Shown in pieces: positions 1-64,000 of a stretch of 64,000 nucleotides of DNA. Every line of letters begins with the position of its first letter. Positions within the stretch are counted from its first letter, which is position 1. The notes under the pieces are model-generated. The model was not told the origin of the DNA. It saw nothing but the letters and a program-made list of their open reading frames with translations, and made no database searches. The stretch covers positions 29,526 to 93,525 of the forward strand of contig CACXGN010000015.1 in the NCBI GenBank assembly GCA_902767225.1, written 5' to 3'. Made by a program: the position numbers and the translations under genes. The DNA is from an uncultured Eubacteriales bacterium (lineage in GTDB: Bacteria > Bacillota > Clostridia > Christensenellales > Borkfalkiaceae).

Positions 1-368
1 TTTATCACCTGATTGTTTTCCTTTTCTCCGCCGAGAAGATCTTCGTCCGGAATATTCGGTATAGCCGCAAGGGTATTGAATATTTCGGTGCTTATACTGT
101 TTGCCTTCGCGTCAAGTTCGGCAATTTTTTCGCCCAAAGTTCTCATTTCGGCGAAAATATCATCAACAGGTTTGCCCGCCTTTTTAAGTGCGGGGATCTC
201 TGCCGAAACTTTGTTTCTTTGCGCTTTATACTGTTCTACTTCCGAGATAAGACGTTTTCTCTCTTCGTCCATAGCGAGCACGGGATCAAAATCCGCCTTA
301 AAACCTTTTCTTGCCAAAAGTTCGGTAACTTTTTCTTTTTCGTTTTGAATTCTTCGTAAATCTAACAT
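1..368 (-). CDS. serS: seryl-tRNA synthetase, N-terminal part (gene continues beyond the left edge)
   Basis: Missing from the ORF track because it is truncated. My reverse-strand translation from ATG (368-366) reads MLDLRRIQNEKEKVTELLARKGFKADFDPVLAMDEERKRLISEVEQYKAQRNKVSAEIPALKKAGKPVDDIF..., the coiled-coil tRNA-binding arm of bacterial SerRS. The + ORF 13..348 is its low-complexity shadow. Confidence 0.8.
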   Translation of the reverse strand, partial: MLDLRRIQNEKEKVTELLARKGFKADFDPVLAMDEERKRLISEVEQYKAQRNKVSAEIPALKKAGKPVDDIFAEMRTLGEKIAELDAKANSISTEIFNTLAAIPNIPDEDLLGGEKENNQVI

Positions 369-541
369 ACGTCTCTCCAAAATAAGTTAATTCAATTATA
401 GTCTTAATATCGAAAAAAATCAAATATATAAAATTCTTTTTTATAATTTTTATCAATTTTGAAAATTTTTATCGTTTTTCGTTCACTTTATATCAAAATA
501 TGATATAATTTAACTATAAATGTTGAAAGGGAAAGTTCTTT

Positions 542-1303
542 ATGTTAAAAGAAAGATTGCAACTTATAAAAGAATTTATCGATAGATACGGGAAGGTCGA
601 ATTTCGGGAAATAGAAGATGCTTTTCCCGACGTTTCTTCTATGACGTTAAGGCGCGACCTTATAAGGCTTGAAGAAAACAACGCGATAATCCGAATTTCC
701 GGCGGGGCGATTTCTGTTGACAGCGTGCTTAAAGCAAAAGACGCGGACTTTGCCGAGCGCATAAATTATAACGTTGCCGAAAAGCTTGAAATCGCGGAAA
801 AGGCTGTAACGCTCGTTGAACCGAAAAGTTGTATTTTTATCGACGGCGGATCGACCACCACGTATTTTGCGAGAGCTCTTCCGGACGAAAGTTATTACGT
901 TGTGACCAACGCGCTTACCATTGCCGAAACCGTGCTTAGAAGAGAGAGACCGACCGTCGCGCTTTTAGGCGGGGATTTAAAAAAGAACACGTTTATCACC
1001 GTCGGAAAAAGTTGCTTGGAATTTATCGATACGATAAATATCCAGACTGCCGTTATGACGACGACGGGGTTTATTAAAGACAAAGGGCATTTTACTTGCG
1101 GAAGTCAGTCTGAAAGCGACGTTAAAAGGGCGGTAATAAAAAAGGCGCAAAACGTGATTATGCTTTTAGACTCTTCTAAGGTAGATAAAAACGCGCCATA
1201 CACTTTTGCGGATATAGAAGACGTAAACTGTATGGTAGTGGATAAAAGATTTCCGAAAGAATTAAAAGCCGAAATTGAAGAGAAGGGAATAAAAGTGTAT
1301 TAA
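542..1303 (+). CDS. DeoR/GlpR-family transcriptional regulator
   Basis: 253 aa. N-terminal winged HTH (FREIEDAFPDVSSMTLRRDLIRLEE) and a DeoR-type C-terminal effector domain. Divergent from serS. Confidence 0.8.
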   Translation: MLKERLQLIKEFIDRYGKVEFREIEDAFPDVSSMTLRRDLIRLEENNAIIRISGGAISVDSVLKAKDADFAERINYNVAEKLEIAEKAVTLVEPKSCIFIDGGSTTTYFARALPDESYYVVTNALTIAETVLRRERPTVALLGGDLKKNTFITVGKSCLEFIDTINIQTAVMTTTGFIKDKGHFTCGSQSESDVKRAVIKKAQNVIMLLDSSKVDKNAPYTFADIEDVNCMVVDKRFPKELKAEIEEKGIKVY

Positions 1304-1359
1304 GAACACTTGCCAAACACTCATAAAAAATGGTATTATAATAACCCAATAGGTATATT

Positions 1360-1998
1360 ATGTTTAAAAAACTAAGGGCGGATATAAACGCCGCAAAACA
1401 AAACGATCCGGCGGCGAGAAATAAGTTTGAGATATTTTTGACGTATTCGGGAGTAAAGGCGCTGTTCTGGCACAGATGGGCTAACTTTTTATACAGAATA
1501 AAACTTAAACTTCTTGCGAGAATAACCAGTCAGTATGCGAAATGGCGCACGGGGATTGAAATTCACCCTGCGGCAAAGATCGCGCCGGGCGTGTTTATCG
1601 ATCACGGCGCCGGTGTGGTTATCGGCGAAACTTCGGAAATCGAAGAAGGCGTCGTTATCTATCAGGGCGTTACTCTCGGCGGAACGGGTAAAGAAAAAGG
1701 AAAACGTCACCCCACCATTAAAAAGGGCGTTATAATAAGCGCGGGCGCTAAAATTCTCGGCGGGTTCACCGTCGGCGAATATGCGAAGATCGGCGCGGGC
1801 GCGGTAGTATTAAAAGAAGTGCCGGCTTACGCGACGGTCGTAGGCGTTCCCGGTAGAATCGTCAGAATAAACGGCGAAAAGGTATCCGACCTTCAACAGG
1901 AAAAGAGCGATCCCTTGCAAGAAGAGATCTGCCATTTAAGAGACAAAATATTTGAACTTGAAGAAGAGATTAAAGAATTAAAATCAAAAAACAAATAA
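1360..1998 (+). CDS. cysE: serine O-acetyltransferase
   Basis: 212 aa. Left-handed beta-helix hexapeptide core (IHPAAKIAPGVFIDHGAGVVIGETSEI...GKRHPTIKKGVIISAGAKILG). Carries an extra C-terminal coiled-coil tail. Followed by cysS. Confidence 0.85.
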   Translation: MFKKLRADINAAKQNDPAARNKFEIFLTYSGVKALFWHRWANFLYRIKLKLLARITSQYAKWRTGIEIHPAAKIAPGVFIDHGAGVVIGETSEIEEGVVIYQGVTLGGTGKEKGKRHPTIKKGVIISAGAKILGGFTVGEYAKIGAGAVVLKEVPAYATVVGVPGRIVRINGEKVSDLQQEKSDPLQEEICHLRDKIFELEEEIKELKSKNK

Positions 1999-2018
1999 AC
2001 GAAGATTAAAACGAGAAT

Positions 2019-3416
2019 ATGAAAATTTACAACACATTAACGGGTGCGAAACAGGAATTTATCCCGCTTGACGGAAACAAAGTTAAAATGTATGCTTGCG
2101 GTATCACGGTATCGGGCGAGGCGCATATAGGGCACGCTTATCAGGCGTTCATTTACGATGTTATCAGAAAGTATCTCAAAAAAAGGGGATATGACGTAAC
2201 CTATGCCAGAAATTATACGGACGTTGACGATAAAATAATCGCAAAGTCAAACGAAACGGGTATTCCCGCCGACCTTTTCGCGGAAGATATGATCAAAAAG
2301 ATCGACGAACAGATGAAAAGGTTTAAAGTGGACGATCCCGATATTTGGATAAAGGCGACGGACTGTATAGGCGATATAATAGACTTTGTAGACGCTCTCA
2401 TTAAAAAGGGGCATGCATACGCCACCGAAAAAGGGGACGTGTATTTTTCGGTCGAAAGTTTTCCGTCTTACGGAAAGTTATCTCACCGCAATCTTGACGA
2501 CGCGAAAAACGGCGTCAGAATAGAGAACGACGAGCAGAAGAAAAACCCGCTCGACTTTGCGCTTTGGAAATCCGCAAAAGAGGGCGAGCCGTTCTGGGAT
2601 TCGCCTTGGGGAAAGGGCAGACCCGGCTGGCATATAGAATGTTCTACGATGAACAGAAAAACTTTCGGCGATAGGATCGATATTCACGGCGGCGGCAGAG
2701 ACCTTATCTTCCCCCATCATGAAAACGAGATCGCGCAGAGCGAAGCGCTTACCGGAAAGCCTTTTGCGAACTTTTGGATACACAACGGACTTATAAAGGT
2801 GAACGGGCAAAAGATGAGCAAGTCGCTCGGCAACAGTTTACTTCTTCGCGACCTTTTGGATAAGTATTCTCCCGAGACGATCAAGTTTGCATTGCTTGAA
2901 ACCAACTATCGCGGGGATATCAATATAACCGATAATATATTTACCGACGCGGAAAAGCACCTTACCGATTTTTATAACGTGTTTATAAAGGCGGCGGAAA
3001 AGGGTATTGCGATTAAGGGCGAAAATAAAGATATTGACGACGAGTTTAACGCCGTTATGGATAACGACTTTAACACCGCGCTTGCGATAAGCAATCTTTA
3101 CGGATATTTTAAGGCTGCGGAAAAGAAGATTGCCGCGGGGGACGCGTCGGTCGGGGCAGACCTTAATCAGATAAAAAACACCTATTCCATATTCGGTCTT
3201 TTTGTGGAAGACCCGAAAGAATTTACCCTTAAATACGGAAAGAAAGAAACGAAAGAAGAAATCCCCGAAGAAATAGTCGCGCTTGCCGAAAAAATGCAAA
3301 ATGCAAGAGCGGTAAAAGATTACGCCACGGCAGATGCTTTAAGAGCTGAGATAAACGGAAAAGGTTATAACGTCGCAATAAGCAAAGACGGCGTAGCTAT
3401 ATCGAAAAAACAGTAA
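2019..3416 (+). CDS. cysS: cysteinyl-tRNA synthetase
   Basis: 465 aa. Class I HIGH (AHIGHAY) and KMSKS motifs. cysE-cysS gene order. Confidence 0.95.
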   Translation: MKIYNTLTGAKQEFIPLDGNKVKMYACGITVSGEAHIGHAYQAFIYDVIRKYLKKRGYDVTYARNYTDVDDKIIAKSNETGIPADLFAEDMIKKIDEQMKRFKVDDPDIWIKATDCIGDIIDFVDALIKKGHAYATEKGDVYFSVESFPSYGKLSHRNLDDAKNGVRIENDEQKKNPLDFALWKSAKEGEPFWDSPWGKGRPGWHIECSTMNRKTFGDRIDIHGGGRDLIFPHHENEIAQSEALTGKPFANFWIHNGLIKVNGQKMSKSLGNSLLLRDLLDKYSPETIKFALLETNYRGDINITDNIFTDAEKHLTDFYNVFIKAAEKGIAIKGENKDIDDEFNAVMDNDFNTALAISNLYGYFKAAEKKIAAGDASVGADLNQIKNTYSIFGLFVEDPKEFTLKYGKKETKEEIPEEIVALAEKMQNARAVKDYATADALRAEINGKGYNVAISKDGVAISKKQ

Positions 3417-3715
3417 TGAAAGACGTTAAGATCACCATCGTAAAAAAAGCGGAACATAAAGACCTTATTGAAAAATACGAAAACCCGATAAGGCACGCTT
3501 GCGAATATAAAGTGGGACAAGTTTTTATTTCAAAAAAAGCCGAGCGTCCCGAGGGGTTCTGCGAAAGTGCGTGGGAGAATATATATCCTTACGTATTCGC
3601 CTTAACGTTCGGTGCAGAAGATTTTTATGACGGATGGATGAAAAACAAGAATTCCGCAATGATTTCTTGCAACGACGGTTTCCGCCCGGTAAGTTTTTAT
3701 ATTGAAAGTATTTAA
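3416..3715 (+). CDS. small conserved Cys-containing protein (TIGR04076-like)
   Basis: 99 aa. The pattern KITIVK...C.YKVGQVF...PEGFCESAW resembles the TIGR04076 family from memory. Its start overlaps the cysS stop (TAATG). Confidence 0.5.
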   Translation: MKDVKITIVKKAEHKDLIEKYENPIRHACEYKVGQVFISKKAERPEGFCESAWENIYPYVFALTFGAEDFYDGWMKNKNSAMISCNDGFRPVSFYIESI

Positions 3716-3736
3716 ATTCGCTTTAAGGAAGAAAAT

Positions 3737-5554
3737 ATGTTTACTTCAAAAGAATTAAGAGAAAAATGGATAAAGTTTTATGAAGAAAGAGGACACGTCA
3801 ATATCGGTGCGGTCTCTTTAATCGGCGACGGAACGACCGGCGTTATGTTCAACGTTGCGGGTATGCAACCGCTCATGCCGTATTTGCTCGGCAAAAAGCA
3901 TCCCAAGGGGACAAGGCTTTGCAACGTTCAGGGATGCGTTCGAACGGTTGATATCGATTCGGTAGGCGACGCTACCCACTTTACTTTTTTTGAAATGATG
4001 GGAAACTGGTCGCTCGGCGACTACTTTAAAAAAGAAAAAACCAAATGGACGTTTGATTTATTAACGCAGGTTTTCGGGTTCGATAAAGATAAAATCTGTT
4101 CGACCGTTTTCGAAGGGAACGATTCTGTTCCGCGTGACGAACAGACCGCCAACCTTTTGATGGAATTAGGAATTAAAAAAGAAAATATTTTCTATCTCGA
4201 TAAGTCCAACAACTGGTGGGAATTAGAGGGGACGGTAGGCACGCCTTGCGGACCGGATAACGAGTGGTTTTATCCGAGAGAAGACGGCAAAGACAGTTCG
4301 GACTTTTTGACCGGAAACAGATATGTCGAAATAGGTAACGACGTTTATATGCAGTATAAAAAACTCGAAGGCGGAAAGTATACCGAACTCGAAAATAAAA
4401 ACGTCGATACTGGATTCGGGCTCGATAGACTCTTGCTCTTTTTGAACGGGCTTGACGACGGATATAAGACAGACTTATTTAGCGGAGCGATAGAATATCT
4501 CGAAAAGGTTTCCGGCAAAAGCTACGATACCGACGAAGCGGCGAGAAAGGCGATGAGAATTATCGCCGACCATACCAGAACTTCGGTTATGCTTATCGGC
4601 GACGTTAACGGCATAACACCGTCTAACACCGGTGCGGGATATATTTTAAGAAGACTTTTAAGAAGAGCCATAAGGTATTGTAAAAACCTTGAAATAGATG
4701 CTACCGAAATGATGGGCGTAGCAAAGATCTTTATCGAAAAGGTCTACGACGAAGCCTATCCGCTACTTAAAGAAAAAGAAGAGTATATCTTAGAACAGAT
4801 AAAAGCCGAAATAAAGAAGTTTGAAGCCACGCTTGCCGCTGGCATGAAGGAATTCGATAAGTGCATTATAGGCATTGAAAGGAAGAACGCGTTTATGTCT
4901 CAAAAAGACCCGAGCTACGTTCCCGAAACGGTTATTTCGGGCAAACAGGCTTTCAGACTTTACGATACTTTCGGGTTCCCGTTAGAACTCACCGTCGAAC
5001 TTGCCGCGGAAAAGGGCTTGACCGTTGACGAAGAAGGGTTTAACACCGCGTTCCGTGAACATCAGGAAATAAGTAAGGCGCAAGCGGCGGCGGCAAAGGG
5101 TGGACTTACCGAAAGAAACGAAATTACGGCAAGGTATCACACAGCAACCCATATTATGCTTGCGGGGCTTCGCAAGATGTTCGGCACTAGCACCGAACAA
5201 AAGGGCTCTAATATAAACGAAGAACGTATGCGTTTCGACTTTAACTGCGACCACAAAATGACCGAAGAAGAACTTAAAAAGCTTTCCGATTTCGTAAACG
5301 ACGTTATCGCTAAAAATATCGACGTCGTAAGAACCGAACTTCCGTATAACAAAGCGGTCGAAGAAGGGGCATACGGCGTATTTAATCCAACAAGCCAAGA
5401 TCAGATCGTTTCGATTTATACGATAGGCGACGTGGATAAGCAAATTTGCGGCGGCCCGCACGCAAAAACCACAGGTGAACTCGGCAGGTTTGAAATAGTT
5501 AAAGAAGAAAGTTCATCTAGCGGCGTTAGAAGAATTAAAGCGATTTTGAAATAA
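3737..5554 (+). CDS. alaS: alanyl-tRNA synthetase, short form lacking the C-terminal coiled-coil/C-Ala domain
   Basis: 605 aa. Class II AlaRS N-terminus (KELREKWIKFYEERGH, FFEMMGNWSLGDYFK). Editing-domain zinc motifs HTATH and CGGPH. The protein ends about 35 aa after CGGPH (...GVRRIKAILK*). Confidence 0.8.
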   Translation: MFTSKELREKWIKFYEERGHVNIGAVSLIGDGTTGVMFNVAGMQPLMPYLLGKKHPKGTRLCNVQGCVRTVDIDSVGDATHFTFFEMMGNWSLGDYFKKEKTKWTFDLLTQVFGFDKDKICSTVFEGNDSVPRDEQTANLLMELGIKKENIFYLDKSNNWWELEGTVGTPCGPDNEWFYPREDGKDSSDFLTGNRYVEIGNDVYMQYKKLEGGKYTELENKNVDTGFGLDRLLLFLNGLDDGYKTDLFSGAIEYLEKVSGKSYDTDEAARKAMRIIADHTRTSVMLIGDVNGITPSNTGAGYILRRLLRRAIRYCKNLEIDATEMMGVAKIFIEKVYDEAYPLLKEKEEYILEQIKAEIKKFEATLAAGMKEFDKCIIGIERKNAFMSQKDPSYVPETVISGKQAFRLYDTFGFPLELTVELAAEKGLTVDEEGFNTAFREHQEISKAQAAAAKGGLTERNEITARYHTATHIMLAGLRKMFGTSTEQKGSNINEERMRFDFNCDHKMTEEELKKLSDFVNDVIAKNIDVVRTELPYNKAVEEGAYGVFNPTSQDQIVSIYTIGDVDKQICGGPHAKTTGELGRFEIVKEESSSSGVRRIKAILK

Positions 5555-5569
5555 AACGTTATTTTTAGT

Positions 5570-5598
5570 TTGACAAATAAAAACTTTTATTATAAAAT
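5570..5598 (+). promoter_or_regulatory. candidate sigma-70-type promoter ahead of the tRNA-Arg locus
   Basis: TTGACA (5570-5575), 17-bp spacer, TAAAAT (5593-5598). Confidence 0.5.
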
Positions 5599-5626
5599 GT
5601 ATAGGCTGTTAAAAGACAGCCTATAC

Positions 5627-5720
5627 ACGCGCCATTAGCGCAACTGGAATTTAGAAGACGGTAAAACTACCCGTCAACCGCACACCTTATTCTTATAAAA
5701 AGGCGTCGGTCTACGGAACC
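5627..5720 (+). repeat. interrupted direct copy of the 5' half of tRNA-Arg (non-functional fragment)
   Basis: 5627-5648 is identical to 5936-5957 (acceptor 5' strand plus D arm). A 54-nt unrelated insert follows. 5703-5720 is then identical to 5962-5979 (anticodon arm including ACG). No T arm or 3' acceptor strand follows. Confidence 0.8.
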
Positions 5721-5889
5721 TCGTCGCAACTCGACCTTTTGTCAGTCGATTGCCCAAGGGCAATCGACAAGACCTTTTTGTCGGTTGCTCCTCTTCCCAA
5801 AAAATCTTTGCTTTTTCTTTTTGTTGCCGTTTCCCTTTGGGAGTCTCGGCAAGAAAAAGCTAAAATCTTTTTCGGGAGCCCTGTTTTTA

Positions 5890-5902
5890 AGCCTTCGGTT
5901 CC
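5890..5902 (-). repeat. inverted 13-nt copy of tRNA-Arg positions 5974-5986
   Basis: AGCCTTCGGTTCC is the exact reverse complement of GGAACCGAAGGCT inside the tRNA (anticodon-stem 3' strand plus variable loop). Confidence 0.8.
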
Positions 5903-5937
5903 TTTCAAATCTGTTAATAAAACCCTTATATTTATAC

Positions 5938-6014
<77 letters not shown>

Positions 6015-6016
6015 AG

Positions 6017-6047
6017 AAAAAAGGCACTCGGAAGAGTGCTTTTTTCT
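6017..6047 (+). terminator. intrinsic terminator after tRNA-Arg
   Basis: AGGCACUC-GGAA-GAGUGCUU hairpin followed by a U-run. Confidence 0.75.
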
Positions 6048-6076
6048 TGCAAGCCGACGGTAGCGTAGCGGACGTC

Positions 6077-6087
6077 ATGGCGCGCCA
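6077..6087 (+). repeat. 11-nt repeat of the tRNA-Arg 3' end (ATGGCGCGCCA)
   Basis: Identical to 6004-6014. The sequence is nearly palindromic, so it could equally be an inverted 5' acceptor copy. Confidence 0.7.
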
Positions 6088-6093
6088 CATAAA

Positions 6094-6131
6094 CAAAAAA
6101 GTCTTATCGCAAAAACGATAAGGCTTTTTTG
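6094..6131. terminator. bidirectional hairpin terminator
   Basis: AGUCUUAUCG-CAAAAA-CGAUAAGGCU flanked by an A-run (6094-6099) and a T-run (6126-6131). Lies 3' of the minus-strand gene ending at 6172. Confidence 0.65.
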
Positions 6132-6171
6132 CTTGCCTGCGGCAAGGAAAATAAACCATAGCCATAAACTT

Positions 6172-6732
6172 TTATTCCTTATAAAAATTTTTAATTATTT
6201 TGTTTTTTCTTTTTGCGTAATTATATGCAACGGCAGTTCCCGAACGCGGTTGATAGATACCAAAACTTCTTTTAGAGTATTTTCTTTGCGGCGGAAGATA
6301 GGTCTTGTTATAGTAAAACAAACAATACTCACTATCGTCTATCATTGCATAGTTTCTTTCAACGTAAGCGGCTTTGCCGGAAACATACTTCTTATTATGC
6401 TCGAACTCTTCTTCCACGCCCAGCAAACTTATTTCCTTTTTTTGGGTTTTTGAAAGAATTTTTTCCCACCTAGCACGCTCGTTTTCTAATACAACGCTTT
6501 CGCTTTTGCAAGTATATTTAATCCTTTTAATATAGGGATATTTTTCTTTTAAATCCGTAACCACTTTATGGCATAAATAATCGAAGTCGCTTTTGCTTCC
6601 GAATAAAAACACGTTTACCTTTTCGTTTACAATTAAATTTTCAATATAGTTATAAACTTCTTTTGTCAGTTCTTCCGTGATCTCGATTTTTCTATGACCT
6701 ATACAGCAACAGGTTTTATATGTCTCCACCAT
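6172..6732 (-). CDS. SLOG-superfamily protein (DUF1273/YpsA-like)
   Basis: 186 aa. CCCIGHRKIE N-terminal motif, FLFGSKSDFD Rossmann-like glycine stretch, ERNYAMIDDSEYCLFYY near the C-terminus. Recognised by eye, moderate certainty. Confidence 0.5.
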   Translation of the reverse strand: MVETYKTCCCIGHRKIEITEELTKEVYNYIENLIVNEKVNVFLFGSKSDFDYLCHKVVTDLKEKYPYIKRIKYTCKSESVVLENERARWEKILSKTQKKEISLLGVEEEFEHNKKYVSGKAAYVERNYAMIDDSEYCLFYYNKTYLPPQRKYSKRSFGIYQPRSGTAVAYNYAKRKNKIIKNFYKE

Positions 6733-6745
6733 AAAAAACTCCCAA

Positions 6746-6764
6746 AGTATTCATTTTGAATACT
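6746..6764. promoter_or_regulatory. palindromic operator candidate (AGTATTCA-TTT-TGAATACT)
   Basis: Perfect 8+8 inverted repeat in the divergent region between the SLOG gene and the XRE gene. An extra half-site AGTATTCA lies at 6799-6806. Confidence 0.5.
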
Positions 6765-6903
6765 CACAGCAAACATTATAGCATATTTTATGTGTTTAAG
6801 TATTCAAAATAAGTTTTTTGAGAAAAATTTATGTGTGTGGCTTTTTAATTAAAATATTTGCCAAGTTTATAATTTATTTGTAAATGAAAGAAAGAGGGCA
6901 ATT

Positions 6904-7203
6904 ATGGGGATTAAAGAAGTTTTAACCCGAATCGGTTATGTCAGAAATAGTGCAAATTTATCGGCAAGAGAAGTAAGTTTAAGAATGGGAATGAGCCCGC
7001 AATATGTTGCCCAACTTGAAAGTGGTAGAATTGTATTGACCGTTGAAAAACTATTGCAAATTTTAGAAATCTGTGATTTTCCGATAGAAAGATTTTTCAG
7101 CGCAAATATAAATGATTATAAGATAGACAATGAACTTAAAGACTTAATTGAGAGTTTGCCGACGGACAAAAAGAAAAACATAATTGAATTTATAAAGAAA
7201 TAA
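6904..7203 (+). CDS. XRE-family helix-turn-helix protein
   Basis: 99 aa. LSAREVSLRMGMSPQYVAQLESGR HTH_3-type motif. Confidence 0.75.
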   Translation: MGIKEVLTRIGYVRNSANLSAREVSLRMGMSPQYVAQLESGRIVLTVEKLLQILEICDFPIERFFSANINDYKIDNELKDLIESLPTDKKKNIIEFIKK

Positions 7204-7259
7204 GAAATTTATAAATAAAAAATTATGATAACCTGCATTCGGTCAACAAAGGAATAATT

Positions 7260-7499
7260 GTGAATATAGACGAAGCAATTAGAAAAAGAATAAACGAACT
7301 TGTAGACGGCAATAAAACAACGCTTACTGCATTATGTTTGAATTCAAATTTAACGCCGTCAACAATTTTTGATTTTATGTATGGCAAAAGTAAGTGCCCG
7401 AAAGTAATAACCATAAAGAAGATATGTTTCGGCGCGAACATTACGCTTGAAGAGTTTTTCGCGCGGGATTATTTCAACGATACGGAAGATATATATTAA
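7260..7499 (+). CDS. XRE-family helix-turn-helix protein (GTG start)
   Basis: 79 aa. Cro/C1-type layout (KRINELVDGNKTTLTALCLNSNLTPSTIFDFMYGK). Confidence 0.6.
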   Translation: MNIDEAIRKRINELVDGNKTTLTALCLNSNLTPSTIFDFMYGKSKCPKVITIKKICFGANITLEEFFARDYFNDTEDIY

Positions 7500-7504
7500 A
7501 AACA

Positions 7505-7535
7505 ACGGCGGATCAATTTTGCTCCGCCGTTTTTC
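7505..7535 (+). terminator. intrinsic terminator
   Basis: ACGGCGGA-(10 nt)-UCCGCCGU followed by UUUU. Confidence 0.65.
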
Positions 7536-7750
7536 GTAGAAGTTTATATTGTTATTTACAAGTATCACATAATGAACTTTGCCGTTATCGGCAAAAAGCG
7601 TGGTTTTGTGGCAATAATTTTACTTGATTTTTTGCCGATAATTTATATTTACAAAATACCTTTGCTTGATTTTTATTTTTTTAATGATATAATATAAACA
7701 CTTTCATAAAAATTTTAGTTAAATATTTGATTTTTTTAGATAAAGCAAAA

Positions 7751-8518
7751 ATGGAAATAGATGAAAAGATAAAAAGGTTAAAAGAGATAATTGACGGTGC
7801 TAAAAATTTAGTATTTTTCGGCGGGGCTGGGGTATCCACCGAAAGCGGCGTTCCCGATTTTCGCAGCAAAGACGGACTTTATAACAACCGCGGCGTGGAA
7901 TTTAGTAAGTATCCGCCGGAGTATCTTTTAAGCCACAGTTGTTTAATAAAAGAGCCGAAAGTCTTTTTTGAATTTTACCGACAAAAGATGGACGCGCGAA
8001 AAATCAAGCCTAACGCCGCGCACGTTTTTCTTGCCGAACTTGAAAGGGAAGGGAAACTTTCCGCCGTTATAACCCAAAATATAGACGGACTTCATCAAAA
8101 GGGCGGTAGCAAAAAAGTATTCGAGATACACGGCACGACCATGCGGAATTACTGTATGACTTGTGGCGCGGAATTCGGCGAAGATTTTATATTCGATTCA
8201 AAAGACGCTATTCCCGTTTGCCCGTATTGCGGCGGAAGGGTGCGTTGCGACGTAACTTTATACGAAGAGGCTTTGCCGGAAAAAGAAGTGCAAGGCGCAA
8301 TAAAATCGCTATCTGACGCAGACGTGCTAATTATCGGTGGCACTTCTTTAACCGTTTATCCCGCCGCGTCTTTTATAAGATATTTTTGCGGCGAGCATAT
8401 CGTCGTAATAAACAAAGATCCGTTATCTATTCGCCTTGACCCTAACAAGGATTTAGAAATAAACGCGCCGATAGGCGAAGTATTTTCCGCTTTGAAAGAG
8501 TTAAGCGAAAATAGTTAA
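7751..8518 (+). CDS. cobB: NAD-dependent protein deacylase (Sir2 family)
   Basis: GAGVSTESGVPDFRS and QNIDGLH motifs. Zn ribbon CMTCG...CPYCGG. I prefer ATG 7751 over the TTG at 7727 given by the track. A candidate extended -10 promoter lies upstream: TTGATT (7666-7671) and TGATATAAT (7685-7693). Confidence 0.85.
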   Translation: MEIDEKIKRLKEIIDGAKNLVFFGGAGVSTESGVPDFRSKDGLYNNRGVEFSKYPPEYLLSHSCLIKEPKVFFEFYRQKMDARKIKPNAAHVFLAELEREGKLSAVITQNIDGLHQKGGSKKVFEIHGTTMRNYCMTCGAEFGEDFIFDSKDAIPVCPYCGGRVRCDVTLYEEALPEKEVQGAIKSLSDADVLIIGGTSLTVYPAASFIRYFCGEHIVVINKDPLSIRLDPNKDLEINAPIGEVFSALKELSENS

Positions 8519-8562
8519 AATAAAGTTTTAAAATTATAAAAAATTTCGGAGGACAACTAAAA

Positions 8563-9540
8563 ATGACAAACAAAGAAATTTACAAAAAGACGATCGGGTT
8601 TTCCGTTCGCCGACTGCTTTGGGATACCTTTGCGTTTATTCTGATAATCGGAATTTCGGCTTTGGGATTTTTTCTTGCCGAAAAAGTTTGGGACAGAGGT
8701 CTTATCGGGCTTTTTGTAGGCTTGCTTTTCGGCATAATCGTGCTTGCGATTTTTCTTAAATTCATATCGTATAAATTAAAAGCCGGACAGATTGCCATGA
8801 TGACTCGTGGAATAACCGAAGGCAAACTTGATGGCAACGTTATCGAAGAAGGCAAGAAAGCCGTTAAACAAAGATTTAAGACTGTTGCGGCATACTTCGT
8901 TCTCACTCGCTTGATAAAGGGAATTTTCCACCAGCTTGAAAAGGGGGTTACAAGGCTTGGCAGCGCTATCGGCGGCCAAACGGGCGAAGCGGTAGGTAGT
9001 GCGATAGGTTCTATTATTCAAACGATAGTGGCCTATCTTTGCGACTGTTGCTTAGGCTGGGTATTTTTCAGGGCAGACGTTCACCCCGCGCAGGCAACCT
9101 GCGAAGGTGCGGTAATATTCTTTAAACACGGAAAAACTTTCGCTAAAAACATGGGCAGAGTTTTCGGGATAGGTCTTTTAACGTTTATCCTTATCGTCGG
9201 AGTTATCGGCGGCATAATCTATTTCGTCTTGTGGACGCAAAAAGATATTCTTGCGTCTTTCTATGCGGAAATAGCGGACTTTATAGCAAGGTCGGGCGCA
9301 ACCGGAACGATAGTAGATATTCTTAAAAACCCCGTAACTATTCCTATAGTTATTGCGGCTATCTGCGGGATTTCCATTTGGGGCTTCGTTCATTCCACTT
9401 TCATTAAACCTTATGTGCTGGTCGGCGTTTTAAGGAATTATATCGAGTCGGGTAAAAAAGACATACCGGACAAAGCCAGTTTTGCCGCGCTCGACGCAAA
9501 ATCACCTAAATTCAGAAAACTTCACGAAGAAATCAGATAA
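8563..9540 (+). CDS. multi-pass membrane protein, function unknown
   Basis: 325 aa with several hydrophobic helices. No motif recognised. Confidence 0.5.
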   Translation: MTNKEIYKKTIGFSVRRLLWDTFAFILIIGISALGFFLAEKVWDRGLIGLFVGLLFGIIVLAIFLKFISYKLKAGQIAMMTRGITEGKLDGNVIEEGKKAVKQRFKTVAAYFVLTRLIKGIFHQLEKGVTRLGSAIGGQTGEAVGSAIGSIIQTIVAYLCDCCLGWVFFRADVHPAQATCEGAVIFFKHGKTFAKNMGRVFGIGLLTFILIVGVIGGIIYFVLWTQKDILASFYAEIADFIARSGATGTIVDILKNPVTIPIVIAAICGISIWGFVHSTFIKPYVLVGVLRNYIESGKKDIPDKASFAALDAKSPKFRKLHEEIR

Positions 9541-9594
9541 TTTACTTATTTAAGTGATTAGCAATAGAAGAAAAATATTTTAAGGAAGAAAAAA

Positions 9595-10257
9595 TTGATT
9601 AAAGCGGTATTATTCGATTTAGACGGAACGCTTCTTCCGATGAGCGAAAAAACGTTCACCGAAGGGTATTTCAAAATGTTATGCAAAAAACTTGCGCCAT
9701 TAGGCTACGAGCCGGAAACACTTGTAAAAACCATATGGACAGGCACTAAGGCAATGGTAAATAATGACGGCAAAAAGACAAACGAGCAAGTCTTTTGGGA
9801 AACCTTTGCAAGCATATACGGCACGGAAAAGTTAAAAGACAGAGCCGTTTTTGAAGATTTTTATGCGAACGATTTTAATGGCTCGAAAATCTTTTGCGGA
9901 GAAAACCCGCAGGCGAAAGAGATAATCGAATACGTCAAAGATAAGGGCATAAAGATCGTTCTTGCCACCAACCCGCTTTTTCCGAATTTCGCAATGATAG
10001 TTAGAGCCGGTTTTTTGGGGCTTAACGAAGACGACTTTGACTACGTTTCCGGTTACGAAAATTCCCATTATGCAAAGCCTAACCCGAAATATTATTTAGA
10101 AGTTCTTGAGACGAACGGCTTAAAAGCGGACGAAGTGGTTTACTTTGCAAACAACAAAACCGAAGACTACGATCCCGCAACGAGCGTGGGGATAAAAACC
10201 TTGCTTATTAAAGGCGAAGGATTAACATTAGAAGAAGTTAAAACAGTTTTAGACTAA
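9595..10257 (+). CDS. HAD-superfamily hydrolase
   Basis: 220 aa. DLDGTL motif I at the N-terminus. TTG start after AAGGAAG. Confidence 0.75.
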   Translation: MIKAVLFDLDGTLLPMSEKTFTEGYFKMLCKKLAPLGYEPETLVKTIWTGTKAMVNNDGKKTNEQVFWETFASIYGTEKLKDRAVFEDFYANDFNGSKIFCGENPQAKEIIEYVKDKGIKIVLATNPLFPNFAMIVRAGFLGLNEDDFDYVSGYENSHYAKPNPKYYLEVLETNGLKADEVVYFANNKTEDYDPATSVGIKTLLIKGEGLTLEEVKTVLD

Positions 10258-10267
10258 GGAGAAAATA

Positions 10268-10804
10268 ATGAAAAAAGTTTTGATATTATCTGGAAGCCCG
10301 CGAAAGGGCGGCAACTCCGACCTTCTTTGCGACGAGTTTATGCGCGGTGCGGCGGACGGCGGCAATCAGGTTGAAAAAATAAGAGTTGCCGAAAAGAACG
10401 TAGGGTATTGCACGGGGTGTTATTACTGCCAAAAATCAAAAGGTGTTTGCGCAAAAAAAGACGATATGGCGGAAATACTTCAAAAGATGATAGACGCGGA
10501 CGTTATAGTTTTTTCAAGCCCCGTATATTTTTATTCGATAGACGCGCAACTTAAAACGGTTATCGACAGAACGGTTGCACGCTGGCTTGAAGTTAAAAAT
10601 AAAGAATTTTACTACATAGTTACTTGCGCCGATGAAGAAAAAGAATCGCAAGAACGCACGATAGAGTGTTTCCGCGGATACGCGGACTGCGTAGAAGGGG
10701 CGGTAGAAAAGGGCATAATTTACGGCACGGGCGTATATCAAAAAGGCGAAATACTAGGTAGCCCCGAATACAAAAGGGCTTACGAAATGGGTAAATCCGT
10801 TTAA
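10268..10804 (+). CDS. flavodoxin-like NAD(P)H-dependent FMN reductase family protein
   Basis: 178 aa. LILSGSPRKGGNS motif and a CxxCxxC-like cluster (CTGCYYC). Confidence 0.7.
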   Translation: MKKVLILSGSPRKGGNSDLLCDEFMRGAADGGNQVEKIRVAEKNVGYCTGCYYCQKSKGVCAKKDDMAEILQKMIDADVIVFSSPVYFYSIDAQLKTVIDRTVARWLEVKNKEFYYIVTCADEEKESQERTIECFRGYADCVEGAVEKGIIYGTGVYQKGEILGSPEYKRAYEMGKSV

Positions 10805-10810
10805 GTTCAA

Positions 10811-10840
10811 AAAAAGAAGAGCCATGCGGCTCTTTTTTAT
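10811..10840 (+). terminator. intrinsic terminator
   Basis: AAGAGCC-AUGC-GGCUCUU followed by a U-run. Confidence 0.7.
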
Positions 10841-10863
10841 TTTAAAAACTTATATAAAACCCC

Positions 10864-10918
10864 TTGACAGAAAATATACGGAAGGCATATACTAACAATA
10901 GTTGAATAATTATTCAAC
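10864..10918 (+). promoter_or_regulatory. promoter plus palindromic ArsR/SmtB-type operator
   Basis: TTGACA (10864-10869), 18 bp, TATACT (10888-10893). Immediately followed by the perfect 18-bp palindrome GTTGAATAATTATTCAAC (10901-10918). Confidence 0.65.
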
Positions 10919-10945
10919 CGTTGAAACGGTTGCGAGGTGGAAACA

Positions 10946-11305
10946 ATGAAAGACTTACTTTGCGAAGAAAACTGCGTGCATGAAAATATCGTGGAAAAGG
11001 TAAAAGAAAAACTTCCGGACGAAAATCTTATTTACGATTTAGCCGAACTGTTTAAAGTTTTCGGCGATTCCACAAGGACAAAAATTTTAAGCTGCCTTGA
11101 AGTTTCGCCCCTTTGCGTATGCGATATTTGCGAGTGCCTTAATATGAACAAGTCGGCAATATCTCACCAACTCCGTATTCTCCGTCAGGCAAAACTTGTT
11201 AAAGCCAGAAAAAGCGGAAAAGAAGTGATATATTCGCTTGACGACGAACACGTTTCAAAGATTTTCGAGTGCGGCATTTCTCACCTTTTGGAGGGCAAAA
11301 AATAA
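10946..11305 (+). CDS. ArsR/SmtB-family metal-sensing repressor (CadC/CzrA-like)
   Basis: ELFKVFGDSTRTKIL...CVCDI...ISHQLRILRQAKLV signature. ATG 10946 sits 5 nt after GAGGTGG; the track's GTG at 10937 lies inside that SD. Confidence 0.85.
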   Translation: MKDLLCEENCVHENIVEKVKEKLPDENLIYDLAELFKVFGDSTRTKILSCLEVSPLCVCDICECLNMNKSAISHQLRILRQAKLVKARKSGKEVIYSLDDEHVSKIFECGISHLLEGKK

Positions 11306-11306
11306 T

Positions 11307-11516
11307 ATGAAAAAAGTTTACGATATCGAAGTAGATTGTGCGAACTGTGCCTTAAAGTGCGAACAGGCGATATGCAAAATGAAAGAAGTTTCGGGATGCA
11401 ATATAAATTTTATCGCGCAAAAAATGACGTTAGAGGCAGAAGACCCCGACACGGTTTTAAAATCCGTCGTAAAAACGGCGAGAAAAATCGAGCCGGATTT
11501 TGAAGTAGTTAAATAA
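11307..11516 (+). CDS. stand-alone heavy-metal-associated (HMA) domain protein
   Basis: 69 aa: MKKVYDIEVDCANCALKCEQAICKMKEVSGCNINFIAQKMTLEAED. The DCANCA motif is typical of the N-terminal domain of clostridial Cd/Zn ATPases. The track ORF 11238.. starts too early and would overlap the ArsR gene. Confidence 0.75.
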   Translation: MKKVYDIEVDCANCALKCEQAICKMKEVSGCNINFIAQKMTLEAEDPDTVLKSVVKTARKIEPDFEVVK

Positions 11517-11517
11517 A

Positions 11518-13509
11518 ATGACCAAAAAACAGAAAAAGAACCTTAAAAGGATTTTAATAGGGCTATCCGCGTTTATCGTGATATTACTTGCGGATATAAT
11601 ATTTAAGCACGCTTTTTCGGAAAGATTTCCGTTCGGGCTTGCTTCTATTATAGAAGGTAGTCTCGGCTGGCTTATTCCGTTCGGGCTTTATCTTGCCGTA
11701 TATTTATATATAGGTTTTAAGGTCTTGAAAAAATCCGCGATAAATATTTTGCACGGACAAATCTTCGACGAAAATTTTCTTATGTCCGTCGCAACGATAG
11801 GCGCTTTTGCGCTCGGGATCTATACGGGAATTACTACGGGTAGTCCCGAAGGGTTTGACGAAGCATGCGCGGTAATGCTCTTTTATATGCTCGGCGAGTG
11901 GTTTGAATCCTACGCCGTTATAAAGTCCAGAAAGTCCATAGGGGCGCTGATGGATATTCGTCCGGACGTTGCCAACCTTATTGATAATGACGAAAACATA
12001 ACCACCGTAGATCCGTCCACGGTGAAAGTAGGCGATATAATTCTCGTTCGCCCCGGCGAAAAAATACCGCTCGACGGAGTGATTATATCGGGCAGCAGCG
12101 ATATAGACGCAAAGGCGTTAACGGGGGAATCGCTCCCCGTTTCGGTAAAAGAAAAAGACGCGGTGCTATCCGGCACGGTAAATCTTACCGGAGCGATCAA
12201 GATAAAAACCACGAAAACTTTCGGCGATTCTACCGCTACAAAGATTTTAGAACTTGTGGAAAATGCGTCCGAAAAGAAGTCTAAAACGGAAAATTTTATT
12301 ACGCGGTTTTCAAAATTTTATACTCCGACGGTCGTTTTTGCGGCTATCCTTCTCGCCGTTGTTCCGCCGATCGCGATAGGGCTTTCGGGTGGCGGATATG
12401 CTTTCAGCGTTTGGATATACCGCGCGCTGATGTTCTTGGTCGTATCTTGCCCGTGTGCGCTGGTTATTTCCGTTCCGCTCTCCTTTTTTGCGGGGATAGG
12501 CGGGGCGTCGGCGCAAGGCATTTTGGTCAAAGGTTCGGTGTATTTTGAAAAACTGAATAAGGCGAACATATTCGTATTCGACAAAACGGGCACGCTCACG
12601 AAAGGGAATTTTTCCATAACCGAAGTTTACCCCGAAGAAAATAGGGAAGAAGTTTTATACTATGCAAGCATAGCCGAAAAAGATTCCGTTCACCCCATAG
12701 CGCAGTCTATTAAGGCGGCGGTTTCGGCGGATACGGCTTCTTATAGTTATAAAGAGATCGCGGGGCGCGGAACTATCGCTAAGGGCGAAAAAGAAATTCT
12801 TTGCGGCAACGGAAAACTTATGGAAGAATACGGCGTTGCATATAATAAAGTTTCCGCCGTCGGAACCGTGGTTTACGTTGCGGTAGATAGGAAGTTTATA
12901 GGATATATCGTTATATCCGACCAAGTTAAAGAAGAAACGAAAGAAGTTATTTCAAAATTGCAAGTCGGCGGCGCTAAAACCGTTATGCTGACTGGTGATA
13001 ACGAACGCATTGCAAAAAGCGTCGCGGATAGCGTAGGGATAAGCGAATATAAGGCAAATCTTCTTCCGCAAGGAAAAGCGGAAGAAGTTGAAAAAATGAT
13101 CAATAAAAAGGGCGAAAAAGACGTTTTATGTTACGTTGGCGACGGAATAAACGACGCGCCCGTGCTTATGCTGTCAGACGTAGGTATATCTATGGGCGGA
13201 GTCGGTAGCGACGCGGCGATAGAGGCTTCTGACGTGGTTTTGATAAAAGACGACTTAAAGACCTTGCCGCTTGCAAAATCCACCGCAAAAAAGACTATGC
13301 GCATAGTTTATGAAAACATAGTTTTCGCAATCGCCGTTAAAGTTATAATACTTATTTTATCCGCACTCGGAATAACAAACATGTGGATAGCGGTATTCGG
13401 TGATGTGGGGGTTGCCATCCTTGCGATACTTAATGCAATGCGCGCAAGTTCGGTCGGCAAAAAAAATTTGAAAAAACAAAAAATAATTGTTGACAACGGA
13501 AAAAAATAA
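11518..13509 (+). CDS. heavy-metal (Cd/Zn/Co-type) translocating P1B-type ATPase
   Basis: 663 aa. CPC membrane motif (SCPCALVIS), DKTGTLT phosphorylation site, GDGINDAP hinge. Confidence 0.9.
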   Translation: MTKKQKKNLKRILIGLSAFIVILLADIIFKHAFSERFPFGLASIIEGSLGWLIPFGLYLAVYLYIGFKVLKKSAINILHGQIFDENFLMSVATIGAFALGIYTGITTGSPEGFDEACAVMLFYMLGEWFESYAVIKSRKSIGALMDIRPDVANLIDNDENITTVDPSTVKVGDIILVRPGEKIPLDGVIISGSSDIDAKALTGESLPVSVKEKDAVLSGTVNLTGAIKIKTTKTFGDSTATKILELVENASEKKSKTENFITRFSKFYTPTVVFAAILLAVVPPIAIGLSGGGYAFSVWIYRALMFLVVSCPCALVISVPLSFFAGIGGASAQGILVKGSVYFEKLNKANIFVFDKTGTLTKGNFSITEVYPEENREEVLYYASIAEKDSVHPIAQSIKAAVSADTASYSYKEIAGRGTIAKGEKEILCGNGKLMEEYGVAYNKVSAVGTVVYVAVDRKFIGYIVISDQVKEETKEVISKLQVGGAKTVMLTGDNERIAKSVADSVGISEYKANLLPQGKAEEVEKMINKKGEKDVLCYVGDGINDAPVLMLSDVGISMGGVGSDAAIEASDVVLIKDDLKTLPLAKSTAKKTMRIVYENIVFAIAVKVIILILSALGITNMWIAVFGDVGVAILAILNAMRASSVGKKNLKKQKIIVDNGKK

Positions 13510-13518
13510 TAATATACT
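13490..13518 (+). promoter_or_regulatory. near-consensus promoter for the aro leader
   Basis: TTGACA (13490-13495), 17 bp, TATACT (13513-13518). Overlaps the last codons of the ATPase gene. Confidence 0.65.
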
Positions 13519-13539
13519 GAAAGCGTTGAGGCAAATATT

Positions 13540-13593
13540 ATGAGAAAATCCTTTTTCTTTTATTACGCATATTACTTTAAAAGACCATATTGA
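13540..13593 (+). CDS. candidate Phe/Tyr-rich leader peptide of the aro operon (17 aa)
   Basis: GAGG (13528-13531) lies 8 nt before the ATG. The frame is ATG AGA AAA TCC TTT TTC TTT TAT TAC GCA TAT TAC TTT AAA AGA CCA TAT TGA = MRKSFFFYYAYYFKRPY*. Too short to appear in the ORF track. Confidence 0.6.
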   Translation: MRKSFFFYYAYYFKRPY

Positions 13594-13663
13594 TAATATC
13601 GGTTATTTTTTGCGTATTGCTTAATTTATTTTGAGTATAAAGTGACCGATTGAAAAATCGGTC
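13583..13663 (+). promoter_or_regulatory. attenuator RNA: alternative 1:2, 2:3 (antiterminator) and 3:4 (terminator) helices
   Basis: 1:2 is 13583-13591 with 13595-13603. 2:3 is AUCGGUUAUUUU (13598-13609) with AAAGUGACCGAU (13639-13650), 12 bp. 3:4 is 13644-13651 with 13656-13663. Confidence 0.6.
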
Positions 13664-13674
13664 TTTTTTATTTT
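13644..13674 (+). terminator. intrinsic terminator directly upstream of the DAHP synthase RBS
   Basis: GACCGAUU-GAAA-AAUCGGUC (8 bp, GNRA loop) followed by UUUUUUAUUUU. Confidence 0.8.
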
Positions 13675-13692
13675 ATAAAACGAGGTAACATT

Positions 13693-14709
13693 ATGATTAT
13701 CATCATCAAGAAAGAACACGACGAAAAACAGTTAAACAACCTTATCGGTTGGGTGAAAAAGCAAGGGCTCGAAGTAGACTTATCGGAAGGCAGCCACTCA
13801 TCGGTTTTAGGGCTTATCGGCGACACGAGTAAAATAGATATCGACCTCGTCCGTTCGCTAGATATAGTAGAAAGCGTAAAACGTATCCAAGAACCGTTTA
13901 AGCTTGCTAACCGCAAGTTCCACCCCGAAGACACGATCGTAGACGTTTCGGGAGTAAAGGTCGGCGGCGATAACTTTACGATAATCGCGGGGCCTTGCTC
14001 GGTGGAGAGCGAAAAGCAGATTATCGGGATAGCCGAAGCGGTCAAAAAATCGGGCGCTAAACTTTTGCGCGGCGGAGCGTTTAAGCCGAGAACTTCGCCA
14101 TACTCTTTCCAAGGGTTAAGGGAAACGGGGCTCGAACTTTTGCTTAAAGCGAAAGCGGAAACGGGGCTTCCGATAGTTACCGAAATAATGAGCGTTCGGC
14201 ACATAGATTTATTTAAGGACGTAGACCTTATCCAGATAGGCGCAAGAGACATGCAGAACTACGAACTGTTAAAAGAAGTGGGCAAAACCAAAAAACCCGT
14301 TTTATTAAAGCGCGGATTTGCAAACACCATAGAAGAGTGGCTTATGAGCGCTGAATATATTATGAGTGAAGGCTCAAAAGACGTTATATTATGCGAAAGG
14401 GGAATAAGGACTTTCGAGCCGTATACGAGAAACACTTTGGACCTTTCGGCGGCGCCCGTTTTAAAAGAACTTACCCACTTGCCTTTAATAGTCGATCCGT
14501 CGCACGCGTCGGGGCTTGCAAGGCTTGTTAAACCGTTATCGCTCGCATCCGTCGGCGCGGGTGCGGACGGGCTTATGATAGAAGTGCATAACGATCCGCC
14601 GCACGCACTTTGCGACGGCGCTCAATCCGTTCGCCCCGAACAGTTTGACGACATAGCGAAAAGCGTTAACAACATGCTCCCCATTTGCGGAAAGAAACAG
14701 ATATTATGA
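13693..14709 (+). CDS. aroF: 3-deoxy-7-phosphoheptulonate (DAHP) synthase, type I-beta with N-terminal ferredoxin-like regulatory domain
   Basis: 338 aa. About 70 aa of N-terminal ACT/FL-like domain, then IAGPCSVES...KPRTSPYSFQG...DPSH motifs as in Thermotoga-type DAHPS. Confidence 0.9.
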   Translation: MIIIIKKEHDEKQLNNLIGWVKKQGLEVDLSEGSHSSVLGLIGDTSKIDIDLVRSLDIVESVKRIQEPFKLANRKFHPEDTIVDVSGVKVGGDNFTIIAGPCSVESEKQIIGIAEAVKKSGAKLLRGGAFKPRTSPYSFQGLRETGLELLLKAKAETGLPIVTEIMSVRHIDLFKDVDLIQIGARDMQNYELLKEVGKTKKPVLLKRGFANTIEEWLMSAEYIMSEGSKDVILCERGIRTFEPYTRNTLDLSAAPVLKELTHLPLIVDPSHASGLARLVKPLSLASVGAGADGLMIEVHNDPPHALCDGAQSVRPEQFDDIAKSVNNMLPICGKKQIL

Positions 14710-15557
14710 AAGTAGGAATTATAGGATTAGGGCTTATGGGCGGCTCTTTCGGAAAAACGCTCGTTAAAGCCGGAAAGCACACGGTATACGGAGCGGACGC
14801 TCTAGATAGCGTTATGTTAAAAGCCGAAATGGTTAAGGCTATAAACTTTAAACTTGACGAAAAGTCCGCAAAAGAAATCGACCTTTTAGTCGTCGCGGTA
14901 ACGCCCGATAAGGCGGAAGAAGTTATGAAAAAATACCTTCCGTATCTTAAAAACGGCGCGATCGTAACCGATTTTTGCGGAATAAAAAGAAAGATAGTAT
15001 CTTGTATGGAAAGACTATCGAAAGAATATCCGAACGTAACCTTTATCGGCGGGCATCCCATGGCGGGTCGGGAATTTTCTGGGATAGACCACTCCACGGC
15101 TACTCTTTTTGAAAACGCGTCTATGATACTCGTTAACGTCAACGCGGATATATTCACGCTAGATACCGTTAAACAGTTCTTTTTATCGGTTGGATTTAAA
15201 AACGTGGAGATATGCTCTGCCGAAACGCACGATAATAGGATCGCGTTCACTTCGCAACTTTGCCATATAGTATCCAACGCGTTCATCAAAAACAAAAGCG
15301 CCGAAGTGCACGACGGGTTTTCTGCGGGAAGTTATAAGGATATGACGCGCGTCGCAAGGTTAAACCCCGAAATGTGGGCGGATTTAATGACGGAAAACGC
15401 GGACTATCTTTTAAATGAACTTACCGAACTTTTGGATAATCTTAATAAATATAAAGTCGCCCTAAGTTTAAGCGACAGAGAAGAACTGAAAAAACTTCTT
15501 AAAGATGGCAACGACAGAAAACTTGCCATCGACGTTAAATCGCAGAAAAAGGATTAA
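14706..15557 (+). CDS. tyrA: prephenate dehydrogenase
   Basis: MKVGIIGLGLMGGSFG Rossmann motif and GGHPMAG motif. ATGA overlap with the aroF stop. The track start at 14685 lies inside aroF. Confidence 0.9.
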   Translation: MKVGIIGLGLMGGSFGKTLVKAGKHTVYGADALDSVMLKAEMVKAINFKLDEKSAKEIDLLVVAVTPDKAEEVMKKYLPYLKNGAIVTDFCGIKRKIVSCMERLSKEYPNVTFIGGHPMAGREFSGIDHSTATLFENASMILVNVNADIFTLDTVKQFFLSVGFKNVEICSAETHDNRIAFTSQLCHIVSNAFIKNKSAEVHDGFSAGSYKDMTRVARLNPEMWADLMTENADYLLNELTELLDNLNKYKVALSLSDREELKKLLKDGNDRKLAIDVKSQKKD

Positions 15558-15559
15558 GT

Positions 15560-16576
15560 ATGAAAAGTTTGCGAGTTAAAACCCAAAGCGAATACGAAGT
15601 AACTATTACGGATAGCCTTGCCGCTTTTACCGAAAAAGTATCCCTGCTTATAAAGGGCGATCTTGTGGCGGTTATAACCGATAGCAACGTAGACGGGATA
15701 TATAAAAACGAAATAGAAAATTCGCTTACCGGTAAAAAGGTCATTAAATTCGTCGTTCCCGCGGGGGAAGAAAGCAAGAACGTGGAAAATTATTTAAAGA
15801 TATTAAACGGGCTTGCGGATAACGGATTTACGAGAGAAGATACGGTAATAACTTTCGGCGGCGGAGTAGTGGGGGATCTGGGCGCGTTCGTCGCTTCCAC
15901 CTATATGCGCGGAATAAAGCTTATAGCGGTTCCTACCACGCTGCTTTCTATGGTGGATTCTTCAGTCGGCGGTAAAACCGCAATTAACCTTGAAAAGGGC
16001 AAAAACCTTTGCGGAACTTTCTATCAGCCGAGCGCCGTTTATATTAACACGGGGTTTTTGAAAACCCTTCCTAAAAAGGAAGTTTTGTGTGGCTTAGGCG
16101 AGATATTAAAATACCGCTTTATTTCAAAAGACGCAAAAATAGATATTTCAAAAATAGACGAAGACCTTATTTATAAGTGCTTGAAAATAAAAGCGGATAT
16201 AGTTTCAAAAGACGAAAAAGAGAGCGGAAAAAGAAAACTTCTAAACTTCGGGCATACCTTCGGACACGCTATCGAAAAACTTTCCCACTTTACTATTCCG
16301 CACGGAATATGCGTTGCAAAGGGTATCGTTTATGCGTTAAAAATTTCCGAAAAATATTTTGGGACTTCCGAAAAAGTAAGAAAAGATTATATTCTCACCG
16401 CAGAAAATTTAGGCATAGACGTTTCGTGCGAGTATGATTTAAACGAACTTATATCTCTTATTTCAATCGACAAAAAGCGGTCGGGAAAAGGTGCGGACTT
16501 CGTGCTTATAGACGATAAATTTCGTCCCGAAATCGTGAATATTTTACTATCGGAGATAAAAGGATATATTTTATGA
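15560..16576 (+). CDS. aroB: 3-dehydroquinate synthase
   Basis: 338 aa. GGGVVGDLGAF, PTTLLSMVDSSVGGKT and FGHTFGHAIE motifs. Confidence 0.9.
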   Translation: MKSLRVKTQSEYEVTITDSLAAFTEKVSLLIKGDLVAVITDSNVDGIYKNEIENSLTGKKVIKFVVPAGEESKNVENYLKILNGLADNGFTREDTVITFGGGVVGDLGAFVASTYMRGIKLIAVPTTLLSMVDSSVGGKTAINLEKGKNLCGTFYQPSAVYINTGFLKTLPKKEVLCGLGEILKYRFISKDAKIDISKIDEDLIYKCLKIKADIVSKDEKESGKRKLLNFGHTFGHAIEKLSHFTIPHGICVAKGIVYALKISEKYFGTSEKVRKDYILTAENLGIDVSCEYDLNELISLISIDKKRSGKGADFVLIDDKFRPEIVNILLSEIKGYIL

Positions 16577-17811
16577 ACGTTATGTTAACCCCGCACGAGT
16601 TAAAGGGAAAAACAGTCGCGCCGAGTTCAAAGTCTTACGCGCACAGATACATAATAGCGGCGTGCCTTTCGGGGAAGAAAACCTTAATAAAAAACGTGGG
16701 TTTTAGCGAAGACGTGCTTGCGACAATAAGGTGCATGAAGGCGATGGGCGCAGACTGTGAACTAACTTCCGGCTGCTTAAAAGTAAAATCCTTTTCGCCA
16801 AGAAAAAACGCTGTTTTAGATTGTGGCGAAAGCGGATCTACTCTTAGGTTTTTGCTTCCGATAGCCGCGGCACTAGGGGTAAACGCGACGTTTATCGGCA
16901 GCGAAAAACTTCTTTCAAGACCGCTTAGCGCACTTAAAGAAACTCTTATAAATCACGGAATTACCTTTGACGGATTTAAAATCAGCGGCAGGCTTTCCGG
17001 TGATAAATTCACGGTGGACGGCAGCGTCAGTTCGCAATACGTAACGGGGCTGCTGTTCGCGCTTGCGATACTTGAAAGAGAGTGCGAACTTGAAATAGTC
17101 GGAAATAAAGTTAGCGGCGGATACGTGGATATAACGCTTGACGTTTTAAAAAACTGCGGAATAAAAATTACGGAAACCGAAAACGGCTACAAAATATTTC
17201 CGTCTAAGTTTTTGCCGAATAATAAAATAACGATCGAGGGCGACTATTCGGGTGCGGCGTTTATGCTATCCGCAGGCGCGATTAAAAATAAGGTTTGCGT
17301 TAAGGGGCTTAACGCATGTTCAAAGCAGGGCGACCGGAAAATTATCGATATACTCTCAAAGTTCGGCGCGAGTGTAAAACTCGGCAAGTCTTCTATCTCC
17401 GTCCGAAAAAACGAATTGAACGCAATAACCTACGATTGCGAAGACGTGCCCGATCTTGTTCAGATTATTTCCGTTGTGGCGGCTTTTTCAAAAGGCGAAA
17501 GTGTGCTTAAAAACGTGGGCAGATTAAAGTATAAAGAGAGCGACAGGATAAAGGCGATAACCGATATGCTAGGTAGCGCAAAAATAGATTGCTATCTTGT
17601 GGAAAACGACCTGCATATAATAGGCGGAAAGCCGTTCGGCGGAAAGTTTTTCAGCAACAACGACCACAGAACGGCTATGTCTTCTACCATACTCGCGTGC
17701 TACGCTTCGGGAAATTCTATAATTGAAGACGCGGGCGCGGTTAAAAAGTCTTATCCGGATTTTTATTCCGATCTTAAAAGTTTAGGGGGAAAGTTCGATG
17801 TCGATATTTAA
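16573..17811 (+). CDS. aroA: 3-phosphoshikimate 1-carboxyvinyltransferase (EPSP synthase)
   Basis: 412 aa. SKSYAHR, GESGSTLRFL and DHRTAMS motifs. Confidence 0.9.
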   Translation: MNVMLTPHELKGKTVAPSSKSYAHRYIIAACLSGKKTLIKNVGFSEDVLATIRCMKAMGADCELTSGCLKVKSFSPRKNAVLDCGESGSTLRFLLPIAAALGVNATFIGSEKLLSRPLSALKETLINHGITFDGFKISGRLSGDKFTVDGSVSSQYVTGLLFALAILERECELEIVGNKVSGGYVDITLDVLKNCGIKITETENGYKIFPSKFLPNNKITIEGDYSGAAFMLSAGAIKNKVCVKGLNACSKQGDRKIIDILSKFGASVKLGKSSISVRKNELNAITYDCEDVPDLVQIISVVAAFSKGESVLKNVGRLKYKESDRIKAITDMLGSAKIDCYLVENDLHIIGGKPFGGKFFSNNDHRTAMSSTILACYASGNSIIEDAGAVKKSYPDFYSDLKSLGGKFDVDI

Positions 17812-18856
17812 AGGAGATAAACTCACCGTAGAAATTTACGGGGAATCGCATTCCGAAAAAATAGGCGCGGTAGTTTCGGGTATGCCCGAAACGACGGTAG
17901 ACCTTGAAAACCTTTCGCAATTTTTAGATAGAAGAAAGGCAAACGGCGGAGTTTTTTCCACCGCAAGAACGGAGAAAGACGAACCTGTGTTTTCGGGACT
18001 TTATAACGGAAAGATCTATGGCGATTATTCGTTTTATATCGTCAACGGCAACGTAAAGAGCAAAGATTATTCCGACCTTTTCGGAAAGCCGAGACCGTCG
18101 CATGCGGATTACGCTTGGCACTTAAAAGACGGAACGCTCGATTTTTCGGGCGGCGGCAGATTTTCGGGACGTATGACCGCGCCGCTTTGCGTGGTTGGCG
18201 GAATTTGCAAGCAATATCTTTTATCTAAGGGTATTAAAATTTGTGCTTACGTTTCCCAAACGGGAAACGTTATAGGCAAGTCTTATAAAGACGGAGAATT
18301 AAACTATAACGACATAATAAAAGAAAGCAAGGGCGAATATCCGTCTCTTTCAAAAAAACAAGAAATGCTCGACGAGATTGCGGCAGCAAAAAAAGACGGC
18401 GACTCTGTCGGCGGAAGAATAGAGTGCGTGATATTCGGGTTAAACGGCGGAGTAGGAGATAATCTTTTCGGCGGGTTAGAAGGCAAAATATCTTCGCTTA
18501 TTTATTCCGTTCCCGCGGTTAAAGGGGTAGAGTTCGGCGCGGGTTTTGATTTTATCAAAGGGCGCGGAGCGGAGATGAACGACGGGCTATATTATAAAGA
18601 CGGAAAGGTGGAATTTTTATCCAACAATTCGGGCGGAATAAACGGCGGAATAAGCAACGGCGCGCCCGTAACGATAGGCGTAGCAATGCGTCCGACTCCT
18701 TCGATAATGAAAGAACAACGCACGATAGACTTGGTCAATAAAAAAGACGTGAAAATCAAGATCGGCGGCAGGCACGACGCTTGCATTTTGCCGAGAGCCG
18801 TTCCGTGTATAGAATCTGCGGTGGCGATAGCACTTACCGATATAATAGGAGAATAA
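17798..18856 (+). CDS. aroC: chorismate synthase
   Basis: 352 aa. GESHS..., RPSHADY, GGGRFSGR and GGRHDAC motifs. Confidence 0.9.
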   Translation: MSIFKGDKLTVEIYGESHSEKIGAVVSGMPETTVDLENLSQFLDRRKANGGVFSTARTEKDEPVFSGLYNGKIYGDYSFYIVNGNVKSKDYSDLFGKPRPSHADYAWHLKDGTLDFSGGGRFSGRMTAPLCVVGGICKQYLLSKGIKICAYVSQTGNVIGKSYKDGELNYNDIIKESKGEYPSLSKKQEMLDEIAAAKKDGDSVGGRIECVIFGLNGGVGDNLFGGLEGKISSLIYSVPAVKGVEFGAGFDFIKGRGAEMNDGLYYKDGKVEFLSNNSGGINGGISNGAPVTIGVAMRPTPSIMKEQRTIDLVNKKDVKIKIGGRHDACILPRAVPCIESAVAIALTDIIGE

Positions 18857-18858
18857 AG

Positions 18859-20001
18859 ATGGAAGATTTAATCAAAATCAGAGAAAAAATAGACAGTATC
18901 GACGACGAAATAGTTAAAGAGTATATCGAAAGGATAAATCTGTGCGGCATGGTCGCCGAAGAAAAGAAAAAGACGGGCAAGGCGGTATCGGACTTGGAAA
19001 GGGAAAGGAAGATACTATACCGCATCACCGAAAACGTGCCCGAAAAATATCACACGCTATTAAAAGAACTGTATAGCACGATTTTTGCAACATCGAAAGC
19101 CTATCAGTCTTCGCTTATCGGAAGCGCGAGTAAAACCAAAAGCGCGATTGATAAAATAATAGAAGGCGGGCTAACAGACCTTCCGGAAAGAGCCGCGGTA
19201 GCGTGCCAAGGAGTTAAGGGTGCAAACAGCGGAACAGCCGCCGAAAAACTTTTTCCGATAAGCGATCTTAACTACTTTAAGACCTTTGAAGGGGTGTTCT
19301 CCGCGGTGGAAAGCGGGCTTTGCGATTACGGCGTTCTGCCAATTGAAAACAGCACGGCGGGATCGGTGCTCGACGTATACGACCTTATGAAAAAATACGA
19401 TTTTCACATTGTTCGCACCGTCAGAATAAAAATCGAACATTGTCTTGCGGCTATTCCCGGTGCGACTTTATCGGGAATAAAAAAGGTGGTATCGCACCCG
19501 CAGGCGATAAGTCAATGTTCGGAATACATAAAATCGCATAAGTTAGACTCCGAACTCGGAGAAAACACGGCGATCGCCGCTAAAAACGTTAGCGAACAAG
19601 AAGATAAAACGGTTGCGGCAATTTGTTCGCCGGACTGCGCCGCGCTTTACGGTTTGCAAATATTAGAACGCGCCGTGCAAAACAACGTCAATAATTTCAC
19701 GAGATTTATTTGCATAGCGAAAGACCTTGAAATATTTAAAGGCAGCGATAAAATAAGCGTTATGACCGCCTTGTCGCATAGACCGGGCAGCCTTAACGAA
19801 ATGCTTATGAAGTTTTCTACCTTGGGGCTTAACCTAACCAAGATAGAATCCCGCCCCATCGTAGGCACCGACTTTGAGTTTATGTTCTATTTCGACTTCG
19901 AAGGGGATATCACAAGATCCGACGTATTGAATTTGATCGCGGAACTCGAAAACAGTTCGGATAAATTCGTGTTCCTTGGAAGTTATAAAGAAATAATTTA
20001 A
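18859..20001 (+). CDS. pheA: bifunctional chorismate mutase / prephenate dehydratase with C-terminal ACT domain
   Basis: Starts MEDLIKIREKIDSIDDEIVKEY (CM_2 domain), then a PDT domain (GVKGANS...ENSTAGSV) and an ACT domain (SHRPGSL). ATG 18859 follows AGGAGAATAAAG. The track start at 18781 overlaps aroC. Confidence 0.9.
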   Translation: MEDLIKIREKIDSIDDEIVKEYIERINLCGMVAEEKKKTGKAVSDLERERKILYRITENVPEKYHTLLKELYSTIFATSKAYQSSLIGSASKTKSAIDKIIEGGLTDLPERAAVACQGVKGANSGTAAEKLFPISDLNYFKTFEGVFSAVESGLCDYGVLPIENSTAGSVLDVYDLMKKYDFHIVRTVRIKIEHCLAAIPGATLSGIKKVVSHPQAISQCSEYIKSHKLDSELGENTAIAAKNVSEQEDKTVAAICSPDCAALYGLQILERAVQNNVNNFTRFICIAKDLEIFKGSDKISVMTALSHRPGSLNEMLMKFSTLGLNLTKIESRPIVGTDFEFMFYFDFEGDITRSDVLNLIAELENSSDKFVFLGSYKEII

Positions 20002-20010
20002 GGTGAACTT

Positions 20011-20439
20011 ATGAAAATTTTAGTTATAAACGGCGTAAACTTAAATATGCTGGGCGTGAGAGAGCCGGATCTTTACGGTAAGCAAAGTTATAAAGCGCTT
20101 ATATCAAAAATAAAAAAAGAAGCGGCAAAACTCGGCGTAAAGGTAAAGTGCGTTCAGTCGAATTACGAAGGTAAGATCGTGGAGTTTATTCAAAAGGCGT
20201 ATAGAAAATTCGACGGAATAGTCATAAACCCCGGGGCGTATACTCATACTTCCGTCGCCATTTTAGATGCGCTTAAAAGCGTGAATATTAAAACGGTGGA
20301 AGTGCATATAACCGACGTGGACAGTAGAGAAGAATTCAGAAAGATAAGTTACGTAAGTCTTTATGCCGAAAAGAAAATTTCCGGAAAAGGGTTTGACGGA
20401 TATATAGAAGCAATTAAATATCTTTCAGAAAAAGTCTAA
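20011..20439 (+). CDS. aroQ: type II 3-dehydroquinate dehydratase
   Basis: 142 aa. ILVINGVNLNMLGVREP...INPGAYTHTSVA signature. Confidence 0.9.
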   Translation: MKILVINGVNLNMLGVREPDLYGKQSYKALISKIKKEAAKLGVKVKCVQSNYEGKIVEFIQKAYRKFDGIVINPGAYTHTSVAILDALKSVNIKTVEVHITDVDSREEFRKISYVSLYAEKKISGKGFDGYIEAIKYLSEKV

Positions 20440-20446
20440 AAAGTTG

Positions 20447-20478
20447 AAAATCCCGCAAAAATGCGAGATTTTGTATTT
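20447..20478 (+). terminator. intrinsic terminator ending the aro operon
   Basis: AAUCCCGCA-AAA-UGCGAGAUU (one mismatch) followed by UUGUAUUUU. Confidence 0.6.
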
Positions 20479-20608
20479 TAACCATAAAAATATTAAAAAA
20501 GGTATTGAAAAAAGCGAAATAATGTATTAAAATATAATATATAATTTGAAGACTTGATACGGAAAAGCGAAATTTGTAGAAAAAAATATTGTCAAAGGGG
20601 TTAAAGTT

Positions 20609-23600
20609 ATGTTTAACAAAACCAAGAAAAGAATTTTTATTCCGATTTGCAGCGCGGTGCTTGTCATATGTTCTATAATGGCGGTCGCTTTCGGAAAAAC
20701 TTCGTCAAAACCTATCGTCGCGGAGGCGGCTACTGCTTTTGACGAGAACAACATCGTTTTCAGAATAGCGAACGTTTCAGACTCTCACGTCGGTGTCACG
20801 TATTCTCAGCTTGGCGGAAACACAAGCAGAAAGAGTTCTGCCTACGGATATGAGTTCCCGACGATGGATAACTTAGAGCGCGCGATGAGTTATTTTAACT
20901 CCGCTTACGGAAAAGCCGGAATCGACGCAATTATGCATTGCGGCGACTTGACCGAAAACGGGCTTGCTTCTAACGTAGACAGTTATTTTACTGTTCAGAA
21001 TAAATACTTCAAAGGCACGCCTTTTGTATTCACGCTCGGAAACCACGACGTTTACTGGAGTGGTTGTATGAATCGTTCTGCGTGGTTCGACAAGCTTAAC
21101 GAATACGGCGTTTACGCGCACGATACGGATTTAGATATCGCCAGAAACTTTGCCGATAGGCACACGGTCATATCTAAAAATGGCGTGAACTATCACTTCG
21201 TTTCGGTGGATATAAATAACTACGGATTCAGTTCCTCAACCAAAGAATCGTATAACACTTTGGCTGCCGAAACGAAAACCTGGCTTAAAAAGACTTTAAA
21301 CGAGATTCAAAAAGATGAAAACGCTTTCCCGTATATTTTCGTCAACAGTCACTCTCCCTCTAAAAACGACGCCTACGGCAGTTTGCATAGCGCATTATAC
21401 GAGAATCTGGGCTACCTTTATGGTGGAAACGCGCTTAACGAAGCGACGGGCACTTCCGTTTGGGGCGCTTCGCAAGACCTTGACGATATATTAAAAGATT
21501 ATCCGCAGGTAATTCTTTTCACCGGTCATACCCATATGGGAACGACGGACGAAAGAAATATAAATCAAACGACTTATACGCAGATAAACAGCGGTTCTGT
21601 ATCCGACTATGTTTCGGATTCGATCGGCGTGTTTAAGCGTGCTAACACAGACACTTCCGGAGAACCTAAATACACCAGAGATCAGGGCAACGGTATGGTT
21701 ATCGAAGTAGATAACCAAGGCAGAATAAGGATAGCGAGATACGATTTTTATAACGGTTCTTCGCCCGCTTCCGGAACTACCGGAAGGATGAAAGCCTCTT
21801 TAACGGGCGGCGGATACTGGTATCTTAACGCCTATTCGGAAGACGGCTCGCATTTAGACAGTTACAGCAGAAAAACCGTAATGGCGAAAAACACCGCGCC
21901 GTATTTTGAACCTTCCGCAAGGGCGACCGTATCGCGCGCGTCGGTAGGGGCGAACATATCCGTTACCTTCCCGAAAGCGAAAGACGACGATATGGTTTAT
22001 TACTATAAAATCGATTTGATAGATCACTCTACGGGCAAAGTGGTTTATTCGTCGCTCGTTTTAGACGAATTTATCGAATACCCGACTTTTGCGAATATGC
22101 CGAAAACGCAGACCTTTACGTTTGCGGCAAACCAAGCAAAAGTAAAGGCGATCGCGGGGGACTTTGAAGTAAGCGTAACTCCGTTTGACTCTTTCGGGCT
22201 TTACGGGCACTCTCTTGTCGGTTCGAGCATAACGACCACTAACGGTTGGTCGACCACGCAAAGTTCGCAAGGCGTAAGTATCGGCGGCGCAAACGCACAA
22301 ACGGGGCATGCTTGGATGAGCTTTAATACTTACGGAACTGTTGCCACGTATAATGAAAAAGTGCAACTTGACGGGCTTAAAATAAAAATGACCACGCACT
22401 CTACCGACATAGGATACGTCGGCTTCGGATTTGCTAAAAACTTCGGCGATTCGCCCGTTCTTGCAAAGACGAGTTTTAACGCTGTATTTTGGCCGAAATA
22501 TAACGGTATGACTGCCGCACAAACAAGACTTGTTTTGGCGCGCGATCATGATTACTCGGTTGATGCTTCGATAGCGTATAAAACGCCAGACTGCACACCC
22601 GGAAACAATAACGAAAATAAACTTATCACCGCTTACGGCACACAAAATCTTGTGTTCAATTTGGGAACTTGCACGGCGACTTTCACCTTCACAAAGATTA
22701 AATCGTGTTGGAAAGTAGATATAGAACATAACGGCTGGGAAGGAAATTACGGCACGGTTTACGTTCCGAGTAATTATTTTGAAAACGTTATGGACGCCGA
22801 CGGAAAGGCGTATGTGGTAGGGCAAGGCAATGCGTCCGACAAAACTAAATCCCTTTCGGTGGAGATCTATATAGACAAAGCGGAAGAGACGCCGACCTTT
22901 TCTTATGACAGGACGGATAATTCGTATACCGTAACTGGGCTTCGTTCCGAATATAAGGCGGTAACTCTTTCGCAGGCACACTTCTTAAACGGATTATCGT
23001 TTACCCTATCGAGCGACAATTACTCGACCGTAAACAACGACGAGTGGCTTGGAGTAGTCTTAAAAAGACACGCAGTTTACGGATATAAACCGGATAAAAC
23101 GGTTGCGGACGTTTCAGGACTGCACGTTATAATTAAGCCGAGTTGGAGCTCGACTAACGGTGGACAGACGAGAGTGTTTATCAACTCTGACGGCGGAGAC
23201 GATACTTATTGCGTATATAAAGACGAGGCGCTTACCACAAGGGGATTCGGCGTTTCTACAGTAGCCTGGGTCGGAAACGGCACGAGTGAGAGCATGAGTT
23301 TCACGTTTACTTTCAACAAAATCAGCAGTTCTGTTTGGAAGGTAACTATTTCCAACGTTGTGGGAACGAAAAACTGGAGTTCTTCGCAAACGATGGTAGG
23401 CTATATTAAAGCCGCAGATATGGCAAAGGCTATTGACGACAGCGGGAGAACTTACGTTATAGCCAAAGGAAAATCCGCGGGGCATAAGAGTTTGTCCGAA
23501 AAGATCACGTTCGTAGATCCGTCATACACGGTTTCGTTTAACGGCAACGGTGCGGGAAGCGGTAGCGTTTCGCCTATGAATATAAGATACGGCGCGGCAA

Positions 23601-24748
23601 AACTATTAAACGAAAACAACTTTGTTAAAACCGGATACGACTTTAAGGGCTGGGCGACTTCTGCCGGCGGCGCAGTAGTTTATGCTGATAACGGTTCATA
23701 CGAGATACCCGAAGGCGGCGCTACGTTATATGCGGTATGGCAAGCAAAGAAATATAATCTTACCTTTATTGAAAAAGGAAAAGAGACTGTCAAAACGGGT
23801 ACTTACGGACAAAAGTATAACCTTCCCGAACTTAAAAACGCAGACGGTGCTGTGGCAATCGGTTGGAAAACGGCGGATGGTTCGCTATATAACGAAGGTT
23901 ATGGGTATCCCGTCAGCGAAGATGCGACGTTCACCCTTTGGTATGCGAATATCTCGCATACTATCGGCGCTTCGATAAGGCTTGTAAATGATGCCGATGA
24001 TTGCGGAATAAGGTTCGCAAATCAATTTAGCAATGTCGGTTCGGGCGTTATAAAAGGATATAAAGACATTTCTGACGTTGTTACGTCGACAGGTATTATC
24101 GTAATGCCGAAAAATCTTATCGGCGAACAAGAATTTACCTATGAAAATTACTCGGGCGACTCGCAGGCGGGAAGACTTTTGATCGACAAATCGGATTTCG
24201 TATTTGTGGACGGAAAGATGGAGACAAAACTTTCCATAATAAATCTTTACGCCAAAAACTATAACAGAGAATTTTCTTCGAGATCGTTTATAGGAATAAA
24301 ATACAGCGACGGCAGCACGGATGTTCACTATACTGACTTTACAGATACGAACAACACAAGGTCTATAACAAGCGTGGCGACTTCGCTTATTAACTCTACT
24401 ACGCATAGAAGCGGAGACGGCAAATCTTCTTATTCGCAAAAACTTTTAGACAATATATATAGATTTATCGACGGAACGCTAACCGTTTCGGAAAGCGGCG
24501 GAACGTATGCGCTTACCGATAACGTCAACTCTTCTTATAGGGCAAAAGACAATAATTCCAAAGTTTCGCTTTCGGTAACGGGAAGCAATAGTGGAAACAC
24601 CGTAACTCTTAACATCACCGTAGACGCAGATAGGTTTGAAAGTTTACTTGGCGGTAATTTTAGAACGCTTACCTTTAATGGGGAAAGATACAGAACGTTC
24701 ACTCAGTCGCAAAACGGAAACGTCGTAACGGTAACGTTTAATAAATAA
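20609..24748 (+). CDS. giant secreted protein: metallophosphoesterase head, two copies of an unassigned beta-rich module, Listeria-Bacteroides (Flg_new) repeats, and a shared C-terminal module
   Basis: 1379 aa. Signal peptide/anchor. All calcineurin-type phosphoesterase motifs are present (SDSHVG, CGDLTENG, GNHD, NSHSP, GHTHMG). Flg_new-type repeat YTVSFNGNGAGSG...GYDFKGWAT...LYAVW at about nt 23525-23760. The C-terminal module GASIRL...CGIRF... is shared with the next two genes. Confidence 0.75.
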   Translation: MFNKTKKRIFIPICSAVLVICSIMAVAFGKTSSKPIVAEAATAFDENNIVFRIANVSDSHVGVTYSQLGGNTSRKSSAYGYEFPTMDNLERAMSYFNSAYGKAGIDAIMHCGDLTENGLASNVDSYFTVQNKYFKGTPFVFTLGNHDVYWSGCMNRSAWFDKLNEYGVYAHDTDLDIARNFADRHTVISKNGVNYHFVSVDINNYGFSSSTKESYNTLAAETKTWLKKTLNEIQKDENAFPYIFVNSHSPSKNDAYGSLHSALYENLGYLYGGNALNEATGTSVWGASQDLDDILKDYPQVILFTGHTHMGTTDERNINQTTYTQINSGSVSDYVSDSIGVFKRANTDTSGEPKYTRDQGNGMVIEVDNQGRIRIARYDFYNGSSPASGTTGRMKASLTGGGYWYLNAYSEDGSHLDSYSRKTVMAKNTAPYFEPSARATVSRASVGANISVTFPKAKDDDMVYYYKIDLIDHSTGKVVYSSLVLDEFIEYPTFANMPKTQTFTFAANQAKVKAIAGDFEVSVTPFDSFGLYGHSLVGSSITTTNGWSTTQSSQGVSIGGANAQTGHAWMSFNTYGTVATYNEKVQLDGLKIKMTTHSTDIGYVGFGFAKNFGDSPVLAKTSFNAVFWPKYNGMTAAQTRLVLARDHDYSVDASIAYKTPDCTPGNNNENKLITAYGTQNLVFNLGTCTATFTFTKIKSCWKVDIEHNGWEGNYGTVYVPSNYFENVMDADGKAYVVGQGNASDKTKSLSVEIYIDKAEETPTFSYDRTDNSYTVTGLRSEYKAVTLSQAHFLNGLSFTLSSDNYSTVNNDEWLGVVLKRHAVYGYKPDKTVADVSGLHVIIKPSWSSTNGGQTRVFINSDGGDDTYCVYKDEALTTRGFGVSTVAWVGNGTSESMSFTFTFNKISSSVWKVTISNVVGTKNWSSSQTMVGYIKAADMAKAIDDSGRTYVIAKGKSAGHKSLSEKITFVDPSYTVSFNGNGAGSGSVSPMNIRYGAAKLLNENNFVKTGYDFKGWATSAGGAVVYADNGSYEIPEGGATLYAVWQAKKYNLTFIEKGKETVKTGTYGQKYNLPELKNADGAVAIGWKTADGSLYNEGYGYPVSEDATFTLWYANISHTIGASIRLVNDADDCGIRFANQFSNVGSGVIKGYKDISDVVTSTGIIVMPKNLIGEQEFTYENYSGDSQAGRLLIDKSDFVFVDGKMETKLSIINLYAKNYNREFSSRSFIGIKYSDGSTDVHYTDFTDTNNTRSITSVATSLINSTTHRSGDGKSSYSQKLLDNIYRFIDGTLTVSESGGTYALTDNVNSSYRAKDNNSKVSLSVTGSNSGNTVTLNITVDADRFESLLGGNFRTLTFNGERYRTFTQSQNGNVVTVTFNK

Positions 24749-24761
24749 ATAATTCACAACA

Positions 24762-24790
24762 AAAAAAGCGGGTTTTTCCCGCTTTTTTTG
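24762..24790 (+). terminator. intrinsic terminator
   Basis: AAGCGGG-UUUUU-CCCGCUU followed by a U-run. Confidence 0.75.
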
Positions 24791-24822
24791 ATGTTTTTTA
24801 ACACTTTCAAAAAATTTCGGTA

Positions 24823-24851
24823 TTGACTATCAAATTTTTATAATATATAAT
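24823..24851 (+). promoter_or_regulatory. promoter of paralogue B (TTGACT-17-TATAAT)
   Basis: TTGACT 24823-24828 and TATAAT 24846-24851. The same ATTGACTAT core recurs at 28625 and 32426. Confidence 0.55.
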
Positions 24852-24909
24852 GTATATAGGATTATGGGCAGATTTTTGTAAGAAGTCTTTAAAATAAAGG
24901 GGGATTTAT

Positions 24910-27900
24910 ATGAAAAAATCCTTAAAGACGAAAATTATAACCGTATTATCCTTGATTTTTGTGCTTTTTATCGCGGCGTTTTTCGGCTTTTTGCATGCAG
25001 AGAAGAACATGGCAAGCGCTGCTTCGGGTTGGACTTTAAGGGGTAGCACATATTCGGATTACTTCGGTTGGTCGGGCTACGGCACAGGTAGCGAAGGATA
25101 TTCGTTCAGAGAATCCGACGGATACGTAGATTCGTCTAACGTGTTCGGGTTCGGTTCGCGTATCGTGACTTCAAAGCCTGTCAAACTCGACGGGGCGGTA
25201 ATCACCGTATATTGCGACAACGTTTTAACTTCCGCCGCGGATAGCGACTGGTTCGGGTTCTGTTTGGGCTCGGCTATAAGCGAAACTTATCCTACGCTTA
25301 CAACGTATACTCAGTTCTGCGTAAACTTCCGTCCGAGACTTTGGGGGCAGACGAGAGTTGCAATAGGATTAAACGATTTGCACGCGGCAATAAGCGGTTT
25401 TACGCCTGTTGCGTTTAACGACAAAGCGCTTACCAACGCAAACATAAGTAACGTTGGCGTAAACGAATACGTATTAAACGTCGCCCAAACAACCGGGCTT
25501 GAATTCGAATTCCACTATCTATCTTCCGATAACGTATGGCAAATAAAAGTTTCCGATCCTTTGGGCATCATGTGGGCAGCCGGATCGAAAACGATATACG
25601 CTTCGCCGGCTAGGATAAAGGCGGCGTCCGGTTCAGGTGCGAGCACTATGGTGTATTTAGCGTTATTCGGCAATAAGGGGGATAATTCTCCCGCGACCAG
25701 CATGGCAACGCACGTTAAGATAGAAGACGATAATACAAGAGCGGCAGTTCCGAGCATGGCGGTAGCGGGCGATGGCACGGCAACCATAACAAACATAACG
25801 CAAGGACACGCAAATCAGGTAAGATTTAGTAAAAACGATAAGGTTACTCTTGATGGACTTACGGTAGATCTTTTCGATACGGCTATGCCCACGACTTACG
25901 GTCAGTATTTCGGATTCGGGTTTGCTAAAAATGCGGAAGATTATCCGAATGATTCTACGCTGGAAAACAAATCGCTTAACGTAGTTTTCGCACCCGGAAG
26001 ATGGTCGGGGCAAACCAGACTTGTTTTCAATAATAGTGCGAACGACAATGCGGCAATCGTATATACCGACAAGGCGCTTACAAATCAGGCGATAGGTTCG
26101 GGAACGCCGAACTACGTTTTCAAAAATACCGCAAACATAGGAGTTAGCCTTTCGTTTAAGCACCTGTCAAGCGACGGGGTTTGGCAAATGGATATAACCG
26201 TTACGGCGGGAACTCTTATCGGGGCGCACGTTTCCACGGTTTACTTTGCCGAAAGTTGGGCGAACAACGTTTTAGACGCGAACGGCAAGTGCTATATCGT
26301 GGCATACGGATTTATGGATTCTTCGGCAATCAGCACGCCTGTCAGATTTAACTTAAAGGTTCAAGACGGATATACCGTAACCGAAGTTATCGACGGGGTA
26401 ACCACGACATATAAATATTCCGCGGGCAGCACATACACGTTCACACAAAGATACGTTAAAGATAAACTCAATATAGGCTGGACGAGCGGAACTACTTTCT
26501 ATAATTTAGGCAGCACATTAACTATAAATTCTAACGTAACGGTAACCGCAGATTTTGTCGGATTTGCTCAAACCCAAGGCGCTTCCGTCCTGCTTCAATC
26601 GGCACTCGACTATTCGGGAATAAGATTTGAAACAAGGCTTAAACAAACTTCTTATAACACGTATTCTTCTAAGATCGCAGGTATCGGAATAATCTTAATG
26701 CCCGCGGACTTAATTGAAGACGGCAAGGAATTTACTCTTGCAAATTACGGTGGTGAAAGCGGCGCGGGAGATGTTTACGCGGCAGCGTCAAAGTTTAATT
26801 TCGACGGCGGCGAAATGTATTTAAGAGCGTCTATAATAAGACTTTATCCTTCAAATTACAGCAGGCTTTTCGCGGCGAGATCTTACGTTAAATTATCGAA
26901 CGGAGATCTTGTGTATACCGACTTTGTTAAAGCGAACAACACAAGAACGATTCATACCGTCGCGGAAAAAGCGTTGGCTGCGGGGGCGACAGATCCGAAT
27001 AACTGCCTTGCGGTTTATATGGACGGCGTTCCGAACGTAATAGAAAGCAGCGGAACATATTCTGTCTCCGATGCGAGCGGCAGGGCGGATTCCGATAAGA
27101 TAATAAAAAGCGTAACGGGATCTATTTCTGGAACTACCGTAACTCTTAATTTCACGGTAGACGCGGCTAAGTTCACTTCGATTTTAGGCGGCACGTTCAA
27201 GGGCCTTATCTATAACGGATACAGAATTAAAAGCGGCACTCAATCTTTAAGCGGGAGCGTGGTAACTATGACTTTCAATAAACCAACCGGCGTTTATTCC
27301 GACACGGTTAAAAATATTTGGCTCGGCGACACCATGTATGACGAAAGTATTGTGCTTACTGCGGAAACCGATTCGAACAACAAAGTAATTTCCGCACCTA
27401 AGGCAAAAATAATTTTTGACGCTAAGTCTATCGTTTCGGTAAAATGGTATTTCCACAATTCTAGAAAATCTCTTCCCATCGATCAGCAGACGATAACCTT
27501 TACCGAAGGGGTTGACTATAAATACGAAAACGGATATATAGTCGCACTCGGCAGTATCAATTCCGACGGAACGTTCGCGACGGATATGCCTTACGTTACA
27601 GACAAGCAAGTTTCGGGCGACGTTACCTGGCCGGGAATGAGCGAAAACAACTATCCGAGAGTGGGTGGCGGAAATATTCCGTTCAGCGAAAATAACGAAA
27701 TCCACCAAATGCAACTTGCGGTAACTTACACCCACGCTCAAAACGCATGGGAAGGATACGTTCCTTCCTATCAGGGAACAAAACTTCCCAAAACCATGGC
27801 GAAGTTAAACGCCGGACAGGATATCAAACTGTTCATTTACGGCGACAGCGTCGCAACCGGTGCAAACACTTCTAAGTATCTCGGAAACAACCCGTTCACC

Positions 27901-28542
27901 GACGACTGGATGACGCTTTTTGCGGATAACCTTTCGAGTTATTACGGTTCGAATATTTCTGTTATAAACAAAGCAAGCGGCGGATATACTTCAAATAACG
28001 GCGTAAATGGCGGATACGGCTGGATAAATCACGGTCAACGTATTTATCAGGCGGGGCTTTACGACATGTTCTATTCGAACGAAAATTTCTCCGGCCTTAC
28101 CGGGGAAGATGCGGCTTATAACGGAACTCCAAAAGGAATTCTTAAAGGTTACGTTCCGGATCTCGTTATTTTAAGATTCGGCGGAAACGATTGTTCGATT
28201 TATAACAGCGTTACGACTACCGACTTTTATAACAATATGAAGTCTATGATATCAACTCTTCGCGCGGTAAATCCGAACGTAGAGATAACCTTAATGCCTT
28301 CCTTCTATAAAAACCCGCTTGCTTACGGGTATAAAGATCTCGATCCGTATAACGCAAAACTTGTTCAGATTGCAAACGAAGAATCGGGAGTTATTTACGT
28401 GGACGTTTGCTCCTTCCAGAATTCTATGTATTCTGCGGGTAAACGCTTTATAGATCTTACCACCAACAATATAAACCATCCGAACGACTTCTTTGCAAGA
28501 ACGTTCGCGATGTGTCTACTTTCTTCGTTGATAAACTTCTGA
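24910..28542 (+). CDS. giant secreted protein: two unassigned beta-rich modules, a Flg_new-like repeat, the shared module, and a C-terminal SGNH/GDSL esterase domain
   Basis: 1210 aa. Signal peptide/anchor. SGNH blocks: FIYGDSVATG (block I), SGGYTS (II), RFGGNDCS (III), NHPND (V). Paralogous to 28720..32340 along its whole length. Confidence 0.75.
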   Translation: MKKSLKTKIITVLSLIFVLFIAAFFGFLHAEKNMASAASGWTLRGSTYSDYFGWSGYGTGSEGYSFRESDGYVDSSNVFGFGSRIVTSKPVKLDGAVITVYCDNVLTSAADSDWFGFCLGSAISETYPTLTTYTQFCVNFRPRLWGQTRVAIGLNDLHAAISGFTPVAFNDKALTNANISNVGVNEYVLNVAQTTGLEFEFHYLSSDNVWQIKVSDPLGIMWAAGSKTIYASPARIKAASGSGASTMVYLALFGNKGDNSPATSMATHVKIEDDNTRAAVPSMAVAGDGTATITNITQGHANQVRFSKNDKVTLDGLTVDLFDTAMPTTYGQYFGFGFAKNAEDYPNDSTLENKSLNVVFAPGRWSGQTRLVFNNSANDNAAIVYTDKALTNQAIGSGTPNYVFKNTANIGVSLSFKHLSSDGVWQMDITVTAGTLIGAHVSTVYFAESWANNVLDANGKCYIVAYGFMDSSAISTPVRFNLKVQDGYTVTEVIDGVTTTYKYSAGSTYTFTQRYVKDKLNIGWTSGTTFYNLGSTLTINSNVTVTADFVGFAQTQGASVLLQSALDYSGIRFETRLKQTSYNTYSSKIAGIGIILMPADLIEDGKEFTLANYGGESGAGDVYAAASKFNFDGGEMYLRASIIRLYPSNYSRLFAARSYVKLSNGDLVYTDFVKANNTRTIHTVAEKALAAGATDPNNCLAVYMDGVPNVIESSGTYSVSDASGRADSDKIIKSVTGSISGTTVTLNFTVDAAKFTSILGGTFKGLIYNGYRIKSGTQSLSGSVVTMTFNKPTGVYSDTVKNIWLGDTMYDESIVLTAETDSNNKVISAPKAKIIFDAKSIVSVKWYFHNSRKSLPIDQQTITFTEGVDYKYENGYIVALGSINSDGTFATDMPYVTDKQVSGDVTWPGMSENNYPRVGGGNIPFSENNEIHQMQLAVTYTHAQNAWEGYVPSYQGTKLPKTMAKLNAGQDIKLFIYGDSVATGANTSKYLGNNPFTDDWMTLFADNLSSYYGSNISVINKASGGYTSNNGVNGGYGWINHGQRIYQAGLYDMFYSNENFSGLTGEDAAYNGTPKGILKGYVPDLVILRFGGNDCSIYNSVTTTDFYNNMKSMISTLRAVNPNVEITLMPSFYKNPLAYGYKDLDPYNAKLVQIANEESGVIYVDVCSFQNSMYSAGKRFIDLTTNNINHPNDFFARTFAMCLLSSLINF

Positions 28543-28571
28543 TAGAAAAAAATAGAAAACATAATAAAGGC

Positions 28572-28600
28572 AAAAAAGCGGAAGGAATTCCGCTTTTTTG
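28572..28600 (+). terminator. intrinsic terminator
   Basis: GCGGAA-GGAA-UUCCGC followed by UUUUUU. Confidence 0.75.
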
Positions 28601-28624
28601 TATATAAACCTTTAAAATCCGATA

Positions 28625-28653
28625 TTGACTATTTCAATAATGTGTTATATAAT
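28625..28653 (+). promoter_or_regulatory. promoter of paralogue C (TTGACT-17-TATAAT)
   Basis: TTGACT 28625-28630 and TATAAT 28648-28653. Confidence 0.55.
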
Positions 28654-28719
28654 AATAGAACGAAATAAATTATTATGAGAAGTATATTTGTTTTTTTTGA
28701 TAAAGGGAGGAGGATTTAA

Positions 28720-31700
28720 ATGTCAAAATCCATAAAAAACAAACTTATATCAATTTTAGCGATGCTTGCGATATTGTTTACGGCGGCGTTTTTTGCGTTT
28801 ATTCGCACGGAAACAAAACCAGCAAGCGCAGACTCCGCCGACTGGACGGGATACGGTGTATCATATACCGATTTCTTCGGTTGGTCGGGATATAACGGCG
28901 AAACTTATTCGTTCAATACTTCCACGGGCTATGCGTCTACCACGAGAGTTAACGGTTGGGGTTCACGTTTGGTTAACAGGGATAATTCAGTCAAGCTTCA
29001 CGGCGCAAAAATCAGTATCTACTGCAACAACATCGTTACTTCTGGTAATGATAGCGACTGGTTCGGTTTTTGCTTGGGTTCCGATCAGCCGAATAACTAC
29101 CCTTCACTTTCCGCAACGCAGTTTTGCGTAACTTTCCGCCCGAGACTTTGGTCCGGACAAACGAGAGTCAGCATTGCGACAAATCACAATCACGAAGGGA
29201 TAAGCGGATATCAGCCCGTTGCTTTTAAAGATACTGCGTGTTCGGATCCGAACATAAGTAACGTAGGCGTGAAAGAATACGTTATGACGACAGCTACCAC
29301 GTTGGGGCTTTCATTTGAATTTAGCTACGTATCCGCAAGCAAAGTTTGGAAGGTTACGGTAACCGATCTTTACGGCGGACTTTGGGAAGCGTCTTCAACC
29401 ACGATATACGTTCCTGCAAGCAGGATAAAAGCGGCTTCGGGCTCCGGAACAAGCACACGAGTATTCGCGGCGATATATGCAGGCGTAGGCAGTGGTTCCC
29501 CAGCTACAAATATGGCTATGTCAATTAAGATAGAAGACGATAATTCAAAAGCAAGTTTTCCGCAGATAACTTCTTCAAGCGACGGAACTGCGTTTATTTC
29601 AAACATCAGCCAAGGACCTACTGCGAACGTCAGATTTGCAAAAAACAGCAAGGTCACACTTGACGGTCTTACCGTTAAGCTTTACGATACGCAAATGCCC
29701 ACGGCTTACGGTCAGTATTTCGGGTTCGGGTTCGCAAAAACAAAGAGTGCAATTCCGAATAGCGAGCAGAACTCGCTTAACGTAGTTTTCGCACCCGGAA
29801 GATGGTCGGGGCAAACCAGACTTGTTTTCAATAATAGCGCGAACGACAACGCGGCAATCGTATATACCGACAAGGCGCTTACAAATCAGGCGATAGGTTC
29901 GGGAACGCCAAACTACGTATTTAAAAACGAAGCTAATATCGGCGTAAGTTTAACGTTTAATCACTTAACGGGCGAAGGCGTATGGGAAATGAAGGTTACG
30001 GTCACCGCGGGAACGCTAGTGGGAACGCACGTTTCCACACTGTATTTTGCCGAAAGTTGGGCAAATAACGTTTTAGATGCAAACGGCAAATGCTATCTTG
30101 TTGCCTATGGATTTATAGATTCCACGCAGATAAGTAAATCCGCAAGATTTCATATTAAAGCGGATAACGGGTATACGGTGACGGAAGTTGTGAACGGTGT
30201 TACAACGACGAGCAAATATGCGGTCGGCAGCACGTATACTTTCAAGCAAAAATATATAAAAGATAAACTCAATATAGGCTGGAAGATAGGAAATACTTTC
30301 TATTATAATGGAGACACCTTTACCGTAAACGCCAACACAACGGTAACCGCAAGCTTTGTGGATTTCTATCAGGTAGAAGGAGCGTCGGTATTATTGTCTT
30401 ACGCCTTAGACTATTCGGGAATAAGATTTAAGTGCGCTCTTAAAAAAGCGACGTATGACGCTTATTCTTCTAAGATATCCGGTATGGGAATAATCGTAAT
30501 GCCTGCGGATATGATAGAAGACGGCAAGGAATTCACGCTTGCAAATTATAGCGGTTCAAATCAGGCTGAAAATATTTATACTGAGTCTTCGAATTTTGCC
30601 TTTTCGGGCGGTGAAACCGTATTAAACGCGGCTATTATAAGGCTTTATCCTTCAAATTACAGCAGACTTTTCGCGGCAAGATCATACTTAAAACTTGCAA
30701 ACGGAAAACTCGTTTATTTAGATTACGTTAAATCGAACAACGCGAGAACGATTCATACCGTCGCGGAAAAAGCGTTGGCTGCGGGCTCTGCCGACACGAA
30801 CAACGGATTGACTATTTATATGGACGGTGTTCCGAACGTTACCGAAACTTCCGGAACTTACGCACTTATCGATACTACCGGAAGAGCGGCTTCCGAAAAG
30901 ATAATAAAAAGCGTAACGGGATCTGTATCCGGAACTACCGTAACCCTTAAATTTACGGTAAACGCAAGCAAATTTAATTCCGTTCTCGGCGGGTCGATAA
31001 AAGGGCTTATCTATAACGGATACAGAATTAAAACTTTTACTCAGTCGCTTAGCAGCAGCACGCTTACGGTCAAGTTTACCAAACTTACCAAAACTTATGC
31101 GGACACGGTCAAAAACATTTGGCTCGGCGACACCATGTATGACGAAAGTATCGTTTTAACTGCGCCTACCGATGCGAACAACAAAGTAACTTCCGCGCCT
31201 AAAGCAAAATTGATACTTGATGCGAGAACGATTTTATCCGTAAAATGGTATTTCCACAATTCAAGAAAATCTCTTCCCGTAGATCAGCAGACTATAACCT
31301 TTACCGAAGGGGTTGACTATAAATACGAAAACGGATATATAGTCGCACTCGGTAGCATCAATTCAGACGGAACGTTTAAGACGAATATGCCGTACGTTAC
31401 CGACAAGCAGGTTTCGGGCGACGTAGGTTGGCCGAACTTATCCGGAACTTATCCGAGAGTGGGTGGCGGAACTATTCCGTTTACGGAAAATAACGAAATC
31501 CACCAAATGCAACTTGCCGTAACTTATACCCACGATGTAAATGCGTGGGGCGGGTTTAAGCCATCTTACCAAGGTTCTGGGCTTCCCAAAACTATGGCGA
31601 AGTTAAATGCGGGCAAAGACGTTAAACTGTTTGTCTACGGCGACAGCGTTGCTACGGGTGCAAACACATCTAAGTATCTCGGAAACAACCCGTTCACCGA

Positions 31701-32340
31701 CGACTGGATGACGCTTTTTGCGGATAACCTCGGCAGTTACTACGGCGTTAACGTTGCGCTTACTAATAAATCGAGCGGCGGATATACTTCAAATAACGGC
31801 GTAAATGGCGGCGGCGGTTGGATAAACCATGGTCAATATGTTTACTAAGCCGGACTTAACGATATGTTCTACTCGAATGAAAACTTCTCTGGGCTTACCG
31901 GGCAAGCAGCGCCTTGGAACGGTAAACCAAAAGGAATTCTTAAAGGCTACGTTCCGGATCTCGTTATTTTAAGATTCGGCGCTAACGACAGTTCTATTTA
32001 CAGCGGTATAGATACAACGGCTTTCTATAACAATATTAAGTCAATGATAACCACTCTGCGCAAGGTAAATTCTAACGTGGAAATAATTATCAAACCGTCG
32101 TTCTATACAAATGCACTTGCGGACGGATACAACGACCTTAAACCGTATAACGCAAAACTTGTTCAGATCGCAAACGAAGAATCGGGAGTTATTTATGTGG
32201 ACGTTTGCTCCTTCCAGAATTCTATGTATTCTGCGGGTAAACGGTTTATAGATCTTACCACCAACAATATAAACCACCCGAACGACTTCTTTGCAAGAAC
32301 GTTCGCTATGTGCCTACTTTCTTCGTTGATAAATTACTAA
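28720..32340 (+). pseudogene. paralogue of 24910..28542, interrupted by one in-frame TAA (31846-31848) inside the SGNH domain
   Basis: Track ORFs 28720..31848 and 31864..32340 are in the same frame (both start at position 1 mod 3). Alignment with paralogue B: INHGQRIYQAGLYDMFYSNENF versus INHGQYVY*AGLNDMFYSNENF. The stop replaces a Gln codon (CAG in B). Confidence 0.65.
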
Positions 32341-32364
32341 AACAACAGAACAGACATATTAAAT

Positions 32365-32399
32365 AAAAAAGAAAGCGGAAATTTTCCGCTTTCTTTTTT
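32365..32399 (+). terminator. intrinsic terminator
   Basis: GAAAGCGGAAA-UU-UUCCGCUUUC followed by a U-run. Confidence 0.75.
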
Positions 32400-32425
32400 A
32401 CGACAAAACCCCCTTAACTCTTATA

Positions 32426-32454
32426 TTGACTATTTCATTAAGATATTATATAAT
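32426..32454 (+). promoter_or_regulatory. promoter of cls (TTGACT-17-TATAAT), homologous to the paralogue promoters
   Basis: TTGACT 32426-32431 and TATAAT 32449-32454. The flanking ATATTGACTATTTCA is shared with 28621-28635. Confidence 0.55.
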
Positions 32455-32520
32455 TATAAAATAGTATAACTGAAATTCGTTTATACAATACCGGTTTATA
32501 GGACAATATATATTAAAGTT

Positions 32521-34065
32521 ATGAAAAGATTACAAGTTGCCTTAAAGGTTTTCAAATTTTTATTCAGCAGGGGTTTTATAACCTTTATAGGCTGTGTTAT
32601 TCAGGTTGCGGCGCTTTGCCTTATTTTGCTTTACGCACACGACTGGTTTGCTCTTTTTCAAGCCGTTTGCATAACGTTTGCGGTTATAGCGTTTTTTGAA
32701 ATAAACAATAAAAAGCAACAACCCGAATACAAACTCTCTTGGACGGTGCTACTTTTTATTTTTCCGATACTGGGTTTGATTCTTTATGCGTTTTACTACG
32801 ATCCGCAACTTAAAAGAAAAAAGACCAGACTTATGGAAAAGCAATACGTCGAAGGTGTAATTTACCTTCCGAAAACCGAGATAAAAGAAAAAGAAAATTT
32901 TTCGGAAAGTTTCGGCATAAGCGAAAGCCTTTACCGCCAGATGGGGTTCACGGGGGACTTTAACAATAGGGCGACGTATTTAGGCTCGGGCGAAGAGTTT
33001 TTCTTAGAATTAAAAAAAGAACTCGAAAAAGCGGAAAATTTTATCTTTATGCAGTTTTTCATTATCAGCCCCGGAAAAATGTGGGACGAGATACATGAAA
33101 TACTGAAAAGAAAAGTTGCGGCGGGAGTGGAAGTTCGCGTTATGTATGACGACGTCGGCTCGCTTAAAATGCCCATAAGTTTTGCCAAAAAACTTATAAA
33201 AGACGGGATAAAATGTATTAAGTTTAACCCGATGGGGCCAAGGGCGATCGGAAGATACGATAACCGCGACCATAGAAAAATAGTCATTATCGACGGCAAA
33301 GTCGCCTTCACGGGCGGAGCGAACATTGCCGACGAATACATCAACGCAATAGAAAGGTTCGGAAAGTGGAAGGATTCTTCTATTAAAATAGAAGGCTCGG
33401 AAGTAAAGGTCTTCACTTTTAACTTTTTATTGATGTTCGATGCGTTAGGCAAATTCAAAAATCCCACCACCGAATTTGAACAATACTTAAACATAGACGC
33501 GGCAAAGTTTACGGACGAAGGATATATTCAGCCGTTCGTTGACGGGCCGAGACCGTTTTATAAAGATAATATTTCGGAAGAAAATTATATCAACCTTATA
33601 AGCGGAGCAAAAAACAGATTATATATCACGACGCCGTATCTGATCCCGAACTATTCTATATTATACGCGTTAAAACTCGCCGTTTCGCGCGGGGTAGACG
33701 TTAGAATAGTTACCCCGCATATTCCGGACAAAAAGGCGGTGTTTCTGATTACCCGCTCGCACTACGAATTTTTGTGTAAAAGCGGCGTTAAAGTTTATGA
33801 ATATACGCCCGGGTTTATCCACTCAAAGCAAATCCTTTCGGACGATACGGCGTTTATCGGAACGGTCAACTGCGATTTCAGAAGTTTTGTGCATCACTTC
33901 GAGTGCGGCGTCAATCTTTACGGCACGCCTTGTATAAAGGATATAGAAAGAGACTTTGAAAACGTGTTTGGTGAATCCGATATTGTAGATTACAAAAAGA
34001 TCAACAGAAATATATTTACAAAACTGATAACAAGCATAATGAATATCTTTTCGCCATTGCTATAA
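32521..34065 (+). CDS. cls: cardiolipin synthase
   Basis: 514 aa. N-terminal TM helices and two PLD HKD motifs (HRKIVIIDGKVAFTGGANI and HSKQILSDDTAFIGTVNCDFRS). Confidence 0.9.
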   Translation: MKRLQVALKVFKFLFSRGFITFIGCVIQVAALCLILLYAHDWFALFQAVCITFAVIAFFEINNKKQQPEYKLSWTVLLFIFPILGLILYAFYYDPQLKRKKTRLMEKQYVEGVIYLPKTEIKEKENFSESFGISESLYRQMGFTGDFNNRATYLGSGEEFFLELKKELEKAENFIFMQFFIISPGKMWDEIHEILKRKVAAGVEVRVMYDDVGSLKMPISFAKKLIKDGIKCIKFNPMGPRAIGRYDNRDHRKIVIIDGKVAFTGGANIADEYINAIERFGKWKDSSIKIEGSEVKVFTFNFLLMFDALGKFKNPTTEFEQYLNIDAAKFTDEGYIQPFVDGPRPFYKDNISEENYINLISGAKNRLYITTPYLIPNYSILYALKLAVSRGVDVRIVTPHIPDKKAVFLITRSHYEFLCKSGVKVYEYTPGFIHSKQILSDDTAFIGTVNCDFRSFVHHFECGVNLYGTPCIKDIERDFENVFGESDIVDYKKINRNIFTKLITSIMNIFSPLL

Positions 34066-34074
34066 AAATTAAAA

Positions 34075-34105
34075 AATAAAAAAGCCGACCGCTCGGTCGG
34101 CTTTT
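34075..34105. terminator. bidirectional hairpin terminator
   Basis: AGCCGACC-GCUC-GGUCGGCU flanked by A-runs and T-runs. Lies between convergent genes. Confidence 0.7.
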
Positions 34106-34119
34106 AACTTTTTAAATCG

Positions 34120-35196
34120 TTATCTCTTTTTAACGCAGTCGCCGGTAACGGCGTCTTGAAACATCATCCAGTATCCGTCGCCTTTCAAATCGAAAACCGA
34201 AAGGGGAATAAAAGTGCAAAAGCCTTTAAGTTCCTTTGGCGGCGAAGTCGAGTATTTTGCCGGCACGCCGTAGCATATATATTTTTCCTTTCCGTCTTCG
34301 CGGATGATCCCCACAACGTAATACTTATTATCCGAATAATTTATTCTTATCCATTTGCTATCCGTAAGGCTTACGGCAAGCCGTTCTTCGGGTGGAAACT
34401 TATTGAACATATCTTCTATTTCGTTTCTGACGCTTTCAAAGTAAGTGTTTCCTTCCGAATATTCTTTGCCGCTATCGTCGCCTGTTTCATTTTGAAACCC
34501 GCAAGCGCCGCTTTCGCCTTTTTCTGTTTTGCCTTGTTCTCCGCTAAAAGGCATTTCATTTTCAGTTCGAACATCTTCGCTAAACCTTCTTAAAAATTCT
34601 CGCTCTTCGTAAGATTCGTCCTTTTCGTAATAATTTTCGGTTGCCACAGCCTCGTCGTCGTAACTTTCGCGCATTGTTTTATCTCGCGGTTCTTCTTCCG
34701 GCTCGTCAATCCCCGGGATAGGTCCTAACGGCGGCATGGGCGGAAGAGTCGGCGGTATGGGGGCATATGGATTATCGGGTGCAAGATCTTCTTCGCGGTG
34801 CTTTTCTATGTATTTGTCTGTTATTTTTTTTCTAAAATCCGCCGCGTCGGTTAAAACGCTTTCCGACCTTGCGTAGGCGATAAGTAGAGGGATACCCTTT
34901 TCAACGTAGCATATCCCCGAAGAAAAACCGTTTTTAACGCTCGGCGTTACCCTGAAATTTTCGGTAAACGAAACGGGCCTTTTCCCGAGCGGGAAGGAAA
35001 ACAGTTTTCCGCCGCCGTCAAGCACGAAAGCGACGTATTCTCCGCAATCTGCGGCTTTAACGTTGATAAGCGAAAGATAAAAGGTCGCAACCCCGTTTTC
35101 GATTTCCACGCGCGATATTCCCGAAAGTTTTTTGCCGGGAGAAGAAAACCCACACTCGATTTCTTTTAGAACTAGAATTTGTTTTATAAATTCCAT
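34120..35196 (-). CDS. hypothetical protein with a central Pro-rich/acidic linker
   Basis: 358 aa. Folded-looking N-terminal (about 120 aa) and C-terminal (about 110 aa) regions joined by PDNPYAPIPPTLPPMPPLGPIPGIDEPEEEPRD and an acidic stretch. No signal peptide. No motif recognised. Confidence 0.5.
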   Translation of the reverse strand: MEFIKQILVLKEIECGFSSPGKKLSGISRVEIENGVATFYLSLINVKAADCGEYVAFVLDGGGKLFSFPLGKRPVSFTENFRVTPSVKNGFSSGICYVEKGIPLLIAYARSESVLTDAADFRKKITDKYIEKHREEDLAPDNPYAPIPPTLPPMPPLGPIPGIDEPEEEPRDKTMRESYDDEAVATENYYEKDESYEEREFLRRFSEDVRTENEMPFSGEQGKTEKGESGACGFQNETGDDSGKEYSEGNTYFESVRNEIEDMFNKFPPEERLAVSLTDSKWIRINYSDNKYYVVGIIREDGKEKYICYGVPAKYSTSPPKELKGFCTFIPLSVFDLKGDGYWMMFQDAVTGDCVKKR

Positions 35197-35464
35197 AACC
35201 GAATAACCTTTTAAAATAATTTATTAAATAATATATTCAGAGCAAGGGCGAAAAATATGTGAAAGGATAAAACAAAGTCGAAAATTGCCGAAAGTGAATA
35301 AAACATTTTAAAAGGTTTCATACAAAAGTCGTAAAAAATATAATAATATAAGAAAATCTTATCGTAAATTGTTAAAACCGTGGGCAATTAACTTTACTTT
35401 TTTTTGATTATCGTGCTAAAATAAACAAAAAAGACAAACGATATAATGCTAATAGGAGAATAAA

Positions 35465-37243
35465 ATGTATATCAGCAAAAAACTCGAATCGTTCGTAAAT
35501 GAATACGCCGCTCTTTGTAAGCCCGATAAAATCGTTTATATCGACGGCAGCGAAGAACAACTCGAAAGTTTAAGAAAACAGGCGGTTGACGAAAAAATCC
35601 TTATCAAACTCAATCAGGAAAAACTCCCCGGTTGCTATCTCCACCGCACCGAAGTCAACGACGTTGCAAGGGTAGAAGGCAGAACCTTTATCTGCTCTAA
35701 AAATAAAGAAGATTCCGCCCCCATCAATAACTGGATGGAAACCACCGAAGCGTTAAACCTTTTGAACGGATTGTTTAATGGCGTTATGAAAGGAAGAACA
35801 ATGTATGTTATTCCGTATTCTATGGGCGCGGTAGGAAGTAAGTTCTCTAAAATAGGTATCGAACTTACCGATTCTATTTACGTCGTTTTGAATATGGCGA
35901 TCATGACGAGAGTCGGCGCAAAGGTTTTAGACGCTTTGGGCGATAAAGACTTCGTTAAAGGCGTTCACTCTTATGCAGAACTTAAAGAAGAAAACAGATA
36001 TATCTGCCACTTCCCCGAAGAAAATCTTATTATGTCTATCAACTCTAACTACGGCGGAAACGTTTTGCTCGGCAAAAAGTGCTTTGCGCTCCGTATTGCG
36101 TCTTACCTTGGCAAAACCGAAGGTTGGATGGCAGAACATATGTTGATTTTGGGTATCGAAAATCCGAAAGGCGAAATCAAATACGTTGCAGCGGCTTTCC
36201 CGTCGGCTTGCGGAAAGACCAACCTTGCAATGATCATCCCGCCCGAAATTTATAAAAAGAAAGGCTATAAATGCTGGTGCGTCGGCGACGATATCGCTTG
36301 GATAAGAGTCGGCGAAGACGGCAGACTTTGGGCTGTAAACCCCGAAAACGGATTCTTCGGCGTTGCACCCGGAACTAGCATGAAATCTAACCCCAACGCG
36401 CTTTTATCGACCAGAAAAGGCACGATATTTACAAACGTTGTTGAAAATCTCGACGACGAAACCGTTTGGTGGGAAGGTATGGATAAAAACCCGCCTAAAA
36501 ACGCTATCGACTGGAAAGGCAATCCTTGGAACGGCGATATGAAAGACGAAAACGGCAAACCCATAAAGGGCGCGCACCCGAATTCGAGATTTACCGCTCC
36601 TACCGCAAACTGCCCGTGTCTATCAGACCAGTTCGAAGCGCCTAACGGCGTTCCGCTTTCCGCAATTATCTTCGGCGGAAGACGTGCAAAAACCGCTCCG
36701 CTCGTTTATCAGAGTAAAGACTGGAACAACGGCGTGTTCGTAGGCTCTATAATGGCAAGCGAAACAACCGCTGCCGCTACCGGCGCAGTCGGTGTTGTTC
36801 GTCGCGATCCTATGGCAATGAGACCGTTTGTCGGCTACAATATGGGCGACTATTTCGCTCACTGGATCGAAATGGGTAAAAAGATTAAAAATCAACCCAA
36901 GATCTTCAACGTAAACTGGTTCAGAACGGACGAAAACGGCAACTTCATTTGGCCGGGCTTCGGCGAAAACCTCCGCGTTATAGACTGGATATTAGATCGT
37001 TGCGAAGATAAAGTAGACGCAAAAGAAACTCCTATCGGCTACGTTCCTTATGCAAAAGATATCAACGTTGAAGGGCTTGACGGAATTACCGAAAAAACTA
37101 TCGAAGATCTTTTGTCTATCGATAAGGCAAGTTGGAAAGAAGAAACCGAAGGTATTGAAAAATTCTACGGCGAACTTGGTGCAAGAGTTCCGAAAGAACT
37201 TTACGACGAACTCGGTAAGTTAAAAGAAAACCTTAATAAATAA
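35465..37243 (+). CDS. pckG: phosphoenolpyruvate carboxykinase (GTP)
   Basis: 592 aa. Kinase-1a loop AAFPSACGKTN, and WMAEHMLILG and CWCVGDDIAW motifs of GTP-PEPCK. Confidence 0.9.
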   Translation: MYISKKLESFVNEYAALCKPDKIVYIDGSEEQLESLRKQAVDEKILIKLNQEKLPGCYLHRTEVNDVARVEGRTFICSKNKEDSAPINNWMETTEALNLLNGLFNGVMKGRTMYVIPYSMGAVGSKFSKIGIELTDSIYVVLNMAIMTRVGAKVLDALGDKDFVKGVHSYAELKEENRYICHFPEENLIMSINSNYGGNVLLGKKCFALRIASYLGKTEGWMAEHMLILGIENPKGEIKYVAAAFPSACGKTNLAMIIPPEIYKKKGYKCWCVGDDIAWIRVGEDGRLWAVNPENGFFGVAPGTSMKSNPNALLSTRKGTIFTNVVENLDDETVWWEGMDKNPPKNAIDWKGNPWNGDMKDENGKPIKGAHPNSRFTAPTANCPCLSDQFEAPNGVPLSAIIFGGRRAKTAPLVYQSKDWNNGVFVGSIMASETTAAATGAVGVVRRDPMAMRPFVGYNMGDYFAHWIEMGKKIKNQPKIFNVNWFRTDENGNFIWPGFGENLRVIDWILDRCEDKVDAKETPIGYVPYAKDINVEGLDGITEKTIEDLLSIDKASWKEETEGIEKFYGELGARVPKELYDELGKLKENLNK

Positions 37244-37256
37244 TAAAGGTAAATAA

Positions 37257-37291
37257 AGCACGCTCCGAAATATCGGAGCGTGCTTTTTAGT
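37257..37291. terminator. hairpin terminator between convergent genes
   Basis: AGCACGCUCCGA-AAUA-UCGGAGCGUGCU followed by UUUUU. Confidence 0.8.
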
Positions 37292-37308
37292 GCAAAAAAA
37301 TTAAAGTG

Positions 37309-37515
37309 TTAAAATTCTTTTCTGCCGACCAAAAAGTCTATTGTAACGTCAAAACAATCGGCAAGTTTTATAAGGTTTGTCATCGTGGGTTCGATCTTAT
37401 CGTGCTCCCACTCGGAAACGCATTGTTGAGTAACGTATAAATAGCCCGCAAGTTGCGTTTGACTGATTTTGTGCTCTTTTCTGAGCGCTAACAAGTTTTC
37501 GCTGAACTTACTCAT
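37309..37515 (-). CDS. XRE-family helix-turn-helix protein
   Basis: 68 aa. LRKEHKISQTQLAGYLYVTQQCVSEWEHDK. Confidence 0.8.
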   Translation of the reverse strand: MSKFSENLLALRKEHKISQTQLAGYLYVTQQCVSEWEHDKIEPTMTNLIKLADCFDVTIDFLVGRKEF

Positions 37516-37588
37516 ATCTGCATTTTACAATTATTCTTGTAACAAGATTGACAATACAAGTTTAATTGTGAAAAGGAGATTTTAGAAA

Positions 37589-37912
37589 ATGAAAGTCAAT
37601 AGGGTTAGAAGAATTTTTGAAATCATATCCGCAAGCATTGCGGTGCTTTTGGGAATTATGTAAGTTGTTTTCGGAATAATTGCATGCGTAATAATATTTC
37701 CTTTGTTGATAGCGATAATCTGCCTTCCGACATTGTCTAGCAAGAAAGATAAATCTAAAAACCATACAAACGTAAATTCACAAAGTAACGAAAAAGAGTT
37801 ATTGACAAAGTTACAGGAATTAAAGAAAATCAAAGATTTAAGCGTTATAACGGAAGAGCAGTATAATGAAGCGGTAGAAAAAATTATTCAGGAATATAAA
37901 AAGACGGTATAG
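37589..37912 (+). pseudogene. small membrane protein with C-terminal SHOCT-like domain, interrupted by an in-frame TAA (37661-37663)
   Basis: AAGGAG lies 7 nt before ATG 37589. Translation: MKVNRVRRIFEIISASIAVLLGIM*VVFGIIACVIIFPLLIAIICLPTLSSKK...LLTKLQELKKIKDLSVITEEQYNEAVEKII. Track ORF 37703..37912 is in the same frame and has no SD. Confidence 0.5.
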
Positions 37913-38018
37913 AAAATATTTATAAAATAAAAACAGTCGACATTCAATAAGTCGGCTGTTTTTGTGTATAAAAATAAAAGCAAGGGAAATAATTCGGGTA
38001 TAAAAAAGGAGGTGCCCT

Positions 38019-38204
38019 ATGGGGAATATGTTAACCACGAAGGAAGCGACACTCGTTTCCGATCTTCTTACCTATGAAGAACAGGCTTGCAAAAAGGCAA
38101 GGCTTTATTCAAAGACTTTAACGGACAAAAATTTAGCGGAAACTTTCTGCAATATTGCGAACAATCACGAAAAGCGTTTCAATACGCTTTTAGGGATGCT
38201 ATAA
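38019..38204 (+). CDS. small helical protein, possibly the partner of the adjacent Coat-F-like protein
   Basis: 61 aa. AGGAGG SD. Tightly linked to the next gene. Confidence 0.4.
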   Translation: MGNMLTTKEATLVSDLLTYEEQACKKARLYSKTLTDKNLAETFCNIANNHEKRFNTLLGML

Positions 38205-38214
38205 GGAGGGGAAT

Positions 38215-38496
38215 ATGAGAAACGGCGAAAATATGCTTAACGAAAAAGACAGCCTGCAAGATATGTTGAATTTAGAAAAAACGATGGTAAAACTTTACGC
38301 CACCGCTTTAACCGAAGGCGCAAGCAAAGGCTTTCGCACGATGGCGCAAAACCATATAAAAGAGACGGCGAACGATCAACTTGACGTGTTTATGCAAATG
38401 ACCGAACACGGCTACTACAAAGTGGAAAGCGCGCCCGAAACAACCCTTTCGGAAGAAAAGAACAAATTTTCAAAAGTAAAAGGGCAGTTATCTTAA
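38215..38496 (+). CDS. spore coat protein F-like (Coat_F domain)
   Basis: 93 aa. The pattern LNEKDSLQDMLNLEKTMVKLYATALTEGASKGFR...MTEHGYYKV resembles Coat_F. Confidence 0.6.
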   Translation: MRNGENMLNEKDSLQDMLNLEKTMVKLYATALTEGASKGFRTMAQNHIKETANDQLDVFMQMTEHGYYKVESAPETTLSEEKNKFSKVKGQLS

Positions 38497-38499
38497 AAT

Positions 38500-38533
38500 A
38501 AAAAAGCCACGCAAAATAGCGTGGCTTTTAAGT
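38500..38533. terminator. bidirectional hairpin terminator
   Basis: AAGCCACGC-AAAAUA-GCGUGGCUU between convergent genes. Confidence 0.75.
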
Positions 38534-38542
38534 TTAATGTGG

Positions 38543-40276
38543 TTATTCTGCGGAATCTTCCTTTTTATCGGGAGAGATAAAGGAATCTTTTTTAGCGTAA
38601 AACTTTGCCGCAATTATCTTCGTTATAAAGAGCGAGCCGACCATAATAACTATGGATACGGGGAGCATAACATACCAGATCGGAACAAATCCCGCGATAA
38701 CGAAGCACACAAAAGATATCGCCGCGACGTAGATCGCATACGGGAGTTGTGTTGAAACGTGGTTAATGTGTTCGCACTCCGCGCCTGCGGAAGACATTAT
38801 CGTGGTATCGGATATCGGCGAACAGTGGTCACCGCAAACCGCACCGGCAAGACAAGCCGAGATTCCGAGAACCATTTGCGCGTTAGCCGCAGTTCCGCCC
38901 GGATACATAGCGGTAACGATAGGAATAAGTATACCGAACGTTCCCCAAGATGTTCCGGTTGCGAAAGCAAGCACGCACGCAACAAGGAAGATTATCGCCG
39001 GCAAGAAACTTTGCAAAGTTGCCGCCGCACCGCTCATCATATCGCCCACAAAGTATTTTGCACCGAGAACGCCCGTGATATTTTTAAGTGCGGTTGCAAA
39101 GGTTAAAATAAGGATTGCGGGAACCATTGCGATAAAGCCTTTGGGGATCGCTTCCATAGATTCTTTAAACGAAACGTTCTGACGGATAGCAAGATATATG
39201 ATAGATAAAACGAGAGCGATAAGTCCGCCCCAAGGAAGCGCGATAGTTGCGTCGGTATCGGCAAACGCGTCTATAAAGGAAGCGCCTTCGAAAATCCCGC
39301 CCACGTATAAAAGTGCGAAAATACAAGCAACGATAAGGAAGACTATCGGCAAAACGAGATCCCAAACTTTTCCGCGTTCGGACGGAGTGTAGCTATCGTC
39401 TTTAACTTGTTTTCCGGAGAAAAGATCGCCGTTTAATGCGTTCAGTTCGTGTTTTCTCATCGGACCGAAATCGAACTTCATTAAAACGAGAGAGATAACG
39501 AACACGAGAGTTAGTATCGAATAGAAGTTCATAGGTATCGCCGCGATAAAGAGCGAGAAACCTTGCCCGTCGGCGGCGTATTGCGAAACAGCCGCCGCCC
39601 AAGAAGAAACGGGCGCTATCATACAGATAGGTGCGGCAGTTGCGTCGATAAGATAGGCAAGTTTACTGCGGCTTATCTTATGTTTATCGGTAACGGGGCG
39701 CATAACCGAACCAACGGTTAAACAGTTAAAGTAGTCGTCGATAAAGATCAAAACGCCCAAAACGAAAGTGCATATAGACGCACCGACTCTCGTTTTAACG
39801 TGCTTTTGAGCCCATTCGCCGAACGCCTTGCTGCCGCCCGCCTTATTGACAAGGGCGACCAAAATTCCGAGTTCGATCAAGAATACGAATATACCCGCGG
39901 TATCGGATACTGCGGCGATAAGACCGGTATTGATAACGTGATCAACCGTTCCTGTAAAAGAAAATCCGGAAGCAAGGATCGCGCCCGATAAAATACCGAT
40001 AAAAAGCGAAGAGAAAACTTCTTTGGTTATAAGCGCGAGTGCTATCGCTATTATCGGGGGTAAGAGCGCCCAAATGGTGCCGACAACTTTGCCTGTGCCA
40101 CCGCACGTTTCGCATATTTCGGCTTCTATCATTCCGGTGCCGTGACATTCGGGGCACATAACCGTTTTAGTAACGAGCCCGCAAGCCACCGCAACGATAA
40201 GCAGAGTTAAAATAACTACTGCGGCGACGATCAGAGTGATCGATTTTCCGTTAAAAAACTTCTTTGCGTTTAACAT
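38543..40276 (-). CDS. NhaC-family Na+/H+ antiporter-type transporter with N-terminal TM anchor and DnaJ-type zinc-finger motif
   Basis: NhaC-like core starts at ALLPPIIAIALALITKEVFSSLFIGILSG. The start MLNAKKFF (ATG 40276) follows AAGGAG; the track start at 40315 is less likely. Residues 41-62 read CPECHGTG-x6-CETCGGTG. Confidence 0.8.
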   Translation of the reverse strand: MLNAKKFFNGKSITLIVAAVVILTLLIVAVACGLVTKTVMCPECHGTGMIEAEICETCGGTGKVVGTIWALLPPIIAIALALITKEVFSSLFIGILSGAILASGFSFTGTVDHVINTGLIAAVSDTAGIFVFLIELGILVALVNKAGGSKAFGEWAQKHVKTRVGASICTFVLGVLIFIDDYFNCLTVGSVMRPVTDKHKISRSKLAYLIDATAAPICMIAPVSSWAAAVSQYAADGQGFSLFIAAIPMNFYSILTLVFVISLVLMKFDFGPMRKHELNALNGDLFSGKQVKDDSYTPSERGKVWDLVLPIVFLIVACIFALLYVGGIFEGASFIDAFADTDATIALPWGGLIALVLSIIYLAIRQNVSFKESMEAIPKGFIAMVPAILILTFATALKNITGVLGAKYFVGDMMSGAAATLQSFLPAIIFLVACVLAFATGTSWGTFGILIPIVTAMYPGGTAANAQMVLGISACLAGAVCGDHCSPISDTTIMSSAGAECEHINHVSTQLPYAIYVAAISFVCFVIAGFVPIWYVMLPVSIVIMVGSLFITKIIAAKFYAKKDSFISPDKKEDSAE

Positions 40277-40291
40277 AGTAAACTCCTTTGT

Positions 40292-40497
40292 AAAAATAAA
40301 AAATCGCAATACCATTAAATATTGCGAAAGTTTCCGTATATCTAATAGCGCAACACAAATTCTTGTGACAGTTGCAAAGATATTTTCCCTGCACCCAGAA
40401 AACCGACTTTCGGGAAGATCGGTCTCTTCGGCGGAAGTTCCTTTCCCGCAAAAGCCAAAGCCCCGCTTTTGCTTATCATAAATTCCGCGCCTCTATT
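40292..40497 (-). ncRNA. lysine riboswitch (L-box) with terminator expression platform
   Basis: The minus strand reads AAUAGAGGCGCG...GCGGGAAAGGAACUUCCGCCGAAGAG...CUGGGUGCAGGG...CAACUGUCACAAG. This matches the conserved L-box blocks AGAGGCGC, GGGAAAGG, CGCCGAAG, CUGG.GCA and CUGUCA. It is followed by the hairpin UCGCAAUA-(8 nt loop)-UAUUGCGA and UUUUUUAUUUUU (40292-40327). Confidence 0.8.
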
Positions 40498-40514
40498 ATT
40501 TTTAATGTAAAACA

Positions 40515-40543
40515 ACTATATAGCAAATAAAAGCGATTGTCAA
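40515..40543 (-). promoter_or_regulatory. promoter of the riboswitch-nhaC transcript
   Basis: Minus strand: TTGACA (40543-40538), 17 bp, TATAGT (40520-40515). Confidence 0.55.
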
Positions 40544-40627
40544 TAGGTTTTAAGAATTTTTGCCGAAATATATCATATTTTATTGAAGACATTAAATAAC
40601 GCGTTATTGCAAAACATTATTTAAACT

Positions 40628-40659
40628 AAAAAAGTCGCTTATTGATAAGCGACCTTTTT
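40628..40659. terminator. hairpin terminator 3' of the DUF378 gene
   Basis: GUCGCUUA-UUGA-UAAGCGAC flanked by A-runs and T-runs. Confidence 0.7.
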
Positions 40660-40660
40660 A

Positions 40661-40876
40661 TTAGTCCGTTGTTCTGAAAGGATTATATACTATCCAGTAG
40701 AATATAAGCCAAAGCGCGGATATGCCGACAAGAGAATAAATTATTCTGGATACGACGGCTGAACTTCCCGCGCCGAAGATGAGCGCAACCAAGTTAAAGT
40801 CGAACAAGCCAACCATAAGCCAAACGAGAGCGCCTATCAGAACGAGACAAAAAGCGATTATTGACGTAATTTTCAT
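40661..40876 (-). CDS. DUF378-family small membrane protein
   Basis: 71 aa with two TM helices. The pattern LVLIGALVWLMVGLFDFNLVALIFG is typical of DUF378. Confidence 0.75.
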   Translation of the reverse strand: MKITSIIAFCLVLIGALVWLMVGLFDFNLVALIFGAGSSAVVSRIIYSLVGISALWLIFYWIVYNPFRTTD

Positions 40877-40939
40877 AATCTCCTCCCGATAGAAGTATTC
40901 TCTATAAATAAAAAAATATACAATAAAAATAAAAACGCC

Positions 40940-41200
40940 TTAAAACAGGGCGTTTTCCAAAATAAGTTTATCGAAGTCTATTTTCTCCATAAAGTCGTCT
41001 TCTTTGAACTTAACGTTATTATATTTAGCGTAGTTAAAGATATGCGTCTTCATTAAAACGGGGGTGGGAATATCCAGTTTACCGCATATCTCGCATAAAA
41101 AGTCAAAAAAAAGCGAATAGTCCATAGCGCCTATTCTTTCAAAGGTAAACTGTTTTATAATTTTGCCGTTCTTAATAACTTTTGCCCAAATTCTAACCAT
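40940..41200 (-). CDS. hypothetical protein
   Basis: 86 aa. No motif recognised. Confidence 0.4.
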   Translation of the reverse strand: MVRIWAKVIKNGKIIKQFTFERIGAMDYSLFFDFLCEICGKLDIPTPVLMKTHIFNYAKYNNVKFKEDDFMEKIDFDKLILENALF

Positions 41201-41253
41201 AATTTCACCTTAAACATTGTAGCATAAAAGCACTTCGTAAAGCAATATAATTA

Positions 41254-41282
41254 TTGACAAAGTATTGATAATAGAGTAAAAT
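41254..41282 (+). promoter_or_regulatory. promoter of the Lrp-aminotransferase unit
   Basis: TTGACA (41254-41259), 17 bp, TAAAAT (41277-41282). Confidence 0.55.
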
Positions 41283-41325
41283 TGAAAGGTAATAAACCGC
41301 GCGGCATATTCGCCGCAAAATCGGG

Positions 41326-41823
41326 GTGACTATGGAAAATTTAAAGAAAAATCTTATTAAGTTGCTTGGCGAAAACGCGAGATACACTTTTTCGCAACTC
41401 TCTAAAATGACGGGCGAGCCGGAAGAAAAGGTCAAATCCGCAGTCGAAGAGTTGGAAAAAGACGGCGTTATAGTAAAATATTCCGCCATTATAAATACGG
41501 AAAAGTCGTCCGACAAGAAAGTTCAGGCGCTTATAGAAGTTAAAGTCGCTCCGCAAAAACTTAACGGTTTCGATTCGTATGCCGAACAGATCTATAACTT
41601 CCCCGAAGTTACAAGCCTATATTTAATGAGCGGCGGTTTCGATCTTGCCGTGTTCGCCGAGGGCGAAAGCCTTGCGGATATTGCAAAGTTTATTTCCGCA
41701 AAACTCAGCGTTATTGACGGAATAGTCGGTGTTCAGACACATTTTATTCTTAAAAAATACAAGATCGAAGGGCAGATCACCTGCGTTAAAGAAGAGAGCA
41801 AAAGGCAGATTATCCACGCATGA
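41326..41823 (+). CDS. Lrp/AsnC-family transcriptional regulator
   Basis: 165 aa. HTH (ARYTFSQLSKMTGEPEEKVKSAVEELEKDGVI) plus RAM/AsnC_trans_reg domain. ATG 41332 is an alternative start. Confidence 0.85.
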   Translation: MTMENLKKNLIKLLGENARYTFSQLSKMTGEPEEKVKSAVEELEKDGVIVKYSAIINTEKSSDKKVQALIEVKVAPQKLNGFDSYAEQIYNFPEVTSLYLMSGGFDLAVFAEGESLADIAKFISAKLSVIDGIVGVQTHFILKKYKIEGQITCVKEESKRQIIHA

Positions 41824-43004
41824 GAAATTTTGTAAGCAGAAGGGCTGCCGGCATTAAACCGTCGGGTATAAGAAAGTTTTTCGATATGTGCGCCAACAGA
41901 AAGGACGTTATATCCTTAGGCGTGGGAGAGCCCGACTTTATAACCCCGTGGGAGATAAGAGAAGAAGGCATAAACGCGATAAAACGCGGATATACGCAAT
42001 ACACGTCAAACAGCGGGCTAACGGAACTCCGTTCGGAAATTTCCGAATATCTTTTTTCGCGCTTTAACGTGGATTTTGCGCCCGAAAATATCGTTATAAC
42101 CGTGGGTGCTAGCGAGGCGATAGATATAACTCTTCGCGCGGTGATAGACGAAGGGGACGAAATTTTAGTTCCCGACCCCAGTTACGTTTCATACTGCTCG
42201 TGCATATCGCTTGCGGGCGGAAAACCCGTTTCGGTTTCCTGTTCGGGAGATAACGGATTTAAATTAACTCCCGAGAGTTTGGAAAAGGCGGTTACCGATA
42301 AAACGAAGGCGATAATCTTTCCGTATCCGAATAACCCCACCGGCGGGATAATGGAAAAAGAATACATAGAAAAAATCATACCCTTTATCATAAAGCACGA
42401 TCTTTTGGTTATCTCCGACGAGATATACGCCGAACTGACTTATGGCAAAAAGCATTGTTCGATTGCGTCTTTTGAAGAACTTAAAGACAGAGTGGTTTTA
42501 ATAAGCGGTTTTTCAAAATCGTTCGCAATGACGGGTTGGCGCGTCGGATACGTTTGCGCTCCTTCGCCCATCAAAAGCGCCCTGTTAAAGATACATCAAT
42601 ATGCGCTTATCTGCGCCCCCATATTTTCGCAATACGCGGCGCTTGCGGGGCTTAAAGACGGCAAGGCGAATAATTTTGAAACGGTCAGCGCCATGCGTGC
42701 CGAATACGATCAGAGAAGAAAGTTTATGCACAAGTCCTTTACGGATATGGGGCTTAATTGTTTCGAGCCGAAAGGTGCGTTTTATATCTTCCCGTCGGTC
42801 GAAAGCACGGGGCTTACCGGCGAAGAATTTGCAAAACAATTATTAGAAGAAGAAAAGGTAGCGGTCGTCCCCGGCGACGCGTTCGGTGAGTTCGGAAAGT
42901 ATTATGTGCGTTGCTCGTATGCTTATTCGATGAAAAATCTTGCCGTGGCGGTGGAAAAGATCGCGGAATTCGTAAATAAATTAAAGAGCGGAAAAAACAA
43001 ATGA
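41820..43004 (+). CDS. class I/II pyridoxal-phosphate aminotransferase (aspartate/aromatic type)
   Basis: 394 aa. SGFSKSFAMTGWRVGY PLP-lysine motif. Coupled to the Lrp gene (ATGA overlap). Confidence 0.85.
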   Translation: MRNFVSRRAAGIKPSGIRKFFDMCANRKDVISLGVGEPDFITPWEIREEGINAIKRGYTQYTSNSGLTELRSEISEYLFSRFNVDFAPENIVITVGASEAIDITLRAVIDEGDEILVPDPSYVSYCSCISLAGGKPVSVSCSGDNGFKLTPESLEKAVTDKTKAIIFPYPNNPTGGIMEKEYIEKIIPFIIKHDLLVISDEIYAELTYGKKHCSIASFEELKDRVVLISGFSKSFAMTGWRVGYVCAPSPIKSALLKIHQYALICAPIFSQYAALAGLKDGKANNFETVSAMRAEYDQRRKFMHKSFTDMGLNCFEPKGAFYIFPSVESTGLTGEEFAKQLLEEEKVAVVPGDAFGEFGKYYVRCSYAYSMKNLAVAVEKIAEFVNKLKSGKNK

Positions 43005-44164
43005 AAGTAAGAAGAGCATTAGTTATAGGCGCGGGGCTTTCCGGCGCGACGGTTGCAAGGCTTTTAGCCGAAAACGACGTTAACGTAACCGTAATAGATA
43101 AAAGGAACACGATAGGCGGCAACGCATACGATAAGGTAGACGAAAACGGTGTAACCGTTCAAGTTTACGGGCCGCATATTTTTCACACCAACTATAAAGA
43201 AGTTTACGATTTTTTGGCAAGGTTTACCGAGTGGGTGCCTTATAAACATAAAGTTTTGGCGTCGCTTAAAAAGAAGCACGAAAAAAAGCTAGTTCCCGTT
43301 CCGTTTAACCTTACTTCGCTTTTCGAGATGTATCCCGAAAAAGAGGCGGAGGCTATCAAACAGATCCTTACCGAAGAGATAGGCTACGGCAAAAAAGTGC
43401 CTATCCTTGCGCTAAAAAAACACGAAGACGAAAGGGTAAGAAAGTTTGCCGACTTCGTTTATAAAAATATATTCTATATTTACACGTTAAAACAATGGGG
43501 ATTTGCACCCGAAGAACTGGGCGACGAGGTTATGGGCAGAGTTCCCGTGTATATCTCGGAAGACGACGGGTATTTTACCGATACTTATCAATGCATGCCA
43601 AAATTCGGATTTACCGAAATGATAAAGAATATGTTAAACCACCCGAAGATATATCTTTCGCTCGGTAAAGACGCAAATAAAATGCTTTATTTATCCGATA
43701 ACAAGATATATTTTAACGGCACGGAATTTGACGAGCCGATTATCTTTACCGGTTGTGTGGACGAACTTTTCGAATATAAATACGGCGTTCTGCCTTATAG
43801 AAGCTTGAAGTTTAAATTCAAAACGGTAAACGCAAAATCCTTCCAGCCGGCGGCGGTAGTAAACTATACCGTGAATAAAAAATACACGCGTATTTCGGAA
43901 TTCACGAAGTTCGCCTGCCCCGAAAAAGAAAAAACGGTTATCGTAAAAGAATATCCCAAAACCTATAAAAAGGATAAAAATATACCGTATTATCCTATTC
44001 CCAGAAAAGAGAACGAACTTCTTCATAAAAAATACGCGGAAGAAGCGAAGAACTTTCCAAATCTATTCTTGCTCGGTCGCCTTGCCGAATATAAATACGT
44101 GAATATGGACGTTGCGGTTAAAAACGCAATGGCGCTTTTGGACAAGGTTTTAGAGGAAATGTAA
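43001..44164 (+). CDS. glf: UDP-galactopyranose mutase
   Basis: 387 aa. VIGAGLSGATVA FAD motif and GGNAYD...YGPHIFHT signature. Confidence 0.85.
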   Translation: MKVRRALVIGAGLSGATVARLLAENDVNVTVIDKRNTIGGNAYDKVDENGVTVQVYGPHIFHTNYKEVYDFLARFTEWVPYKHKVLASLKKKHEKKLVPVPFNLTSLFEMYPEKEAEAIKQILTEEIGYGKKVPILALKKHEDERVRKFADFVYKNIFYIYTLKQWGFAPEELGDEVMGRVPVYISEDDGYFTDTYQCMPKFGFTEMIKNMLNHPKIYLSLGKDANKMLYLSDNKIYFNGTEFDEPIIFTGCVDELFEYKYGVLPYRSLKFKFKTVNAKSFQPAAVVNYTVNKKYTRISEFTKFACPEKEKTVIVKEYPKTYKKDKNIPYYPIPRKENELLHKKYAEEAKNFPNLFLLGRLAEYKYVNMDVAVKNAMALLDKVLEEM

Positions 44165-45351
44165 TGGACAAAATAAAAATTTGCGAAATGTGCGACGCTT
44201 TTTATCCCACGGTAGACGGCGTCGTTAACGTTGTAAAAAACTATTCCCAAATTCTAAATAAAAAGTCTTGCTGCAAAGCATGCGTGCCTTCGGCGGGCAG
44301 AAAGTCCGATTACGTAGACAAGGAAGAGTTTGAAGTTATAAGGTGCGCGTCTATGCGTGCGCCCGAAGGATACAGAACGGCTTTGCCCTTTTTGGATAAG
44401 CGTTGCGCAAAAAAAATCGACGCGGAAAAGTTTGATATTATTCACGCGCACTCTCCTTTCGGCATGGGCAGATTTGCCTTAAAAAGGGCAAGGAAGAATA
44501 AAATCCCGCTCGTTGCAACTCTTCACACTCAGTATCATCAAGACTTTGAAAGGGTGCTTAAAGGTTTTAAGCCGCTAGTTAACTTCATGATCCGTTTCAT
44601 TATGAAAGTATATAACAAGGCGGACAGCGTTTGGACGGTAAGCAAAGGGTCTTGCGAGATATTAAGACAATACGGCTATAAAGGCGATATAAGGGTTATA
44701 AGAAACGGCACGGACTTTGTATACCCCGACTCAGCCGAAGAGTTAAAGAAAAAGATAGACGAAAAGCATAACCTTAAAGGGCAGAAAAACGTGTTTATAT
44801 TCGTCGGCCGTATGGCGATGTATAAAAACCTTAAACTTTTATGCGACGCGTTAAGAATAGTAAAAGACGCGGGTTGCGACTTTAAGATGCTGTTCGTCGG
44901 CGGTGGGTTTGACTTAAAAGAACTGAAAGAATACGTTAAAACGGTCGATATCGAAGACAGATGTATCTTCACCGGCCCTGTAAACAATAGGGCGGAACTT
45001 CAAGAATACTATACGAGAGCCGATCTACTTCTTTTCCCGTCGACTTTTGATATGGCAAGCGTAGTGGGAATAGAGGCGGCGGCGCACAAAGTTGCTTCCG
45101 TTATGATAAAAGGCGCTTGCACGGCTGAAACGATAACCGATAACGTAGACGGTTTTTTGACCGAAGAAACTGCTGAAAGTTTCGGCGAAAAGATTGCTTT
45201 TTTGTGCAATAATCCCGAACTTATAGAAAAAGCGGGGGATATGGCGTATAAAAACGTGTATAGAACGTGGGAAATGGTGGCAGAAGAAGTTTACGAAAAC
45301 TATTTAGACGTCATTAAACAATATAAAGAAAAACATAAAAAGAATAAATAA
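44164..45351 (+). CDS. family 4 glycosyltransferase
   Basis: 395 aa. GT-B fold with a typical C-terminal region (FVGRMA...KN...LLLFPSTFDMASVVGIEAAA). Confidence 0.75.
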   Translation: MDKIKICEMCDAFYPTVDGVVNVVKNYSQILNKKSCCKACVPSAGRKSDYVDKEEFEVIRCASMRAPEGYRTALPFLDKRCAKKIDAEKFDIIHAHSPFGMGRFALKRARKNKIPLVATLHTQYHQDFERVLKGFKPLVNFMIRFIMKVYNKADSVWTVSKGSCEILRQYGYKGDIRVIRNGTDFVYPDSAEELKKKIDEKHNLKGQKNVFIFVGRMAMYKNLKLLCDALRIVKDAGCDFKMLFVGGGFDLKELKEYVKTVDIEDRCIFTGPVNNRAELQEYYTRADLLLFPSTFDMASVVGIEAAAHKVASVMIKGACTAETITDNVDGFLTEETAESFGEKIAFLCNNPELIEKAGDMAYKNVYRTWEMVAEEVYENYLDVIKQYKEKHKKNK

Positions 45352-45355
45352 GCAA

Positions 45356-45386
45356 TAAAAAGCGCGGCTTATCGCCGCGCTTTTTA
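45356..45386. terminator. bidirectional hairpin terminator
   Basis: GCGCGGC-UUAUC-GCCGCGC flanked by A-runs and T-runs, between convergent genes. Confidence 0.75.
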
Positions 45387-45389
45387 ATT

Positions 45390-46184
45390 TTAATATTCCC
45401 ATTGTTTTTGGTTTTTTCTAAGTGAATAATCGTCTAAAACGTCGTTATAAACGTCGGTTTTTTCTTTAACCAAATCGACTTCCCAAGGCTTTATTCTATG
45501 GAAAAAATATTTTCTAACGTCGCAAAAATGATGAACCACGATATCCGGATAGTAAACGTTTTTAGAGTTGAATATATCCGATAGCATTATTCTTTTTGAG
45601 CAGACTTTGTTAAGTGCCGTTTGGTCGATATAAAGTAAGCGTTTTTTGTTTACTATTTCTCTTGCCCTTTCAAAAAGCGCGCTTTTTTTGCAAGCGTTAA
45701 AATTGACGAGTAAAACTCCGGCGTTAAAGTATTTGGGGTTTAACGTATAAGCGTCTTTAACCACGCCGAGTTCGTTATCTTCTAAATCTATATCGAATAA
45801 AAGAGAAATATCTCTGTTAATCACAGTATCCGCGTCCAGATAAATAAACTTATCGGGCAGGTCCATTTTATCCGCCAAAAGCCTTAACATAGTGTAAGGG
45901 GTAAACCTATTGTTAAGGTTGACGGAGTTAGATAAATTCTTCTTAAACTCTTCCGTCATATCCGCAGCGGTAAATTTGCTGTTCGGGTTTTTGGATTTCA
46001 ATATTCCGTCCATATAGGCGGAAAAGCTTTTAGATATAGGGCGGAAATTTTCGTTCATTTCCGACAAATCCATGGTTAGGCAAATAACATTTAAAGGGGC
46101 GTCGGTATGCTTTACCATAGAAAGTAAAGAAATCAAAATACCGTCCGCCGCCTTATAATTTCCGGCATATAATATTGTTATCAT
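45390..46184 (-). CDS. family 8 glycosyltransferase
   Basis: 264 aa. YLDADTVI (DxD) and LNPKYFNAGVLLVN motifs. Confidence 0.75.
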   Translation of the reverse strand: MITILYAGNYKAADGILISLLSMVKHTDAPLNVICLTMDLSEMNENFRPISKSFSAYMDGILKSKNPNSKFTAADMTEEFKKNLSNSVNLNNRFTPYTMLRLLADKMDLPDKFIYLDADTVINRDISLLFDIDLEDNELGVVKDAYTLNPKYFNAGVLLVNFNACKKSALFERAREIVNKKRLLYIDQTALNKVCSKRIMLSDIFNSKNVYYPDIVVHHFCDVRKYFFHRIKPWEVDLVKEKTDVYNDVLDDYSLRKNQKQWEY

Positions 46185-46188
46185 TATA

Positions 46189-47595
46189 CTATTTAATCAA
46201 GTCCTTATAAGGTCCGTGTTTTTTATCTTTACTTGCTTTTGCCCTTATGAATATAAATCCGATTAAAATAAAGGAGTAAAAGCACATAATTCTCCAAAAT
46301 ACCATTGCGGGGAAGGCAAGCCCTTTGGCAAGCGCCGCAGAAAACATACTGTAAAACGAAAGGTCGGCAGCGCCCGAGTTACCGGGTGTGGGGAAGAATG
46401 AAACCGCCGCGTTAAGAATAACGCACAGCATAATTATCTGTATTCCTTCTACGATTATTTCCGCCAAATTATGATGTTCACCGACTATCCACCCGCCGAA
46501 ACCGAAAAGTTTAAGGGTGAAGTAGGCGATAGATAAATACGCGAACTGCTCTGCAAAGGTCAGTAAAAAGTTAACGAGCGTTAATAACGGCTTTTTCATT
46601 AACTTTTTAAGACAGCGCGAGTTTGTGGATACCGTGCGCAGGGTTCTGTAAAACAGAACGTCTTTATTTTTAACTATCTTTAATTTATAGCCTATAAATA
46701 TAAAAAAGTATACCAGTCTTGCGGAAAGCCTCGGGAAGAAGCAGAACAGCAAAACCATTAAAGGCATCATCAGTTGAAGCGAAAGCCCCACGATAGCAAG
46801 TATAAAAATTACGTCTACGGATATTATTTTATCGACGTATCTGACCGATTGCAACGCACCGACTTTTAGAAGCACCAGCGCGATAACGCCTATCGCCACG
46901 TTGGCAAAAGCGTTTATTATGTATGTTCCGATAGGGATAGAAGAAGCGTATCCGCCGCGAACGCCGTGCTTTGAAAGATAATGCACTTCAAACGGCTGAC
47001 CGCCTACGGCGAGCGGGGTAATAAAGTTATACATCTGCCCGACAATACCCGTTTCGAGATTGAGCCTAAACAGCGCTTTTCCGGTTAAGGTTTTGCAAAT
47101 AAGCGAGCGTTGAAGCCCCCTTATAAAATAGCAAGCGACGATTCCGAACGCGGCAACGAAAAGGTAATGCCATTTATTTTTAAGCGTGTTGCCTATAACT
47201 TCCCAAGAAACGGGTTCGCCGCCCGTAAAATCTTCTACTGCGGTATAAATTAAAACCGCAAGAACGAACGCTACGAAAAGGATAGTAAACGACCACTTGA
47301 AAATTTTCTGGCGTTTATTTATCGATTGCTCTTTTTCCCTGTCTATCCCCAAAAAGGTCTGCATGGCGAGTTGCTTTCTCGCTTCTTTCGAGTCCATTTT
47401 GTCAAGGTCTTTAAGCCCTAACCCTTCGGAATTTTTGACCTTATCGGTTTTATCTTCGTCGTTAACGTTTTGCGGCGCTTCCGTTTCCACGAAAATAGGT
47501 TCGCCTGTCTCTTCGTCGATATCTATTTTATTGATCGTGGGAACGACCGATTTTTTATTACGTTTTTTACTAAACATAGTATTTCGATTATACAT
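46189..47595 (-). CDS. flippase-like membrane protein (UPF0104 / MprF transmembrane-domain family)
   Basis: 468 aa, polytopic. FITPLAVGGQPFEVHYL motif typical of the lysyl-PG synthase TM region family. Confidence 0.65.
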   Translation of the reverse strand: MYNRNTMFSKKRNKKSVVPTINKIDIDEETGEPIFVETEAPQNVNDEDKTDKVKNSEGLGLKDLDKMDSKEARKQLAMQTFLGIDREKEQSINKRQKIFKWSFTILFVAFVLAVLIYTAVEDFTGGEPVSWEVIGNTLKNKWHYLFVAAFGIVACYFIRGLQRSLICKTLTGKALFRLNLETGIVGQMYNFITPLAVGGQPFEVHYLSKHGVRGGYASSIPIGTYIINAFANVAIGVIALVLLKVGALQSVRYVDKIISVDVIFILAIVGLSLQLMMPLMVLLFCFFPRLSARLVYFFIFIGYKLKIVKNKDVLFYRTLRTVSTNSRCLKKLMKKPLLTLVNFLLTFAEQFAYLSIAYFTLKLFGFGGWIVGEHHNLAEIIVEGIQIIMLCVILNAAVSFFPTPGNSGAADLSFYSMFSAALAKGLAFPAMVFWRIMCFYSFILIGFIFIRAKASKDKKHGPYKDLIK

Positions 47596-47705
47596 TACTA
47601 TAAGATAAAAGTCAACCCAAAAATCACAGTTGCGCTTTTCCGCTTGACTTTTTACGGCGGTTAAGTTAAACTTTTATAAGTAAAATTTGTCGGATTTGTT
47701 CGAAT

Positions 47706-48830
47706 ATGAAAATTGCCGTATTTACAGACAGTTTTCCGCCGAGTTTCGGCGGCGCGGAAAACGCGGTCGCAAGATATTCGGCGGCGCTGTCAAAATCGCA
47801 CGAAGTAATAGTTTTTGCACCGGATAATAATAAGCCGTATGACGACAAGGTATATCCTTTTAAGGTCGTTCGGGTGAAAAGTTTGCAGGTGTCTCCCAAC
47901 GACTATTATGCGATGCCGTTTATCGATAGAAAGGTCAAAAGAACGCTTGACGCTTTTTCGCCGGACGTTATGCACTTTCAAACCGTGGGGCAGATGGCGG
48001 CTTATTGCACGCGATACGCAAAAAAACACGGTATTCCTACCGTTTCGACAGTCCATACAAAATACTATTATTGTTATAAACACGCATTTAAAAGCACGAT
48101 CGTCAGCAAACTTTTATTAAGGTGCGTTATGAATCGCGTTAAGCGGGCGACCGCCGTTTGCGCGGTTTCCGAAAGCATGAAACAAACGCTTAAAAGTTAC
48201 GGCGTTGCTAATCCGATAACCGTAATAAGAAACGGCGGCGAAAAAAAACAACCGCCGCTTGAAAAGAACAGGCTTTCAAATAAGTTCACTTTGCTTTACG
48301 TGGGCTTAGTAATATCATATAAAAATATCGGGTTTTCCCTTTTATCTCTTGCCGAACTTAAAAAGAAGAGAGACGATTTTATTTTCTATATCGTCGGCAA
48401 AGGCCCGCATATTAAAAAGTTTTCAAAACTCAGCAAAAAGTTAGGGCTAAGTGAAAACGTGATCTTCGTCGGCGGCGTGGCGGGAAAAGAAGAACTGAAC
48501 AGATATTATAGCGGCGCCGATCTTATGCTTTTTCCGTCTATATTCGATACCGACGGATTAGTGATATTAGAAGGGGCGAATAACCGCTTGCCAACGCTTA
48601 CTATTCGCGGCACGGGCGCTTCCGAAAGGCTTACGGATAACGTTACGGGCTTTGTCGAAGAGAATTCGCCGAAGGCTTTTGCCCAAAGAATAGAAAGCCT
48701 TATGGAAAATAAAGCTTTGTTAAATACGGTAGGCGAAAACGCGGCAAATATCTTTACCGACTGGGAAACAACGGCAAAAAATTATACGAAAATTTATCAA
48801 GAAATTTTAGGCTTAAAAAAGGATAGTTAA
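47706..48830 (+). CDS. family 4 glycosyltransferase
   Basis: 374 aa. MKIAVFTDSFPPSFGGAE N-terminus and ...MLFPSIFDTDGLVILEGA. Confidence 0.75.
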   Translation: MKIAVFTDSFPPSFGGAENAVARYSAALSKSHEVIVFAPDNNKPYDDKVYPFKVVRVKSLQVSPNDYYAMPFIDRKVKRTLDAFSPDVMHFQTVGQMAAYCTRYAKKHGIPTVSTVHTKYYYCYKHAFKSTIVSKLLLRCVMNRVKRATAVCAVSESMKQTLKSYGVANPITVIRNGGEKKQPPLEKNRLSNKFTLLYVGLVISYKNIGFSLLSLAELKKKRDDFIFYIVGKGPHIKKFSKLSKKLGLSENVIFVGGVAGKEELNRYYSGADLMLFPSIFDTDGLVILEGANNRLPTLTIRGTGASERLTDNVTGFVEENSPKAFAQRIESLMENKALLNTVGENAANIFTDWETTAKNYTKIYQEILGLKKDS

Positions 48831-50054
48831 ATGAAAATTTACGAAGAATTAGTGGAGCGCGGACTTATAGCGCAAGTAACTGACGAAGAAGAAATCAAAA
48901 CGCTTATAAACAACGGGGGCGCAAGGTTTTACATAGGGTTCGACCCTACTGCGGATTCGCTGCATGTTGGGCACTTTATGGCGCTTTGTTTAATGAAAAG
49001 GCTTCAAATGGCGGGAAACAAACCCGTCGTATTAATCGGCGGCGGAACGGGCTATATCGGCGATCCTTCGGGAAGAACGGATATGCGCTCGATGATGACG
49101 CCCGAAATGATACAGCATAACTGCGATTGCTTTAAAAAGCAAATGGAAAGATTTATAGAGTTCGGCGAAGATAAAGCGATAATGGTAAACAATGCCGACT
49201 GGCTGTTAAAGCTCAACTATATCGAATTATTACGTGACGTGGGCGCGTGCTTTTCCGTAAACAATATGCTTAGGGCAGAGTGTTATAAGCAACGTATGGA
49301 AAAGGGGCTTTCTTTCCTTGAATTCAACTATATGATAATGCAGTCTTACGACTTTTATTATCTCAACACGCATTACGGTTGCAATATGCAGTTCGGGGGA
49401 GACGATCAATGGAGCAATATGCTCGGCGGCACCGAACTTATCCGCAAGAAGACGGGTAAAGACGCTTATGCCATGACGATAACCCTTTTACTTAACAGCG
49501 AAGGCAAAAAGATGGGGAAAACCGCCAAGGGCGCGGTCTGGCTCGATCCGAACAAAACTTCGCCTTTTGAATTTTATCAATATTGGCGCAACGTAGACGA
49601 CGCGGACGTTATGAAGTGCATAAAGATGCTTACCTTTATCTCGCTCGAACAGATTGCCGAAATGGAAAAGTGGGAAGATAGCAGGATCAACGAAAAGAAA
49701 GAAATTTTAGCGTATAACCTTACCGAATTAGTTCACGGAAAGGAAGAGGCTGAAAAAGCCCAAGCGGCGGCAAAAGCACTCTTTTCGGGCGACGGGGACG
49801 ACGCGAATATGCCTTCAACCGAAATTTCCGAAAGCGATCTTACGGACGGCAAGATTTTTGTATCCGACCTTATGGTTTTATGCAAACTCGCATTAAGCAA
49901 GGGCGAGGCGAAAAGGCTTATCCAGCAAGGCGGCGTAAGCGTTGACGGGGCTAAGGTAACCGACTTTACCGCATACGTAACGGTAGAAGAACTTAAAGGC
50001 GGAGTAAAGATCAAAAAGGGCAAAAAGGTATTCCATAAAGCGATTTTAGGCTAA
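48831..50054 (+). CDS. tyrS: tyrosyl-tRNA synthetase
   Basis: 407 aa. HVGH (HIGH) and KMGKT (KMSKS) motifs. C-terminal S4 domain. Confidence 0.95.
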   Translation: MKIYEELVERGLIAQVTDEEEIKTLINNGGARFYIGFDPTADSLHVGHFMALCLMKRLQMAGNKPVVLIGGGTGYIGDPSGRTDMRSMMTPEMIQHNCDCFKKQMERFIEFGEDKAIMVNNADWLLKLNYIELLRDVGACFSVNNMLRAECYKQRMEKGLSFLEFNYMIMQSYDFYYLNTHYGCNMQFGGDDQWSNMLGGTELIRKKTGKDAYAMTITLLLNSEGKKMGKTAKGAVWLDPNKTSPFEFYQYWRNVDDADVMKCIKMLTFISLEQIAEMEKWEDSRINEKKEILAYNLTELVHGKEEAEKAQAAAKALFSGDGDDANMPSTEISESDLTDGKIFVSDLMVLCKLALSKGEAKRLIQQGGVSVDGAKVTDFTAYVTVEELKGGVKIKKGKKVFHKAILG

Positions 50055-50056
50055 CA

Positions 50057-50086
50057 AAAAAAGCGTTGCGAAAAGCAACGCTTTTT
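50057..50086. terminator. bidirectional hairpin terminator (tyrS / rplI)
   Basis: GCGUUGC-GAAA-GCAACGC flanked by A-runs and T-runs. Confidence 0.8.
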
Positions 50087-50102
50087 CTATTTTAAATTTT
50101 TC

Positions 50103-50540
50103 TTATACGACCGTTACGGTGATAACGGCGGTCTCTTCCGCGGATATTCGAACGTTTACTTTATAAGCACCCGTAGACTTGATGTTAGAGTCCAAAACGA
50201 TCTTTTTCTTATCGATATCAAAGCCCATTTCGGCAAGTTTATCCGCGATCTCTTTATTAGTTATAGAGCCGAAGAACTTTCCGTTTTCACCCGTTTTTGC
50301 CTCGATCTCCACTTCCTTTTTATGGAGTGCGTCGCGAAGTTCTTTGTTTGCTTTAAGCAATTCTTTTTTGTGAAAATCCGCAGCGGCTTTTTGGTTTTTA
50401 TTGTCGTTCATAGCTTGCGCGTCCGCTTCTTTGGCAAGCCCGTTTTTAATAAGGAAATTCCTTGCGTAACCGTCTTTTGCGTCGATTATATCGCCTGCCT
50501 TTCCCGAACCTTTAACGTCTTTTATCAAAATAACTTTCAT
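50103..50540 (-). CDS. rplI: 50S ribosomal protein L9
   Basis: 145 aa. [36 protein letters not shown]. Confidence 0.95.
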
Positions 50541-50681
50541 AATATTTCCCTCACGATTTAATTTTACTATGCCTTGCGCGTTTTGTCAACGAAAAGCCGC
50601 GTGCGGATACGATAAGAATAAAAAAATAAATTCAGGTATAATCTCTTTTTGTTTGCCCATAATGCTTTCAAGGAGAGAAGT

Positions 50682-50834
50682 ATGAACAGAAATTATTCTA
50701 TTAAGTGCGACGTTACAAAGTGCCAGCACAATGCCGACGGCTGCAACTGCCGTTTAGAAAGCATTAAGGTAACTTGCGGTAACGGTGAAAATTGCACCTG
50801 TTGCGGAGATTTTTGCGACAAAGAGCAGTTTTAA
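50682..50834 (+). CDS. DUF1540-family Cys-rich small protein
   Basis: 50 aa: MNRNYSIKCDVTKCQHN..GCNC..ESIKV.C. ATG 50682 follows AAGGAGAG. The track start at 50649 is unlikely. Confidence 0.75.
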   Translation: MNRNYSIKCDVTKCQHNADGCNCRLESIKVTCGNGENCTCCGDFCDKEQF

Positions 50835-50845
50835 GTTTTATCGCA

Positions 50846-50880
50846 AAAAAAGAAGGTTGCACGCGCAACCTTCTTTTTTC
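50846..50880. terminator. bidirectional hairpin terminator
   Basis: AGAAGGUUGC-ACGC-GCAACCUUCU flanked by A-runs and T-runs. Confidence 0.8.
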
Positions 50881-51047
50881 ATATATTATTCAGAAAAAAC
50901 TTCACACGCAAAAAGATAATTTCTTTTTACACTTTGATTTTATCACTAAAAAACGGCTTGTCAATAGGTTTGTGAAAAAAAGTTACAAAAAATGTTATTT
51001 TTAAAAATTGAGCCCTATTATTAAAGCGGTATAACCTTTTATATAAG

Positions 51048-51076
51048 TTGACAATTTAAATTATATCTATTATAAT
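51048..51076 (+). promoter_or_regulatory. consensus promoter of greA-lysS
   Basis: TTGACA (51048-51053), 17 bp, TATAAT (51071-51076). Confidence 0.65.
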
Positions 51077-51138
51077 ACTAATTTAGAAAGCAATAATGGA
51101 CGAAAGTCCGCATTAAATAAACGGAGGGCTATATTTTT

Positions 51139-51606
51139 ATGGCGGAAAAGGTAATACTTACCAAAGAAGGTAAAGAAGAACTCGAAAAAAGACTGGAATA
51201 CTTAAAAGTCGTTAAAAGCGTGGAAATCACCGAAAGGATCAAAACCGCGCGTGAATTCGGAGACCTTTCCGAAAACGCCGAATACGACGCAGCCAAAAAC
51301 GAACAGGCTATGGTCGAAGGCGAAATTCAGGAAATCGAAAATAAGTTAAAATATGCCGAGATCATTAAAGAAGCGCCCAAAAAAGGCACGGTTTCTCTCG
51401 GTAGCAAGGTTGACTTTATAGATGAAAGAACTGGCGAAGCACACACTTTTGAAATTGTCGGCACGACCGAAGCGGACGTAGAACTCGGCAGAATTTCAAA
51501 CGACTCTCCTATCGGCAACGCACTCCTCGGCAGAAAGGCTGGCGACACGATCACCGTAAACGTGCCGAAAGGAACGATAAATATCACGGTTAAAAAAGTT
51601 TATTAA
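51139..51606 (+). CDS. greA: transcription elongation factor GreA
   Basis: 155 aa. REFGDLSENAEYDAAKNEQ signature. Confidence 0.95.
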   Translation: MAEKVILTKEGKEELEKRLEYLKVVKSVEITERIKTAREFGDLSENAEYDAAKNEQAMVEGEIQEIENKLKYAEIIKEAPKKGTVSLGSKVDFIDERTGEAHTFEIVGTTEADVELGRISNDSPIGNALLGRKAGDTITVNVPKGTINITVKKVY

Positions 51607-51623
51607 AATCAAAGGACGAAAAA

Positions 51624-53117
51624 ATGGACGAGCAGAGAATACCCGAACAGGATCTAAGCGAAATACTTAAAATCAGGCGTGATAAACTGGACGCGCTTAA
51701 AGCCGCGGGCAAAAACCCGTTTGAAAAGGTCAAATACGACAGGACGGCGTATAGTCAGGATATTAAAGACGCTTACGAATCTTACGAAGGCAAAACCGTC
51801 GGCGTTGCGGGAAGACTTATTTCCAAAAGAATTATGGGAAAGGCGTCTTTTGCTGTGATACTCGACGGCAAAGGAACTATTCAGAGTTACCTATCGGTAA
51901 ACGATTTGGGGGACGATTATCAGGCTTTTAAAGAATACGATATAGGCGACATTATTGGCATCACGGGCGTGGTATTTAAAACCCGCACGGGGGAAGTCAG
52001 CGTGCACGCGCACTCTATTGAACTTCTCTCTAAGTCGCTTTTGCCGCTCCCCGAAAAGTATCACGGGCTTAAAGACGAAGACACCAGATACCGTCAAAGG
52101 GAAATCGACCTTATCGCTAACCCCGAAGTTAAAAAAACTTTCGTTATGCGTTCTAAAATTCTCGGCGAGATCAGAAAATATCTTGACGGCGTAGGTTATC
52201 TCGAAGTGGATACGCCCGTTTTGCAACCGTTAGAGATCGGTGCGGCGGCACGCCCGTTTAAGACCTTCCATAACGCGCTCGGAATAGATATGTTTTTAAG
52301 AATAGAAACCGAACTCTATCTTAAAAGGCTTATCGTCGGCGGGTTCGATAAGGTATACGAAGTAGGAAGAATTTTCCGTAACGAAGGTATGGATAAGTCG
52401 CATAACCCCGAATTTACCACGGTTGAAATGTATCAGGCGTATAGCGATTATTTCGATATGATGGACCTTATCGAAAATATGTATAAAACCATAACGAATA
52501 ACGTTTGCGGAACGGATAAGATCGTATATCAGGGCGTCGAAATAGATATGGGCAAAAAATGGGAAAGGCTCACTATGGTAGAGGCGGTCAAAAAATACGC
52601 AGGCGTGGATTATAACGACTGGAAGACCGACGATGAAGCAAGAGCGGTCGCAAAAGCAAAGGGCGTTACGGTAGAAGAAGGGGACGAGGCAACAAAAGGT
52701 CACGTACTTATAGCATTTTTCGACGCGTTCGTAGAAGAAAATCTCGTTCAGCCGACGATAATTTACGATTATCCGGTTGAAAATTCTCCGCTCGCGAAGA
52801 GAAAACCGTCTAACCCAGCGTTCACCGAACGTTTTGAATATTTTATATATGCTAGGGAAATGGGCAACGCCTTTTCGGAACTTAACGATCCGATAGATCA
52901 ACGCGAAAGATTCGTTAAGCAAGTTGAAGCGAAAAGAGCCAAGGGCGGAAACGACGCCAAGGTAGACGAAGATTTCGTTACCGCGCTCGAATACGGGCTT
53001 CCCCCGACGGGCGGTTTGGGATTCGGCGTAGATAGGCTCGTTATGCTTTTAACGGATAGTGCGTCGATAAGAGACGTTATTCTCTTCCCGACTATGAAAC
53101 CTATCAAAAATCAATAA
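51624..53117 (+). CDS. lysS: lysyl-tRNA synthetase (class II)
   Basis: 497 aa. OB-fold N-terminal domain, FRNEG motif 2, GGLGFGVDRLVM motif 3. Confidence 0.95.
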   Translation: MDEQRIPEQDLSEILKIRRDKLDALKAAGKNPFEKVKYDRTAYSQDIKDAYESYEGKTVGVAGRLISKRIMGKASFAVILDGKGTIQSYLSVNDLGDDYQAFKEYDIGDIIGITGVVFKTRTGEVSVHAHSIELLSKSLLPLPEKYHGLKDEDTRYRQREIDLIANPEVKKTFVMRSKILGEIRKYLDGVGYLEVDTPVLQPLEIGAAARPFKTFHNALGIDMFLRIETELYLKRLIVGGFDKVYEVGRIFRNEGMDKSHNPEFTTVEMYQAYSDYFDMMDLIENMYKTITNNVCGTDKIVYQGVEIDMGKKWERLTMVEAVKKYAGVDYNDWKTDDEARAVAKAKGVTVEEGDEATKGHVLIAFFDAFVEENLVQPTIIYDYPVENSPLAKRKPSNPAFTERFEYFIYAREMGNAFSELNDPIDQRERFVKQVEAKRAKGGNDAKVDEDFVTALEYGLPPTGGLGFGVDRLVMLLTDSASIRDVILFPTMKPIKNQ

Positions 53118-53134
53118 TTAAGGCGAAATTTACC

Positions 53135-54103
53135 GTGGATAACAAAATAACAAGGCATAGGCTATCTAATCTGCTTCAATACGAGTGGATAATAATTGCT
53201 ATCGTAACCGCGATAATAATCGTTGCGGTAAATATGCTATACGTCGTAACGGCGGTTCGGTTATCCGCAGGTCAGCATTTTCATTATTTTTTTGATGAAA
53301 ACGTGAATAACGCCTACGAAGATTCTTTTTATAATCTTCTTACCAAGGATCCGCCGGAAAATACTTTCAGTTTTGACGTTTTGGAAGTTTCCGGCGAAAA
53401 ACTTACTAAAAACTATAACCTTTTAAACACCCGCCTTACCGCAAAGGAAGGGGACGCTATTATAACCGATACCGTTCCCGTAGACTACGGCGGATATCCG
53501 TATCGCAGGGCAAACCTTTTGATCGATAATTACAGGATAACGCCCGTATATTCGTTCGAAGATCTGCTAAAAGACGCGAACGAATATCTTGATAGGTTTT
53601 ACGTCGGCGACGCGCTTGACGAAAACTCCGTTAAGGTAAACTTTGAAAAAAGAACGAAAGGCGACAACAGATTTTTAAGCGAAAAGGATAAAAAAGCGGG
53701 GCTCGAAAAAGAAATTTTAAGAATACGAAAAATCAAGTCTTCCGCCGCGCTTTTAGAAAAACTTTTAGATCTTGACGATACTCTTCCCGATGACGAGAAG
53801 TTGTTTTACAGATACACGCGCTACGAACAATCTTATAACATAGCGGCTGAAAAAGAAAAGGAAGAATATCGCGAAATTTACGAAAAGGAAAAAGCCGAAG
53901 TCGGCGAAAGAAGATACGGGCTTATAACTTCAAGGCTTACCGGCGGAGAACTAAACAGCGGAAAGTTTTTCCGTTTGACCGGCGGCGGCACGAGCGACGT
54001 GGTCATAATGTTTTTCGATCTTTTAAACTACCAGCCCGATTTGCAATTTGAAGAACTTTCCTTTTTAGATACAATAATCGGTCGTTTTTCCGACTTGAAA
54101 TAA
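53135..54103 (+). CDS. hypothetical N-terminally anchored protein
   Basis: 322 aa, GTG start. One N-terminal TM helix. No motif recognised. Confidence 0.45.
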   Translation: MDNKITRHRLSNLLQYEWIIIAIVTAIIIVAVNMLYVVTAVRLSAGQHFHYFFDENVNNAYEDSFYNLLTKDPPENTFSFDVLEVSGEKLTKNYNLLNTRLTAKEGDAIITDTVPVDYGGYPYRRANLLIDNYRITPVYSFEDLLKDANEYLDRFYVGDALDENSVKVNFEKRTKGDNRFLSEKDKKAGLEKEILRIRKIKSSAALLEKLLDLDDTLPDDEKLFYRYTRYEQSYNIAAEKEKEEYREIYEKEKAEVGERRYGLITSRLTGGELNSGKFFRLTGGGTSDVVIMFFDLLNYQPDLQFEELSFLDTIIGRFSDLK

Positions 54104-54109
54104 AAACTT

Positions 54110-55435
54110 ATGGACGATTTGAAAATTTATTCGGCAATTAAATCTTACGAAGAATCAAAGCCCGTCAGACTTCATATGCCGGGGCATAAAGGAAAGAACG
54201 TCAGCGGTCTTTCCTTTTATTCGGGATACGACGTTACAGAACTTCCCGCTCTTGATATAGAAAACGTTTTATCTTCCGCGGAAGAAGATATCGCAAAAAT
54301 CATGGGCGCAAAAAAATGCCACATACTTACCGACGGTTCGAGTGCGGGCGTGCTTTCTATGATCTACGGAATAAAAGACGTGGGCAGGCAACTTATAATC
54401 TTCCGCTCTTCGCATAAAAGCGTTTATAACGGGTTAACGCTTGCGGGGATAGAACCGATAATTATAGAAGATGATACCGAAAACGTTTTAAGCGAAGTTA
54501 AAAAAGCGGTGTCAGAAAATCCGGAAACGATCGGCGCGCTTTTAACTTACCCCGATTATTACGGAAGGGTTTTCGATATCGAAAAAGTTTCGGAATTTTT
54601 AAAAAGCAAAGGCAAACTTTTGCTTATAGACGGTGCGCACGGCAGCCATTTTAAATTCACGGGGTATCCCGTTTACGCGGGTGAATTTGCCGACGCGTGG
54701 GTAGACGGCGTGCATAAAACCAACGTCACTTTTAATCAGGGGGCGTTGCTTTTAATAAACAACGTCTTTTTAGAGCGTAGGCTTCTTTCCGCGGCGGATA
54801 TTTTTTCCACCACCAGCCCGTCTTATATAATAGCCGCGTCGGTGGAATACGGCGTTAAGTTTTTAAATGATAACAAAGACGGAAAACTTGAAAAGTTTTG
54901 CGCCGCAAAACAAAGAACGGATGACGAGATAAAGGCTCTCGGATACGTTTTATCGCATACGGACGACCCTATGAAAACCGTAATAGATTTTTATAGTTCA
55001 GGCTACGATTCTGGGAAGGCGAACGCATTTTTGGAAAAAAACGGCGTCTTTGCCGAAATGAACGACGGAAAAAACACCGTGTTTATGTTCTCCGTTTCAA
55101 ACAGCGTTAAAGACTTGAAAAGGTTTATTCTCGCATTAAAACTGTTAAAGCAAGCCGAAGGCGTTTCGGCAACGCCGCTTGCCGACGGAAAAAGGATAAA
55201 GTGCGAAAGGGTATTGCCGTATCTTTCGGCGGTGAACGCCGAATACGAATATACGCCGATAGAAGAATCGGCGGATAGAATATGCGCGGAAAACTTCGGC
55301 GTTTTGCCGCCTTGCTCGCCTATCGTCGTCGCGGGCGAAAAAATTAACGAAGAAGCTATTAACGAAGTAAAAAGCGGCAAATACGTTTTCGGTATTAAAG
55401 ACGGAAAGGTTAAAACCGTTAAGATAAGGGGATAA
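54110..55435 (+). CDS. Orn/Lys/Arg decarboxylase-family PLP enzyme (YaaO-like)
   Basis: 441 aa. HMPGHKG N-terminal motif and HKT PLP-lysine region. Sits upstream of tmk, as yaaO does in B. subtilis. Confidence 0.75.
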   Translation: MDDLKIYSAIKSYEESKPVRLHMPGHKGKNVSGLSFYSGYDVTELPALDIENVLSSAEEDIAKIMGAKKCHILTDGSSAGVLSMIYGIKDVGRQLIIFRSSHKSVYNGLTLAGIEPIIIEDDTENVLSEVKKAVSENPETIGALLTYPDYYGRVFDIEKVSEFLKSKGKLLLIDGAHGSHFKFTGYPVYAGEFADAWVDGVHKTNVTFNQGALLLINNVFLERRLLSAADIFSTTSPSYIIAASVEYGVKFLNDNKDGKLEKFCAAKQRTDDEIKALGYVLSHTDDPMKTVIDFYSSGYDSGKANAFLEKNGVFAEMNDGKNTVFMFSVSNSVKDLKRFILALKLLKQAEGVSATPLADGKRIKCERVLPYLSAVNAEYEYTPIEESADRICAENFGVLPPCSPIVVAGEKINEEAINEVKSGKYVFGIKDGKVKTVKIRG

Positions 55436-55436
55436 A

Positions 55437-56060
55437 ATGAAAGGGAAATTCGTTACTTTCGAAGGTTGCGAAGGGGTAGGCAAATCTCGCCAGATAAAAC
55501 TTCTTTGCGAATACATGGATAAAAACGGGATAAGTTACTATATTACCCGTGAGCCCGGCGGCTCGGAAATTTCCGAACAGATAAGAAACGTTATTTTAGA
55601 CGGAAAAAATTCCGCGATGACCGACGAGTGCGAAGCCCTTTTATACGCCGCGGCAAGAGCGCAACTTTTGACCGAGGTGATAGAACCAAGGCTCTCTTCC
55701 GGCGAACTGGTTTTCTGCGATAGGTATATCGATTCTTCGCTAGCCTATCAAGGTTATGCAAGGGGGCTTGGGGAAGAGTTCGTTTCGGCGATAAACTCTT
55801 TTGCGATAAAAAACTTTACTCCCGACTGCACGGTATTTTTAAAACTTTCGCCCGAGGCAGCCTTTAAAAGAAAGGGCGGGGTAGACACTTCGGACAGAGT
55901 CGAACTTTCGGGTATGGATTTTCACAATAGGGTTTACGAAGGTTATTTGCGCCTTGCCGAGAAACATGCGGACAGGTTTTGCGTTATCGACGCTTCCGGC
56001 ACTAAGGAAGAAACGCATCAAAAGATCGTCGCCGCGCTCAAAGAGCGGGGAATTATCTGA
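55437..56060 (+). CDS. tmk: dTMP (thymidylate) kinase
   Basis: 207 aa. FEGCEGVGKS P-loop and DRYIDSSLAYQG. Confidence 0.95.
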   Translation: MKGKFVTFEGCEGVGKSRQIKLLCEYMDKNGISYYITREPGGSEISEQIRNVILDGKNSAMTDECEALLYAAARAQLLTEVIEPRLSSGELVFCDRYIDSSLAYQGYARGLGEEFVSAINSFAIKNFTPDCTVFLKLSPEAAFKRKGGVDTSDRVELSGMDFHNRVYEGYLRLAEKHADRFCVIDASGTKEETHQKIVAALKERGII

Positions 56061-57031
56061 TGACGGATATATTAAATCTTTTAAAGACTTCTTCGGCATA
56101 CGGGATAGTTGCAGGCGATAAAGAAAACGGCAGAGTTTCGCACGCGTATCTGCTTATAACCCCCGATAAGAAGTTTATCGGAGAGTATCTTAAAGCGTTC
56201 GCAAAAACTTTGCTCGGTGCCGAAGAAGGATCGAGAATGGCTAATCTTATCGACGGGAATATTCATCCGGACGTTTTATATTATCCCAAAGATTCGGACG
56301 CGGTGGTTAAAGACGACGTTATCGATATTATCGAACAGAGTTACGTTAAGCCCATAGAGACCGAAAAAAAGATATTCATAATCGCAAACGCCGAAACCAT
56401 GAACGACGCGGCGCAAAACAAACTCTTAAAAACGCTTGAAGAACCGCCCGAAAACGTCTGTATTTTGATCGGCGCAACGGGGGAATATTCACTCCTTCCG
56501 ACCATTAAGTCAAGAACCAAAAAGTTAGAGATCGCAGCTTTTTCAAACGAAAAGATCGCGGAAGCGCTTAAATCGGAGTGCCCCGATAAAGAGAAACTAT
56601 CGCTTGCCGTGTCTTGCGGAGACGGAACGCTGGGGCGGGCGCTGGCGCTATATAACGATCAGTCGCTTACGGAGATAACTGACCTTGCGGCGGAGATATT
56701 AACCGATATGAAGTCGAGCAAAGAAGTTTTATACTATTCTACTAAAATCACCACCGCAAAGATAGACTTTGAAGAATTTCTGTCGGTATTAGAAGTTCTA
56801 CTTCGAGATCTTTTGGCGGCGGCGGATAATAGGGAAGAACTTATCTTCGATAAAAGAACGTTTTTAAAAATAAAGAACGCGCAAGGGTTTACGCGCGGCG
56901 CGATATTATATGCATTAGACGCCGTTAACGAGGCGGAAAAGAGAAGAAAGGCAAACACCAACGCCACTATGCTTAAAGAGTGGCTGTTATTCAAAATTTT
57001 GGAGGGGAAATTCAAATGGCGAAAATCATAG
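56060..57031 (+). CDS. holB: DNA polymerase III delta' subunit
   Basis: 323 aa. SHAYLL, NKLLKTLEEPP and SRT sensor motifs. Confidence 0.85.
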   Translation: MTDILNLLKTSSAYGIVAGDKENGRVSHAYLLITPDKKFIGEYLKAFAKTLLGAEEGSRMANLIDGNIHPDVLYYPKDSDAVVKDDVIDIIEQSYVKPIETEKKIFIIANAETMNDAAQNKLLKTLEEPPENVCILIGATGEYSLLPTIKSRTKKLEIAAFSNEKIAEALKSECPDKEKLSLAVSCGDGTLGRALALYNDQSLTEITDLAAEILTDMKSSKEVLYYSTKITTAKIDFEEFLSVLEVLLRDLLAAADNREELIFDKRTFLKIKNAQGFTRGAILYALDAVNEAEKRRKANTNATMLKEWLLFKILEGKFKWRKS

Positions 57032-57897
57032 GCGTTAAATTCAAAAACACGCTTAAAACATATTATTTTGCCCCGAACGGCAATAAGGAAGTTTATCCCG
57101 AAGGCTCGGGCGTTATCGTCGAAACGGCAAAGGGGTTAGAGTATGCAACCGTAGTTTTCGGCATTAAGGAGATAGCGGACGAAGAATTAAAATATCCGCT
57201 CAAAGAAATAGTCAGAAAGGCGAACGAAAAGGACGAAAAAACCGTTAAGGAAAACGAGGCAAAAATTCCCGAAGCATTAGAGATCGCGAATAAAAAGGTC
57301 GCCGAAAGAAAACTCGATATGAAACTTATCGGCGCGGAATATTCTTTCGACGGCAAAAAACTCGCCTTTTTCTTCACGGCGGATAACAGAATAGACTTCC
57401 GCGAATTAGTAAAAGACCTTGCGTCAGCATTTAAGCTACGCATCGAACTCCGTCAGGTCGGTATCCGTGACGAAACGAAACTTCTCGGCGGTATCGCCCC
57501 GTGCGGAAGGACTTGCTGCTGTGCAAGTTGTATGCCGGACTTTGCGAAAGTGTCAATTAAAATGGCTAAAAACCAAGGTTTGCACTTAAACCCGTCTAAA
57601 ATTTCGGGACTCTGCGGCAGGCTTATGTGCTGTTTAAGTTACGAGAACGAGTATTACGCCGGCGTATGCAAAAAAATGCCCAAGGTCGGCGGAACGGTCG
57701 GCACGCCCGAAGGCGAAGGGGTTGTCGTTTCAAACGATATGTTAAAACTTATCACCAAGGTCAAAATCGCCAAGCCGGACGGCAGCGAAGTTTATAAAGA
57801 TTTCCCGACGGATAGACTGGACTTTAAGCGTTGCCCCGTAAACACCAAGGAAGAAGACGAAGAAACGGACGAATTGACGGATAAAATTTCCGATTAG
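57016..57897 (+). CDS. ricT: PSP1-domain protein (stage 0 sporulation protein YaaT / RicT)
   Basis: Starts MAKIIGVKFKNTLKTYYF. Cys cluster CGRTCCCASC...CGRLMCCL. ATG 57016 is preferred to the track start at 56980. Confidence 0.85.
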   Translation: MAKIIGVKFKNTLKTYYFAPNGNKEVYPEGSGVIVETAKGLEYATVVFGIKEIADEELKYPLKEIVRKANEKDEKTVKENEAKIPEALEIANKKVAERKLDMKLIGAEYSFDGKKLAFFFTADNRIDFRELVKDLASAFKLRIELRQVGIRDETKLLGGIAPCGRTCCCASCMPDFAKVSIKMAKNQGLHLNPSKISGLCGRLMCCLSYENEYYAGVCKKMPKVGGTVGTPEGEGVVVSNDMLKLITKVKIAKPDGSEVYKDFPTDRLDFKRCPVNTKEEDEETDELTDKISD

Positions 57898-57958
57898 TTG
57901 TTTACAAAGAAAAATATTTGTGATAAAATTATTTTACAAGAAAGAGGAGGGTGCTATT

Positions 57959-58129
57959 ATGGCATATAAGATCAGTGATGCATGTATAATGTGCGGCGCT
58001 TGCGCCGATACTTGTCCGGTTGGAGCAATCAGTCAGGGTGATACTCAATACAATATCGACCCCGATACTTGCATGAGTTGCGGAGCGTGCGCTGCGGGTT
58101 GCCCCGTGGAAGCCATTTCCGAAGAATAA
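57959..58129 (+). CDS. 2x[4Fe-4S] ferredoxin
   Basis: 56 aa. Two CxxCxxCxxxCP motifs (CIMCGACADTCP and CMSCGACAAGCP). ATG follows GAGGAGGG. Confidence 0.9.
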   Translation: MAYKISDACIMCGACADTCPVGAISQGDTQYNIDPDTCMSCGACAAGCPVEAISEE

Positions 58130-58146
58130 TCTTTTAACCGAAATTT

Positions 58147-58177
58147 TAAGGCGCGAGTTATTCGCGCCTTAATTTTT
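58147..58177 (+). terminator. intrinsic terminator
   Basis: AAGGCGCGA-GUUA-UUCGCGCCUU followed by AAUUUUU. Confidence 0.7.
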
Positions 58178-58180
58178 AAA

Positions 58181-58843
58181 ATGTTAAAACTAGAAGATCT
58201 GTCCTTAGAAGGACTTAAAATTTATCAGGACGATAAGCTTTACCGTTTCACTTCCGATTCGGTGCTTTTGTCGCGCTTTGTTAAGGTAAAAAAGGGAGAC
58301 GTCGTTGCGGACTTTTGTTCGGGCAGCGGAATAGTGGGGCTTCATCTTTACGGGCTGAATAAGGTGATAAAAAGCGTAACGCTGTTTGAAATGCAAAAGC
58401 CGCTTGCCGATATGTCTTATTTAAGCGTTAAAGAAAACGGGTTGACCGATATTTTTAAGGTGGTCAACTGCAAACTGCAAGATATAGGCAGCGAGTATAA
58501 CGAAAAGTTTTCGCTTATCGTTTGCAACCCGCCATACGAACAGCCGTCTTCCGGCGAAAAGAAAAAAAGATCGGAGATCGCCGTTTGCCGCTCGGAAGAA
58601 ACGCTGACGCTTAAAGAACTCGTTCTCGCCGTTAAAAAGGCGCTTAAATTCGGCGGCAGGTTCAATATCGTTCATAGGGCGGATAGGCTTGCAGAAGTCG
58701 TTTTCGAGCTTAAAAATAACGGTTTAGAGCCAAAGCGATTGCAACTTATAAGCGGCGGAGATAAAGCGCCGTATTTAATGCTTTTAGAAGCGGTTAAGGG
58801 TGGCAAGAGCGGGATCAAAATAGAAAAAAACATAAGGAACTGA
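58181..58843 (+). CDS. SAM-dependent methyltransferase, tRNA (adenine37-N6)-methyltransferase-like (YabB/TrmN6)
   Basis: 220 aa. DFCSGSG SAM motif and CNPPY catalytic motif. Confidence 0.75.
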   Translation: MLKLEDLSLEGLKIYQDDKLYRFTSDSVLLSRFVKVKKGDVVADFCSGSGIVGLHLYGLNKVIKSVTLFEMQKPLADMSYLSVKENGLTDIFKVVNCKLQDIGSEYNEKFSLIVCNPPYEQPSSGEKKKRSEIAVCRSEETLTLKELVLAVKKALKFGGRFNIVHRADRLAEVVFELKNNGLEPKRLQLISGGDKAPYLMLLEAVKGGKSGIKIEKNIRN

Positions 58844-58844
58844 A

Positions 58845-59642
58845 ATGCTTTATTTTGTGGGAACGCCGATAGGCAACTTAAAAGATATATCTTACCGCGC
58901 GGTGGAAGTGCTAAACGGTGTTGACGAGATCGCGTGCGAAGATACAAGGCACTCCGCCACACTGCTTGCGCGGTATGAAATAAAAAAGCCGCTCTTTTCG
59001 TATCATAAATTCAACGAAAAAGAGGCGGGCGAAAAGATAATCGAAAAATTAAAGGCGGGCAAAAACATAGCCGTAATATCGGACGCGGGTATGCCCGTTA
59101 TATCCGACCCCGGCAACGTTTTATGCAAACTTTTAATTGAAGAAGGGCTGGAATTTACGGTTGTTCCGGGTGCTTCCGCCTGCCTATCCGCCTTGCTTTT
59201 AAGCGGGCTCGATTCAAGCAGGTTTACCTTTTTGGGATTTTTGCCGCAAAAGGCGGGGGAACGCCGCGAATTTTTGGAAAAATATAAGTCGCTCGATACC
59301 ACGCTTATTTTCTATTCCGCCCCGCACGACGTTAAAAAAGACGTTGAAAGTATATACGAAGTTTTCGGCGAAAGAACTTGCGTCGCCGTTAAAGAGATAA
59401 CTAAAATGTTCGAAAGAGCGGAAAGGTTTAACTTAAAAGACGGATACCAAAGCGATCCTAAGGGTGAATACGTTTTGGTTATAGAAGGCTTTTCGGGCGA
59501 AGATTTTTCAAACCTTTCGGAAAAGGAACATATAGATAAATATTTATCGCAAGGCATGGATAAAAAAGAAGCCTTAAAAAGGGTAGCAAAGGAAAGGGGC
59601 GTAAGCAAGTCTTCCCTTTATAAATATACGATAGAATATTAA
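58845..59642 (+). CDS. rsmI: 16S rRNA (cytidine1402-2'-O)-methyltransferase
   Basis: 265 aa. LYFVGTPIGNLKDIS...CEDTRHS...SDAGMPVISDPG. Confidence 0.9.
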   Translation: MLYFVGTPIGNLKDISYRAVEVLNGVDEIACEDTRHSATLLARYEIKKPLFSYHKFNEKEAGEKIIEKLKAGKNIAVISDAGMPVISDPGNVLCKLLIEEGLEFTVVPGASACLSALLLSGLDSSRFTFLGFLPQKAGERREFLEKYKSLDTTLIFYSAPHDVKKDVESIYEVFGERTCVAVKEITKMFERAERFNLKDGYQSDPKGEYVLVIEGFSGEDFSNLSEKEHIDKYLSQGMDKKEALKRVAKERGVSKSSLYKYTIEY

Positions 59643-59656
59643 GAGTATTAAAAATA

Positions 59657-59689
59657 TAAAAAGTCGCGGCAATTTGCCGCGACTTTTTA
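59657..59689. terminator. bidirectional hairpin terminator
   Basis: AGUCGCGGCA-AUU-UGCCGCGACU flanked by A-runs and T-runs. Confidence 0.8.
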
Positions 59690-59698
59690 CTTGTTATA

Positions 59699-60175
59699 TT
59701 ATTTTCTGTCCGTGCTGCCGAGACCGCCCGTTCTTTCGGCAAAACAGTCGTCGTCGTAAGTTATGCCGTATTCAACGAAAATTCCTTGGGCAAAAGCCTT
59801 GCCCTTTTCTATATTTATAGGTTCGTTTCCACAGTTGGTCATCTTTATAAATATATGCCCTTCGTTTTCGGCAAAGTAATAGTCGCTGTCTATTATGCCG
59901 ACGGTATTATTCAAAGTCAGTCTGTATTTAAAGCCCAAAGAAGATCGCGGGTAAATTTTAAGCACCCAGCCTTCGTCTATCTTTGCCCTTATTCCCGTCG
60001 GGACTTTTATACTTTCGCCGCTGTTAAGGGTAAAGGAGAACGGCGCGAAAAAATCGTATCCGGCGCTGCCTGCCGTCGCCCTTTTGGGAAGAATAATATC
60101 TTTATAGGTTTCTTCCGCGGAAGATTTTATATATTCATTTAAACTGACTTTTTCAAACGTCGCTATTCTTTTCAT
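59699..60175 (-). CDS. dut: dUTP diphosphatase
   Basis: AGSAGYDF, RSSLG and GIIDSDY motifs. ATG 60175 (MKRIATF) follows AGGTGA. The track's GTG at 60184 lies inside that SD. Confidence 0.85.
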   Translation of the reverse strand: MKRIATFEKVSLNEYIKSSAEETYKDIILPKRATAGSAGYDFFAPFSFTLNSGESIKVPTGIRAKIDEGWVLKIYPRSSLGFKYRLTLNNTVGIIDSDYYFAENEGHIFIKMTNCGNEPINIEKGKAFAQGIFVEYGITYDDDCFAERTGGLGSTDRK

Positions 60176-60220
60176 TTTTATCACCTAATTGATTATATCA
60201 TATAAAGGCGTGATTTACAA

Positions 60221-60250
60221 TAAAAAAATCCCCACGGTAACCGTGGGGAT
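60221..60250 (-). terminator. intrinsic terminator of rhaA
   Basis: Minus strand: AUCCCCACGG-UUA-CCGUGGGGAU followed by UUUUUUU. Confidence 0.8.
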
Positions 60251-60260
60251 AAATTTTAGA

Positions 60261-61517
60261 TTAAGCGCGTTTAGCAAGAACTTCTTTTTCGTATTTATTA
60301 AGTTCGTCAAAGAATTCACACTCGGTAGGAACGCCTGCGCGACGGCAGTATTCGTCCCATATATCGCTGAAAGGAAGAACTTTCGCGGCTTCTTGCTTAA
60401 CGAAAAGTTCCCAAAGTTTTCCTTCGTCTTGAAGGTTTTTGAGCATTTCGCTGGGAATAAGCATAGCGTTAAGTAAAGCCTTCTGCCAACTTCTTAATCC
60501 CACCGCCCAAGAAGCGATACGGTTGATGCTTGCGTCAAAATAGTCAAGCGCCATATAAACTCTGTCCAAAGCGTTGCAACGAACGATTTCTTTCGCCATC
60601 TCTTTGGTTTCGTCGTCAAATAAAACCGAGTGATCGGAGTCCCAACGAACGGGGCGGGTGATATGGAGCGCGATTTCGGGGAAGAAGCAAAGAAGTGCGG
60701 GGATCTTATCCGAAACTACTTCGGTCGGGTGATAGTGCCCGTTATCCATAAGGGGCATGCACTTATCTTTGTGTTCAGCCGCAAAGCTTAAAGCGAATTC
60801 GCCGCTGCCTACAGTATAAGATTCTACGCCGATACCGAAAACTTTGGATTCAACGCAGGGTTTTACCATATTGTAATCATAAGGTTCCGATAGTATCTGT
60901 TCGATACTGTCTTTATATCTCATTCTTGGTCCCATTCTGTCCGCGGGGATATCTTTAAAGCCGTCGCCCGTCCAGATATTCATAACGCAGGGGATACCCG
61001 TTTCTTTTGCAAAGTATTCGGAAATTCTGATGCACGCTTTACCGTGCGCGATCCAGAACTTTCTTGTTTCTTCGTCGGGCGAAGAAAGGGTAAGTCCGTT
61101 TTTAACTTTGGGGTGAGAGAAGAAAGTCGGGTTAAAATCGATACCCATTTTATATTTTTTAGCAAGGTCAACCCACTTTTTGAAGTGTTTGGGCTCTATC
61201 TTGTCTCTATCGACAAATTCGCCCTTTTCAAAAATGGCGTAGCATGCGTGAACGTTTAACTTTTTAGCGCCGGGGCAGATAGCAAGCACCTTTTCGATGT
61301 CTTGCATAAGTTCTTCGGGCGTTCTTGCTTTATAGGGATAATGTCCGGTCGTCTGTATGCCGCCGGTCAAAGGACCGTCGTGATCGAAACCGGTAACGTC
61401 GTCCCCTTGCCAACAGTGCAAAGAGATCGGAACGGTTTTAAGTTTTTCGAGAACCGCTTCGGTATCGATCCCGAGTTTTGCGTAGATTTCTTTTGCAGAT
61501 TCGTATCTTGAACTCAT
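60261..61517 (-). CDS. rhaA: L-rhamnose isomerase
   Basis: 418 aa. SLHCWQGDDVTGFD signature near the N-terminus, as in E. coli RhaA. Confidence 0.85.
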   Translation of the reverse strand: MSSRYESAKEIYAKLGIDTEAVLEKLKTVPISLHCWQGDDVTGFDHDGPLTGGIQTTGHYPYKARTPEELMQDIEKVLAICPGAKKLNVHACYAIFEKGEFVDRDKIEPKHFKKWVDLAKKYKMGIDFNPTFFSHPKVKNGLTLSSPDEETRKFWIAHGKACIRISEYFAKETGIPCVMNIWTGDGFKDIPADRMGPRMRYKDSIEQILSEPYDYNMVKPCVESKVFGIGVESYTVGSGEFALSFAAEHKDKCMPLMDNGHYHPTEVVSDKIPALLCFFPEIALHITRPVRWDSDHSVLFDDETKEMAKEIVRCNALDRVYMALDYFDASINRIASWAVGLRSWQKALLNAMLIPSEMLKNLQDEGKLWELFVKQEAAKVLPFSDIWDEYCRRAGVPTECEFFDELNKYEKEVLAKRA

Positions 61518-61594
61518 CTTTATCTCCTTAAATAATTTTAAGTTTATTTTAAAAGTATTCTATCATAAAAAGGTTAACCCGTCAACATAAAAAA

Positions 61595-62272
61595 TCAAAG
61601 AATATTTTTAATTTCGGCAAGAGTTTTCACCGTAAAATCTGGCATAAAATTTTTATCGGGCGTTTTATTAAACCTATCGAGATAGCAAGTTGTAAGCCCA
61701 TATCGCTTTCCGCCGGTTATATCCGCCGTAACGGAATCGCCTATCATTATAACTTCGGACTTATTTTTAGCGGGAGAGTGCGATAGGCAGTAATCGAAAA
61801 ACTCTTTGCTCGGTTTATCAGCTCCCACGTTTGAAGAAACGAATATATCGTTGAAATATTGAAGTAGCCCCGCCTTTTTAAGCCTGTTGATCTGCTGGGT
61901 ATAAAAGGCGTTGCTGGCAACCGCCAAAAAATACTTTTTCGAAAGATATTCCAAAAGTTCTTTTGCTCCGTCCACGGTGATTGAAGATTCGTTAAGATAG
62001 GTGCGGAAAGTCTTCTCAAACGCCTTTCCGTCGGCAGAGATATTTAAAAGGGAAAAGATACTGTCAAACCTTGTGTCGTGCAGATAATCTCGCGTTATTT
62101 CGCCGCGTTCAACCCTTTGCCAAAGACTGTCGTTAACTTTAACGAAGGTATCCTTTAACGTGGCAGAATAGGGTATCCCGTATTCTTTGCAAGCGGATTC
62201 AATGGAAAAGCCCGCGCACTCTCTGAAATCTAAAATCGTGTCGTCAACGTCGATCAAAACGGTTTTTATCAT
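61595..62272 (-). CDS. HAD-superfamily hydrolase (YjjG-like)
   Basis: 225 aa. IDVDDTILDF motif I and GDSVTADI motif IV. Confidence 0.7.
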   Translation of the reverse strand: MIKTVLIDVDDTILDFRECAGFSIESACKEYGIPYSATLKDTFVKVNDSLWQRVERGEITRDYLHDTRFDSIFSLLNISADGKAFEKTFRTYLNESSITVDGAKELLEYLSKKYFLAVASNAFYTQQINRLKKAGLLQYFNDIFVSSNVGADKPSKEFFDYCLSHSPAKNKSEVIMIGDSVTADITGGKRYGLTTCYLDRFNKTPDKNFMPDFTVKTLAEIKNIL

Positions 62273-62362
62273 ACGTCTATTATATCATATCTTTATAAAT
62301 TATCCTTATCTTTTGGCGGCAAAAACAAAAAATATGGTGTAAAATAGCGCCGGAATTGCCCC

Positions 62363-62391
62363 TTGACAAAAGGGATATGCGGTTATATAAT
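62363..62391 (+). promoter_or_regulatory. consensus promoter
   Basis: TTGACA (62363-62368), 17 bp, TATAAT (62386-62391). Confidence 0.6.
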
Positions 62392-62424
62392 ATATTCGTT
62401 AATTTAAAAAAGGGGACTTGATCT

Positions 62425-63051
62425 ATGGGTGATTTTTCTGGGATCAAAAAGAGCGGCGGTTTTACCTTGGCCAAAAGGTTTATATTCCCGACTATAAGTT
62501 TGATGTTGATTTTATCTTTCGTGCTTGCGCTCGTTTTGCCGTTTATTAAATTCGTTTTTATCAGCGGAGACGAAATAACGCTCGAAGGCGCGTTTTTGAT
62601 CGCCACCACAAAAAATATAGGCGGTGCGGCGTTTAACTTCGAATCGCTTGAAATAATGCTCGGAAATGGTGCGGAAGTATACATATATTCGGCGTGCGCA
62701 GCCATGTGCTTTTTAGCGGTTATCGTTTTTGCGGACTTTCTTGTATGCGTGTTTATGGCGGGCAAATTCAACAGAGCGGTGTTTAAAACGAGTATAATTT
62801 TATCCGCCGCGGCAGTCGTGCTTTTGGTAGTTATAAACGTTCATTTCTATTCGCTTAGCGATATCGCAATGAAAGTTCCTGGGCTTAATCTTAACGGCGC
62901 GTGCCGTTCGCTGTTTATTATTCCGCTTGCCATTTCTGCGGCGGCGCTCTGTTTCAGCATATTAACGCTGATCGTTTTAAGAAATTCCGAAGACTACGAA
63001 AGAAGTTTCTTGGGCGAAATTTTCAAGAAGAACAAAAAGAAATCTAAATAA
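62425..63051 (+). CDS. multi-pass membrane protein, function unknown
   Basis: 208 aa with about five hydrophobic helices. No motif recognised. Confidence 0.5.
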   Translation: MGDFSGIKKSGGFTLAKRFIFPTISLMLILSFVLALVLPFIKFVFISGDEITLEGAFLIATTKNIGGAAFNFESLEIMLGNGAEVYIYSACAAMCFLAVIVFADFLVCVFMAGKFNRAVFKTSIILSAAAVVLLVVINVHFYSLSDIAMKVPGLNLNGACRSLFIIPLAISAAALCFSILTLIVLRNSEDYERSFLGEIFKKNKKKSK

Positions 63052-63074
63052 TATATAGTTTTTTCATTTTTAAT

Positions 63075-63117
63075 TTAACCCCGCGGCGAAACTTCGCCGC
63101 GGGGTTAATTTATTTTT
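63075..63117. terminator. long GC-rich bidirectional hairpin terminator
   Basis: UUAACCCCGCGGCGAA-AC-UUCGCCGCGGGGUUAA (16-bp stem) followed by UUUAUUUUUU. Confidence 0.8.
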
Positions 63118-63139
63118 TATATGTAATTGTATTTATAAG

Positions 63140-63481
63140 TTACTGTTTTTCGGGTTTAGTATATTGCTTTAATATGTTTTCCGAAACGTGGCTAACGGGC
63201 AGGGTAAAGAATATTCCTTTTGCGTCAGTTTCCGTTCCCGCTTTTTCGTAAAGTTTTTTAAGGATCGGATCGACCATATCTTCTTTAACGAGAATTAGCG
63301 CGATTTCCTTTTCGGGGTGGATGCCTATGCCGTAAAGTTTCATCGCCTCTGCCGAAACGCTTCCGTTTGCGGGGATAATTGTGCCACCCCTTGCGCCCAA
63401 GTCTTTTGCAACTTCCATAACAAGGTCAGAGTAGCCTTCATTTATTATCGCAACTATATTTAATATTTTAACTTCTTCCAT
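63140..63481 (-). CDS. P-II-like signal-transduction family protein
   Basis: 113 aa. beta-alpha-beta layout (LNIVAIINEGYSDLVMEVAKDLGARGGTII...GIFFTLPV). Confidence 0.6.
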   Translation of the reverse strand: MEEVKILNIVAIINEGYSDLVMEVAKDLGARGGTIIPANGSVSAEAMKLYGIGIHPEKEIALILVKEDMVDPILKKLYEKAGTETDAKGIFFTLPVSHVSENILKQYTKPEKQ

Positions 63482-63482
63482 T

Positions 63483-63815
63483 TTACACCCCTCCTTTTGC
63501 CAACGCCATATAACTCGATACGCCTATTATTCTTTCAAGCGGCACGGCATATGCCATAGAAATCTTTTTATGGAAACCCGTGTATTTATCTTGGATTGCC
63601 AAAACGGCGTCTTTAACTTTATCCTTTTTTATTACGCAGAACATAATTTCTTTGGTAAAGACTTTTTCAGTGCTACCCCTTGCATAAGTGGATAAAAAGG
63701 CGGTAACGTCATACTTTTCAAGCATATCGCCGATTATTTCTTTTTTGCCTTTCGGAATAGTTATCACCAAAAGATAAAGTTTAGCGAGATTTTTTCTTTT
63801 TTTCATGTTATTCAC
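63483..63815 (-). CDS. P-II-like family protein (second, divergent copy)
   Basis: 110 aa. LYLLVITIPKGKKEIIGDMLEKYDVTAF.... GTG 63815 or ATG 63806 start. Confidence 0.5.
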   Translation of the reverse strand: MNNMKKRKNLAKLYLLVITIPKGKKEIIGDMLEKYDVTAFLSTYARGSTEKVFTKEIMFCVIKKDKVKDAVLAIQDKYTGFHKKISMAYAVPLERIIGVSSYMALAKGGV

Positions 63816-64000
63816 CGAACGAGATGATTATATTGTCATCTTCTTTCAAAACGCGTTTTATTTCTTTCTTTGCTCTTCTTTTATTATTGAATAGTGATAT
63901 CACGCCGAGAATTTCTATGGATAGTAGCGGGCTTAGGGCAACCAGCGAAACGATACCGAACCCGAAGTTCAATATCTGATCCACACCGTTAAGTGCCGTG
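63808..64000 (-). CDS. C-terminal end of a membrane protein (DUF1538-like), truncated by the window edge
   Basis: My translation of the minus strand: ...TALNGVDQILNFGFGIVSLVALSPLLSIEILGVISLFNNKRRAKKEIKRVLKEDDNIIISFGE*. The DUF1538 assignment rests on the usual DUF1538 + paired P-II-like gene context and is tentative. Confidence 0.4.
   Translation of the reverse strand, partial: TALNGVDQILNFGFGIVSLVALSPLLSIEILGVISLFNNKRRAKKEIKRVLKEDDNIIISFGE

Follow-up and report, generated by a model that had tools for sequence, protein, structure and literature searches.

In the pheL-pheA and trpL leaders of Escherichia coli, a Shine-Dalgarno (SD) sequence precedes a short ORF in which regulatory codons form a run, the stop codon lies near region 2, and the mutually exclusive 2:3 and 3:4 helices are combined with a U-tract terminator. 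The leu/phe leader of Lactococcus, one of the leader-peptide attenuators of Firmicutes, constitutes an Rfam family. His leader peptides have been described in Firmicutes, namely in the B. cereus group, Peptostreptococcaceae, and Erysipelotrichales (PMC2965389, PMC9413887), and a Leu-rich attenuator peptide belongs to the ilv-leu operon of S. aureus (PMC5794164); ribosome-mediated amino-acid attenuation is therefore not foreign to Bacillota. These Firmicutes leaders share the phylum and the mechanism class of the leader described below, but they serve other amino acids and other operons, and none of them is found on a Clostridia aro operon.

As for aromatic amino acids, the aroR leader peptide of Corynebacterium glutamicum precedes aroF, and its response to Phe was determined experimentally (Neshat et al. 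2014, as summarised in PMC11802643). The regulatory codons are Phe-Tyr-Phe and Tyr availability is reportedly without effect (PMC11802643). The uORFC-13-1 motif, with 24 representatives in Acholeplasma and in unassigned environmental sequences, also lies upstream of aroF (Brewer et al. 2021, PMC8632094). Its consensus comprises −35 and −10 sequences, an RBS, a start codon, a Phe-encoding U-run and an adjacent intrinsic terminator, and its authors proposed that this uORF, which codes for 'at least one' Phe, acts as a Phe-sensing attenuator (PMC8632094). As far as our scans show, uORFC-13-1 is absent from Rfam 15.

The window analysed here is a stretch of 64,000 nucleotides from an uncultured Eubacteriales bacterium. 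An initial annotation, made from the sequence alone, had proposed a ribosome-stalling attenuator responding to Phe and Tyr upstream of an aro operon. The promoter, the SD sequence and the 17-codon ORF rich in Phe and Tyr that it had described were all present where it had placed them, and the downstream genes were those it had named (DAHP synthase, tyrA, aroB, aroA, aroC, pheA and aroQ). The elements of the locus are as follows.

13490–13518, forward strand: sigma-70-type promoter, with −35 TTGACA (13490–13495), a 17-bp spacer and −10 TATACT (13513–13518)
13528–13531, forward strand: SD sequence GAGG of the leader ORF, 8 nt 5' of ATG 13540
13540–13593, forward strand: leader ORF, MRKSFFFYYAYYFKRPY, 17 codons plus UGA (13591–13593)
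13552–13578, forward strand: regulatory codon run FFFYYAYYF (TTT TTC TTT TAT TAC GCA TAT TAC TTT), the proposed stalling sites
13583–13591, forward strand: region 1, GACCAUAUU, the last leader codons, which pairs with region 2; candidate anti-antiterminator or pause hairpin
13595–13609, forward strand: region 2, AAUAUCGGUUAUUUU, in which 13595–13604 pair with region 1 and 13598–13609 are the 5' strand of the antiterminator
13618–13637, forward strand: small hairpin GCUUAAU / AUUGAGU within the antiterminator loop, seen in predicted folds only
13639–13651, forward strand: region 3, AAAGUGACCGAUU, in which 13639–13650 are the 3' strand of the antiterminator and 13644–13651 the 5' arm of the terminator
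13644–13674, forward strand: intrinsic terminator, with an 8-bp stem (13644–13651 / 13656–13663), loop GAAA and a U-tract (13664–13674)
13682–13685, forward strand: SD sequence GAGG of the DAHP synthase gene, 3' of the terminator and not sequestered by it
13693–20439, forward strand: seven-gene operon aroF-tyrA-aroB-aroA-aroC-pheA-aroQ
13693–14709, forward strand: aroF-type DAHP synthase, with an N-terminal PF18152 FXD domain
ending at 15557, forward strand: tyrA
15560–16576, forward strand: aroB
16573–17811, forward strand: aroA
17798–18856, forward strand: aroC
ending at 20001, forward strand: pheA (CM+PDT+ACT)
20011–20439, forward strand: aroQ

The leader ORF encodes 4 Phe, 5 Tyr and 0 Trp (9/17 codons are F or Y), and these clustered codons match the products of the operon, Phe and Tyr. 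The promoter of the leader transcript has 11/12 matches, is the top promoter-like site within 12500–15000, and overlaps the last codons and the stop codon (13507–13509) of the upstream P-type ATPase gene; relatives carry a conserved TTGACA and TATA(C/A)T at this position too (alignment A1). Transcription of the leader probably starts near 13525. The leader region has a G+C content of 25%, and the terminator sequence, GACCGAUU-GAAA-AAUCGGUC (13644–13663) followed by UUUUUUAUUUU, is unique in the window and folds with −10.6 kcal/mol.

We propose, with a probability of about 0.85, that this region is a ribosome-mediated leader-peptide transcription attenuator that sets aro operon expression by how much charged tRNA-Phe and tRNA-Tyr is available. 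Transcription would begin at the promoter at 13490–13518, and a ribosome would load at GAGG/AUG 13540 and translate the 17-codon leader while RNA polymerase makes the next ~130 nt. When both Phe and Tyr are ample, the ribosome would get to the last sense codon or the UGA (13588–13593), where its footprint would cover region 2 (13595–13609); region 3, unable to pair upstream, would then form the hairpin at 13644–13663, which with the U-tract would end transcription before aroF. If Phe-tRNA or Tyr-tRNA runs short, the ribosome would stall within FFFYYAYYF and leave region 2 open to pair with region 3 (13598–13609 : 13639–13650) once the latter emerges; this antiterminator would tie up 7 of the 8 nt that form the terminator 5' arm, and polymerase would continue into the operon. 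The attenuator reading is based on the conservation of the F/Y ORF, SD sequence, terminator and antiterminator across many related loci, together with folding in the presence of a ribosome mask.

The leader in the window has the logic and the anatomy of E. coli pheL-pheA and trpL, without a sequence or covariance-model match to them (Rfam Phe_leader, Trp_leader). It differs from both in that it would respond to Phe as well as Tyr instead of a single amino acid, and in that it would control the common shikimate pathway together with both terminal branches; compared with the trp paradigm, its 1:2 hairpin is much weaker. The aroR-aroF arrangement of C. glutamicum is likewise a leader-peptide attenuator with Phe and Tyr codons before a DAHP synthase operon, but it belongs to another phylum (Actinomycetota) and a high-GC genome and uses only three regulatory codons, and no sequence relationship is expected; the leader in the window has nine F/Y codons in an equal mix and precedes a seven-gene Phe/Tyr supraoperon. 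Compared by description alone, uORFC-13-1 has in common with our leader the association with aroF, the promoter, the RBS, the Phe codons and the terminator. Its description is without Tyr codons or an antiterminator; the Clostridia element may be homologous to it, or may already be among its 'environmental' members.

The antiterminator of the initial annotation was found as a 12-bp helix (13598–13609 : 13639–13650) of 10 Watson-Crick and 2 G-U pairs, and it takes up 7/8 nt of the terminator 5' arm, which renders the two helices mutually exclusive. The helix alone has −10.8 kcal/mol and the fold of 13595–13650 has −15.0 kcal/mol; its complementarity in the window gave z = −3.2 to −4.0 relative to shuffles, and the fold of the whole leader (13520–13692) z = −2.5. 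The pairing of regions 1 and 2 had been interpreted as an anti-antiterminator. That helix exists (13583–13591 : 13595–13604, with a bulged C13600) and is conserved, its inner part being 82.5% paired in 16 sequences, but it is weak (−3.1 to −4.1 kcal/mol), exhibits 0 compensatory changes and loses to the antiterminator. In the MFE fold, an outer extension (UACGCA 13564–13569 : UGCGUA 13611–13616) brings the 1:2 hairpin to −8.6 kcal/mol; we rejected this extension as a conserved feature, as it was only 57% paired in relatives.

According to the initial annotation, the antiterminator is masked once a ribosome reaches the stop codon but stays free when the ribosome stalls on the F/Y codons, and when the leader was folded with and without masking, as it had suggested, the switch behaved in this way. 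A footprint of −15 to +14 nt around the A site was assumed. With the transcript ending at 13652, the probability of the antiterminator was ~0.9 when the ribosome was on any F/Y codon of the run, whereas it was 0 for a ribosome on the final sense codon or UGA; in the full-length transcript, a ribosome at the stop codon gave the terminator a probability of 0.99. At the decision point, the equilibrium fold of the ribosome-free RNA favored the antiterminator (P = 0.88) over the 1:2 hairpin. Because the antiterminator wins without a ribosome and the 1:2 hairpin is weak, termination seems to need a stop-codon ribosome close behind polymerase. If the ribosome stalls on one of the final three run codons (13570–13576), the full-length equilibrium prefers the terminator, so that readthrough from these positions would require kinetic trapping.

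Orthologous loci were compared using a leader ORF defined by an ATG start, a length of 8–45 aa, and at least 5 F/Y in 8 codons. The genome set comprised 81 loci in front of orthologous DAHP synthase genes (62–91% identity), from records that bear labels such as Christensenella/Catabacter-like, Oscillospiraceae, Lachnospiraceae and Acutalibacteraceae; such an ORF was present in 62, compared with 0/81 on the reverse complement and ~2/81 in dinucleotide shuffles, and the other AT-rich codons (K, N, I, L) showed no enrichment in the same 81 loci. Metagenome loci were added from a scan in which the nearest relatives had 73% identity, the close relatives being obtained by ten exact-protein look-ups, and the ORF was then found in 126 of 156 distinct upstream regions (~80%), an outcome of the ortholog comparison that agrees with the initial annotation. 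A core SD sequence was located at −17 to −5 in 97/126 leaders versus 9% of background windows, at least 2 F plus at least 2 Y were encoded by 122/126, and Trp was nearly absent (14 of 3214 residues). Beyond this F/Y composition the peptide sequences are not conserved. The genes upstream, and their orientation, vary among relatives while the leader and terminator persist, indicating that the leader travels with the aro operon.

A terminator was present between the ORF and the gene in 61/62 genome loci and, with all leader-bearing loci included, in 123/126. In alignment A2, which holds the 16 sequences of the close clade, the terminator anticipated by the initial annotation was 93.7% paired with 3 compensatory pairs (3:4 helix), and the antiterminator was 90.6% paired versus 28–49% in slid registers. 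Four pairs of the antiterminator (2:3 helix) were changed on both sides, so that the compensatory changes for which the initial annotation had advised a search were seen in both helices; the antiterminator covariation score was reached by 0/500 shuffles, in a type of test where relatedness can let sequences outscore shuffles even if no structure exists. The ATATCGGTTATTTT sequence in region 2 was nearly invariant across the close clade. Apart from the variants L002 and L003, the 2:3 and 3:4 helices of the clade are mostly unchanged in sequence, and hence the covariation rests on few events. The sequence of the small hairpin (13618–13637) was not conserved in alignment A2.

Outside the close clade, a search for the antiterminator begun at the stop codon gave weak results, because there the 3' part of a longer leader ORF often contains the antiterminator strand; the complementarity test for the family was begun at the end of the F/Y run. 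The duplex of the post-run segment with the terminator 5' arm had −10.8 kcal/mol, versus −8.5 kcal/mol with the reversed arm (123 loci, Wilcoxon p = 3e-11), and the result held once the close clade was removed (n = 106, p = 5e-8), both p-values being inflated since the loci are phylogenetically related. In the 106 distant loci the partner strand begins a median of 18–21 nt past the final F/Y codon, and in 82% a stop-codon ribosome would have at least part of it within its footprint. Individual antiterminator z-scores were non-significant in many of these loci, with z < −1.64 in only 16% of the 106. A covariance model of regions 1–4, R1 (ATATCGGTTATTTT ... TGACCGAT ... ATCGGTCATTTT), scored its 16 training sequences at 40–92 bits, and beyond the close clade it gave a few further loci with marginal E values of 0.03–0.8 only; the alignment was not enlarged. 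As R1 recovers the close clade only, the sequence family is narrow and the architecture is broad. No second copy of R1 was found in the window, where the match at 34074–34162 on the reverse strand (E = 0.12) is at chance level.

Rfam searches of 13000–14200 at E ≤ 10 returned only chance-level sRNA matches, with no T-box and no leader family, and in 20 leader-bearing orthologous loci no match fell in the leaders; 19 leaderless loci were also run. A T-box and the known Rfam families (Phe_leader, leu/phe leader, Trp_leader and others) were rejected for the leaders examined. This bears on whether the switch, even if real, is set by a trans-acting factor such as a TRAP- or PyrR-type RNA-binding protein or uncharged tRNA, and not by the ORF. 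Alternative helices alone do not tell what chooses between them, and T-boxes and RNA-binding proteins are common for amino-acid operons in Bacillota. We nevertheless regard such a factor as very unlikely: besides the Rfam results, no repeated protein-binding motif was seen, the spacing of codon run, antiterminator strand and stop codon fits ribosome footprints, and a trans-acting factor would leave unexplained the one feature kept across very divergent sequences, an in-frame F/Y run with its ATG and SD sequence. If the ORF is translated, it could still act by another route than the 2:3 / 3:4 competition, through protection from Rho or RNases or as a functional hydrophobic F/Y peptide, and the conservation of ORF, SD sequence and composition is as expected for this, as are the weak 1:2 helix and the many distant loci whose antiterminator is individually no better than shuffles. 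Such a route appears quite unlikely in view of the strong intrinsic terminator that follows the ORF in 123/126 loci and of the post-run segment, which is complementary to the terminator 5' arm family-wide and covaries in the close clade; that the peptides conserve nothing beyond F/Y composition speaks against a functional peptide.

The comparative data also contradict a coincidence, in which the hairpin would be the terminator of the upstream ATPase gene, 135 nt 3' of its stop codon, and the F/Y ORF a by-product of a T/A-rich intergenic region (at 25% G+C, TTT and TAT codons are common). Such ORFs occur in 62/81 loci as against ~2/81 shuffles and 0/81 reverse strands, without enrichment of K, N, I or L codons, and both leader and terminator stay in place when the upstream genes and their orientation change; at the window locus, moreover, the 11/12 promoter lies between the ATPase stop region and the ORF. 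We consider a coincidence extremely unlikely. The ribosome-stalling attenuator responding to Phe and Tyr is thus the reading supported by the conserved ORF, SD sequence, terminator and antiterminator and by the mask folding. Its elements, their conservation, the exclusivity of its helices and the footprint geometry were established computationally, and we infer that the ORF is translated, that ribosomes stall on it and that readthrough depends on Phe and Tyr.

The initial annotation had called such an attenuator unusual and possibly undescribed, which was overstated given aroR, uORFC-13-1 and the His and Leu leaders of Firmicutes; what stands is that the Clostridia aro leader peptide had no match in Rfam 15 and that the searchable literature yielded only analogues in other taxa. 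What is new here is the Clostridia aro leader; the mechanism class is already known, and there is no new mechanism. Chances seem even that mixed Phe and Tyr (no Trp) leader attenuation is the predominant, possibly ancestral and so far uncatalogued control of aro/DAHP-synthase operons across the gut and rumen Clostridia labelled Christensenella/Catabacter-like, Oscillospiraceae and Lachnospiraceae. If confirmed, the leader would provide a sequence-readable rule for aromatic amino-acid regulation in many abundant, mostly uncultured gut and rumen Clostridia, with sensing via charged tRNA-Phe and tRNA-Tyr and not tRNA-Trp, and a broad example of ribosome-mediated, amino-acid-sensing attenuation in a phylum, Bacillota, whose usual regulators are considered to be T-boxes and RNA-binding proteins. 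A need for a stop-codon ribosome ~50–80 nt behind polymerase would, if prevalent, imply kinetically synchronised transcription and translation on Clostridia leaders, in contrast to the 'runaway transcription' picture reportedly drawn from Bacillus subtilis by Johnson et al. in 2020. The leaders could then serve as a natural test of how closely ribosomes trail RNA polymerase in Clostridia, and synthetic biologists who work with anaerobes would gain a compact part that responds to Phe/Tyr. Annotation would also benefit, as the short leader ORFs, which have no Rfam match, are missing from the called genes in ten public contigs.

The entire window was also scanned for short ORFs that have an SD sequence, show enrichment for any amino acid and precede a terminator, and the aro leader was the only convincing case; the other three candidates were rejected, as they lie inside genes or inside the lysine riboswitch. 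That riboswitch and one tRNA were the only Rfam matches in the whole window at the gathering threshold. At the N terminus of DAHP synthase, to which the initial annotation had assigned a ferredoxin-like domain, lies the PF18152 FXD domain.

The leader between the P-type ATPase stop codon and the DAHP synthase start carried all of the elements from which the initial annotation had proposed a Phe/Tyr leader-peptide attenuator. Re-reading of 13300-13800, together with a check of the helices, recovered the promoter, the SD, the 17-codon ORF, the terminator and the 12-bp antiterminator exactly where they had been placed:

13490-95 and 13513-18, + strand: promoter, TTGACA and TATACT separated by 17 bp (direct reading and consensus scan)
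13528-31, + strand: leader SD, GAGG (direct reading)
From 13540, + strand: leader ORF, ATG AGA AAA TCC TTT TTC TTT TAT TAC GCA TAT TAC TTT AAA AGA CCA TAT TGA, encoding MRKSFFFYYAYYFKRPY and a stop
13598-13609 with 13639-13650, + strand: antiterminator helix, 12 bp (10 Watson-Crick and 2 G-U pairs)
13644-63, + strand: terminator hairpin GACCGAUU-GAAA-AAUCGGUC, then UUUUUUAUUUU (direct reading and consensus scan)
13682-85, + strand: DAHP synthase SD, GAGG, with the gene ATG at 13693

The promoter, which overlaps the ATPase stop codon (13507-09), had 11 of 12 matches and ranked first in the region in the consensus scan, and the terminator sequence occurs only once in the window. All but one of the 8 nt in the terminator 5' arm are taken up by the antiterminator helix. 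Calculated energies were −10.6 kcal/mol for the terminator hairpin, −10.8 kcal/mol for the antiterminator helix by itself and −15.0 kcal/mol for 13595-13650, before region 4 (the terminator 3' arm) is made; the whole leader (13520-13692) had a fold z of −2.5. Conservation of the ORF, SD, terminator and antiterminator agreed with folding under a ribosome mask, and on this bioinformatic support we regard the leader as a putative Phe/Tyr-sensing attenuator, with a probability of about 0.85.

The gene order claimed for the operon was borne out by Pfam (DAHP synthase, tyrA, aroB, aroA, aroC, pheA with CM, PDT and ACT domains, and aroQ), as was the ferredoxin-like domain (PF18152) at the DAHP synthase N-terminus; aroE and aroK were missing. 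The mechanically called TTG starts of tyrA (14685-15557, +) and pheA (18781-20001, +) lie 25 and 76 nt inside the preceding genes, and in pheA the CM_2 domain starts only at residue 33. The real starts of both genes are therefore probably further downstream. Upstream (10937-13509, +) lie an ArsR/HTH_5-family regulator (10937-11305) and a 663-aa E1-E2 P-type ATPase (11518-13509), a pair that looks like CadC/CadA-type metal efflux.

Orthologous upstream regions were collected by a DAHP synthase search (80 genome and 80 metagenome loci), and close relatives at 83-89% identity were added by ten exact-protein look-ups; the nearest named records were 'Clostridia bacterium', 'uncultured Catabacter' and 'Christensenella sp.', which makes a Christensenellales-like inhabitant of gut or rumen the probable source of the window. 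An ATG-started ORF of 8-45 aa, no more than 300 nt upstream and with at least 5 Phe or Tyr in 8 codons, was present in 62 of 81 regions (the 80 genome loci and the window), while the same 81 regions gave none in reverse complement and about 2 expected after dinucleotide shuffling. With all loci pooled, 126 of 156 distinct upstream regions had such a leader, so that the short F/Y-rich ORF to be looked for among orthologs was found; examples are MFNKAYFYFGYYFRRPYC, MKKVFNYYFYNFYFFRPY, MQNLFAANFYYYYYFFTRKK and, in Oscillibacter valericigenes, MSTFTFAAEYRYFSFTYYFGKAYFGLAENECV. Cultured candidates carrying the element are O. valericigenes Sjm18-20 (L062, AP012044.1, around 3.570 Mb), Angelakisella massiliensis (L022) and Hominicoprocola fusiformis (L023). 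An SD preceded 97 of the 126 leaders (9% of control windows), 122 encoded at least 2 Phe plus at least 2 Tyr, Trp was practically absent (14 of 3214 residues), and other AT-rich codons were not enriched. The frame, the ATG, the SD and the mixed Phe/Tyr run were thus kept, the peptide sequence being otherwise unconserved. Such a pattern would be expected if a translated Phe-tRNA and Tyr-tRNA sensor were under selection, but not from chance or from a purely structural RNA. Leaderless loci included records bearing the labels of other phyla (Bacteroidaceae, Alloprevotella, Spirochaetales/Treponema and Coriobacteriia), the remainder being a minority of the Clostridia-labelled records.

In 61 of 62 loci (123 of 126 pooled) a strong intrinsic terminator came after the leader stop and before the DAHP synthase gene. 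The neighbour upstream varied among the loci and could be on either strand (PALP, PAP2, RelA/SpoT, PemK, an aminotransferase and others), so the terminator is the leader's own and not the neighbour's. In an alignment of 16 close-clade sequences, the most conserved non-coding blocks were regions 2 (13595-13609), 3 (13639-13651) and 4, namely ATATCGGTTATTTT, ATGACCGAT and ATCGGTCATTTT. The terminator was 93.7% paired there, and the antiterminator 90.6%, compared with 28-49% when the partner was slid by 1-3 columns. The compensatory changes sought in the 2:3 and 3:4 helices were found, with both sides changed in 4 antiterminator and 3 terminator pairs, and the antiterminator covariation score was reached by none of 500 shuffles. 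Covariation was clearest in one relative (L002), in which UACGGU, ACCGUA and UACGGU in regions 2, 3 and 4 had switched together from the window's AUCGGU, ACCGAU and AUCGGU. A covariance model of regions 1-4 matched only within the close clade, distant leaders having no sequence in common with it. The terminator 5' arm nevertheless paired better with the segment after the F/Y run than its reversed or shuffled versions did, distant loci included: mean duplex energies were −10.8 versus −8.5 kcal/mol over 123 loci (p = 3e-11) and −10.6 versus −8.9 kcal/mol over the 106 outside the close clade (p = 5e-8), p-values that are inflated because the loci are related, and complementarity was individually significant in only about one sixth of distant loci. 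The complementary strand started a median of 18-21 nt past the last F/Y codon, and in 82% of loci a ribosome at the stop codon would have it at least partly within its footprint.

Folding of the switch was calculated with an assumed ribosome footprint of −15 to +14 nt around the A site.

Predicted probabilities of the antiterminator and terminator
Transcript end 13652 (no region 4), ribosome on any F/Y codon 13552-13576: antiterminator 0.92-0.93, terminator 0
Transcript end 13652, ribosome on the last sense codon or UGA: antiterminator 0, terminator 0
Transcript end 13672 (full length), ribosome on UGA: antiterminator 0, terminator 0.99
Transcript end 13672, ribosome at 13552 or 13561: antiterminator 0.80-0.87, terminator 0.08-0.15
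Transcript end 13672, ribosome at 13570 to 13576: antiterminator 0-0.01, terminator 0.99
Transcript end 13672, no ribosome: antiterminator 0.12, terminator 0.87

At full-length equilibrium a ribosome at the stop codon gave the terminator, the earliest F/Y stalls still preferred the antiterminator, and stalls at 13570-13576 preferred the terminator. Readthrough from these later stalls would need the antiterminator to have formed first, a dependence also seen in the E. coli trp leader. The early-stall preference was helped by an unexpected 1:4 pairing of AAAAGACC (13579-86) with GGUCUUUU (13660-67), a perfect match of region 1 to the terminator 3' arm and the first Us; with such a stall the minimum-energy structure was a nested 1:4 and 2:3 fold in which both terminator arms are locked. 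This pairing may be a by-product of the likeness of region 1 (13583-91) to region 3 and of region 2 to region 4; in a single relative inspected by eye (L163) it had one mismatch.

The anti-antiterminator role assigned to the 1:2 hairpin was only partly supported. The hairpin (GACCAUAUU at 13583-91 with AAUAU-C-GGUU at 13595-13604) exists, is 82.5% paired in the close clade and, in the full-length transcript with no ribosome, coexists with the terminator (P = 0.79); however, it is weak (−3.1 to −4.1 kcal/mol), has no compensatory changes, and before region 4 is made loses at ribosome-free equilibrium to the antiterminator (P = 0.05 versus 0.88). The minimum-energy fold also had an outer extension, UACGCA:UGCGUA, for which only 57% of cells were paired. 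Leaders of the clade keep an RPY or KPY ending before the stop, which probably reflects the RNA sequence of region 1. Given the weakness of this hairpin, termination would rely mainly on a ribosome at the stop codon physically covering region 2 with the polymerase only about 50-80 nt ahead, from which we infer a need for tight translation-transcription timing. Directly 3' of the hairpin is UUAUUUUUUG (13603-13612), the Ts of which are nearly invariant in the clade; hairpin and U run resemble a pause signal that could synchronise polymerase and ribosome. However, AAAGUGA or AAAAUGA in region 3 is a further pairing partner for these Us.

Among other explanations, coincidence is excluded by the reverse-complement and shuffle controls (0 and about 2 of 81, against 62), and the varying upstream genes likewise exclude the hairpin as an upstream gene's terminator. 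A trans-acting factor governing the switch does not account for the footprint geometry, the SD or the conservation of the F/Y frame. A uORF working by another route, or a functional peptide, offers no reason for the terminator to be ubiquitous or for regions 2 and 3 to be complementary.

With regard to known regulators, Rfam 15 detected no T-box in the window, in the leaders of 20 leader-bearing orthologous loci or in 19 leaderless ones, and a permissive scan of 13000-14200 returned no known family, only chance-level, terminator-driven sRNA matches. The Rfam content of the whole window was a lysine riboswitch aptamer (RF00168, 84 bits, 40338-40503, −) and a single tRNA-Arg (ACG; 5938-6014, +). 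In the closest genome relative (L001), a T-box leader (129 bits, 157-393, −) adjoins the aro leader upstream on the opposite strand, and is part of a divergent gene, not of the aro operon.

Mechanistically, the putative Phe/Tyr attenuator belongs to the well-known trpL/pheL class and is no new mechanism; Lactococcus has a leader-peptide attenuator for Leu and Phe (Rfam leu/phe leader). Its closest functional analogue is aroR-aroF of C. glutamicum, where a leader peptide with Phe-Tyr-Phe precedes the DAHP synthase operon and the Phe response is experimental (summarised in PMC11802643). Leader-peptide attenuators are also described for His in Firmicutes (PMC2965389, PMC9413887) and for Leu in S. 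aureus (PMC5794164). The uORFC-13-1 motif, described only from sites upstream of aroF, in Acholeplasma and unassigned environmental sequences (Brewer et al. 2021, PMC8632094), likewise combines a uORF and a terminator and, compared by its published description, may be homologous to or overlap the Clostridia elements. The suggestion that the arrangement is unusual and possibly undescribed may hold for Clostridia aro operons, for which we found no F/Y leader in the literature (subscription journals being mostly outside coverage), but not for the class, its aroF analogues or Firmicutes leader peptides. What is noteworthy is the breadth (about 80% of 156 related loci, among them some with the labels Christensenella/Catabacter-like, Oscillospiraceae and Lachnospiraceae), the consistent dual Phe and Tyr specificity without Trp in an operon that also supplies Trp synthesis, and the ribosome-polymerase synchrony implied for Clostridia.

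At one locus (L168, about 471-520) a sequence resembling a tRNA 3' end (GGTTCGATTCCCGCAGGGAGTACCA) lies immediately upstream of the leader with no obvious −35/−10 in that stretch, and this leader may be transcribed from a promoter further upstream. Longer leader ORFs (25-45 aa) occurred in Oscillospiraceae- and Lachnospiraceae-type loci (L015, L018, L022, L027, L028, L039, L047, L052, L062, L074, L075, L076, L080 and others). Tails such as SNSDLCCK and FGKAYFGLAE recur at their C-termini, beyond the F/Y run; what these encode is probably the antiterminator 5' strand, lying inside the ORF, and not a peptide conserved for its own sake.
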